Source: Eledone cirrhosa
Lineage: Eukaryota
DNA: 64,000 nt
Assembly: GCA_964016885.1 (NCBI GenBank)
Contig: OZ024740.1
Location: 76,260,001-76,324,000 of the forward strand
Reading direction: 5' to 3'
Shown here one piece after another: positions 1 to 64,000 of the stretch. The notes under the pieces were generated by a model. It searched no databases and was not told the DNA's origin. It worked only from the letters and a program-made list of their open reading frames with translations. Position numbers and translations under genes: made by a program. Every line of letters begins with the position of its first letter. Position 1 is the stretch's first letter.

Positions 1-1846
1 CAGCCCCTGAAAACGGGTCCGAAGCCTGCCGCCGCTAGCACCGCATCCAGGTAGCCATGGTCGACCCTATCGAATGCCTTAGATTGATCCAAGTTGATCA
101 GGGCCCCACCAAAGCCGGGTTCGTTCCCAACCCTCTCTATGATGTATCGCATGAGGTGGCGGTTATCGTGGATGGACCTGGACGGGATAGCACATGTCTG
201 CGCATCTCCCACCAGGTTGCCCACGACAAGCGCCAGCCTCTTTGCTAGCACCTTGGCCAAAATCTGTAACTCTGTATTTAGCAGAGTTATGGGCCTGAAA
301 TTATTTATATCGTCCCCGTTGTTCTCGTCCTTCCTCACTAGCGTGACTACGCCCTTGGTCACAGTACAGGGAATTCTCCCGTTCTGTTGCCAGTTGCAGT
401 AGACCGCCTCGAGGAGATCGGGGAACAAGTCCGGCATAGCTAGATATAGTTCGTATGGAAGACCATCGAGACCCGGGGATTTGCGTCTGCCGCATTGGCT
501 CAGCACGTCCTCTATCTCAGCGGCTGAAATCGGCTCCTCGCAGGACTTTGCCTCCCTGTCCGAGAGACGCGGCAGGCCGTCGAGGTATGGACCGAAGTCC
601 ACGTCCCCAACCGGCCCCCCGCCCCTTCCGAACAATCCGGCAAAGTGCTTTTGAAAAGCCTCGCACATCTGCTTAGGTTCAAGGATCACCCGTCCATCCT
701 GGTCTCGCAAAGACCGGAGAGTGGATCTGCTCCCCCTTTTGGCTTCTGTCACGCGGGCCCAGCTAACAGCTTTGGTCCCCTCGTTTCCCAGAGCACGTAT
801 TTTGCTTCGGACGATGCAGCCTTCGTGTTTCGCGTCGAAGAACTGGCCCAGGGCCGTTCTCGACGCTAGCACTCTGGCCACGTCGCCGCTTCTAATTGCC
901 TCTTCTACACTATCTACCAACTCCCTTTCCTTCCTATTTCTATTTGAGGCTAACTCCTTACTAAATTCTATAGAGACTACTCTAATCTCTCTTTTGAGAG
1001 ATCCCCACCACCTGCTGTTGACGATGGCGCCCGTCAACCGCTTCTTAACTAAAGTGCTAATCCGGTCCCTGTAAGCCTTACTTGCCGGTAAGGACAAGTT
1101 GAGCTTCCAGTAACCGGGGCCCTGTCTATGAGTTCTGTCAAGGTTGATCATGCAGGTCACTAACTTGTGGTCTGAATAGCCAACCATGCGCATTTTTGGA
1201 CAACTTAAAAAGTCCTTATCCTTAATTCTAACTAAGAACCTATCTAGCTACGACCTAGATGATCCGCTACGATTTGCCCAAGTCCAGGTTGGCGCAGTCG
1301 GAAAATCTAGTCGATATCTATCGGCCAGGTCAAATCGACCGATTAACCCTTTGAGGCTATTACACCCCTCTCTATCGGGACAGGCCCCTACGTAGTCCCA
1401 GCGTGCATCTAGGATACCATTCAAGTCCCCCACTAATAGCAAGGAGCGGGACGCCCCTAGAAAAGTCTCCAGACGATGGAAGAAGTCCGGCCGCATTGAC
1501 CCGAAAGGGCCGTAGGCGGCTGCCAACCTAAACGCTCCGCCTTTACCACTGCCAAGGTCCAGAACCACTAGTCGACCCCCGGGTCCAAATGTACCATCTG
1601 TGTTGCGAGACCCAGATGTTTTTGCAGCAGAACGACAACTCCACCCCCACCTCCGGGCTGACAGAGTGATGCGTGCATCTCAAAGTCATCAAAGGTGGGG
1701 GCCAGCTGTCGCACGTTGCTGATCCGGGCCTCGCAAATAACCATCACATCTATACGTTGTGACCTGAGGTCATTTAGAAGCATTGCTTGCTTCCAAGTTG
1801 AGCCCAGGCCACGCGCATTTAAACAGCCTACTCTTAGCATAGCCAT
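1..1846 (-). pseudogene. E1 ORF2 (APE endonuclease and start of RT), disrupted
   Basis: Starts MAMLRVGCLNARGL at 1846; frameshift near 1568; in-frame stop near 1248; RT motifs continue to position 1. Confidence 0.85.
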
Positions 1847-1870
1847 GTTGGTGGTGAAGAGAAAAGGCAC

Positions 1871-3633
1871 TTACCTCTCTGCGTCCCGGGTATCGGGCTG
1901 CACAATTTCCATGAGGGTGGGGGATGGGTTGTTGGGTGGGGTGGTGGTTTGTGGAAGTGTAGGGGCATCAGTGTGTTGTGTGGTTGGGGAGCTTGGAGTT
2001 GTGTGGGTGTTTTGGGAGGGGGTGGGGTAGTTTTTTAGGAGGACGCGGTTAATGGGCCCGACCCAGGGGGGACCCACGTCCTCTTTAAAATTGTTTTTTA
2101 AAGTTTTATAGGTATCCTGTGGGGCCTTAATCATTTTGAGGTGGGGGAAATCCCCTGCCTGGGTGAAGTTGGGCGCTTGTGTTTTTATTAGATTGTTGTT
2201 GTACACAATGTTTAACAGTTTTTTGTTTCTTGTGTTTATGTATGTGTATGCATGTTTTTGTTTTTGTGTGGTGTTTTTTGTTTGCTGTTGTTGTGAGCTC
2301 TTTTGTGTTGGTGTCAGTGTTATGTTTTTGGGAGGGGTTGTTTTCATTTGTGTGTCTGAGGTGTGTTTTCTTTTTTTTCTTTTGATTGTGTGGAAGTGCT
2401 CCTCCTCGTCTGACGACGAACTAGGGTCATCTTCCGCGTTGGAGGGGAGGGGTATATTTTCGGGTTGTGTTTGCGGTGCGGGTGTTTTGGAAATTGTTTT
2501 TGTTTTTTGAGTGGAGGGGATGGGTTGGACATTGTTTTGTTTTGGTTTGAGCTGTGGTGGTTGTTTTTGTAGTGGTAGTTGTCGTGATTGTGTTGGTTGT
2601 GCAGTTGTTGGTGGTGTAGGCAGGATTGGGGTTTTCTTATTAAGTTGGGGACAGACAGCCCTCAGGTGACCTCTGGTTCCGCAGAGGTAACACGAGGGCC
2701 GTCTACCCTCAACGGTAATGTTGATGAAGGTTAGATCATCCAGTATGACGCGTTCAGGGATCTGGGCGATCCTTTCGGGCCTCATTTGAACTACAAGTTC
2801 GAGGCTCGTTCCACTGAACGCGTCACCCGATGCCTTTCCCATGGACACCAGCATGTCATCCTCCAGGTCCAGGAAACCTGTCAAAACCCACCATATGTCC
2901 ATAATCGGCAGGATGGTGTGGATTTTTATTTTTTGTGTTCTTCTACCCATGTACGTAGGGTAGAAGGTGTATGCGGTGGATGTGATTGGTTTGATGGACA
3001 GTTTCACTGCTGTGTCCCTGTCCTTCATGAGAATGGATAGACTCCCGTAGAGTCTATCCTTCTGAATGAAGGTGATGTCCTTCATGACGTCTTTTAAAAC
3101 CAGCTCTATCTCGCTCTGTGATGGTTGAGCTGGTTTTTTACTTTTATTCGAGATTGTCCTAAACATGACCGGGGGGAATGGATTGTGAATGAACCATTTT
3201 CCCCGTACACCATATATTTTTTCGCATCTGCCAGTAGCTCCTTCGCTTTGGTTATATCTACTGGCAGATAGTCGAGGGTTTTCCTTGTCGTCTCGGCAAA
3301 GGAGAAATTTTGTTTGTTTGTGTTGTTGTTGTCGTTGGTGGTGTTGTTGTTATCATTGTTGTTGTTGTCACAGTTATTGGTCTTGTCGTTGTTGTTATTG
3401 TTATTGGTGTTGTTTTCGTCCGTCGCATTGTTGTTGTTGTTGCTGTTGCTGGTGCCGCTGGTTCTTTGGGTTGTTGCCATGGCAACGTCAAGTTGTCGGT
3501 TAACAGGTGGAGGGAATTCTTCCTCTGGCTGACCTTTCTTCTTGACCTCTGCTACTGTGACAGTGGAAGGGGGAAGCTGTAAGTTTATCTTCCCCTTTCC
3601 TCCTTCGAATTTTGGTGAAGAAGCTTCAGCCAT
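1871..3633 (-). pseudogene. E1 ORF1 (gag-like, zinc knuckle), split by one frameshift/deletion near 3106-3170
   Basis: ORF track 3106..3633 (poly-Asn N-terminus) plus 1871..3166 (CYLCGTRGHLRAVC, P/Q/T-rich linker, KRKKRK); collinear with E3 ORF1. Confidence 0.85.
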
Positions 3634-3860
3634 TTAAAAAAATATTAACTTTTCAACAAGAAAAAACTTTTTTTTTGTTTAACTATTTCGCCTAAAGGCG
3701 TAGAATATTTTGAGAGACTGACCAGATCAAAGTTTGACCTGGCAGTCCCTCTACAAAATGGTACAAAAATTAAAGTTATCAGACAAGAATTTCTATAGAA
3801 ATTTAAACAGAACTTACTCAGCAAGTTATACGCGTGTGTCCATCCCAGATTAGATTACAA

Positions 3861-3915
<55 letters not shown>
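3861..3915. repeat. (ATAG)n microsatellite between E1 5' end and E2 3' end
   Basis: Perfect tandem ATAG run read directly. Confidence 0.97.
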
Positions 3916-4060
3916 CATTTCTTTATTTGCCACAAAGGCGCACAAGGGGACAAAGACATGCCGGGGATTTTACATACAGTCGTGTAAAAAATATAAAACA
4001 AACAATTACAACAATCGAAATCCCCAATAGGGGGGGGGGGGAGCGCCACACATGGGTTGT

Positions 4061-7000
4061 TTAATGCTTAAAGAAGGGAATCAATTGTTGTTTGGAGAGA
4101 AAGGCATTTGCCCTCAGTCCTCTCAATCTCGTCCACCATATAACTTCTTTCACCATAACCACTGTACAGAAGAAAACCGCCTCTCTTTTGTTTTTGAAAG
4201 AGGCTGGCGGTTTGATCCTTACTATGGACTCGGCAGTCAACTGGATTTGTCCCATACGCGACAGCAGTTGTTCTGCATAGTTCCACAGGACGGTTTCAAT
4301 GTCCTGCGCGCATCTTGGACACGTCCTCTTGGAAGAATCCCTGCCGGGGCGTCCGTGCCTGTAGATCTTGTCACGAACCGGTAGAGCTCCTCGGTAACAC
4401 TGCCAGGCCAGGGACTTCTGGAAGTTGTCCATAGGTCCCGGGCGGAAAGTCCTACCAAACAGACTGGTGAGCTCATCATCTTCGACGCCAGAGTCTCTCC
4501 GAGCACGTCGTCGCCCTTGTAACGTACACTCCCTCTATAGAATGTCGAAGTGGAGTCTCCACTGATTGCTGTGCCCGCTTGCCAGAGGACTGTAAGCGCC
4601 TGAGCGCATTCAATATGCCAGGCGCCCATCGTTTTCGGTCTTTTCTTGACCCAGGACTGCAGCTCCGTCAGCGAGACGAGCTGCGGGAAAGCCTGTCTCC
4701 CAAACGATGCCCACACCGGTTGGGGGTCGGTGAGGAATACCTGGAGATGCCACAGCCTCAGCGCATGTTTGCGTATCATCAACCACGGCATTCCCAGCCC
4801 TCCGTTGGAAGGGTGCTGACAGCAGACGAATCTCCTCACCAGCGGAGCCTGCTTCTTCCACAGTAACTGGAAGAGCATGCGTTCCATCTTGGCGAGGTGT
4901 TCACGGGGGCAAGGCACGACAGTCAAGCCGTAGTAGATGACGGACGCTATGAAAGTGTTCGCCACCTCCGCTCGATCTTTCAAGGACAGTTTGCACTCTT
5001 CCCACTTCTGGGTGAGCGCAAACACCTTGGCCGTGACCTCTTTTCAGTTTTTCTCCACCTGGAGGTCTGGACCGAACCAGACCTCGAGCAATTTCACCGG
5101 TCCGTCCGTCCAGCGTCCAACGACGCTGACGGACGTCATCGGTTGGCCTCTCCACGTACCGAGTTGCAAACCGACAGACTTATCCGGGTTTAGTTTTGCG
5201 CCCGTCAGCGTTTCGTATTCTTTCAGTAAGTTGTCGATCACCCCGATTTCCGAGGTGCTCAACACAATTACCGTCACGTCGACGGCATAAGCCGAAGACG
5301 CATTGCGCAGTCCCGGTTCTAGAGGGATGCCCTGCAACAGCTCCAATTTCCGCAGTAGTGACTCTAGAGTCAATACATCAGAATGGAGGAGAGAGGGCAC
5401 CCCTGTCGAATGGAACGCGTGATTGCGAACGGCTCCGATAGGTAGCCGTTCACCTTCACCTTCGAGCAGATGCTGGTGTGCATCGCCTTGATCCAGCCTC
5501 TGAAAACGGGACCGAAACCGGCCGCCTTGAGAACCGCTTCCAAGTATCGATGGTCGACCCTATCGAATGCCTTAGACTGATCTAAATTGATCAGAGTCCC
5601 ACCAAAGACGGGTTTACACCCAACCCTTTCTATGATGTATCGCATGAGGTGGAGGTTGTCGTGTATGGACTTGGTCGGGATTGCACACGTTTGCGCTTTC
5701 CCTACCAGGTTGTCGACGACAAGCGCCAAACTCGTCGCTAGCACCTTGGCCAAAATCATTAACTCTGTGTTGAGCAGAGTTATGGGCCTGCAGTTGTTAA
5801 TTTCGTCCTCCTTGTTCTCGTCTTTCCTGATCAGCGTTACTACGCTCTTGCCTGCAGAACTGGGAATTGTCCCGTTCTGCTGCCAATTGCAGTAGACGGC
5901 TTCGAGGACACCAGAGAACAAGTCCGGCATGCCTATGTAAACTCATAGGGTTGACCATCTAGACCGGGTGACTTGCGTTTCCCGCAGCGGCCCAGAGCGT
6001 CCCGTATTTCAGTGTCCGTGATCGGTCTTTCGCAGAACTCGGCGTCCGTGTTCGAGAGACGCGGCAGGCTCACCGTCTTTCTGCTCAAACAGTCGCGCAA
6101 AGTGCTGCTGAAAAGCCGCGCATATTTGCTTGGGGTCATGTAGCAAGCGTCTGTTTTGGTCTTTCAAAGACCGAATCGTGGACTTGTTGCCACTGTTTGC
6201 CTCCGCCACTCGGGCCCAGCTGACAGCTTTCGCTCCTTCGTTTCCTGAGCACGTGTTTTGCTTCTGACCACGCAGCCTTCGTGTTTCGCATCGAAGAACT
6301 GGTCCAGCACCGTTCTCGAGGCTAACACTCTAGCCGCGTTGCCACTTCTAAGTGCCTCCTCTACCTTAGCTACTAGTTCTTTTTCTATTTTGTTTTTCTC
6401 TAAGGCTAACTCTCAGCTAAACCCTATCGATTCTATTCTAATTGCTTTCTTGAGAGAGTACCACCATTTATTGTTGACGATGGCTCCCGTTAACTGTTGC
6501 TTGACTAGTCTATTTATCCGTTCACTATACGTCCCGGCAACGATACATTCAGCTTCCAGTATCCGGGTCCTTGTCTATGTGTTCTATCACGGTTGACTAA
6601 GCAGACGACTAATTTGCAATCTGAAAAGGCAATCATATGCATTCGTAGACAGCTTAACATCTCCTTGTCCCTTTCTCTAATGAAGAACCTATCTAAATAC
6701 GATTTAGATGTCCCGCTGCGGTTTGCCCACGTCCACTGTGGTGCAGTCGGGAAATCCAGTCGATACCTATCGGCCAGTTGGAATTGGCTGATTAAAGTTT
6801 TGAGGCTGTTGAACCCCCCTCTACTGGGACATGCTCCCACATAGTCCCATCGTGCATCTAGTATACCATTCCAGTCACCCACTAAAAGTAAGGATCGAGA
6901 CGTTCACAGAAAAGTCTCTAGACGCTTAAAGAAGTCTGGCCGTGATTGCGATTGCCCGGTCGAGGCATAAACGGCCACCAGTCTGAAGGCTCCACCTCCA

Positions 7001-7301
7001 ATACTGTTCACGTCTAGGACTACCAGTCTACCCTCCGGGTCCAAGTGTACTTGCTGTACTTTGACGTCCAGGTTCTTCCGAAACATGACAGCCACTCCCC
7101 TCCACATCCTGGCTGACAGAGAGATACGTAGATCTCAAAGTCGTCGAAAATGGGGGTTAGTTGCTGCCTGTTGTGGATCCTGGACTCGGTGATGGCTATC
7201 ACATCCATACCGTGTGATATAAGGTCGTTTAAAAGTTGGCCATATTTCCAGGGCATCCCTAGGCTACGCACATTCACGCTTCCAACTCGTAAACTAGCCA
7301 T
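4061..7301 (-). pseudogene. E2 ORF2 (endonuclease, RT, CCHC) with multiple stops, frameshifts and deletions
   Basis: Fragments MASLRVGS..., GDWNG, LDQSKAFDRV, IRQGCPLS, YAVD (mutated YADD), CPRC. Confidence 0.88.
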
Positions 7302-7342
7302 GTTAGTGAAGAAGAGTTGGAGAAAAAGGACGAAAGGTGCAC

Positions 7343-9113
7343 TTACCTTTTCGTTTCCTGGAGATCGGGTTGTTCAATCTCCATTTGGGTGCTGGATGTG
7401 GTGTAGGGTGGGATGGGGAAACATTTTGACAGGACGCGGTTGATGGGTTTCTGGCAGGGGTTGCCCACGTCCTGTTAAAATTTATTTTTCAGGTCATTAT
7501 AGGTTTCCATAGAAACCTTTATAAGTTTAAGGTGTGGAGACGATTCTGCTTTGACGAAAGTTTTGCCCTCCGTCTCCACCTTGGGGTTTTGGGAGATGAC
7601 CTCCATCAAACTCTTGTTGTTTGTGTTGATGTATGCGTATTGTTGCTTGTTTTTGTTGTGTTGGTTTAGTTTGTTGTTCGTCCGGGAGTTTTCTTTTTAT
7701 GGTGGGTGCTTGTGTTTGGGGTGGTGTTGGTGTTGGTTTTGCTGGTAGGGGGATGTTTAACTGTGGTGTTGTTTGTGTTGTTGTTTGTATCTGTGGTTGT
7801 GTGTTGGTTTTGGTGATTGGAATTTTTGGGGTTTTGTGGTGTCTCTTTTTTTGTTTTTTTTAGATTTCCGCGGCTCTCCCTCTTCTTCACTTAAAGAAGG
7901 AGAAGCTTCATCCGTCGATGAATAATCATCATCAGGAGTGTGGGGGTAGGGGTATGTTTCGGTGTGTGTGTTTGTGGTAGTGTTTGATGGAGTGGGATGC
8001 GGTGGGGCTGTGTTCTTCAGGGGTGTTGTCTGTTTTTTCTGTTGTTGTTGGTTGAGTGGCTGTTTGTTTTGGTGTGTTTGCTCGTTTCGTCTGTTGTTGT
8101 TGTTGTTGTGGTGGTGGTGATTGTTTTGGTGTTGGTGTTGGTAAAAGTACTTTTTTTTTTTAAAGATTTGTTTGTAAAGGGCAGGAGGCTTTTAGGAGTG
8201 ATGTGCTTGCACATCGAAAACAGTGTGGCTTTCTGCCCCCAGTTACGATGTTGATGTAGTTCTGGTTGTCGACCAGCACTCTTTCGGGGATTTTGGAAAT
8301 TCTTTCTGGTGTCATTTGTATCAGATTTTCAAAATTTGTCCCTGCCCACCTTTGTCTGGTCGATTTCCTGATCGAAAGAATTGTATCACTTTCTGGCTCT
8401 ATAAAACCGTACATTATTTATTTTAATTTTTTTAGTTCTTTTTCCCATATAAGTAGGGAAAAAGGTGTGTGCTTTTGTGATGACTGGTGTAACAGAATGC
8501 TTTTGTGCGAGGGCCTCGCTTGTAAAAAGTACCGAAACACTTCTATATATTCTGGCCCTCTGCATAAAATCAATGTCCGGCAGAGCCTCTTTCAGGGATG
8601 TTTCAATTTATCCTTGACTGAGGAATACCGGTTTTTCGTTTGATTTGAAACAGTTCGGAAGGTTACTGTCCTTCGAACTGTTTCTCGTTTAATTTGTAAG
8701 GATGAGTTTATATGAAACCCACCCTGTTCTTCAAAGGTTATGAATTGTTTTGCATCGGTCAACATTTGTTTGGAGTTGCTTATGTCGATGTGTTTGTACT
8801 CCGTTTTATTTATCACAGTCTGTGCGAATGTTGTTTTTTCAATTTTGCTGTTGGTGGTTTTTTCGTTTGTAGTTGTGTCAATTGTTTCAATTTCTGTATT
8901 TTCTGTATTTTTTGGTGTCTGTTGTGGGCTGTTATTTTTATCTTTTGTTGTGTAAATATCCATTTCTTTACAAAACGAAGTTTTGTTGTTGTTCGTTTCC
9001 ATAGATACTTCTATGGAACTAGAGGGAGATATAACGCTTATATCTGTCTCTTTCCTTCTCTTTTCGCAGTCTAGCGTTCGTTGTAAGTTACACATTGTTA
9101 AAGTTAGGAACAT
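7343..9113 (-). pseudogene. E2 ORF1, disrupted
   Basis: Fragments 8592..9113 and 8160..8414 (KPHCFRC, degenerate knuckle), homologous to E7 ORF1; ends ...QETKR*. Confidence 0.8.
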
Positions 9114-9297
9114 TTTAAAATCTTGTCAATATTTTAAAATTAAATTTCCGCCCCTGTGGGGCGAAAACTGAGATTACAACCCAGCTGACAATACAGCCTA
9201 GGTGTTAATCTATCAAACAATATAACATTTTACACAATGAATTCTGTTTTTGTATGGAAAATTTTACAAAAACTTACCAGCGATCAACCGCACGTCC

Positions 9298-9333
9298 GAT
9301 AGAGAGAGAGATAGATAGATAGATAGATAGATA
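9298..9333. repeat. (GA)n/(GATA)n microsatellite between E2 and E3
   Basis: Read directly. Confidence 0.95.
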
Positions 9334-9598
9334 TGTTTCTTTTATTTGCCACCAGGGCATCAAAAGTGGGACAAGTACAAAGGGGGGAGTTTACACAAAA
9401 AGGCGTCCTCAATAAGGAGGAGGCAATAACAATGTATAAAAATAAAATAAAATATAACAAAAAATTAAAATTTATAACAAAATCCTCAATAGAGAGGAGG
9501 CGCCTTGGGGGGTCGCACACACCCCCGAAAAAAGTGTGCAACCCTTTTCCTCAGGAGCACAGAGAGGGGGTGCTCCCTCGTTCCTTCCTCTTTTCCAC

Positions 9599-12500
9599 CT
9601 ACAGGCTTATGTAAAGAGAAGGCCCATTCACACAGGCCATTCTCGCCACTTTCACCCACCTTTCATAAAAACGACTGGGGTGGAGCACCTCTCTCTCCAT
9701 CCTGATCCTTCTTCCGAAATGATATCGGAAGAAACGGACCAGTTGTGGCCAGAGAGAAAGGTGCCTGACCTCAGTCCTTTCAGACGCGTCCACCATACAA
9801 CTTCTTTCACCATGGCTATTACGCACAGAAACAGCGCCTCTCCTTCATCTTTGAAGGGGGGAGGCGGCTTGATCATTACAATAGACTCGGTGGTCAACCG
9901 GATCGGTCCCACCCTTGACAGCAGTTGTTCGACATAGCCCCACAGATCGGCTACGCCCGAGCAGTGTACCAATGCGTGTGCAACGGTTTCCTCGTCGCAC
10001 ACGCATCTGGGACAGATCTTTTTGGCGGGGTCCCTACCCGGGCGCCCGTGTCTGTAGAGCTTTTCTCGGACGGGTAGAGCCCCTCGGTAGCACTGCCAGG
10101 CCAGGGACTTCTGGAAGTTGTCCATAGGTCCCGGGCTGAATGTCCTACCGAACAGGCTGGCCAGTTCGTCCTCCTCCATGTCTAGGGCTTCTCCGAGGGC
10201 GTCGTCGCACCTGCTGCGTACCAGCCCTCTATAGAATGTTGCGGTGGAGTCTCCACTGATAACCGGATCCGCCTGCCAGAGGGCGGTGAGCGCCTGGGCA
10301 CACTCAGTGTGCCAGGCTCCCAGTTTTCTCGGTCTTTGCTTGACCCAGGATTGCAGCTCGGTGAGTGAGACGAGTCTGGGAAAGGCTCGCCTCACAAACG
10401 AGGCCCACACCGGTTGACCGGTGAGGAATACGTAGAGGTGCCGTAGCCTTAATGCGTGTTTACGCATCATTAGCCACGGCATCCCCAGCCCTCCTTTCGA
10501 AGGGTGTTGACAGCAGATGGATCTCCTCACCATAGGCGCCCGCCTCTTCCAAAGGAATTGGAAGAGCGCGCGCTCCATCTTGGTGAGGGTTTCCCTTGGG
10601 GAGGGCACTACTGTCAGGCGGTAGTAGATGACGGACGCTATGTAGGTGTTCGCCACCTCCGCCCGACCTTTCAGGGATAGTTTGCAACTGGCCCACTTCT
10701 GGGTCAGTGCAAACACCCTGTTCGTAACCTCCGCCCAGTTCTTCTCCACCTGGAGGTCCGGTCCGAACCAGACCCCGAGCAACTTCACCGGGCCCTCCGT
10801 CCAGCGTCCGACGACGCCATCGGAGGGCATTGGTCTGCCCCTCCACGTGCCGAGTTGCAAACCGATCGACTTGTCCCGGTTCAGCTTAGCCCCTGTGAAC
10901 CTTTCGTACTCCTCCAGTAAGGTGCCGACCGCCTCGATTTCGGAGGCCGTCGACACCATTACTGTCACGTCATCGGCGTAGGCCGACACTGCTTTCCGCA
11001 ATCCCGGTTCCAAAGGGATGCCCTGAAACAACTCCAACTTCCGCAGTAGTGGCTCGAGAGTCCACACATACAGAAGGGAGGAGAGAGGGCACCCTTGTCG
11101 GATGGACCGCGCGATTTTGAACGGCTCCGAGAAGTAGCCGTTCACCTTGACCCTAGAGCAGATGCGGCTGCTGTGCATAGCAGTGATCCAGCCCCTGAAA
11201 ACGGGTCCGAAGCCTGCCGCCGCTAGCACCGCATCCAGGTAACCATGGTCGACCCTATCGAACGCCTTAGATTGATCCAAGTTGATCAGAGCCCCACCAA
11301 AGCCGGGTTCGTTCCCAACCCTCTCTATGATGTATCGCATGAGGTGGAGGTTGTCATGGATGGACCTGGACGGGATAGCGCATGTCTGCGCATCTCTAAC
11401 CAGGTTGCCCACGACAAGCGCCAACCTCTTTGCTAGCACGTTGGCCAAAATCTGTAACTCTGTATTTAGCAGAATTATGGGCCTGAAGTTACTTATTTCG
11501 TCCCCCTTGTTCTCGTCCTTCCTCACTAGCGTGACTACGCCCTTGGTCACAGTACAGGGAATTCTCCCGTTCTGTTGCCAGTTGCAGTAGACCGCCTCGA
11601 GGAGATCGGGGAACAAGTCCGGCATAGCTAGATATAATTCGTAAGGAAGACCATCGAGACCCGGGGATTTGCGTTTGCCGCATTGGCCCAGCACGTCCTC
11701 TATCTCAGCGGCCGAAATCGGTTCCTCGCAGGACTTCGCCTCCCTGTCCGAGAGACGCGGCAGGCCGTCGAGGTATGGACCGAAGTCCACATTCCCAACC
11801 GGCTCCCCGCCCCTCCCGAACAGTCGGGCAAAGTGCCTTTGAAAGGCCTCACACATCTGCTTAGGCTCAAGAATCGCCCGTCCATCCAGGTCTCGCAAAG
11901 ACCGGATGGTGGATTTAGTTCCACTGTTGGCCTCTGTCACGCAGGCCCAGCTAACAGCTTTGGTCCCCTCGTTCCCTAGAGCACGTATTTTACTTCGGAC
12001 AACGCAGCCTTCGTGCTTCGCGTCGAAAAACTGGCTCAAAGCCGTTCTCGATGCTAGCACTCTGGCCACGTCGCCGCTTCTAATTGCCTCTTCTACTCTA
12101 TCTATTAGCTCCCTTTCCTTCCTATTCCTATCCGCAGCTAGAACCTTACTAAATTCTATCGAGACTACTCTAATCTCTCTCTTTAGAGATACCCACCACC
12201 TGCTGTTGACGATCGCTCCAGTCAACCGTTCCTTAACTAACGTACTAATCCGATCCCTGTAGGCTCTACTTGCCGGCAAGGACAAGTTGAGCTTCCAGTA
12301 ACCGGGGCTCTGTCTATGCGTTCTATCAAGGTTGACCATGCAGGTCACCAACTTGTGGTCTGAGTAGCAAACCATGAGCATTTCTGGACAACTTAAAAAG
12401 TCCCTGTCCTTATTTCTAACTAAAAATCTATCTAGGTACGACCTAGATGATCCGCTGCGATTTGACCAAGACCAGGTTGGCACCGTCGGAAAATCTAGTC

Positions 12501-13035
12501 GAAATCTATCGGCCAGGTCAAATCGGCCGAGTAACCCCTTGAGGCTCTTGCACCCCTCTCTATCGGGACATGCCCCTGCATAGTCCCAACGTGCATCCAG
12601 GATACCATTCCAATCCCCCACTAAGAGCAGGGAACGGGACGTCCCTAGAAAAGACTCCAGGCGCTGGAAAAAGTCGGGCCGCTCTGTCCCGAAAGGGGCA
12701 TATGCGGCTACCAGCCTAAAGGCTCTACCTTCACCACTGCCAAGGTCCAGCACGACCAGTCGACCCCCTGGGTCCAAGTGAACTATCTGTGTTGCAAGGT
12801 CCATATGTTTTTGCAGCAGAACGACAACCCCACCCCCACCTCCGGGCTGACAGAGAGATGCGTGCATCTCAAAGTCGTCAAAGGTGGGGGCTAGCTGCCG
12901 CATGCTGCTGATCCGGGCCTCGCAGATAACCATCACATTTATAGATTGTGACCTGAGGTCATTTAGAAGCATTGCTTGCTTCCAAGACGAGCCCAGGCCA
13001 CGCGCATTTAGACACCCTACTCTTAGCACAGCCAT
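9599..13035 (-). CDS. E3 ORF2: APE endonuclease, reverse transcriptase, C-terminal CCHC zinc finger
   Basis: 1135-aa open frame 9652..13059, likely ATG at 13035 in CACCAAC-ATG-G context; motifs GDWNG, YLDRF, SDHK, KSPGLDGLPYE, DQSKAFDRV, QGCPLS, YADD, CPRC..H....C; a frameshift near 9745 moves the true C-terminus (GPSLYISL*) to 9599. Confidence 0.9.
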
Positions 13036-13059
13036 GTTGGTGGTAAGGAGAAAAGGCAC

Positions 13060-14710
13060 TTACCTCTCTGCGTCCCGGGAAACGGGCCGCTCAATTTCCA
13101 TGCTGGTTGGGGATGGGTTGTTGGGTGGGGTGGTGGTTTGTGGAAGTGAAGGGGCATCGGTGTGTTGTGGGGTTGTGGTGTTTGTGGTTGAGTGGGTGTC
13201 TGGGTGGGGCGGGGGGGGGATTTTTTTTAGGAGGACGCGGTCGATTGGTTTGGCGCAGGGGGGGGGGGGGGGGGCACGTCCTCCGTGAAATTTATTTTCA
13301 GTGTTTTGTACAAGTGCATTGGGACTTTTATCATTTTTAAATGAGGTAGTCCCACAGCAGTTATAAAGTTAGGCCCTTCAGTTTGGACCGAAGGGTTTGC
13401 TGAAATTGTTTTCCGTAATTCTTTGTTGTCTGTGTTCATGTATGTATATTGTAAGGTCTTTTTTTGTGTAGCAGTTAGTGTTGTGTGACAGGGAGGGGTG
13501 GTTTGTGTGTAGTTTGTGTTCTCTTGGGGGGGGGGGGGGTTAAAGTTAACATGTGTGTCTGTGGTGCGTCTCCTCTTCTTTCTTTTTACTTGTTGGAAGG
13601 GATCTTTTTCGTCTTGCGACGAAAGGGGTTCGTCTTCCTTGTTGGGTGGGAGGGGTATGTTTTCTGGTAGTGTTTGCGGTGTGTGTGTTTTTGTATTTGT
13701 TTTGGGTGGGGAGGGATTAGGTGGGACAGTATTCTGTGTTATTTTTTCACGTGTTTGTTGTTGTGGTGGTGGTGGTGGGGTTGTTGGTTTTTGTCGTTGT
13801 TGTTGTTGTGGTTGTTTTTGTTGTTGTTGTTGGGGTGGTGTTGGTGTTGGTAGCAGTGTTTTTTTCTGTGTGAGCTGGGGACAGGCAGCCCTCAGGTGAC
13901 CTCTATTACCACAGAGGTAACAGGAGGGACGCCTACCCTCCACAATAATGTTGAGGTGGGTACGGTCATCCAGCACGACGCGCTCAGGGATTTGGGCGAT
14001 GCGTTCTGGCCTTATTTGGGTCAGAACTTCGATGCTCGTTCCACTGAACGCGTCGCCAGATGCCTTCCCTATTGAAATGAGGTTGTCCTCGTCTAAATTG
14101 AGGAAGCCGGTTAGTAACCACCAGTAGTTTATGTTTGGGGTGATGGTGGTTATCCATATCCTCTGGGTTTTTTTACCCATGTAGGTGGGGAAGAAGGTGT
14201 AGTGTGTGGACCGAATTGGCGACACAGAGTATTTTTTCGCCGCCAATTCGTCTTTCATCAATATGGATAAACTCCCATAGAGTTTATCCTTTTGTATAAA
14301 AGTGATGTCTCTCATCGCTTCTTTCAATACTAACTGAATTTCAGCTTGAGATGGTTGTGATGGTTTTTTTGTTTTATTTAAAATTGTTCGGAATACGACA
14401 GTTCGTAATTCCGTCTGTTTTTTTAGTTCTGGAGGTGAATGTATAGAAAACGAACCGTTTTCGCCAAAAGATACATATTTCTTGGCTTTTTCCAGCATTT
14501 CTTTTGCTTTTGAAATGTCTTCCAGCACATACGCGACTGATAATTTAGCCGTTTGTGCAAAAGATATTTTGTTTTCGCTTTGGATTTTAGTATTGTTTTG
14601 TTTCTCGTCGTTTGAGTTGTTTTCATCTTTGTTGTTGTTGTCTTTCTCGTTTGGTGTGTGAATACTTGTGACGTTTGTGTTGTTGTTGTTTTTGTTGTCA
14701 TTATTGTTGC

Positions 14711-14741
<31 letters not shown>

Positions 14742-14915
14742 TTCAAATTCTTGTATAGTTGTGGCTACATCTAGTGGTCGGTCAACAGGTGAAGACAATT
14801 CTTCCTCTCTCTGACCTCTGCCTTTGGCATCTGCTGCTGTGACAGTGGCAGGGGGAAACTGTGAGTATGACTTCCCCTTTCCTTCTTTGATTGATGGTGA
14901 AGATGCTTTAGCCAT
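13060..14915 (-). CDS. E3 ORF1: gag-like RNA-binding protein with CCHC zinc knuckle
   Basis: 565-aa frame 13227..14924 with poly-Asn, CYLCGNRGHLRAAC, Q/P tract and KRKKRR; apparent frameshift in the poly-G run near 13258-13274; true stop at 13060-13062 by alignment to E1. Confidence 0.85.
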
Positions 14916-15136
14916 TTTTCTCAAAATAGGGTTTTTCGAAGTTTTTCAAAAGATAAAACGTTTACAATACTATTTCGCCCAAAGGCGCAGAATATTTTGA
15001 GAGACCGACCAGATCAAAATTTGACCTGGCAGTCCCTCTACAAAATGGTACAAAAATGAAAGATAACAGTTTACAATTTCCGGATGAATTTAAACAAAAC
15101 TTACCGAGCGAGCTCAGCACATGTGTCCATCGTAAA

Positions 15137-15137
15137 G

Positions 15138-15184
<47 letters not shown>

Positions 15185-15189
15185 CACAG

Positions 15190-15278
<89 letters not shown>
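15137..15278. repeat. (GATA)n followed by (GA)n at the E3 5' junction
   Basis: Read directly. Confidence 0.96.
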
Positions 15279-15282
<4 letters not shown>

Positions 15283-15675
15283 AGTGGAGGAGGGCTCATA
15301 AATAGATTGATGAATAAATAGGTCAAAAGATACACAGGTACATACAGGGAAAATTTACACACGATACCTTGATAGTTTGTATTACTTTGAGCAACGAAAT
15401 AAAATCTAATTCCTTAAGTCATGTGACAAATTGACTTGTGTAAATAGGTCATTTAATGTAAGGGTGGAGGCGTTGTTGTTATTACAGGTGTGAATGGCGA
15501 CTGACATGGCAATTTCTGAAATCATTTCTATCTATAGCAATGTTTATTATGACGTGTCAGGTAAAACCTTGTAAAACATCAGCCCATGTCTAATATAGTC
15601 AATGTTTTTCGCACTTCCGGTCTTTTTCTATAATTAAAGTTACTCAGCAGTCCCCCATAACCACTATTCTACATT

Positions 15676-15743
15676 CACACACACACACAAACACACACAA
15701 ACACACACACACACACACACGCACACTCACACCACACACATAG

Positions 15744-15831
<88 letters not shown>
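15676..15831. repeat. (CA)n(TA)n compound microsatellite
   Basis: Read directly. Confidence 0.93.
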
Positions 15832-15833
<2 letters not shown>

Positions 15834-16673
15834 TAAAATATATACCCGCACATATCACATAGTTCGATACTTCCAGGAAACGAATTACCATATTTTCTCA
15901 CGTCCTGTTGTATTTGATTCTCCTCATGTTCGCTATTTAGGTATTTGTACCTTTTTTCTTTGTCCTTTGTTCTACTGTGTATGCACCCTCGGGTCTCGAA
16001 TAATCGTCCTCCCATCCCGCTTTTTAATTTTTCAGATTTTTTCTACCCTCCCCGCTTTCATTCTACACCTCTTCGCTTATTAAATTTTACTAATCTTTCT
16101 CCAGCAAAATTTTATTTTTTTATTAATTAATTTTTTATATATTATTAATTTTTTAATTAATTAATTTTTTTTTATACATTATTAATTTTTTTTATACATT
16201 AAAAAACATTTTACATGACAAAAAATACCTTACTAGAAATCCCATACATTATAAAATAAATAGAATAGGTTGGGGGTCTCAATATGTAAACTAAACGACT
16301 AATCCTGGTTTTAAAAATATCAAGAGAGACAACGTAGTAAAATTACTGATCCTCCCACGCTATTTGGAAAATGATAAATTTTCGCATTAATTTTAAAGAA
16401 TTTTTGTTGAAAAAATATCAAGAATGTTCACATTTTATAGTTTTGTTGTAAATATTTTAATAATTTTTCTCCTATATTCTGTAGGAAACTAGCAATATTT
16501 TCATTTTTATATTTTCTCACATTATTGTTTGCTAATTCGCCTTTTAAAAACTCGTTCTTTTCATTGTTTTATTTTAATTTTATTATATATATATATATTT
16601 CACTCTGGTAACTGAAAAATGAAGCAAGCCGTCCGAGGGAAATTTCTAGGAATTTTGAATAGACAATATATTT

Positions 16674-16862
16674 TAGCGGTGGATTGGCAGTATCGGTAGA
16701 GGGTCAGACGCCATGCTTTGCAGCAAAGAGTTACGGCCCTTTATGGTCTGAGTTCAAATACCGCCGAGGTTAACTTTACCTTTCCTCAATACGGGGTCGA
16801 TAAAATATAGTACCAGTAATACACTGGGATAATTGCTGGCCTTGTGCCAAAAGTAAAAACAA
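16674..16862 (+). mobile_element. tRNA-derived SINE family 1
   Basis: A-box-like TGGCAGTATCGG, B-box GTTCAAAT, core TTTCATCCTTACGGGGTCGATAAAATAAAGTACCAG-like (resembles the Meta-type SINE domain, from memory); about seven similar copies in the window. Confidence 0.8.
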
Positions 16863-18341
16863 ATATATTTCAGTTACTCTTTTTGAAAGGCAACCTGTTT
16901 ACAATTGTCATTTCACGAAAAGGGAAAGAGACTACTTTGAAGGAGAGTGACTGAAACATTTTCTCTGAAATATCAGGGATTTAACCAATCTATTTGTGTT
17001 TTAACTCATACCAATATTCAGGAATATTTTCTGTAGAGACCGAGAAATTGTTTGCTGATAATCGACAACTCCTCCATTAATAACCAGGCAAAACGATTGA
17101 CAAGGAGGAAATATAAAGATTAGGAGCTACCTAGGAGTCTAATACATTCTGTTTCACAATAATTCCATCTATACTGAAAAGAAATACCTTTCTTATTTGA
17201 ATAGAAAGTCGATTAAAAATTTCAAACAATCAATTTTAAATTATCTGACATTGATTTTATCGCTAAAAGGTCCATCAATTAAATGTAGCAGGTTGTCGCA
17301 ACCATTTCCTGAATAAACATGGAGTCTCATTGTTTTTTTACTATAGCGAGAAATGTATGTTAGATGATTAGCAAAGAAAGCGAAAGAATGTAAAATGCAT
17401 CACATAGTAAAACCAATCGCACATCATGCTGCAAACATTTATGGACACTACTTCTGGTACCCGTCACTGAAGAACAATTATTGCTGGCGAATCCAAGAAT
17501 ATTTTCGGATGGAATGTTTCTCTATTGTTACGAAGATTGTAATGTAAAGATCAAGGTTTCATTGTAAAATATCAAGCTTATTCAAACGAAAGAATCTCAC
17601 AACTATAGATAAAATTTGTTTAAGTGAAATATCTGTACTTTCATCAATTGTTTTGAAGATAACCTTTATCACTGTTTTTTCATAAAGGTTATTTAATGCT
17701 GAATGATATATGAAAGTTTGGATCTTGTCATTGCTAATTTTTCAGCTAATTTTTCAGCAAATTTACTATCCAGAAATTATTTTTTGCATACTATCATAGG
17801 GTGATCAATATTTGCTTAGAGAATGTTATGTTTAGCAAATTCACTTTTAGCTGTTTGTTTACTAGATTATCCACATAAAAAAGACTTCTTTTGTAGAAGT
17901 TCTGTGTTTCATTAGTGTGGATTTATTGTATTTCTCAGAGTAACACTGCGACACCAATCTGTAAATACAAACCTTGCAGTCATTGTTTCAGGGATGATTG
18001 TACATGCTACATCGTCTTTTGTTTTCAATAGGAGCTTCAAGTCCATCATGCTCTATGATAGAAGGTAAGCCATATACAAATGTAACAGAAAATGGGGTAG
18101 TTTATACAAACGCCGTGACACCCAACCAACACCAACACTAAACACTGGGGTCATCAGATGTAAGAAAGTGTATATATAAGTCTATATTCGTCCGATCTTT
18201 ATGTGTACATGTCTGTCAGTCTAAGTGTCTGTTTATATGTTTACATATGTGTCGATCTATCTCTATTTGAGTGTATGTGTGAGCCATTGGAGTGTGTTTG
18301 TGTGTGTTAGTTTATGTGTATATATTATTCAACTATTATAT

Positions 18342-18502
18342 ATAGCGGTGAATTGGCAGTATCGGTAGAGGGTCGGACGCCATGCTTTGAGTTCAAATCC
18401 CGCCGAGGTTAACTTTGCCTTTCATCCTTACGGGGCCGATAAAATAAAGTACCAGTAATGTACTGGATAATTGCTGGCCTTGTGCCAATAGTAGAAACAA
18501 TT
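18342..18502 (+). mobile_element. SINE family 1 copy with internal deletion
   Basis: Similar to 16674-16862. Confidence 0.8.
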
Positions 18503-19009
18503 ATATATAGTTCATCTGCATTGTGACAGCTTTCCAAATAACAAACATATTCTAAAATGTTTAAATTTTTCCAATATTTCGTAAACGACCCAATGATAAA
18601 ATGTAGTCGTCCAGTACACTGCAGATATGCAGTTTGATTACCGCAGGCGTTTCTGTTCACTTGTGTCACCTACAATGGTATTTTATTTGAATTATTCAAG
18701 TATTACTTATAGTTCATTTGCAGTGTGCGGCTTTTCAAAAAGAATATGTATTTTCAAATTTTCCCCAAGCTATTGATTACCGAATGTTTTACCTAAAATA
18801 CGTTGATTTAGAAGATTCGTCTGCCAATCGGATTTTTTCATTGTTATTGTTGTATTTGTCACGTTCCTTCCGTTTCGTTTGTTGGTATTTTGTTCTATTT
18901 CCAACTCGTTTCATTACATTTTATTTATCACATATTCCAACCTAAAGCTGTACTCTCTCGTTTCTCTGACGTTTGGCTTACTACGACTACTTACTATTAA
19001 CTGCGACCA

Positions 19010-19232
19010 GGGCGTTGGACTGGCAGTATCGGTAGAGCGTCGGACAACATGCTTTGCAGTATAGAGTTTATGGCTCTTTATGATCTGATTTCAAATCCCG
19101 GCGAGGTTAACTTTGCTTTCCATCCTTACCAGGGTCGATAAAATAAAGTACCAGTAATGCACTGGGGTTGATTTAATCGACTTTCTCCTCCACCAAAATT
19201 GTGGCCTTGTGCCTAAATCAGAAACCATTATT
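19010..19232 (+). mobile_element. SINE family 1 copy
   Basis: Similar to 16674-16862. Confidence 0.8.
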
Positions 19233-19804
19233 AACTCTGAACAGATATATCTTTCTCGTCTGCCATACTGAATTCTCTCTTACACAGTCTACTCGATTCT
19301 CTCCCCTTGTTCTTTGCTAGATCCACCATGGGTTATACGCTCTCTCTCTCTTCACAGCCATGATGAACACATTCTCTCTTTCTGTCTAAACATGGTTCTT
19401 TATCCTTCCTCTAACGTTGTATTCTCCATTTTATCTGTATCTAGCGACCGACTGTTTGATCTTGATATTACTCCCATTTTGTTCCTGGCTTTTTATAATT
19501 TTATCCCAGGAATTTATTTACACATTTTCTGTTCGTCAAACCTACTTGGTTATTAGTTATTCACCGTTCCTGCTGTTTCATCTCGTTCAAATGACGCCTT
19601 CTTAATTTGGAAGTGCCGTCGTGGTAGGACTGTAAGCTATGGTGTCAGTAATATTTTCATACTGCAAAGCCGCTGCTTTAGAGGAGGCTACTGACGCTCA
19701 GGATTTTAAAAATTGTTGTGTTTGTCATGTCCACATTTTACCGGTTGTTTCTTTACTGTCACTTTTGTTCGTGTTTTCCCCATTTTCCACTCGGTTCATT
19801 ACAT

Positions 19805-19985
19805 AGGTGAAGGTGCGTGGGCTACAGGTTAAAGTGTTAGAGTTACGTTAATAATGTTGAGAGTTCGCGGTGTGTTCTTGAGCACAACATTTAATACACT
19901 AAGCTGAAAATGAATACCGGCAGCAGCTGGGGGTTAACAATGCGATGGACTGGCATCCTATCCAGGAGGTTGTCATATACATTCA
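19805..19985 (+). mobile_element. Degenerate tRNA-derived SINE of a second family
   Basis: GTGAAGGTGCGTGG head, TTCTTGAGCA core and GCGATGGACTGGCATCCTATCCAGG motif; the head matches the reverse complement of 34700-34720. Confidence 0.55.
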
Positions 19986-20279
19986 ATTGATTAATGCCGA
20001 TACGAAAATGAAACCGCGGATAAGCTCATTGCTTGGAACAGACTTTAATTTTTGTAACTATTTTCGCTACATATTATTTACCACACATTCCAATACAAAA
20101 CAGAGCTCTACCATTTCTCTGATACACTTACCAATTACGCACCACCACCCACCAGTTTACTACTATTATAAACTCAACCAAAGCACTACCAACACTAGCG
20201 ACATATTTTTCACACCCTACAAATATTACTATGCCCTCAGAATAGGTTGCCGAAACCACTTGGCGCCGCGGTTGGGATT

Positions 20280-20282
<3 letters not shown>

Positions 20283-20319
<37 letters not shown>

Positions 20320-20431
20320 ACAGATACATATATATATATACACGCACACATATATATGTATATGTATACATATATATACATATATATACATACATGGCCT
20401 CAGCCGGATGGCTGGAACAGGTAAAAAAAAA

Positions 20432-20513
<82 letters not shown>

Positions 20514-20560
20514 GTGTGTGCGTGCGTGCGTGTGTGTGTGTGCGTGTGCGTGTGTCTGTC
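20283..20560. repeat. (CA)n/(TA)n/(TG)n microsatellite cluster
   Basis: Read directly. Confidence 0.9.
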
Positions 20561-20899
20561 TATTTTACTAAATATATAGACTCTCCGGTTCATGTTCATC
20601 GGCACATGTTGAACAAGCTGGTCCTCAGTGACCAACGAAACGTACGTACCTGGTATGGTTCCGTTGTCATAACTGGCCTTAATAATTATATATATATATA
20701 AGGTAAATTATATAAGTTGATGATACAACTGACTGTATAAAGCATTCAGATATTTAAAGCTCTAATGTAATTTTGTCCACATCAGATTAGCTAAAGGTAG
20801 TTCAGAATATATTCATTTTAATCTTTTTCATCTTTTAACTTATTTAAAAAAACTTCTGACCATTTCATACGGCAATACAAGAAATAGTCGAAACTTAAA

Positions 20900-22440
20900 T
20901 CGAGGATTTATGTGGTGGCTTGGAATGTATGTATATTGCAAGTCCACATAAGACAACCTGAGCGGAGAACAACTATTGTTGCGCATGCTCTGAAGGAAGA
21001 ACGCATTGACATTGCTACTTTGTCGGAAACAAGACTTTCAGGATCTGGTCAACTTAAGGAAGTACTCGGTGGTTACATCTTCTTTTCGATTGGGAAACAA
21101 AAAACTGAAACACGAGAATTTGGAGTGGAGATTGCCATGAGAACTATCATTGCAAACAACCATGAATCATTGCCAACGAGCACAAATGAGCGTCTTATAT
21201 GTTTATTACTCCCAATTGGTAAAACAAACATATCACATTGATTAGCTACTCTGTCCCAACATTGAAATTTTCTGAGACTATCATCAAAAGACATAAAAGC
21301 TTTAGTATATTCAAACGGTGAACAATCAGAGTCGTTTGATGTGAAAAATAGTACAAAACAAGGATGTGTATTGGCCCCAGTGCATTTTGCCTTATGATTC
21401 TCAGTAATGCTTCAATATGCTTTTTCAGACGTTGCTGAAAGTGTCTTATTGCAATATTAAACGACAGGGTGCATCTTCAATCAGCAACGCTTCAAAGCAA
21501 GAACTAGAATAGCGTATCAAACGTTATGCGATTTGCTCTTTGCAGATGGCTGTGCATTACTTGTACACTCCCTAGGAGACATGGAGTTCGTTGTTGTTAT
21601 GTTTGCTTCAGCAGCTAGAACTTTCGAATTAATAATAAGCATAAAAATGTCTGAACTCATGTTTCAACCAAGGCCAGGATAGCAAAAACCACGGATTTAT
21701 GTTGAAGGCAAAACTTTGAAGAAAGTTGGTAGTTTTACACAACTTTGATCAACTGTAACTAGTGGTGCAAAGTTAGACAAGGAAACTGAAATACGCATGA
21801 GAAAGGCAAGTTCAGAGTTTGATAAACATTATGGTAGACTATGGGATACTCACGATATGTCAATCAAAACAAAAGTCGATATATATAAACCTGTTATTCT
21901 TACAATTCTATTTTAAGGGACAGAAGCCTGAACTCCTTATCGCAAACTTATAAATCAAATAAGCAGTTTCCATATGAGGTGTCTAAGGCATACGTGAGGT
22001 GTAAAATAAGATGATAGAGTGAAAAATAGCGACGTGTTATTGCAATGCAATATTTCTGGAATAGAAACGACGTTTTTGATCAAAGTGGCGTGGATGGTAA
22101 AAGAATTCCAAAGCAATCTCATATGGTCAAATTTAAGGCTCTCGTAGAAAAATAGGCCGACTATTACTTCGCTATAAAGACAAACACAGGGAAAATTTGA
22201 AACATCTGAATATGATTATTAACTGGTGGGAAGATTTTGCCAATAATAAGAGAGAGTGGAAAAAGCAATGCCACATGATGCTTGTTAACTTTGAAGCAGA
22301 ACGTTATCTCGTCATCAAGGCCAGTTATATGTAAATCGAAAACACAATTACCAACATAACACCGTTCGTGTAAACTATCAGTGTCTTCAATGTAGCTTTT
22401 CAGCTAGGTCACATGCTAGGCTAAGAGTTATCTCAAAACT
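20900..22440 (+). mobile_element. Decayed RTE-clade LINE with internal deletion
   Basis: AWNV...PERRT..VA..L....IDIATLSETRL (RTE endonuclease start), then KQGCVLAP..F and LLFADGC (RT); many stops. Confidence 0.78.
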
Positions 22441-22443
22441 CAC

Positions 22444-23139
<696 letters not shown>

Positions 23140-23215
23140 TTAAACGGCTCAGAAATATTCCCTTCTTTGAGCTATTTAATTGTAAAAGACTATTTCGAGT
23201 TTATAACTCAATATA

Positions 23216-23259
<44 letters not shown>

Positions 23260-24133
23260 TTGTGTCCTTTTACATCCCGGATCACAGGCCTCGCGCATCA
23301 GGACTGAGCAGAGTCTGATTTCCCCAATGGACTCAACTCTCTTCCCCTATTTCATATGTTCTTACTTCTCTACCCCTAGCCATTGTCACCCTTACCTCGT
23401 CCGTTTTTACACACACGCGCGTACTTTCAGGCCCTAGATTCCCATGACTCTGTTATGGTCTAAAACACATATTCTTACAGCTTATACAGACAAAAAAAAA
23501 CACACACACACACGCACTCACCCTTATATACACACACATTTGCTCACAGCCTCGTACTTAGAAACAGACACACACATACACACATACACTCACTTATACT
23601 TACATGTAGACATACATATGCTCTTAGCTTCTTATGGATGTATACAACCACACACACACGCGTATACACACGCACACACGCACAGCTCAATATACTATAC
23701 GGTTTTCCACCTTTCATGCGATAGATCACCTCCTTTTAAAACTTGATTATCATACACAAAACGCTAGCATAAGCAGTTTTCCTAGAGATGGCGACCTGAG
23801 TGGACATATTATTTTTCTCTAAAACATTTTGTTGTCGTTATTAACCTCAGGACAGGCCTAATAGATGTAAAGAGACTGATAATTCTTGGTCTTTCATGCC
23901 ATGACCTTACCCTGCTTTTCTTCCAAAATAAGGGATCTTAGATATCATTATTCAATGCGTCATTTTTTTACAAGTAGATTGTGGTTGAAAATGAGGTTTA
24001 GTTTCTCGCAGGTCAAGCAATCACGCAGAGACCCTCTCATTGGGTTGAAATCTGTCAGTAGTTCTGGACTGAAGCAGAATTGTTTGAAAATAATCGAAGG
24101 ATACTTAGAGGACTTGCCACCTATCTATCTATC

Positions 24134-24516
24134 AACAATTGATTCCCTTCTTTAAGTATCACTTTAGAAGGAGAATCAGAGTGGAGAGAGAGGCACTGCA
24201 CCCCAGTAAATTTACTGAAAGGTGGGTGAATGAAGCGAAAATGGCCCGAGTGATTGGGCCTTCTCTGTTTATAAGCCTGTAGGTTAAAGAAGAGAGCAAA
24301 AGGAAGAAGGGAGCACTTGCACAACACGCTCCTGGAGTTGAGGGTTGTTCTATCGACGGGGTATTAAACAACCCATTTGTGGGGCCTCCCCCCTATTGGG
24401 GATTTCGATTGTTATAATTGTTTGTTTCAATATTTTTACACGACTGTGTGTAAAATCCCCGGCATGTGTCTTTGTATTGTCCCCTTTTCTTGTGCACCCT
24501 TGTGGCAAATAAAGAA

Positions 24517-24518
<2 letters not shown>
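24134..24518 (+). mobile_element. 5'-truncated Tx1 3' end (subfamily B)
   Basis: Preceded by CTATCTATCTATC; matches 56325-56705; ends AATAAAGAAAT then (CTAT)n. Confidence 0.9.

Positions 24519-24590
<72 letters not shown>
24519..24590. repeat. (CTAT)n target/spacer
   Basis: Read directly. Confidence 0.96.
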
Positions 24591-25550
24591 GGGAGGCTGG
24601 CACATCGAATGTGCTCAGGCGCTCAGTCCTCTGGCAGACGGACCCGGCGATCAGTGGAGACTCCACTTCGACATTCTATAGAGGGTTGGTCCGCAGCAAG
24701 TGCGACGACACGCTCGGAGAAACTCTAGGCATAGAGGAGGACGAACTGGCCAGTCTGTTCGGTAGGACCTTCCGCCCGGGACCAATAGACAACTTCCAAA
24801 AGTCCCTGGCCTGGCAGTGCTACCGAGGAGCTATACCAGTTCGAGACAAGCTCTACAGACACGGGCGCCCGGGTAGGGACCCTTCGAAAAAGATCTGTCC
24901 GAGATGCGTGCGCGACGAGGAAACCGTCGCACACGCATTTGTACACTGCCCGGACGTTACCGACCTGTGGAGCTATGTAGAACGACTATTGTCGCGGGTG
25001 GGACCAATCCAGTTGACCACCGAGTCCATTGTCATGATCAAACCGCCACCCTCCTTCAAAGACGAGGGAGAGGCGGTTTTCCTATGTGTTATGGCTATGG
25101 TGAAAGAGGTTATATGGTAGACGAGGTTAAAAGGGCTGAGGTCTGACACCTTTCTCTCCGGCGAGCAACTGATTCGTTTTTTCAAATATCATTTTGGAAG
25201 AAGAATCAGGATGGAGAGAGAGGTGCTGTATCCCAGCAAATTTTATATAAGGTGGGTGAATGTGGCAAAGATGGCCCGAGTGGTTGGGCCTTCTCTCTAT
25301 ATAAGCCTGTAGGTTGAGGAAAAAGAGGAAGAGAGGAAGGGAGTACTCACTGTTAGTGCTCCTGGAGATGAGGGTTGTACATTTTTTTTCGGGGTGTGTA
25401 CAACCCCTGTGTAACACCTCCCCCCTATTGGGGATTTCAATTGTTATTTGTTATTTTATTAATAGTTTTATTTTCATATACCTGTATGTAAACTCCCCAT
25501 TTGTATTTGTCCCCTTCTTTTGTGCCCTTGTGGCTAATAAAGAAATTTTT
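24591..25550 (+). mobile_element. 5'-truncated Tx1 3' end (subfamily C), ORF2 C-terminus plus 3'UTR
   Basis: CPRCVRDEETVAHAFVHC; similar to 52757-53718; followed by (CTAT)n at 25551-25590. Confidence 0.9.
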
Positions 25551-25590
<40 letters not shown>

Positions 25591-25866
25591 CCCGAGTGAT
25601 TGGGCCTTTTCTGTTTATAAGCCTGTAGATTAAAGAAGAGAGCAAAAGGAAGAAAGGAGCACTTGCACAACACGCTCCTGAAGTTGAGGGTCGTTCTATC
25701 TACGGGGGATTAAACAACGCATTTGTGGCGCCTCTCCCTTATTGGGGATTTCGATTGTTATAATTGTTTGTTTCAATATTTTTACACGATTGTATGTAAA
25801 ATCCGCAGCATGTGTCTTTGTATTGTCCCCTTTTCTTGTGCGCCCTTGTGGCAAATAAAGAAATAT
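25591..25866 (+). mobile_element. 5'-truncated Tx1 3'UTR (subfamily B)
   Basis: Matches 24245-24518; followed by CTAT/CTGT repeat. Confidence 0.88.
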
Positions 25867-25908
25867 ATCTATCTCTCTATCTATCTGTCTGTCTGTCTGT
25901 CTCTCTAT

Positions 25909-26461
25909 CGCGTATGGGACAAATCCAGTTGACTGCCGAGTCCATAGTAAGGATCAAACCGCCAACTTCTTTCAAAAGCAAAAGAGAGGCGGTTTTCCTC
26001 TGTATAGTGTCTATGGTGAAAGAGGTTATATGGTGGACGAGATTGAGAGGACTGAGAACAGATGCCTTTCTCTCCGGCCACAACTCATTCCCTTCTTTAG
26101 GTACCACTTTAGAAGGAGAATCAGAATGGAGAGAGAGGCACTGCACCCCAGGAAATTTACTGAAAGGTGGGTGAATGTAGCAAAAATAGCCCGAGTGATT
26201 GGGCCTTCTCTGTATATAAACCTGTAGGTTGAAGAAGAGAGCAAAAGGAAGGAGCACTTGCACAACACGCTCCTGAAATTGAGGGTTGTTCTATCGACGG
26301 GGTATTAAACAACCCATTTGTGGCGCCTCCCCCCTATTGGAGATTTCGATTGTTAAATTTGTTTGTTTCAATATTTTTACACGACTGTATGTAAAATCCC
26401 CGGCATGTGTCCTTGTTTTGTCCCCTTTTCTTGTGCGCCCCTGTGGCAAATAAAGAAATAT
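25909..26461 (+). mobile_element. 5'-truncated Tx1 3' end (subfamily B)
   Basis: SRMGQIQLTAESIVRIKPP... plus 3'UTR; ends AATAAAGAAATA then TATC repeat. Confidence 0.9.
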
Positions 26462-26946
26462 ATCTATCTACCTATCTGTCTGTCTTTCTATCTCCCCTTT
26501 TCTTACTGAGTATTAATCTATCAACTCTATTACTCTATTACGTGTCCCACCCGTGAGGAGGAGGCCATGCTGGGGCACCGCCAACTAGCCACATCATTTT
26601 TTGCATTACATTACTACCACTGCCACTGCCACCACAACCACCCCCACTGTCACCATCACCATGGTCAGTAACATTATCACCCCCCCCCACACACACAACC
26701 GCCATCGTCATCTCCGCGATCATCTTCCACAGAGATTTTCCTTCTACTATCACCCCACCCCTTCATACATATCAACATTTAAGTATTTGCCGTCTTCCCT
26801 GTTGTTCGCCGAATATTTCGCCTTTGTTTTCATATATACTGACATACAATATACACAATCACAATTTTGCGTATATATATACAAACACATATCACATCGT
26901 CAGGTTTGTACACGCACACACTTCACCACAGCAGCTGTCTGTGTGC

Positions 26947-26949
<3 letters not shown>

Positions 26950-27016
<67 letters not shown>

Positions 27017-27031
27017 ATATATCTATCTATC
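26950..27031. repeat. (CT)n(CTAT)n at the E4 5' junction
   Basis: Read directly. Confidence 0.95.
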
Positions 27032-30000
27032 TTACAACAACAATTTAGTAAAAACCCAAGGGCCTAACTTCACCCAGGCAGGTGATTTCCCCCACCTCAA
27101 AATGATTAAGGCCCCAGAGGACACATATAAAACACTAAAAAACAACTTTAAGGCGGACGTCCCCCCCCCCCCCTGCGTCGGGCCCATTAACCGCGTCCTC
27201 CTAAAAAAACTTCCCCACCCCCTCCCCAAACACCCACACAACGTCAAACACCCCAACCACACAACACACTGATGCCCCTACACTTCCACAACCCCCCCAC
27301 CCAACAACCCACCCCCACCCTCATGGAAATTGTGCAGCCCGATACCCGGGACGCAGAGAGGTAAGTGCCTTTTCTCTTCACCACCAACATGGCTATGCTA
27401 AGAGTAGGCTGTCTAAATGCGCGTGGCCTGGGTTCAATTTGGAAGCAATCAATGCTTCTAAATGACCTCAGGTCACAACGTATAGATGTATGGTTATTTG
27501 CGAGGCCCGGATCAGCAACGTGCGACGGCTGGCCCCCACCTTTGATGACTTTGAGATGCACGCATCACTCTGTCAGCCCGGACGTGGGGGTGGGGTTGTC
27601 GTTCTGCTGCAAAAACATCTGGGTCTCGCAACACAGACGGTACATTTGGACCCGGAGGGTCGACTAGTGGTTCTGGACCTTGGCAGTGGTGAAGGCGGAG
27701 CGTTTAGGCTGGTAGCCGTCTACGGCCCTTTCGGGTCAACGCGGCCGTCTGGAGACTTTTCTAGGGACGTCCCGCTCCTTGCTCAGGGGGACTGGAATGG
27801 TATCCTAGATGTACGTTGGGACTACGTAGGGTCCTATCCCGATAGAGAGGGGTGTAACAGCCTCAAAGGGTTAATCGGTCGATTTGACCTGGCCGATAGA
27901 TATCGACTAGATTTTCCGACTGCGCCAACCTGGATTTGGGAAAACCGCAGCGGATCATCTAGGTCGTACCTAGATAGGTTCTTAGTTAGAAATAAGGATA
28001 AGGACTTTTTAAGTTGTCCAAAAATGCTCATGGTTGGCTATTCAGACCACAAGTTAGTGACCTGCATGGTCAACCTTGACAGAACGCATAGACAGGGCCC
28101 CGGTTACTGGAAGCTCAACTTGTCCTTACCGGCAAGTAAGGCTTACAGGGACCGGATTAGCACTTTAGTTAAGGAGCGGTTGACGGGCGCCATCGTCAAC
28201 AGCAGGTGGTGGGGATCTCTCAAAAGAGAGATTAGAGCAGTCTCTGTAGAATTTAGTAAGGAGTTAGCCTCAAATAGAAATAGGAAGGAAAGGGAGTTGG
28301 TAGATAGTGTAGAAGAGGCAATTAGAAGCGGCGACGTGGCCAGAGTGCTAGCGTCGAGAACGGCCCTGGGCCAGTTCTTCGACGCGAAACACGAAGGCTG
28401 CATCGTCCGAAGCAAAAATACGCGCTCTGGGAAACGAGGGGACCACAGCTGTTAGCTGGGCCCGCGTAATAGAAGCCAAAAGAGGGAGTAGATCCACTAT
28501 CCGCTCTTTGCAAGACCAGGATGGACGGGTGATCCTTGAACCTAAGCAGATGTGCGAGGCTTTTCAAAAGTACTTTGCCAGATTGTTTGGAATGGGCGGG
28601 GAATCGGTTGGGGAAGTGGACTTCGGTCCATACCTCGACGGCCTGCCGCGTCTCTCTGACAGGGAGGCGAAGTCCTGCGAGGAGCCGATTTCAGCCGCTG
28701 AGATAGAGGACGTGCTGAGCAAATGCGGCAAACGCAAATCCCCGGGTCTCAATGGTCTTCCATACGAACTATATCTAGCTATGCCGGACTTGTTCCCCGA
28801 TCTCCTCGAGACGGTCTACTGCAACTGGCAACAGAACGGGAGAATTCCCTGTGCTGTGACCAAGGGCGTAGTCACGCTAGTGAGGAAGGACGAGAACAAG
28901 GGGGACGATATAAATAATTTCAGGCCCATAACTCTGCTAAATACAGAGTTACAGATTTTGGCCAAGGTGCTAGCAAAGAGGTTGGCGCTTGTCGTGGGCA
29001 ACCTGGTGGGAGATGCGCAGACATGTGCTATCCCGTCCAGGTCCATCCACGACAACCTCCACCTCATGCGATACATCATAGAGAGGGTTGGGAACGAACC
29101 CGGCTTTGGTGGGGCCCTGATCAACTTGGATCAATCTAAGGCGTTCAATAGGGTCGACCATGGTTACCTGAATGCGGTGCTAGCGGCGGCAGGCTTCGGA
29201 CCCGTTTTCAGTGGCTGGATCACTGCCATGCACAGCAGCCGCATCTGCTCTAGGGTCAATGTGAACGGCTACCTCTCGGAGCCGTTCGAAATCGCGCGGT
29301 CCATCCGACAAGGGTGCCCTCTCTCCTCCCTTCTATATGTAATGACTCTAGAGCCACTGCTGCGGAAGTTGGAGTTGTTGCAGGGCATCCCTTTGGAACC
29401 GGGATTGCGGAAAGCGGTGTCGCCCAACGCCGATGACGTAACAGTAATGGTGTCGACGGCCTCGGAAATCGGGGCGATCGGCACCTTACTGGAGGTGTAC
29501 GAAAGGTTTACAGGGGCTAAGCTAAACCGGGACAGGTCGATCGGTCTGCAACTCGACACGTGGAGGGGAAGATCGTTGCCCTCCGATGGCGTCGTCGGGC
29601 ACTGGACGGAGGGCCCGGTGAAGTTTCTCGGGGTCTGGTTCGGACCAGACCTCCAGGTGGAGAAGATCTGGGGTGAGGTTACGAACAGGGTGTTTGCACT
29701 GACCCAGAAGTGGGCCGAGTGCAAACTGTCCCTGAAAGGTCGGGCGGAGGTGGCGAACACTTATATAGCATCCATCATCTACTACCGCATGACCGTCGTG
29801 CCTTGCCCAAGCGCGCACTCTTTCAATTCTTTTGGAAGAAGCGGGCTCCTATGGTGAGGAGATCTATCTGCTGTCAACACCCTTCGAAAGGAGGGCTGGG
29901 GATGCTGTGGCTAATGATACGTAAATACGCATTAAGACTACGGTACCTCCAGGTATTCCTCACGGGTCAACCGGTGTGGGCCCCGTTTGTGAGGCGAGCC

Positions 30001-31050
30001 TTTCCGAGACTCGTCTCGCTCACCGAGCTGCAATCCTGGGTCAAGCAAAGACCGAGAAAACTGGGTGCCTGGCACACCGAGTGTGCCCAGGCGCTCACGG
30101 CTCTCTGCGGACCCGGCTGTCAGTGGAGAATCCACCTCGTCATTCTATAGAGGGATGGTGGTTAGCAGGTGCGACAATCCCCCCCTCGGAGAAGCCCTAG
30201 GCATGGAGGAAGACGAACTGGCCAACCTGTTCGGTAGGACATTCAGCCCGGGACCCATGGATAACTTCCAGAGGTCCCTGGCCTGGCAGTGCTACCGAGG
30301 GGCTCTCCCCGTTCGAGAAAGGCTCTACAGACACGGGCGCCCGGGTAGGGACCCCTCGAAAAAGATCTGTCCCAGATGCGTGTGCGACGAGGAAACCGTT
30401 GCACACGCATTGGTACACTGCTCGGGCATTGCCGATCTGTGGGGCTATGTCGAACGACTGCTGTCAAGGGTGGAACCGATCCGGTTGACCACCGAGTCTA
30501 TTGTAACGATCAAGCCGCCTCCCCTCTTCAAAAACGAAGGAGAGGCGCTGTTTCTGTGCGTAATAGCCATGGCGAAAGAGGTTGTATGGTGGACGCGTCT
30601 GAAAGGACTGTGGTCAGACACCTTTCTCTCTGGCCAACAACGGGTCCGTTTCTTCCAATATCATCTCGGAAGAAGGATCAGTATGGAGAGAGAGGTGCTG
30701 CAACCCTGCCGTTTTTATGAAAGATGGGTGAAAGTGGCGAGAATGGCCCGTGTGAATGGGCCTTCACTCTACATCAGACTATAGGTGAGGAAGATAAAAG
30801 ATCAAGGGAGCACCCTCTCTCTGTGCCCTGAGGAGAATGGTTGCACACTTTTTTCGGGGGTGTGTGCGACCCCCCAAGGCGCCTCCTCCCTATTGAGGAT
30901 TTTGTTATTAAATTTATTTTTGTTATATTTAATATTTTATTTTTTTGTCTTGTTATTGCCTCCTTCTTATTGAGGACGCCTTGTTATGTAAACTCCCCCC
31001 ATCGTACTTGTCCCACTTTTTGATGCCCTGGTGGCAAATAAAAAGAAAGT
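27032..31050 (+). mobile_element. Tx1 copy E4 (subfamily A), 5'-truncated within the ORF1 C-terminus
   Basis: Starts YNNNLVKTQGPNFTQAGDFPHLKMIK (as in E1 ORF1); full ORF2 span; 3'UTR like E3; ends in TATC repeat. Confidence 0.92.
27389..30784 (+). pseudogene. E4 ORF2, frameshifted, catalytic YADD changed to NADD
   Basis: ORF fragments 27365, 27490, 28508, 29710 and 30065 are collinear with E3 ORF2. Confidence 0.88.
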
Positions 31051-32230
<1,180 letters not shown>

Positions 32231-32334
32231 CGGACACCCTGGTTAAGGGAGCATCTCTCAAAGCGTGGTTTTCGAGGATGAGGATGGTTTGGAGGTTTGT
32301 GCATCAACATACGCTGCTTTTCCGGATCCAATAA

Positions 32335-32482
32335 TAATGGTTTCTTATATAGGCACAATATTTTAAAGATGAAAGGCAAAGTTAACCTCGGGGGAATTTG
32401 AACTCAGATCATAAAGGGCCGTAACTCTATGCTGCAAAGTATGGCGTCCGATCTTCTACCGATACTGCCGATCCACCGCCCT
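32335..32482 (-). mobile_element. SINE family 1 copy, partial
   Basis: Reverse complement similar to 16674-16862. Confidence 0.75.
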
Positions 32483-33175
32483 CGGATTCATTAATAATGG
32501 CTTTGGTGTATTCTTTTAAAGAAATTATGTATCGTACTTTGAGTAGATGGTACCTATACATTTGAATATATTTCATACCTTGCATTTTGTGTACAGTAAC
32601 TATACTGGTTATAGATTTCCAATGGTACACTGTATTTCTTGGGGCTAGACTCACAAGGGATTGTTCATTTGAAATCGAAACATTCGAAATAAAGCCAGCA
32701 ACAAAAACAACATTAACATGGTTGAGACATCAAGTTAGACTAGTTCTACTCTACTATATTTGGTATTTCAACAGTGCTGTGGAACATTTCCATTGTACTA
32801 TGAGATATTTTCACTACGGCATATTTTCACTCTGCTATATGGCATTTGCACTGGGATGCAAGATTTTTCCACAGTGCACTATGGTGTTTTCACTGTGAAA
32901 TGAAGTATTTCCACTGAACTTTACTAATTCTCCACTATTTTATATGATATTTCCTCTGTGTTATGGGATATTTTCACTATTCTATACGATATTACCACTG
33001 TGTTATGCAATATTTCAACTATGTTTTACGATATTTCCACTGGATTATTTGATATCTCCATTGCACCGTATGATATTTCCATTGAGGTACATAGTATTTC
33101 TACGGCGCTATATATTTAATATCTCCACTGGGGTATATGGTATTAGATAGGATACTCAGTAAGAGTGTAGGAGAT

Positions 33176-33400
33176 AGATTTCTTTATTTGCCACAAGGGC
33201 ACACGAAATGGGACATTACAAGACATGGGTCGGCGGAGGTTTTACATGGAAGCGTGTAAATAAATAAATTTAACAATTATAAACAAACAATCGAAATACC
33301 TAATAGGGGGAGCATCACTGCAGGGTTGTTTTATACCCCATATATAGAACAACCCTCAACACTGAGAGCATGTTTTGCAAGTGCTCCTGTCTTCTCTCTT
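33176..33400 (-). mobile_element. Diverged Tx1 3'UTR fragment (B-like)
   Basis: GATAGAT followed by TTCTTTATTTGCCACAAGGGCAC..., CAACCCTCAAC and TTGCAAGTGCTCC, matching the B 3'UTR. Confidence 0.75.
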
Positions 33401-33514
33401 GAGGTAGTTCCACCGTGCTATATCTTTCCTGTTATATATGTGTTTCAAGATAATATCAATTTGTTTTCTTGATTGTCCATTCTTAATATCAGAATCAATG
33501 GAATACCTGATTAA

Positions 33515-33905
33515 ATTTCTTTCTTTCTTTCTTTCTTTCGTTCTTTCTTTCTTTCGTTCTTTCTTTCTTCCTTTCTTTCTTTCTTTCTTTCTTTCTTCTT
33601 CGCCCACTTATTCCTGAGAGGGTCATGGGGGCACGCCCTCCAGAGGGTCATATAAGAAACAACCGTCTCCAATTGATCCGGCTGGATCCCCTAGCGACAC
33701 TAGCCAAGCTCAAGGATGTTATCCAACCATTATGCTCAGAGTCTACCCCTGGGTCTTCTGCCGGTTGGTTTTGCCCATAAAATCATCTGTCCAACGATTC
33801 TTTCCTGAGACATTCTTACCTCGTGTCCGTAATATCGGAGTTGTGATCTCTTAGTTCAGAGAAGTAGCGGCTCTACCCGGAGCGATTTTCTAATTTCCGG
33901 ACTAT
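33515..33905 (-). mobile_element. 3' end of an RTE-clade LINE with a (GAAA)n tail
   Basis: Minus strand reads EIRKSLRVEPLLL...SQLRYYGH..RM...PTGRRPRGR...WLD; (TTTC)n at 33515-33600. Confidence 0.65.
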
Positions 33906-34419
33906 GCATTGTATCGTTACTCCATATATCCATGAAATGTTATCCTATAGTTTTAAATATAGATATGACACAGACAAGGGAGTCCTAAATCCATACACCG
34001 ACGGGATGATCATAGCTAGTATCTCATCGTTCAAATGTCTGCGGGATCTGGGTTACGTCGGGCTAAACAACAACAACTTCTTTGCAATATTTAGTTATGT
34101 CGTTGAATGTTCTTGTACATACTTCCAGGTTATTAGAGTCTGAGACCCATGAACTATACTAAGGGATTCAATATATTTTGGTATTAACAGAGACGTCGAA
34201 GAGCCAGAAATGCCAGTGTATCGGAATAAATGAATTTAAATATTCAGTTCTATTTGACGACATGTTTAAGTTCGAATCCTGTTATATACTCTCACACACA
34301 CACATATATATACATACACATATATACATAGATATCTTTGTATTATGTATATACACAAACGCATATTTACTTAATATACTTATACACACACACACATATA
34401 TATATGTGTGTATATAGTA

Positions 34420-34721
34420 GTGGTACTCCGTCGTTTACGACTGCGAATGTTCCAGTTGATACGATAAACGGAACACGCTGCTCGTGAAATTAACGGGAAA
34501 GTGGCTGAGCATTTTACAAACACGTGTATCCTTAATGTAGTTCTCAGGAAGATTAGTGTGACAAAGCTGGCTCTTCGAATTACGGGTACAACTCATTTTG
34601 AGTGGACTGGAGCAGCGTGTAATAAAGTATCTTGCTGAACAATACAACTCGCCGCCGGGAATCGAACTCACAATCTTACGACGTGAGCCGAATTCCATAA
34701 CCACAAAGCCACGTGCCTTCA
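34420..34721 (-). mobile_element. tRNA-derived SINE, second family
   Basis: Head GTGAAGGCACGTGGCT..GTGGT...GAGTTCGATTCCC on the minus strand; same head at 44370-44492. Confidence 0.7.
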
Positions 34722-34781
34722 CACACATAGACACACAGATGCACGTGCACACTGACACATGCACGCGCACACTCACACACA

Positions 34782-34838
<57 letters not shown>

Positions 34839-35099
34839 CAACAGAAATGCATGCTACCTAAGGTTTCAAATTTCAGACATCACAGGACAGAGCAATTTCT
34901 TTAACTGCTAGTAAAAGATGGTTGATCGTTATTTCATATAAGAGATCTCGTCGGATATACGGGAGTTAATAATGTGATAATACATTTGGTGTTTTTGTTA
35001 TGCAACGGATACAACTGCATGTTATACATACATACATATATACATATATACATACATATATACATACATACGAAATACATACGTATATCAGAATTATAT

Positions 35100-35290
35100 A
35101 ATTGTTTCTACTTTAGGCACAAGGCCAGCAATTATCCAGTGGATTACTGGTACTTTATTTTATCGACCCCGTAAGGATGAAAGGCAAAGTCAACCTCGGC
35201 GGGATTTGAACTCAGATCGTAAAGGGACGTAACTGTGCTGGAAAGCATGGCGTCCGACCTTCTACCGATACTGCCAATCCACCGCCCTTC
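35100..35290 (-). mobile_element. SINE family 1 copy
   Basis: Reverse complement similar to 16674-16862. Confidence 0.8.
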
Positions 35291-35765
35291 AGAATTATAT
35301 CAGAATTATATCAGAATTATATAATAAACAGAGGATGTACATTTAAAATCGTCTCTCTTCTTTATAATATATATATATATATATATGCGGATTTAAAGGG
35401 AAATAACTCTGTGTCCCCCTTGACTTATCCAGACCTTAATTTTTAATACAAAAGAGGTTAGAAAAAATAATAATAATAATAAAACTACTCCCGGGCAGCA
35501 TGGTATAACAAGTTGTATCAGACACTGGAATAGTCCCTTTATTTTCCTCGGAAAAAGAGATATTAATCTCGAAATATCAGGACATGTTAATAAATCAAGG
35601 TAAAAAACAGTCCTCGTTTCTCACGACTTAATTATTTGTTTATTCGTCCATTTCGCACTGTCGTAGTTTTCAAACTTCATATCCTTTACAAATATGGGGG
35701 TTGAACGCCTTTTTCAAACGAAGGTATTTTGGTAGAGTTTTCTCGAAATGTTGAAGGTTGTGAAT

Positions 35766-35840
<75 letters not shown>

Positions 35841-35899
35841 CAGTAATGTTGGTATGCATCATGTGTATTTCTCATTTTTTGTTACGTCGAAACGAGTGA

Positions 35900-36740
35900 A
35901 TCAACATGGATCTATCCAAATCGTTTTTTAGTGGCGGTTTACTTTATGAATTCAACTCTGGCTTAAGCGCAGCAGCATCTAATCGTCGCATTAACAATGC
36001 ATTTGGGTCAAACACAATGTCTGAACGGCGTGCCAGGGCCTAGTTAGCATGCCTCCGTTCCGGTGATTACATTTTCGAAGATCGACCTCACACAGGACCT
36101 CCATCCGACTTCAATGACGTGAGCTGGTGAAAGCCAACCCCCACCAGACATCACACGAAGTACTTGGGGCATCAACTAGTACTTGCATGTAATAAGGAAG
36201 GTGTCCAAGCTGGATCAATGGGTGCCACTCAATCTGACATACCGTCGCACAATGAACTGGATACGTTCCTTTGCCACTGGTAATGAAAAATGGCTTGTTT
36301 ACATTAATGCCATACTCTGTATTAACCGATCGTGGGTTGATACAGAGAGTGTGCTATGATGGCAAGCAAAGACTGGCCTTCTCTTTCGCAAGGCTCTACT
36401 GAGCATCTGGAGGGACCGGAAAATTGTCATCCACTACGAGCTGCTCCCACCGAACACCAGCATAAATTTTGACGTTTATTGTTGAAAACTAGACTGATTA
36501 GCTGCGAAAATCGCACAGCTGTGCCGACATCTGATAACGCTCGGTCGCATACATCAAGGATGACCTGTGAGAAAATACTGGACCTAGGTTCTCACCCACG
36601 CACTGTATTCGCCCAACCTCACGCCTACAGATCATCACATTTTTCTATCAATGAGCAATGCAATGCAATCAAAAACCTTCACTAATGAACATCAGTTAAA
36701 TTAGTGGCTGACGGAATTCTTTGCATCGAAGCTTAAGTGA
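35900..36740 (+). mobile_element. Decayed mariner transposase remnant
   Basis: YEFNSG..A..RRINNAFG...SER, EDRPHTG, WVP.NL, TGNEKW and DNARSHT motifs, with stops and frameshifts. Confidence 0.72.
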
Positions 36741-36847
36741 ATAAAAATTTGAAAATCAACGTGCACTTTCAGTTCCACCTAATACATTCATGCATATATT
36801 CAAACATACAATCATACATACATACATCCAAGCATACATACATACAT

Positions 36848-37320
36848 ATTTATGCAGAACTAATGAGAAATCTGCAGATACTCCACCCTCACTATACCTT
36901 CAGATTTATGCCGGCGATTATTGGGGCACTGGGATATGTTAGTAACTGCCACAATACAAATCTTGAGAAGCTAGGCTTCACAGAAACAGAAAGAACATGA
37001 CTAGTTAGGAAATTACAAGTACAATCCATTAATGGAACAGTAAAAATATGTAAAACATTCCAAAAATTCTGCATCTAATAACTGCATATACACATGTACA
37101 GATACAAAGCATATACACATGCACACATACAACTCAAAACATCCACATCCACACATACAATAACATCCATACCTGCACACACATGTATGCATGCAGACAT
37201 GCATACATATCTACCTAGTTGATGTTGTGTGAATTCCAATGGGGGAGTCTTGTATCTATGTTATAAAACCAGCCCCCTCTCTCTGTTGGCAAACATTTGG
37301 GAAATTATAAAACCAGAAGG
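36848..37320 (+). mobile_element. 3' end of an RLE-type (R4/Dong-like) non-LTR element in (CATA)n
   Basis: YAELMRNL...PAIIGALGYV...LEKLGF resembles the C-terminus of restriction-like endonuclease ORFs; flanked on both sides by (CATA)n. Confidence 0.6.
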
Positions 37321-37403
37321 ACATACATACATACATACATACATACATACATACATACATACATACATACATACATACATACATACATACATACATACAT
37401 ACA
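37321..37403. repeat. (ACAT)n microsatellite
   Basis: Read directly. Confidence 0.95.
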
Positions 37404-37856
37404 TTTATGGCTGTGTGCTTGCAGAGTCTGTTCGGCAATCATATGATTTCCGGCTCTACCCAGCTGCATGGCACCTTGAGCAAGTGTTTTCTACGATAGC
37501 TACGGCACACACACACACACACACACACACATATGCATTCACTCATAACATATGTTTGCACATTTGCATGCGTATATCCCAGCGTTTGTATGAACATATT
37601 TGCGTGTTGGTATTAAAAGCCCACACATATCCAAAATTACAGATATACATGTGACTCTGCCGTCATATGAGAATATGCATGTTTGTGAATATGTGTGTTT
37701 CTGTGTAGGAGAGAGTGTGTGTATGTATGTACGTGTGTAGGCATGAGTTTGTATATCAATCTGTATATTTTTATGTAGGTGCTCAGCTGTCGAGAGCAAA
37801 CATTCATATGTGTATGCATATATGTGCGCTCACGTATTGTTCATACATCATGATAG

Positions 37857-37934
<78 letters not shown>

Positions 37935-38120
37935 CATAATGTGTGTGTGTATCTGGGTAAATATATAAATATATATATCACCAAAGATTAATATGGTTCA
38001 TTGATTACTCAATGAATATAGTTTTACAATAGATTAAAAGCACTCAACAGTATAGTTTTCTGGAGTTATTATTATTCAGAATAATAATAAATGAAGACAT
38101 TCACATAATCAAAATATATG

Positions 38121-38359
38121 TTATATTATATATATTTCGAAGGTACTGTGGTGTTTTTTCAGTACGTCCTCGTCAGATAAAATACATGAATTGATGTATG
38201 ACATACCTCAACTGTCTTGATAGTTCAATTCCAGTATTGCCAATACTGGAATTGAACTATCAAGACAGTTGAGGTATCTCATACATCAATTCATGTATTT
38301 TATCTGACGAGGACGTACTGAAAAAACACCACAGTACCTTCGAAATATATATAATATAA
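38121..38359. repeat. Near-perfect palindrome with 119-bp arms, containing a hammerhead-like core
   Basis: Centre CCAGTATTG-C-CAATACTGG at 38240; one mismatch seen; CTGACGA at 38304 and CGAAA at 38341. Confidence 0.88.
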
Positions 38360-38620
38360 ATATAAATATAAATATATATATAAATTTGTGTGTATCTGTA
38401 TATATATATATATATATATATTAGAAAGTGAGGTTTTTTTTACAAAATGAAAAATAACCGAGGTGAAAGTATAAAGAAAAAGAGATGAAATCGAAAATGC
38501 AACGGGAGTCTTATTTTTTTAAAAAATATATATATTTATTTGGTTCCTTTACCGGTTTCGCAGTTCTTCTGCTTTTCAAAAGGTGAGTTGAGATGGAGGG
38601 TCTGTGGTTTTTCTCACATC

Positions 38621-38647
<27 letters not shown>

Positions 38648-38651
<4 letters not shown>

Positions 38652-38835
38652 GTTTCAACTTTTGGCACAAGGCCAGCAATTATCCCAGTGCATTACTGGT
38701 ACTTTATTTTAACGGCCTTGTAAGGATGAAAGGCAAAGTTAACCTCGGCGTGATTTGAACTCAGATCGTAAAGGGCTGTAACTCTATGCTGCAAAGCATG
38801 GCGTCCGACCCTCCACCGATCCGATACTGCCAATC
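38648..38835 (-). mobile_element. SINE family 1 copy
   Basis: Reverse complement similar to 16674-16862. Confidence 0.8.
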
Positions 38836-38859
38836 TATAATGTGTGCGTGTGTATCTGA

Positions 38860-39002
<143 letters not shown>

Positions 39003-39373
39003 CGCCCACACAAACACACAGATACACGTGTGTGTGTATATGTGTGTGTTAGACATACTCATACACAGATATAGAGTAAGTGTACAAAGACATTGATGAA
39101 ATGTCGCGACATGATTCCCAGCTGTTAGGCTAATGACTATATCTATACGCACACAGACACACACACATACGCTAACACATTCAACTATATTACATACATA
39201 CGCACATATTAACCGACTTTCACAAGTACTTTAAATGTTTGTACCCTCAAGAACACACTCAAACACGTGTGTGTGGGTACGCGTGTGTATACAGAGATAG
39301 TTACACACACGCACACATATATGTAGATATATACATCTACATGTATGCATACGTACACACACACATACACACG

Positions 39374-39449
<76 letters not shown>

Positions 39450-39869
39450 TCATCATCGTCTTTTTTCCGTAACTCCTGATGGAATCCTTCCCCAGGTCTA
39501 AAAACGACCAATCTTTTTTCAGAAAAGGAAATGCAGGGAAAGGAGAAATTTAGAGATAAAGGGAAAGAACCGACACCAATATTAAACTGGTACTATTGTT
39601 TTCAACATCGAAATGATGAAGAGCAATGTTGATATCGGCGTGATTTCTACTCAAAGCGCAGGAAGTAAATAAGGCAAAGTATTTTAACCCATGTTTTAAT
39701 GACTCAGCTAAATCACTTTGTATATATGAGATGTCAACATGAATGGACCTGTTATTTTTATCTAAAGACATTTTTTCCAATTCCATCCCGCCCGTCCCCT
39801 CAATCTATCTTATTTCTCATTCGTTCTTCTGATGAAGGATTAGCGTCCGAAATCATTTTCTTCAGTTCA

Positions 39870-41492
39870 TCGGATTTTGCTGTGGAGAAATGCGTAGAAA
39901 TGATCAGCGAGAGCAAGGTTGAGTTCCGTGGGATTGATACCAGTGAGCTGGGACTTCTACTTAAGCTTACCTATAGTAATAGTTACCTAGACACATATGA
40001 CCTTAGCAACCTGTGCCCTACAAGACCAGCAAGAGGCAGACCACCTACCATTACCTCAATGGCCAAGAAAACCCACACAGATAGATGGAACGGGTGGACC
40101 AGAGCCATACGGACACCCGAAAACCACGATGAACTGAAGAAAATGATTGCACATGCGGTAGGGGCCAGCATAAAACTAACCCTTAAGGAACATATGTTCA
40201 AATTTAATGGAAAAACATATGCCCAAGAGGAAGGAGCAGCCATTGGTGTTAGCATTGCAGGCGACATAGCTAACTTATTCATGGTATGGTGGGACAGTAG
40301 ACTTAAACTTAAACTTAAAGAACAATTAGAAGACAGCTTAACCCTGATAATGTACTCCCGCTACGTAGATGATATAAACATCGTAGTTAAGACACCCCCA
40401 CTAGAGAACAGTCAGGAACTAGAGAAAAACACAATGGAAAGCATCCAGCAAATAGCAAACTCCATCCACCAGAGCATTAGAGTTACTATAGACTACCCAA
40501 GTAGACACCCCAACCATCGATTACCTGTACTAGACACAGAGATCTGGTTAGATACCATTAACAACCAAAAACAAATCCTCCATTCCCATTATGCCAAACC
40601 CATGACTTCCAAACATCTGATCCACCGAAACTCGGCCATTTCGGACCATACCAAAATCAACATACTGATTGCAGATTTGGTACGGGTGATGAGAAATGTG
40701 TCCCGCATGTGCAACCCCGAAGAACTAGAGAGACACATACAACACTTCATCTACCGTATGCAGTTCTCTGGCTACAATCAGAGAGATAAAATCAGAGTGT
40801 ATAGAGGAGCCAGAACCAAATGGGAAAAAATGGTAAATAATGACATAAATGGGACCTGCCCCTTGTATAGGAGCAAATTTTGGAATAGAATAGAAAGAAC
40901 TAGGAACAAGGCTAATAGAATAAACTCATGGTATGATAGCAATAAATACCAGAGTGTAATGTTCATCGATACAACCCCTAGAGGCGAACTAGCCTACACA
41001 TTTAGAAGGGCCCTAAATAAACATAAACTCAATATTAAGATAGTAGAAAGACCAGGTACCTCCGTAAAAACACTTATTATCAAGACATACCCGTTTCAAA
41101 GACCCTCATGTATAGATAAGAAATGTATAACCTGTAAAATAAGCCCCCATATTAACTGTAAAACTAGAAATGTAGTGTATAGCATAAGATGTACTGAAGG
41201 ACAATGTAGAAACAAAAATATAGTGTACATAGGTGAGACAGCTCGTAGTATAGGGGAACGGATAAATGAACACTGGCGAGACCTTCAAGATAATAAAGAA
41301 TCATCTGTACTCTACCAACATGCTAAGATAGAACACAAGGGTAAATTAGAGAACATAGAAATAAAAATAGAATCTACACACAGAAAAGATGCAATGTTTA
41401 GACAAATTACAGAGGCAATAAACATAAAAGAATTACAACCAAAATTAAATAGAAAATATGAGTGGAACAGCGACATCACAACTTACAATTAA
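39870..41492 (+). CDS. Penelope-like element ORF, 5'-truncated: reverse transcriptase plus GIY-YIG endonuclease
   Basis: Uninterrupted frame (track 39699..41492): FKFNGKTYAQEEGAAIGVSIAGDIANLFM, YSRYVDDI, LPVLD, CxxC, NVVYSIRC...YIGETARSIGERINEH. Confidence 0.88.
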   Translation, partial: SDFAVEKCVEMISESKVEFRGIDTSELGLLLKLTYSNSYLDTYDLSNLCPTRPARGRPPTITSMAKKTHTDRWNGWTRAIRTPENHDELKKMIAHAVGASIKLTLKEHMFKFNGKTYAQEEGAAIGVSIAGDIANLFMVWWDSRLKLKLKEQLEDSLTLIMYSRYVDDINIVVKTPPLENSQELEKNTMESIQQIANSIHQSIRVTIDYPSRHPNHRLPVLDTEIWLDTINNQKQILHSHYAKPMTSKHLIHRNSAISDHTKINILIADLVRVMRNVSRMCNPEELERHIQHFIYRMQFSGYNQRDKIRVYRGARTKWEKMVNNDINGTCPLYRSKFWNRIERTRNKANRINSWYDSNKYQSVMFIDTTPRGELAYTFRRALNKHKLNIKIVERPGTSVKTLIIKTYPFQRPSCIDKKCITCKISPHINCKTRNVVYSIRCTEGQCRNKNIVYIGETARSIGERINEHWRDLQDNKESSVLYQHAKIEHKGKLENIEIKIESTHRKDAMFRQITEAINIKELQPKLNRKYEWNSDITTYN

Positions 41493-41694
41493 GGACAAAA
41501 TGAAAACACACATAGAACAAACAACCAACCAACAATAAATAAATAAATAAATAAACAAATAGATAAATGAACACAAACACACACAGACACCCGGATGTGG
41601 CGCATGCGCAAACTGAGCACACAACACACACACAGAAACAAAATGGCGTAGGACAGAAGAAAGGAAAGGCACAGAAACAAAGAAAGGAATCCCC

Positions 41695-41740
41695 AGTCAC
41701 TGAAGAGGTCACAGAGTGTGTGACGAAAGGACTATGACTA
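41695..41740 (+). ncRNA. Minimal type I hammerhead ribozyme in the Penelope 3' pseudo-LTR
   Basis: Stem I AGTCA/TGACT, CTGAAGA core (41700), stem II GTCACA/TGTGAC, GAAA (41725), short stem III and CUA cleavage triplet. Confidence 0.7.
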
Positions 41741-41889
41741 TATATAAACAACTATCTGGTTGTGGAACCAACCAACCAACCAGAAATTTATAGATTTGTA
41801 AATTTGTAAATTTATAAATATATAATAAATTGAAGTGAAAGCAACTGGTGCGTGTGTTTCTTATTGGCAACATGACTCTCCCAAAGTAT

Positions 41890-41931
<42 letters not shown>

Positions 41932-42181
41932 TACAATTGTAATTTATATTCTTGCTCTGTAAAACACCTGATGCTCTTACATTGAGCTATTTCTCTTACT
42001 GGTAATAAGGTAGTAATAAATTACTGACCTTTCCTGTTTATAGTAGTTTATAGTATATACATAACTATAAATAGTATCATTATTATGGTGGATTGGCATT
42101 ATTTTACGATCGTAAAATAATGAGTTTTACTATGAATTACCCGTATTTTGTTTAATTTCATTGTTTTCACTATTTGTATTA

Positions 42182-43070
42182 TACGAGGTGTGTCAGAAAT
42201 GTTCCAGGACTGATGTCACAAAAGATTTATTTCAAACCCAAACTGCACACTAAGAGTTTTCTCCTTCAAAGTAATCCCTCTGGAGTATGTAGCTGAAATC
42301 TTAGCTCTCTGCAGCGATCAACCTTTTTTCTTCATAATTTTATATATATGTCCTCTGTTTCAGGTCGTCAAGCAATGAGCACAGAGCACGAACAAACTTG
42401 AAGTTTCTGGTACTGTTGGGGATAACACCGTCAGAAGCACTTTGATTGCTGCAGCAAGTGTATGGAGATGAGACGATGTCACGCTCACGTGGTTTTGAGT
42501 GGTGCAAGATGACCCCAGGAGCGGAAGGCCCTCAACAACCAGGACTGAGATCAACGTTGAGCGCGTCAGGCAGATGGTGCGTAGCCATCGTCTGCTGACT
42601 GTTCAACTGATGGCAAATGAGCTGGGCATGAATCGGGACAGCGCCTGTAAGATTCTCACTGAATATTTGGACATGCGGAAAGTCTGCGCGAAGATGGTGC
42701 CAAAACTGCTGAACGATGACCAGAAGGGTCGACGCATGCAAGTGTGCCAGGACATCCTCAAGCGTCTTGAAACCGAACTAGACTTGCTAGGGACAGTCAT
42801 CACCGGTGATGAGTCATGGATCTTCGAGTACGACCTGGAGGGGACCAGTTTTGAAGACGTGGACGACATCAAAATGGCCGTGACGGCGGAACTACGGAGG
42901 ATCCCGGAAGAATCCTTCCAGGAGTGCATGCAAGCGTGGCAGAAAAGGATGGAAAAGTGCATTAGACTCCAGGGGGATTACTTTGAAGGAGAAAACTCTT
43001 AGTGTGAGGTTTGGGTTTGAAATAAATCTTTTGTGACATCAGTCCTGGAACTTTTCTGACACAAGTCGTA
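42182..43070 (+). mobile_element. Internally deleted mariner transposon with about 60-bp TIRs and flanking TA
   Basis: TACGAGGTGTGTCAGAAA...AAACCCAAAC mirrored at 43008-43070; ORF 42499..43002 has DDPRSGRPST, CAKMVPKLL, ITGDESWIFEYD, then jumps to the C-terminus (second and third catalytic D missing). Confidence 0.9.
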
Positions 43071-43125
43071 TATATATATATATATATATGGAAAATATGG
43101 TGGCTGTGTAGTTGCTAGTTAAGGT

Positions 43126-43574
<449 letters not shown>

Positions 43575-43717
43575 AAAATTCGTGAAATCCTTGGTACAAT
43601 TAGGTATATTTGAAAAAAGGAAAAGAATGACTTCACAAAAGAATGACTAGTTCTAAACAATTTGATTTAATTTTATAATATATAATATTATATTATGAGA
43701 GAAAGCATTCTTTTCCT

Positions 43718-43765
<48 letters not shown>

Positions 43766-44065
43766 AGTTATTCCGGGTTGAATCGGAGGTAACCACAGTA
43801 AGTGATAAATATGTGATTATATGTGATTATAGGGTACTACCTCACTATTATCTTTGGTCAGATGAGAGAAGCTCAGAAGCTTAAAACGGACGATTAATTT
43901 TTAAATTTCCTGAGGATATACGGATTATAGGTAATATGTAGGGTGTAGTTAATTGTTAACTAGTAATTTCCAGTGGTTCTGAAAATGCATGTACCATTAT
44001 AACCGTCTTGAAACGAACGTAGAAATAAAGGAATAAATATAAGTTCGTAACCTTCATTTTTTTTC

Positions 44066-44164
<99 letters not shown>

Positions 44165-44217
44165 GTAAGTATGTATGTATACGTACATACATATATGTAT
44201 ACAGACGTACAGTAGCA

Positions 44218-44273
<56 letters not shown>

Positions 44274-44369
44274 AGGAAGGATCGACTTTCGTCAAATCGG
44301 ACCGAGGGAACAATGTTTCCGTTGGTCTTTCCAATTGCTAATACTATCTATCGGTCGCAACTCCAGGTA

Positions 44370-44492
44370 GAAGGAGCAACGTGAAATAAAGTGTCTTGCT
44401 CAAGGACATAACGCATCACCTGGTCCAGGAATCGAACTCACAACCTTACGATTGCGAATCCAATTCTCTAACCACTCAGCCACACGCCTTCA
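44370..44492 (-). mobile_element. SINE second family, 5' part
   Basis: Similar to 34600-34721. Confidence 0.65.
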
Positions 44493-44495
44493 CTA

Positions 44496-44559
44496 GCTGA
44501 GCAGCCTAATTTGCATATTGAGTGAGAACTCACTCAATATGCAAATTAGGCTGCTCAGC
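44496..44559. repeat. Perfect palindrome, 31-bp arms with AA loop
   Basis: GCTGAGCAGCCTAATTTGCATATTGAGTGAG-AA-reverse complement. Confidence 0.9.
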
Positions 44560-44816
44560 CGTTAATTTTCATAAAGAAAGTATATACTTTCGAACGTTCA
44601 ACTAACGGCAGATGGGTAAACGGTGCTGATGATAGCTAACAAGCTTGAAACTAGTACATCGTTCCTGTGTCAGTGTTGAACAAAAAGGTGAGGTGGTTGC
44701 CTTAACACCGTACGGCATAAATTCAGGCTGTTCAGTTTGTTGACAAACGAACAAAGCGGCGTTATAATAAGCGTCCGCTAAACTGATGCGTGCATATATG
44801 TATGTGTACCTGTATG

Positions 44817-44886
<70 letters not shown>

Positions 44887-44997
44887 TGCTACTGTACGTC
44901 TGTATACATATATGTATGTACGTATACATACATACTTACATTTAAGTAAGTGCCATACTAAGAGTGAGAAATGAAATTTCGTTTTCATTTTTTTAAA

Positions 44998-45054
<57 letters not shown>

Positions 45055-45739
45055 ATGATTTAAATCGATACCCACCGATTTCGATCTCGTTGTTTACAAT
45101 TTGCTAAACAAATTTCTGTGGAGCACGCGCATAGTATTAATTGTAATACTTTCCCAGGCAGGAGCTATGAAAACAGTGTAATTATTGTAGCGACAGATCA
45201 ACATATGAAAACGTTAAAGTACACACAATTTCATCAATTGAAACAAACAGTATCCTCCTAGTTTATCACACAACATTTTACCGGAGTATAAAATTCCACG
45301 TCTGTCTGGTAAGGTGCTGTTTCAAATTCCTTGGAGAATCTGATTGTCATTAATGATAAGTCCATAAGCAGCAAATTCCGGACAAGGGAATTATCAGCGG
45401 CCAGCATTCCTGTGAGGGGCTTCCGAAAATCGACCTTCCTACTAAATTTTCATGTTGGTGCCGGTGTCACATGTATGGCATTAATTGCTAGTCGGTCAAC
45501 AAATGACAGCAGCATTTATTCAGTTGAAACCTCGTTATAGATCTAGTAAGCCTTGGTGGACTGCAGGGAGCATCTAAAACCTATTACAGTTAAGAAACAA
45601 AAAAAAACAAAAAAAAAAAAAACAAGATATAAGACAAGTGAATATAAAAATAAAAATAAAGTTTAAAAAATATAAAAAAAATTAAATAGGGAAAGCCAAC
45701 GGGAGGCAGAATAAGCATAAAAATGATAAAGAAAAATAG

Positions 45740-47300
45740 GGAAGCAAGGGTAGCTGTAAAGCAACTAGGAGGTTATGTTGTTGTAGAAACCTTTTGTGTA
45801 TACTTGGTAGATCTTTTACAAAATATTTTGTATCTCTAGTCTTGGTACTTTTTTAATGATCGGTTTCAAGATGTCCTCTCTCTCATTCTGTTTTTATCTT
45901 GGAACAAATGATGCCAAAGAGTTTCTGGAAAGTCACCACAAAAACATTGAGGTGATACTCTACGACCAATTCATGACAAAATGTAATTCAATATTATATG
46001 TCCAGTTCGATGACAGCATATTCCTTTTTTTATTTTAACATTGCTCAGTGTCTGATATGTTTTAAATATTGTTAGATCTGGTTGAGAATGTGGAGCATTG
46101 ACATTTGAGAGCTTATCTCTAGATTCTTTCCAAAAATTTTCCCACCTTTGACTAATTATATTTTTGGTAAATGATTTCACTTGCTATAGATTTGAGATGT
46201 AGTCTATATCTATCATTTGCCTTTGTACTTCCTCCTTTGCTAATTCATCTAATATCTGTATGGCCTAATATCCGAATCAATGTTATTTGTTTATTATTCA
46301 CTGAGAGGTAGTTATGTATTTTTAGAAAAGCACTCTAAATACCTCTAATCCGACCCCCTTTTCTTGATTGAAACAGTTTTAAGTTCGATAAACTACCAGA
46401 AAGCCTTTTCCCCATGATACCTCTTTAGCTGAATCTGTGGATAATTTTTGAAAGACCAAATTAATCCACACTCAGCTCCCTTGTCTGAGTGTGCCCCATT
46501 TGTGCAACTGATCCAGTTGCTAAAACTAATTGATTGTGTGATAATGTAATGGAATTATATTGCTTCCTTTTTTAAGTTTTTAAAAGATTTTAATTGTTCT
46601 AGCACAGAGGAACTAAATACCATGTTGTTTTCTTTTTCATTTAAACTGAGCAGTTAGCAGTTTACATTCCCTAGACTCTTCTATCAACAAGTGAGTAGGG
46701 ATTATCCCTGCTTCGTGAAACATAGCTATCTTAGGAGTAGATGTTAGACATCACAATATAGTTTTGCCAATTTGGGTACGGAATCTATCGATAGCTAATG
46801 ATTGTTTCCCCACAAACCCAGCTGCTATACAAAAATTGAGTGTTGCTGACCCCTTTATTATACAAAGATAGTTCTGCTTCTAAGTAATTAGTAAACTTAG
46901 TCCAGTCAGTCTTGTTAAATTGATATTTTCTTACTTTAGGCTTCATTTGTTGAGTTTGGCAATTGTTAGTGTTTTCGTTGGTTAAAGGAATTGCAATATT
47001 AAAAGTATTGGTGTAATTTCCAGTTTTCTATAAAAGTAGAGACTAAGAGAAAAGGCCATAAATTATCTGTCGTTGAGGTTCCGTTATTAAAATGTCTGTA
47101 AGTAGGGGAGTTTGGTATTGTATGTAAAATGAAATAACATTTATTCAATAAAATATATTTTGCTATTATACTGTTTTTCTACTGTTAGTATTACAGAAAG
47201 GATGATGTGCATTTCAATCCCCTGAAATTAGACTTTTGCTTTGTGGATTAAATTTGTCTAGGAAACTTCAATTTTTGTTATTGTCTCTGTGCGTTTGGGG
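45740..47300 (-). mobile_element. Highly decayed LINE remnant with an RNase H-like segment (I/Nimb/R1-type)
   Basis: Near 46230-46290 the minus strand reads ITLIRILGH...DELAKE (compare WIPGH..GNE.AD.LAK), then QRWENFW; boundaries are approximate. Confidence 0.4.
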
Positions 47301-48005
47301 GCAAATCAAATATTTGTTAAACAGAAGCTTAGCTTTCTGATGTACATATACACAATATCCATGGAGTTACACTATTTTTCGATCTTATTTATTTCACTAG
47401 CCGTGTATAAATTCGAAATATAGGGAGGATGTCGAGAAGGATTATAGTGAAAAACTATCATCCTTTTCATGACGGCCTTTGTATTATGTCTAACTTAGAG
47501 ATCTAATCACTGTGAGACACCTTGATGCACCATGATAACACGTATAGGATATTAAAAAAAAAGGAATTCTGTGTATTTCCTTTTGTACAAGTCATTTAGT
47601 GGTAGTTCTTGAAAGAGAACAATATCAAATATTGAGCCAAAAAGGGTTAAATACAATTCCATTAGTTCACGTTGTTTGTTTAGATTGATATGACCAGACA
47701 GCATCTTATGTAATAAGATCGTATTACATAAGATGGTGTCTGATGATATCACGTGTCTAGTTGTATAATTGAACAATCACGTAGTCACGATCGTCATTGA
47801 AATATGTATCACAATTTTGTCAATGAAGGACTTTTAACATCTACACCGAACTTCGCATTCTCCTTATTCTACATATAAACCGTCACTGACTGACAAATAA
47901 TATTTGCAAGAAATACATGACGTTGAGTGCTTATATGAAATTGCATCATTGCCCACGGATTGTTTTGTTCAATCCGCAACCCCCATAAGTATATATATAT
48001 ATATG

Positions 48006-48077
<72 letters not shown>

Positions 48078-48240
48078 CGTTCATTATAAAAATTGACAAC
48101 TAATTATCAGTGCCTTCAAATATTATTTACGAATATATAATTTTAAATAAATCATAAAAACAACAACAATAATATTGTAAATAGGATAGTGTGCCGGACA
48201 AAAACAACAACAACAACAACATCTATCTATCTATCTATCT

Positions 48241-51200
48241 AAGTGGTAGAGAGGCGGTAAGAGTGTTAAGCTCGCAGTCATCTCCTCTCACCACCTCATT
48301 GAAAGACGTCGAAAATGTCGTCAGTTTTGAAAACACGATGTCGAACGTTGATTGTAACATCAACACCAATAACATGAAAAATGTAAACAACACCAACCAG
48401 AACAACAACAACAACAATGACAACAAGAACAACAACAACAACAGCAACAATGATAACAACAACACCACCAACAACAACAGCAACACGAACAACTCCACAA
48501 ACAAGGAAAATCTTTCCTTTGCACAAACCGTCCAAAAGACGGAACTGTTTACATACCTTGACATTTCCAATGCTAGGAAGCTATTAAGTGAGGCAAAGCA
48601 GTATGTAACTTTTGGTGAGAGTGGTGCTTTCAGCATCACTTCTCCTCAACAGTTACGTAGAGAAACTATCCTAAAAACAATAATTTTTAGGACAGTTTCA
48701 AATGTGTCTAAATAACCAGTCCAATTATCTCAAAACGTAATTGAACTGGTTCTGAAATATTCAATGAAGGATATTGCCTTCATCCAAAAAGGTAAACTTT
48801 TTGGAAGCATTTCGGTGCTAATGAAAGACCAATTGACGGCACAAAATATTCTGTGTCGCGAATTGTGTCCGCCTTTTACACCCTTTTCCCCACATATATG
48901 GGAAAAAGAACCCCAAAAATAAGAGTAACAAATATCACACCAAATGTAAACATCTGATGGATATTAGCTGGTTTCATCAATTTGGATGAAGATCAGTAAT
49001 TTCGGTAGGAAAGTCCTCCAAGGGCATATTCAACGGTACAAGCTTAGAAGTTCTGGTCCAAATGAGACCAGAACAGATAGCTAGAATACCACAACGTGTG
49101 CCTCTGGATGGAAATTCCTACATAAACATTTCTGTTGAGGGTAGGCGGCCTTCATGTTACCAGTGTTTAAGCAGTGGTCACCTGAGAGCTTCCTGTCCTT
49201 AATTAACTGCATTAAAAAAAAGGTACTACTGCCGACACCTAACACAACAACACAACCACCACCACCACAACAACAACACACAAAAATAACAAAAACAAAC
49301 CAAACTGCAAACACCGTCCCACCTAACCCCTCCCCACCTAAAACAACTCCCACAACACCCACAAACACAACAGCTCCCCAAAACGTACCCCTCCCCAATC
49401 AAACAGACACCACAACGGACGAAGCCCCCTCGTCATCACTCAGTGATGATGAGGGAAGAACCCCTCCTATCCCCCCCCCCAAAAAAAAAGAAAAAAAGAC
49501 AACACGAACAAAAAGGCAACAAACACACAACCACCAACACAAACAACACAAACATTACGAACAAAAATCCTCCCTCCCGAAAACAAAACAATGACAACAC
49601 TCCAAACACAAATACCCACAACAAAACGAAAACACACACAAGAACAACAGACAAAAACTAACACAACACAACAAAAATATTATACATACATAAACACTGA
49701 CAATAAAACCTTCATGGAGGTCATCTCCAAAAACCCTTCCGTGGAAACCGAAGGAAAATATTTTACCAAATGTAAAGACAAACCTAATTTAAGGATGATT
49801 AGGGTCCCCACGGACACCTATAAGTCCTTAAAGGAAAACTTTGCTGAGGACGTGGGGAATATGTGTGTTAAACCAACGAACCGCGTCCTCTTGAAATGTT
49901 TCCCCACCCCAACCACAGACACCCCCACCCTACCAGACACCCCTCCCACCAAACATCTCCATCCCCACCCCGCCAAGAACCACCACCCTACCAAACAACC
50001 CCTCCAACAACCCCATGGACATTGTGCAGCCTGGTCCCCAGGAGACAAAGAGGTGAGTGATTTCTTTTCCTCTTCTTTTAACTTTTCAGCACCAACATGG
50101 CCAATATAAGAGTTGGATGTGTACGCGGCCTGGGGCTGCCCTGGAAACAGGGCAAACTCTTAAACGACCTCAGGTCGCACAGTATGGATGTAGTAGCCAT
50201 TTGCGAGTCCAGGATCCACAGCGAGCGACAGCTGGCCCCCATCTTCGACGACTTTGAGATCTACGCATCTCTCTGTCAGCCGCGAGGTGGGGGCGGGGTT
50301 GCCGTTTTGGTGCGGAAACACCTGGATCTCGTAACACAGACGATACATCTGGACCCGGATGGTCGACTGGTGGTCCTAGACGTTGACGGTAGTGAAGGTG
50401 GAGCTTTCAGGCTGGTGGCCGCATCCAGGACACCGCAGCCAGACTTCTTCAAACGTCTAGAGACTTTTCTGGGAATGTCCCGGTCCTTGCTTTTAGTGGG
50501 GGACTGGAATCCTAGATGCACGTTGGGACTATGTGGGAGCATGTCCCGATAAAGGGGGGTGCAACAGCCTCAAACAGTTAATCGGCCGATTTGACCTGGC
50601 CGATAGATATCGACTAGATTTTCCGACTGTGCCACTGTGGACGTGGACTAATCCCAGCGGAACATCTAGGTCGTACCTAGATAGGGTTCTAGTTAGAAAT
50701 AAAGATAGGGACATGTTAAGCTGTCCACACATGTTCATGGTTGCCTATTCAGATCACAAACTAGTGACCTGCATGGTCAACCTTGATAGAACCCATAGAC
50801 AAGGACCCGGCTACTGGAAGCTGAACTTGTCGTTACCGACATGCAAAGCCTACAGTAGACGGATTAGCACTTTAGTTAAACAGCACTTGACAGGGGCCAT
50901 TGTCAACAACAGATGGTGGTAATCTCAAGAGGGCAGTTAGATTAGACTCGTTAGTTTTTAGTAAAGAATTAGCGTTAAATAGAAATAGGACCGAGAAGGA
51001 ACTGATAGATAAAGTAGAAGAGGCAATTAGAAGTGGCAACGTAGCCAGCGTGTTAGCAACGAGAAAGGCTTTGAACCAGTTCTTCGACGCAAAGCACGAG
51101 GGCTGTGTTGTCAGAAGCAAAAAAAGTGCTCTGGGTAACGAGGGAGTCAAAGCTGTTAGCTGGGCCCGGATGACGGAGGCAAGAAGTGGCAACGAGTCCA

Positions 51201-53718
51201 CGATTCGGTCTTTGAAGGACCAAGACGGACGCGTGATACATGAGTGCGCGGCCTTTCAGTGGCACTTTGCTCAGCTGTTCGGGCAGGGCGGCGCGCCGGG
51301 AGGGGCTATGGATTTCGGTCTATACCTCGACGGCCTACCGCGACTCTCAGACAGCGAGGCGAAGTTCTGCGAAAAGCCGATTTCAGCCGCTGAGATAGGG
51401 GACGCGCTGAGCCAATGCAGCAAACGCAAATCTCCAGCTCTCGACGGTCTACCCTACGAATTTTACGTACCAATGCCGGACTTGTTCTCCAGTCTCCTGG
51501 AAGCGGTCTACTGCAACTGGCAGCAGAACGGGAGAATTCCCAGTTCTGTGACCAGAGGCGTAGTCACACTAGTCAGGAAGGACGAGAATAAGGGGGTTGA
51601 CATAGGCAACTTCCGGCCCATAACCCTGCTAAACACAGAGTTACAGATTTGGGCCAAGGTGTTGGCAAAGAGGCTGGCGCTTGTCATCGAAAACCTGGTG
51701 GGAGAAGCGCAGACATGCGCAATCCCGACTAGGTCCATACAACACAACCTCCACCCCATGCCATACATCGTAGAGAGGGTAGGGTGTAAACCCGGTCCTG
51801 GCGCCCTGATCAACTTGGATCAGTCTAAGGCTTTCGATAGGTTTGACCATCGTTACCTGGATGCGGAGCTCGAGGCGGCAGGCTTTGGACACGTGTTCAG
51901 GGGCTGGATTGCTGCAATGCACAACAGCAACATCTGCTCAAGGGTCAAGGTGAACGACTACCTCTCAGGGCCGATCCATTCGACAGGGATGCCCTCTCTC
52001 CTCCCTTCTGCACGAACTGACTTTCGAGCCACTACTGCGGAAGTTGGAGCTATTGCAGGGCATCCCTTTGGAACCGGGACTGCGGAAATCGGCGTCGGCC
52101 TACGCCGACGACGTTACAGTAATGGTGTCGAGCACCTCGCACATCGAGGAAGTTGGCACCTTACTGAAGGAATACGAAAGGTTCACAGGAGCGAAGCTGA
52201 ACCGGGACAAGTCTATCGGTTTGCAACTCGGATCGTGGCGAGGCAAACTGATGCCTTCCGATGGCATCGTCGGACGCTGGACGGAAGGACCGGTAAAGCT
52301 GCTCGGGGTCTGGTTTGGTCCGGACCTCCAAGTGGAGAAGAAATGGAACGAGGTGACGGCCAAGGTGTTTGCACTCACCCAGAAATGGGCGAGTGCAAAC
52401 TATCCTTGAAATGTCGAGCGGAGGTGGCGAACACTTTTATAGCGTCCGTCATCTACTACCGCTTGACCGTCGTGCCTTGTCCAGCCAAAACGCTCACCAA
52501 ATGAAGCGCGCGCTCTTCCAATTCCTTTGGAAGAAGCGGGCTCCTTTGGTGAGAAGATCCTACTGCTGCCAACACCCTTCCAACGGAGAGCTGGGGATGC
52601 CATGGCTGACGATGCGCAAACACGCGCTCAGGCTGCGGCATCTCTACGTATTCCTCACCGGAAACCGGTGTGGGCCCCGTTCGTGAGGCGAGCCTTCCCA
52701 CAACTCGTCCCGCTGACCGAGCTGCAGTCATGGGTCAAGTAAAGACCGAGGAAAATGGGCGACTGGCACATCGAATGTGCTCAGGCGCTCACAGACCTCT
52801 GGCAGGCGGACCCGGCGATCAGTGGAGACTCCACTTCGTCATTCTATAGAGGGTTGATCCGCAGCAAGTACGACGACGCGCTCGGAGAAGCTCTAAGAGT
52901 AGAAGAAGACGAACTGGCCAGTCTGTTCGGTAGGACCTTCCGCCCGGGACCGATGGACAACTTCCAAAAGTCCCTGGCCTGGCAGTGCTACCGAGGAGCT
53001 CTACCAGTTCGAGACAAGCTCTACAGACATAGGCGCCCGGGCAGGGACCCTTTGAAAAAGATCTGTCCGAGATGCGTGCGAGACGAAGAAACCGTCGCGC
53101 ACGCATTCATTACTGCCCGGGCGTTACCGACCTGTGGGGCTATGTAGAACGACTATTGTCGCGGGTGGGACCAATCCGGTTGACGACCGAGTCCATTGTC
53201 ATGATCAAACCGCCACCCTCCTTCAAAAACGAAGGAGAGGCGGTTTTCCTTTGTCTGATAGCTATGGCGAAAGAGGTTGTATAGTGGACGAGGTTAAAAG
53301 TGCTGAGGTCAGACACCTTTCTCTCCGGCCAACAACTGATTCTTTTTTTTCAAATACCACTTTGGAAGAAGAATCAGGATGGAGAGAGAGGTGCTGTACC
53401 CCAGCAAGTTTTATGAAAGGTGGGTGAAAGTGGCGAGAATGGCCCGAGTGAATGGGCCTTCTCTCTATATCAGCCTGTGGGTTGAGGAAAAGGAGGAAGA
53501 GAGGAAAGGGGTACAAACTCTTCGTACTCCTGGAGATGAGGGTTGCACATTTTTTTCGGGGGTATGTGTTACCCATATGTAATGTCTCCTCCTATTGGGG
53601 AAAATCGACTAATTTTTAAATTGCATTTGTGATAATATTTTACACGTTTTTATTGTATGTAAACTTCCCCCTTTGTATTTGTCCCCTTCTTTTGTGCCCC
53701 TGTGGCTAATAAAGAAAC
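48241..53718 (+). mobile_element. Tx1 copy E5 (subfamily C), 5'-truncated in the ORF1 N-terminus, decayed
   Basis: Preceded by (ATCT)n at 48221-48240; ORF1 remnants to TGA 50054-50056; ORF2 from ATG 50097 with YADD; ends AATAAAGAAAC then (ATCT)n. Confidence 0.92.
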
Positions 53719-53775
<57 letters not shown>

Positions 53776-53776
53776 C

Positions 53777-53809
<33 letters not shown>
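53719..53809. repeat. (CTAT)n between E5 and E6
   Basis: Read directly. Confidence 0.96.
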
Positions 53810-56705
53810 GTTGCCGGCACGAATAGCCTACAGTGAACGGATAAGTAGATTAGTTAAGCAAGAGTTGACGGGAGCCATCGTCAACAATAGATGGTGGTAC
53901 TCTCTCAAGAGAGCAATTAGAGTAGAATCGATAGGGTTTAGCTGAGAATGAGCTTTAGAGAAAAACAAATCAGAAACAGAACTAGTAGCCAAAGTAGAAG
54001 AGGCGCTTAGGAGTGGCAACGCAGCTAGAGTGCTAGCATCGAGAACGGCACTGGACCAGTTCTTCGACGCGAAACACGAAGGCTGCGCGGTCAGAAGTAA
54101 ATCACGTGCTCTAGGAAACGAGGGAGCAAAAGCTGTTACCTGGGCCCGAGTGGCGGAAGCGAAAAGTGGCAACAAGTCCACGATTTTGCCTTTGAAAGAC
54201 CAAAACGGACGTGTGCTACTTGACCCCAGGCAGATGTGCGAGGCCTTTCAGCGGCACTTTGCGCGAATGTTTGAGCAGAACGACGGATGCACCGAATGAG
54301 GCAATGAACTTTGGTTCATACCCTGACGGCCTGCCGCGTCTCTCGAGCATGGGCGCCGAGTTCTGCGAAAGACCGATCACAGCCACTGAGATACAGGACG
54401 CTCTGGGCCGCTGCGGGAAACGCAAATCACCCGGTCTAGATGGTCTACCCTATGAGTTTTACATAGGCATGCCGGACTTGTTCTCTGGCGTCCTCGAAGC
54501 CGTCTACTGCAATTGGCAGCAGAACGGGAGAATTCCCAGTTCTGCAGGCAAGAGCGTAGTAACGCTGATCAGGAAAGACGAGAACAAGGGGGACGAAATA
54601 AACAATTTCAGGCCCATAACACTGCTCAACATAGAGTTAAAGATTTTGGCCAACATACTAGCAACGAGGCTGGCGCTTGTCGTCGACCTGGTAGGGAAAG
54701 CGCAAACGTGTGCAATCCCGACCAGGTCCATACACGACAACCTCCACCTCATGCGATACATCATAGAGAGGATGGGGTGTAAACCCGGCTTCGGTGTGGA
54801 TCTGATCAATTTAGATCAGTCTAAGGCATTGGATAGGGTCGACCATCGATACTTGGAAGCGGTTCTCAAGGCGGCCGGTTCGGTCCCGTTTTCAGAGGCT
54901 GGATCAAGGCGATGCACACCAGCATCTGCTCGAAGGTGAAGGTGAACGGCTACCTATCGGAGCCGTTCGCAATCACGCGTTCCATTCGACAGGGATGCCT
55001 TCTCTCCTCCAATATGTACGTATTGACTCTAGAGCCACTACTGCGGAAGTTGGAACTTTTGCAGAGCATCCCTTTAGAACCAGGACTGCGAAAGGCGGCG
55101 TCGGCTTATGCCGACGACGTGATTGTAATTGTGTCGAAAACCTCGGAAATCAAGGTAATCGGCAACCTACTACAGGAATACGAAAGATTCACAGGAACAA
55201 AACTAAACCCGGACAAGTCTCGGTTTGCAACGCGGAACGTGGAGAGGCAAACCGATACCGTCCGATAGCGTCGTCGGACGCTGGTGAAATTGCTGGGGGT
55301 CTGGTTCGGTCCAAACCTCCAGGTGGAGAAAAACTGGAACGAGGTCATCGCCAAGGTATTTGCACTCACCCAGAAGTGGGCAGAGTGCAAACTGTCTTTG
55401 AAAGGTCGAGCGGAGGTGGCGAACACTTTCATAGCGTCCGTCATCTACTATCGCTTGACTCTCGTGCCTTGTACCCGTGAATACCTCACCGAGATGGAAC
55501 GCATGCTCTTCCAGTTCCTGTGGAAGAAGCAGGCTCCACTGGTGAGGAGATCCGTCTGCTGTCAACACCCTTCCAACGGAGGGCTGGGTATGCCGTGGCT
55601 TGATGCGCATACATGCGCTGAGGCTACGGCATCTTCAGGTATTCTTCACCGACCAACCGGTGTGGGCACCGTTTGTGAGACAGGCCTTCCCACAACTCGT
55701 CTCGCTGACGGAGCTGCAGTCCTGGGTCAAGCGAAAACCGAAGAAGATAGGCGCCTGAAACATTGAATGCGCCCAGGCGCTCACAGTCCTCTGTCAAGCG
55801 GGCACAGCAATCAGTGGAGACTCCACTTCGACATTCTATAGAGGGTTAGTACTTTACAAGTGTGACGACGTGCTCGGGGAGACTCTAGGCGTCGAAGACG
55901 ACGAGCTCACCAGTCTGTTTGGTAGGACTTTCCGCCAGGGACCTATGAACAACTTCCAGAGGTCCCTGGCCTGGCAGTGCTACCGAGGAGCTCTACCCGT
56001 TCGAGATAAGATCTACAGGCACGAACTCTCCGGCAGGGATCCTTCCAAGAGTACGTGTCCAAGATGCGAGCAGGACATTGAAACCGTCTTGCATGCAATT
56101 GTACACTGACCGGGCGTAAGCGACCTGTGGAATTATGCAGAACAACTGCTGTCGCGTATGGGACAAATCCAGTTGACTGCCGAGTCCATAGTAAGTATCA
56201 AACCGCCAGCCTCTTTCAAAAACGAAAGAGAGGCGGTTTTCATCTGTACAGTGGCTATGGTGAAAGAGGTTATATGGTGGACGAGATTGACAGGACTGAG
56301 GACAGCTGCTTTTCTCTCCGGACAACAATTGATTCCCTTCTTTAAGTATCACTTTAGAAGGAGAATCAGGGTGGAGAGAGAGGAATGCACCTAGTAAATT
56401 TACTGAAAGGTGGGTGAATGAAGCGAAAATGGTCCGGGTGATTAGGCCTTCTCTGTTTATAAGCCTGTAGGTTGAAGAAGAGAGCAAAAGGAAGAAGGGA
56501 GCACTTGCACAACACGCTCCTGAAGTTGAGGGTTGTTCTATCAACGGGGTATTAATCAACCCATTTGTGGCGTCTCCCCCCTATTGGGGATTTCGATTGT
56601 TATAATTGTTTGTTTCAATATTTTTACACGACTGTGTGTAAAATCCCCGGCATGTGTCTTTGTATTGTCCCCTTTTCTTGTGCGCCCTTGTGGCAAATAA
56701 AGAAA
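53810..56705 (+). mobile_element. Tx1 copy E6 (B-like), 5'-truncated at the end of the endonuclease domain
   Basis: Starts LPARIAYSERISRLVK; RT with YADD; ORF2 ends at 56470; 3'UTR then (CTAT)n at 56705-56731. Confidence 0.92.
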
Positions 56706-56731
56706 TCTATCTATCTATCTATCTATCTCTC

Positions 56732-59700
56732 TGCCTGACGCGTGGAACATCGCCGGTAAGATTTTTTGTTAATTTATATACGAAAAACAGAACAAATTGT
56801 TTGAAAAAACATATTATTTTGTAGATTAACCCCAAACTTAATTGTCAGCTGGGTGGTAATCCCATTTTTCGCCCCTTTAGGGGCGAACATTTAATTTAAA
56901 AATTGTTTTAAAATATTTTGCCAACTATAAAACATGAATAACACGGAAAGAACGCTGGAGAACGTCGACAGAGAAAAGAGAGAGAAAGAGGCAGATTTTA
57001 ACGCTATATCTGCTTCTGCTACTATGGATGTCGCCATTGATACGACTGTCAACAAAGGGAAAAAAATATTGCCACTTGAAGATTGTACAATTTCTACTGT
57101 CGAAGCGGAGAGAAATGAAAACTCAGGAATTAAACCATTAACATACATACACATGAAAAAGTCAACATCAACAACTCCACAGATACATCTACACATAACG
57201 TTTTACCTCGTCAAGGAACCGAGATTTCTAACACCGAGGCTAACAGCGATAACAACAACAACAGCAACACCACACAAAAAATGTCTTTCACTGAAACGAA
57301 ACAGTGAACAAAAAACAAGATTTTATAAATCTTGACATCTCCAATGCAAGAGATATGCTCCAGCAAGGAAGAAAATTTGTAACTTTCGAAGAGAAAGGTG
57401 GGTTTAGAATTAACTCACCCCTTGAAATAAAAGAAGACGCAGTTCGAAGAACAGTGATCTTAAGGACTGTATTCAATACCACGAGAAAGCCGATATTTGT
57501 TAGTCAAACAGATATAGAAGCTACTTTCAAGGAAATTCTAGCAAATATCGACTTTCTCCAACGAGGAAAACAGTACGGAAGTGTTTCCGTACTGTTTAAA
57601 AGCGAGGCACTCGCCCCAAAACATTCTGTGACACCAATGGTGTCAAAAGCATTCACCTTTTTCCCTACATACATGGGAAAAAGGACACAAAAAATAAAAA
57701 TTAAAAATATAGCCCCAAACATTAACATCTGGTGGATCTTGGCTGGTTTTGTAGAGCCAGAAACTTATATGATTCTTTCGATACGAAAGTCTATTCGACA
57801 AAGGTGGGCGGGTCCTGATTTGGAGATTCTGTTGCAAATGTGGCCGGAGAGAATCTCCAAAATACCCGAAAGAGTCGTCATCGACGACAACAACAACATA
57901 AACATTTCGGTAGAAGGACGAAAAATGCATTGCTTTCGCTGTGGTAGCACAGCACACCTAAAAGCCCCCTGTCCTTCACAAACACACCACAACATCATTA
58001 AAAAAACACTATTACCAACATCGACACCAAAACAACCACCACCACCACCACAAGTACAATGACAGACGAAACGAGCAACCACACCAAAACAAACAGCCAC
58101 TCAACCACCAACAACAGAAAAAACAGAGACAACACTCCTGAAGAACACAGCCCCACCCCATACCACTCCATCAAACACTACCACAAACACACACACCGAA
58201 ACACTACCACCACACAAAATACCCCTACCCCACACTCCTGACGATGATTATTCATCGACGGTTGAAGCTGCTTCTCCTTCTTTAAGTGAAGAAGAGGGAG
58301 AGCCGCGGAAATCTAAAAAACAAAAAAAAGAGACACCACAAACCCCCCAAAACTCCAATCACCAACACCAACACACAATCACAGGCATAAACAACAATAC
58401 AAACAACACCACAGTTAAACAACCCCCTACCAGCAAAACCAACACCAACACCACCCCAAACACAAGCACCCACCATAAAAAGAAAACTCCCGGACGAACA
58501 ACAAACTAAACCAACACAACAAAAACACAAACAACAATACGCATACATCAAAACAAACAACAAGAGTTTGATGGAGGTCATCTCCCAAAACCCCAAGGTG
58601 GAGACGGAGGGCAAAACTTTCGTCAAAGCAGAATCGTCTGCACACCTTAAACTTATAAGAGTTTCTATGGAAACCTATAATGACCTCAAAAATAAATTTT
58701 AACAGGACGTGAGCAACCCCTGCCAGAAACCCATCAACCGCGTTCTGTTAAAATGTTTCCCCACCCCACCCAACACCCCATCCAGCACCCAAATGGAGAT
58801 TTAACAACCCGATCTCCAGCAAACGAAAAGGTAAGTGCACCTTTCGTCCTTTTTCTCCAACTCTTCTTCACCAACATGGCTAGTTTACGAGTTGGAAGCG
58901 CGAATGTGCGTAGCCTAGGGATGCCCTGGAAATAGGGCCAACTTTTAAACGACCTTAGTTCACACGGTATGGATGTGATAGCCATCACCGAGTCCAGGAT
59001 CCACAACAGGCAGCAACTAACCCCCATTTTCGACGACTTTGAGATCTACGTATCTCTCTGTCAGCCAGGATGTGGAGGGGAGTGGCTGTCATGTTTCGGA
59101 AGAACCTGGACGTCAAAGTACAGCAAGTACACTTGGACCCGGAGGGTAGACTGGTAGTCCTAGACGTGAACAGTATTGGAGGTGGAGCCTTCAGACTGGT
59201 GGCCGTTTATGCCTCGACCGGGCAATCGCAATCACGGCCAGACTTCTTTAAGCGTCTAGAGACTTTTCTGTGAACGTCTCGATCCTTACTTTTAGTGGGG
59301 GACTGTAATGGTATACTAGATGCACGATGGGACTATGTGGGAGCATGTCCCAGTAGAGGGGGGTGTAACAGCCTCAAAACTTTAATCGGCCAATTCCAAC
59401 TGGCCGATAGGTATCGACTGGATTTCCCGACTGCACCACAGTGGACGTGGGTAAACCGCAGCGGGACAACTAGATTGTATTTAGATAGGTTCTTCATTAG
59501 AGAAAGGGACAAGGAGATGTTAAGCTGTCTACGAATGCACATGGTTGCCTATTCAGATCACAAATTAGTCGTCTGCTTAGTCAACCGTGATAGAACACAT
59601 AGACAAGGACCCGGATACTGGAAGCTGAACGTGTCGTTGCCGGCACGTAAATCTTACAGTGAACGGATAAGTAGACTAGTCAAGCAACAGTTAACAAGAG

Positions 59701-62478
59701 CCATCGTCAACAATAAATGGTGGTACTCTCTCAAGAAAGCAATTAGAATAGAATCGATAGGGTTTAGCAGAGAGATAGCCTTAGAGAAAAACAAAATAGA
59801 AAGAGAACTAGTAGCCAAGGTAGAGGAGGCACTTAGAAGTGGCAACGCGGCTAGAGAGTTAGCGCCGAGAACGGCACTGGACCAGTTCTTCGATGCGAAA
59901 CACGAAAGCAGCGTGGTCAGAAGCAAAACACGTGCTCTAGGAAACGAAGGAGCGAAAGCTGTCAGCTGGGCCCGAGTGGCGTAGGCGAAAAGTGGCAACA
60001 AGTCCACGATTCGGTCTTTGAAAGACCAAAACAGACGCGTGCTACTTGACCCCAAGCAAATGGGCGTGGCCTTTCAGCAGCACTTTGCGCGACTGTTTGA
60101 GCAGAACGACGGTAAGCCGAACGGGGCAATGGACTTTAGTCCTTACCTCGACGGCCTGCCGCGTCTCTCGAATACGGACGCCGAGTTCTGCGAAAGACCG
60201 ATCAGGGATACTGAGATACGGGCCGATGTGGGAAACGCAAGTCACCCGGTCTAGATGGTCTACCCTATGAGTTTTACATAGGCATGCCGGACTTGTTCTC
60301 TGGCGTCCTCTGCAATTGGCAGCAGAACGGGAGAATTCCCAGTTCTGCAGGCAAGGGCGTAGTAACGCTGACCAGGAAAGACGAGAACAAGGAGGACGAA
60401 ATTAACAACTTCAGGCCCATAACTCTGCTCAACACAGAGTTAAAGATTTTGGCCAAGGTACTAGCGACGAGGTTGGCGCTTGTCGTCGAGAACCTGGCAG
60501 GGAAAGCGCAGACGTTTGCAATCCCGACCAGGTCCATACATGACAACCTCCACCTCATGCGATACATCATAGAGAGGGTGGGTAGTAAACTCGGCTTCAG
60601 TGGGCCTCTGATGAATTTGGATCAGTCTAAGGCATTCGATAGGGTCGACCATCGATACTTGGAAGCGGTTCTCAAGGAGGCCGGTTTCGGTCCCGTTTTC
60701 AGAGGCTGGATCGAGGCGATGTACACCAGCATCTGCTCGAGGGTCAAGGTGAACGGCTACTTATCGGAGCCGTTCGCAATCACGCGTTCCATTCGACAGG
60801 GGTGCCCTCTCTCCTCCATTCTGTACGTATTGACTCTAGAGCCACTACTGCGGATATTGGAGTTGTTGCAGGGCATCCCTCTAGAACCGGGACTGAGAAA
60901 AGCGGCGTCGGTTTATGCCGACGACATGACGGTAATGATGTCGAGCACATCGGAAATCGGGGTGATCGGCAACTTACTGAAAGAATACGAAACGCTGACG
61001 GAAGCAAAACTAAACCCGGACAAGTCTGTCGGTTTGCAACGCGGTACGTGGAGAGGCAAACCGATGACGTCCGACAGCATCGTTGGACGCTGAACGGACG
61101 GACCGGTGAAATTGCTAGGGGTCTGGTTCGGTCCAGACGTCCAGGTGGAGAAAAGCTGGAACGAGGTCACGGCGAAGGTGTTTGCACTCACCCAGAAGTG
61201 GGCCGAGTGCAAACTGGCCTTGAAAGGTCGAGCGGAGGTGGCTAACACTTTCATAGCGTCCGTCATCTACTACCGCTTGACTGTCGTACCTTGACCCCGT
61301 GAACACCTCGCCAAGATGGAACGCATGCTCTTCCAGTTTCTGTGGAAGAAGCAGGCTCCGCTGGTGAGGAGATCCGTCTGCTGTCAGCACCCTTCCAACG
61401 GAGGGCTGGGTATGCCGTGGCTGATGATGCGCAAACATGCGCTGAGGCTGCAGCATCTCCAGGTCTTCCTCACCGACCCCCAACCGGTGTGGGCACCGTT
61501 TGTGAGACAGGCTTTCCCACAGCTCGTCTCGCTGACGGAGCTGCAGTCCTGGGTCAAGAAAAGACCGACAACGATGGGCGCCTGGCACATTGAATGCTCT
61601 CAGGCGCTCACAGTCCTCTGTCAAGCGGGCGCAGCAATCAGTGGAGACTCCACTTCGACATTCTATAGAGGGATTCTACGTTACAAGGGCAACGACGTGC
61701 TCGGAGAGACTCTGGCGTCGAAGACCTTGAGCTCACCAGTCTGTTTGGTAGGACTTTCCGCCCGGGACCTATGGAGCTCTACCGGTTCGTGACAAGATCT
61801 ACAGGCAGGGATCCTTCCAAGAGGACGTGTCCAAGATGCGCGCAGGACATTGAAACAGTCCTGCATGCAATTGTACACTGCCCGGGCGTAAGCGACCTGT
61901 GGAATTATGCAGAACAACTGCTGTCGCGTATGGGACAAATCCAGTTGACTGCCGAGTCCATAGTACGGATCAAACCGCCAGCCTCTTTAGAAAACGAAAG
62001 AGAGGCCGTTTTCCTTTGTACGGTGGCTATGGTGAAAGAAGTTATATAGTGGACGAGATTGACAGGACTGAGGACAAATGCCTTTTTCTCCGGACAAAAA
62101 TTGATTCCCTTCTTTAAGTATCATTTTAGAAGGAGAATCAGAGTGGGGAGAGAGGCACTGCATCCCAGTAAATTTACTGAAAGGTGGGTGACTGAAGTGA
62201 AAATGGCCCGAGTGATTGGGCCTTCTCTGTTTATAAGCCTGTAGGTTGAAGAAGAGAGCAAAAGGAAGAAAGGAGCACTTGCACAACACGCTCCTGGAGT
62301 TGAGGGTTGTTCTATCGACGGTGTATTAAACAACCCATTTGTGACGCCTCCCCCCTATTGGGGATTTCGATTGTTGCAATTGTTTGTTTTTATATTTTTT
62401 ACAAGACTGTATGTAAAATCCCCGGCATGTCTTTGTATTGTCCCCTTTTCTTGTGCGCCCTTGTGGCAAATAAAGCAA
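56732..62478 (+). mobile_element. Tx1 copy E7 (subfamily B), full-length, decayed
   Basis: 5'UTR homologous to E2; ORF1 56934-58834 (CFRCGSTAHLKAPC); ORF2 58876-62244 in fragments; ends AATAAAGCAAT then CTAT repeat. Confidence 0.92.
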
Positions 62479-62745
62479 TCTATCTATCTATTACCTGTCC
62501 CTCTATATCTCTATCTATCTATCTCGGTGCCGACTCACTGATGTATGAAACATAGTTGTTATTGGTATTATTGCGCTTCGTTTATATGTTGGCTAATATT
62601 AATATTGATTCAAACAAATGTAAAATGCCATACGCGATGGTCGTACGGGGATTCCAGTGACCTCACATTGATAGTTATAATGAAAGAATGAGTAAATTAA
62701 ATATATTTTACTGCACACCCCATCATCTTTACATGTACAATGATA

Positions 62746-62783
<38 letters not shown>

Positions 62784-62785
<2 letters not shown>

Positions 62786-62835
62786 ACAATTAAGGAGCAG
62801 TATTATAGATATATAATACTGCTCCTTAATTGTAG
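62784..62835. repeat. Palindrome, 24-bp arms with GATA loop
   Basis: CTACAATTAAGGAGCAGTATTATA-GATA-TATAATACTGCTCCTTAATTGTAG. Confidence 0.85.
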
Positions 62836-63364
62836 AGCTAATTCTGTTGAAGGGAATTGACTGCTATTTCTAGTTGTCGAATACCTATTCACGCCACTGA
62901 AACGAAGCCGCTGTGCTGTCTAATATCAACACGTGGTAGCGGCCAGTTTAAGATTTTGACTCGAAGTGTAAACATGGATCGCTTAATATTGTTCTTCCTT
63001 GTTGATAATCCAATAATATCCACTTTCCGTGACTTACCATCTGATTAATTGGTGAAATATATTTCTTTAACGAAATATATACAGGGAAGATTAATCATTA
63101 AAAGGTATATATTTTTGAAGTTCTAGTTAACTTTATTTATTTGTTACCTACTAGCCATGCGTGGTTACACGCTTGTAAAAATTATCTCCCGTGATTTTTC
63201 ATGTTTATATTTATTTATATATATGTTGATCAATTCCTAGTTATTAAAATGCTCGTACTTACAAAGTCCTAGAGCTTATTTTCCGGGCGATATGGCGCAT
63301 TCCGTTAAGGAATGACACCCATAATTTCGATTCTGATTGAATTCTTTTAATCTATCTTAATTTT

Positions 63365-63420
<56 letters not shown>

Positions 63421-63489
63421 GGGACGATTGGAGAAAGCGTGCTGAATCTTTGCGAGTGTAACCTCGGCCGAAAAAGAAGATATATATAT

Positions 63490-63657
63490 AATTGTTTCTA
63501 CTTTTGGCACAAGGCCAGCAATTATTCCAGTGCATTACTGGTACTTTATTTTATCGACCTCGTAAGGATGAAAGGCAAAGTTCACCTCGGCAGGATTTGA
63601 ACTGAGACCATAAAGGGTCATAACTCTATACTGGAAAGCATGGCGTCCGACCCTCTA
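63490..63657 (-). mobile_element. SINE family 1 copy, head truncated
   Basis: Reverse complement similar to 16674-16862. Confidence 0.78.
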
Positions 63658-64000
63658 TAATATAGAAATGTCTTCTACAGGACTAGAACTGTTTCATTCG
63701 TAGGAAATCACATATAAAATATAATATAGAAAGGTTTCGAAACAGTTCTAGTGCTGTTGATGTCATTTCTATATTAAATTTTGTATATACTCTACTAATG
63801 TGTTGAATACCTTACTTCTGTGGTTACTCCCGATTGAACCCGGGACTCATATATATATATATATATATATTCTGAGAATTTGGTCAGAGGTAAATAATGT
63901 AATGGAGATCGAGTGACGCAACGTCGAGCGATTAGTGACCTCCCTCTAGACTCACCTGATCAATGAAACAATTGTTAATACCTGAAATAAAGCCCCTTGT

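Follow-up and report, generated by a model that had tools for sequence, protein, structure and literature searches.

A family of LINE retrotransposons in the Eledone cirrhosa genome carries, in the 5' UTR of all 13 lineages sampled, a GT...AG unit of 55-69 nt that begins with a splice donor and ends with an AG. Judged from its sequence, this unit has a little better than an even chance of being a promoter-proximal U1 site or a mini-intron. In that role it would support transcription, export or translation, and splicing would seldom remove it from the RNA that is copied. A LINE group whose 13 lineages have all kept a leader donor and acceptor, and a second donor where ORF1 stops, offers a high-copy natural model for studying how a retroelement without introns may use U1 to complete transcription without splicing losses. 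In the open-access literature, which was the scope of our search, we found no description of a leader intron being retained in elements of the Tx1/L1 type.

The window analysed here is a stretch of 64,000 nucleotides (G000:C1:76260001-76324000) of a 3.0-Gb genome and holds a cluster of related head-to-tail elements with (TCTA)n between them (Table 1). Their ORF2 encodes an N-terminal endonuclease, a reverse transcriptase (RT) and a C-terminal zinc domain (matches to PF03372 and PF00078, with PF13966 under the cut-off), and their ORF1 a CCHC-knuckle/RNA-binding-domain protein; the ORF1 match to PF00098 (E 0.003) is under the cut-off, and its Atlas look-alikes (0.90-0.93) are CCHC/RRM proteins. 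Full-length and truncated copies are flanked by TCTA or ATT arrays, a preference for repeat targets being a trait of the Tx1 clade. Because an endonuclease/RT/zf-RVT ORF2, a CCHC ORF1 and microsatellite targeting occur together (compare PMC4494074, in excerpt), the elements fit, by architecture and target, L1/Tx1-type LINEs. The best named matches of ORF2 are 21-26% identical, with no named Tx1 reference among the matches returned, and closer relatives (P0003-P0049) stand at about 40% identity. A Penelope-like identity was rejected for the E1-E7-type family, which shows no RT-GIY-YIG fusion and whose likeness to Penelope is confined to the promoter intron. The family was sampled by DNA searches, pattern searches and an ORF1 protein search of which all 105 matches were fetched, yielding the 13 lineages; their ORF2 5' ends (12 compared) are 59-95% alike. 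The ORF1 of E1 extends to the TAA within the ORF1-end donor, unlike that of E3, which stops early.

Table 1. Coordinates of the elements, candidate introns and associated features in the window.
Feature	Position	Strand	Remarks
Element E3	9331-15136	minus	CCHC ORF1 and ORF2 with endonuclease, RT and zf-RVT
(TCTA)n/(TC)n microsatellite array	15137..15278	minus	insertion target immediately 5' of E3
E3 leader, putative exon 1	15105..15136	minus	about 30 nt; true transcription start may be further upstream
Leader ATG of subfamily A	15128..15130	minus	not conserved; amplified sub-lineages lack it or have a TAA after it
RGACRY-type motif (DPE-like)	15123..15128	minus	overlaps G of E3 leader ATG; RGACGTGY consensus from PMC2377424
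E3 candidate 67-nt mini-intron	15038..15104	minus	donor at 15104; GTAAGT donor, U-rich interior without internal AG, pyrimidine tract, TAG acceptor
Hairpin 1	14999..15038	minus	stem begins at G of acceptor AG
Hairpin 2, 5' UTR	14966..14996	minus	
ORF1 (zf-CCHC) of E3	13227..14915	minus	premature end after C-run in E3
ORF1-end donor AG/GTRAGT with ORF1 stop inside	13056..13066	minus	pyrimidine tract, then ORF2 ATG 28-46 nt on
ORF2 of E3	9652..13035	minus	endonuclease, reverse transcriptase, zf-RVT
E1 candidate 67-nt mini-intron	3751..3817	minus	donor at 3817; lineage A2, TAA-bearing leader
E2 candidate 68-nt mini-intron	9210..9277	minus	donor at 9277; lineage B2
E7 candidate 69-nt mini-intron	56756..56824	plus	donor at 56756; lineage B1

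The first-pass annotation had reported a donor followed by a U-rich tract in the leaders of E1, E2, E3 and E7, and all four were found at the sites given in Table 1, each 23-32 nt inside the end of the TCTA array. These sites are homologous and therefore do not amount to four independent cases. A nearby acceptor had not been mentioned: the U-rich tract ends in TAG 67-69 nt 3' of the donor, followed by two hairpins and the ORF1 ATG. Donor strength was assessed with a simple U1-match score against 500 dinucleotide shuffles per lineage. The U1-complementary GT donor stands out in seven A/B/C lineages (p = 0.012-0.06) and is weak in lineages D-I, where it scores no better than shuffled sequence (p 0.26-0.74). 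Among the approximately 270-290 sense-strand GT sites of an element, the leader donor ranks first or second in E2 and E3 and is tied for second to fourth in E7; the two top U1 matches of E2 and E3 are the leader donor and the ORF1-end donor. GTAAGT is present in 61 of 63 fetched A1 leaders, and weak donors, GTTCGT and GTTTGT, occur in lineages F and I. Lineages D and E have no donor at the homologous place; theirs are located 26-30 nt further in and may be due to chance.

The distance from donor to AG is held across the family. Its modal value over all fetched loci is 67/68 nt in A1, 67 in A3, 69 in B1, 68 in B2 and in C, 55 in D (next AG at 63), 60 in E, 66/67 in F, 60 in G and 59 in H; a separate tally gave 67 for A2 and 66 for B3, and two of the three lineage I copies have 62 and 65. 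The acceptor AG lies at 66-70 nt in almost every copy of A, B1 and B2. An AG at such a distance arises in shuffles with a probability of 0.27-0.39 per lineage and jointly of about 4e-4 over seven deep groups, a product calculated with a length window that was picked after data inspection. The unit interiors of deep lineages are for the most part no more similar to each other than shuffled sequences are (z about -3 to +3), while the ORF2 5' ends keep the similarity given above, so that a pyrimidine tract and an AG at a spliceable distance are found over a drifting interior. The details vary: the acceptor is AAG in F, G, H and I; the first AG at least 45 nt from the donor fell at 56 in the C representative and at 47 in that of D; and a branch-like YTRAY, 12-37 nt before the AG, is present in 7 of the 13 lineages, one TTGAT in C being counted. 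Among 71 metagenome loci with 21-29% ORF2 identity, 28 have a match that extends to the ORF2 start, and none of these has a clear leader unit; GTRAG near the ORF2 start occurs in three of the 28, and several of the contigs start close to ORF1. With a junction GTRAG in 3/28 and a clear leader unit in none, the feature is not general at this level of ORF2 identity.

The genome was also searched for copies from which the unit had been removed. The 847 A copies comprise 838 with TAG before exon 2 and nine with another base at -2, and none is intronless (95% upper bound 0.35%); the nine exceptions are eight point changes and one 2-nt loss. When the exceptions rather than all copies were inspected, spliced ones were found neither in lineage B (0/6) nor at the A/D-type ORF1-end donor (0/8). 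The lack of intronless copies among 847 A copies implies that the retrotransposed RNA keeps the intron, and, as read from genomic copies, the RNA that retrotransposes keeps both donors, leader and ORF1-end.

The region downstream of the acceptor is predicted to fold stably in most lineages. Hairpins 1 and 2 of E3 together reach -35.9 kcal/mol (z -5.3, 0/200 shuffles equally low), the 80 nt from the acceptor AG give a fold z of -3 or lower in 10 of the 13 lineages, and in lineages A and B a stem starts at the G or AG of the acceptor. RNAalifold on 24 copies returned no consensus structure, and a named structure tested for covariation was 57% paired, mis-registered and outscored by a +1 slide. 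Bulges put the lineages out of register with one another, and the structure described here is that of single folds.

Five features can be read directly from the genome: the donor, the U-rich interior, the AG at 55-69 nt, the hairpins that follow this AG, and the fact that intronless copies are missing. In the mechanism we propose, the leader donor would be the 5' end of the conserved GT...AG unit and would probably recruit U1 snRNP just after transcription start, and U1 at this place would probably protect the otherwise intron-free 5.8-kb RNA from early termination. The RNA copied into the genome would retain the unit, either because hairpin 1, by pairing the acceptor G, may keep splicing rare or because splicing may take place only in a pool of RNA that escapes reverse transcription. 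We infer each functional step, U1 binding and splicing included, from the sequence. The data on Restrictor, to which we refer here, stem from mammalian cells. A sense 5' splice site was reported to block Restrictor even without splicing. The proposed U1 site would be of the same kind, a strong sense donor close to the start that acts although splicing is scarce or absent; the Restrictor protection was shown on cellular transcripts in reporter assays, not on a LINE or in this host (PMC12211998, in excerpt). In the accessible text on Penelope of D. virilis, an RGACGTGY motif is combined with a 75-bp intron 46 bp from the start, which is retained in copies and the deletion of which abolishes reporter expression (PMC2377424). 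Since a donor can block Restrictor without splicing, and since the Penelope intron is needed yet kept, both serve as precedents for the U1-site reading.

Several findings weigh against that reading. Under cis-preference, spliced copies would be expected, as in human L1, where about 2% of genomic copies are spliced (PMC5860796, in excerpt), and none were found. Donor scores in D-I are at shuffle level, the RGACRY-type motif described below is absent in F, H and I, and YTRAY is limited to 7 of 13 lineages. The need to suppress premature polyadenylation also appears modest, E3 having only two internal AATAAA. Of the earlier interpretation, the promoter-proximal U1 site fits the evidence and remains the best reading, while the splicing of the leader ATG in frame to ORF2 fails the conservation test that had been set for it.

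The alternative with the most in its favour, to which we assign a low but appreciable probability, is that GTAAG and AG are DNA-level promoter motifs, or the base of a hairpin, and only look like splice sites. The human L1 donor G98U99 provides a parallel, being kept because it lies inside a RUNX3 site (PMC5860796, in excerpt); moreover, no spliced copy was found among the 847 A copies, the spacing of the GAC motif is fixed at 19-23 nt in A, B and C, and the AG lies at the base of hairpin 1. Against it stands a second donor, AG/GTRAGT, at the end of ORF1, far from any promoter. It occurs in all 13 lineages (also at 1874, 7346, 27361, 58831 and about 50053 of the window) as AG/GTAAGT, or as GTGAGT with TGA in lineage C, which thus swaps TAA for TGA yet keeps GTRAG. 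The constant donor-AG length of 55-69 nt despite interior drift likewise speaks against motifs that act solely in DNA.

The ORF1-end donor has no conserved nearby acceptor. A further possibility is a splicing switch, which we hold to be decidedly unlikely. Here, a doubly spliced RNA, with the leader intron removed and ORF2 removed by joining the ORF1-end donor to an acceptor at the ORF2 stop, would be an ORF1-only mRNA, and only unspliced RNA would make ORF2p and be copied. Copying of unspliced RNA alone would explain the absence of intronless copies, and it agrees with the cis-preference described in the accessible part of PMC5860796 and with the conservation of both donors. Of 35 distinct copies, 32 end ORF2 with a TAG that a pyrimidine-rich run precedes (window about 9598-9625, minus strand, and many loci), and the other three end it with TAA; the TAG is acceptor-like, yet its context is also protein-coding and may be kept for the protein. 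The TAA stops, this coding context and the 0/8 spliced exceptions at the A/D-type ORF1-end donor all count against the switch. In its broader form, the idea is that of a LINE with a retrovirus-like switch: two conserved donors would sort its RNA into two classes, an unspliced one that serves as genomic and ORF2 template and a spliced one that serves as ORF1-only mRNA, and a hairpin covering the first acceptor would determine their proportions. This form is speculative and of small probability. If true, it would mean that an endonuclease-RT LINE has come to retain introns during retrotransposition, a trait regarded as a hallmark of Penelope-like elements.

The first-pass annotation had proposed that the leader ATG of subfamily A is spliced over ORF1 into the start of ORF2, with ORF1 as the intron, producing an ORF2-only mRNA; a comparable RNA, SpORF2, is known in human L1 (PMC2896524, in excerpt). 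The geometry on which this was based is correct: the E3 leader ATG (15130) lies 26 nt upstream of the donor in phase 2, the join to the ORF2 AG/A site, 42 nt 3' of the ORF1-end donor, is in frame in E3/A1, the E1 leader has TAA at codon 6, and the B-type leaders of E2 and E7 are without ATG. Open ATG leaders are carried by 49 of 59 distinct A1 5' ends at all fetched loci, a set biased toward E3, and AG precedes the ORF2 ATG in C, E, F and H. The leader frame is, however, not open across subfamily A, in which one amplified sub-lineage carries TAA and another is without ATG. Among the first 30 of the 838 genomic A copies, an unbiased sample, 13 have an open ATG leader, 9 have TAA, 4 are without ATG and 4 were unparsed; among distinct A2/A3 5' ends, 13 of 38 are open and 20 of 38 have TAA. 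The phase does not fit in A3 (3/4 copies), and between A1 and A2, 3 of the first 8 codons of the leader peptide are different. In B, D, G and I, as in A, the first AG near ORF2 comes after the ORF2 ATG, yet the leaders of these four lineages contain no ATG. Neither the in-frame start nor the ORF2 acceptor is thus conserved.

The genomic copies contain no trace of such a join. A1 leaders are followed by G in 268 cases, by C in two and by A or T in none, and both C cases are local changes, one a point change and the other a 4-nt duplication, so that a leader joined to the ORF2 AG/A site was found in none of the 270 A1 leaders genome-wide. Among C/E-type exceptions (exceptions only, not all C/E copies), the count was 0/22, and 7 of these 22 belong to a sub-lineage that lost the AG before ORF2. 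The nearer, competing acceptor, only 67-69 nt away, is a simpler account of the leader donor. An ORF2-only mRNA as the function of the leader is for these reasons highly unlikely; a rare RNA of this kind is conceivable, given human SpORF2, but it is not what selection kept. We regard the leader ATG of subfamily A as probably incidental. In the unspliced E3 leader it starts a uORF of 9 codons that ends at the TAA within GTAAG, and in-silico removal of the 67-nt unit turns the A1 ATG into the start of a 33-codon uORF out of frame with ORF1. ATGG occurs near the A-lineage 5' end (window 15127-15131, minus strand) and ATGGCCGC in lineage F (L295, L297). Both resemble the YY1 core, and such a site may also account for the leader ATG.

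A loose resemblance to spliced-leader RNA had also been raised earlier; in such a model the leader would be passed in trans to transcripts of the host or of the element. The short exon, the donor and the U-rich tract, with an AU6G run after the B1 donor, speak for it. It nevertheless has next to no chance of being correct: no Rfam family was matched at gathering score and no SL family at E <= 5, the first 100 nt are not more stably folded than shuffled sequence (z +1.1 to -0.3) and lack the stem-loops expected on either side of an Sm site, an acceptor is available in cis, and A or T follows none of the genomic A1 leaders, both C cases being local changes.

Returning to the U1-site or mini-intron reading, a start site can be proposed from a motif upstream of the donor. 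In Drosophila LINEs and in Penelope, RGACGTGY was described as a downstream promoter element (PMC2377424, in excerpt), and such an element is located +28 to +32 from the start (PMC4748587; also PMC12477816; both in excerpt). An RGACGTGY-like motif, RGACRY, occurs upstream of the donor in 10 of 13 lineages, with none in F, H and I; it lies 20-24 nt from the donor in A, B, C and G and 50-51 nt in D and E, and the A-type leader ATG overlaps its first G. By analogy, the motif may be a downstream promoter element with a start about 28 nt upstream, within the microsatellite, and if this spacing holds, the donor would lie at about +47 to +52, near the +46 of Penelope. In two copies with different flanks (L163 and L171), 29 nt upstream of the GAC motif are common to both and include a piece of the tail of the previous element, possibly a 5' transduction marking the start site. 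This length fits the spacing of the promoter element, while other orphan tails share 33, 37 and about 52 nt upstream; with these three cases being longer, we treat the start site as inferred only.

Retention of an intron after retrotransposition is considered highly unusual and typical of Penelope-like elements (PMC8557442, in excerpt). Penelope and Chlamys-3_cRei share with the present LINEs an RGACGTGY-type motif, a donor and a short intron before the first ORF that is retained in genomic copies (PMC2377424, PMC8557442). The differences concern the intron length (75 bp in Penelope versus a candidate unit of 55-69 nt), the type of element (a GIY-YIG Penelope-like element versus a two-ORF endonuclease-RT LINE), the evidence (RT-PCR for Penelope splicing, sequence for the LINE unit) and the second donor at the ORF1 stop, which goes unmentioned in the accessible text of both reports. 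Human L1, with G98U99, SpIREs and SpORF2 (PMC5860796, PMC2896524, in excerpt), has in common the L1 type and a conserved 5'-UTR donor. Most human L1 RNA is unspliced, a likeness to the present LINEs, whose copied RNA keeps the unit. In contrast, human L1 acceptors are far away (+622 to +976; PMC5860796) instead of 55-69 nt from the donor, and the spliced share of human copies compares with 0/847 A copies here. Kibi and Koshi of the Tx1 clade share the ORF2 with endonuclease, RT and zf-RVT, the CCHC ORF1, microsatellite insertion and head-to-tail arrays; the targets (TCTA)n and (ATT)n of the present LINEs are unlike theirs, and a leader intron is not mentioned for them in the excerpted text (PMC4494074). 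L1-Tx1 families are also listed in PMC13282606, the accessible part of which does not mention introns.

Some further observations concern the family and its surroundings. Lineages F-I are inserted in (ATT)n, not (TCTA)n (L292, L295, L352, L375), a target switch inside one family, and lineage E (L296, L302) is located in a longer C/T-rich satellite. Lineage D (L277, L280, L303) has an A1-like body, with an ORF2 5' end 95% identical, and a different 5' UTR, an apparent promoter swap. At about 211.90-211.91 Mb of the same contig (L054-L061), tandem units of about 0.9-1.3 kb contain only the first ~100 nt of the A leader, candidate intron included, and the spacing near 212.38 Mb resembles that of these units. 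In the sequencing runs X1-X3 (kind not on record), depth climbs toward the 3' end of the element, as DNA copy number does; these runs contain no joint at either donor, which has no bearing on splicing. Within the window, a 607-codon frame at 39669-41492 (plus strand) has weak RT and GIY-YIG matches and represents a Penelope-like element with no relation to the leader donors. A SINE-like repeat of about 190 bp is present in six copies (16674-16868, 18343-18507, 19009-19166, 35075-35288, 38624-38835 and 63480-63657).
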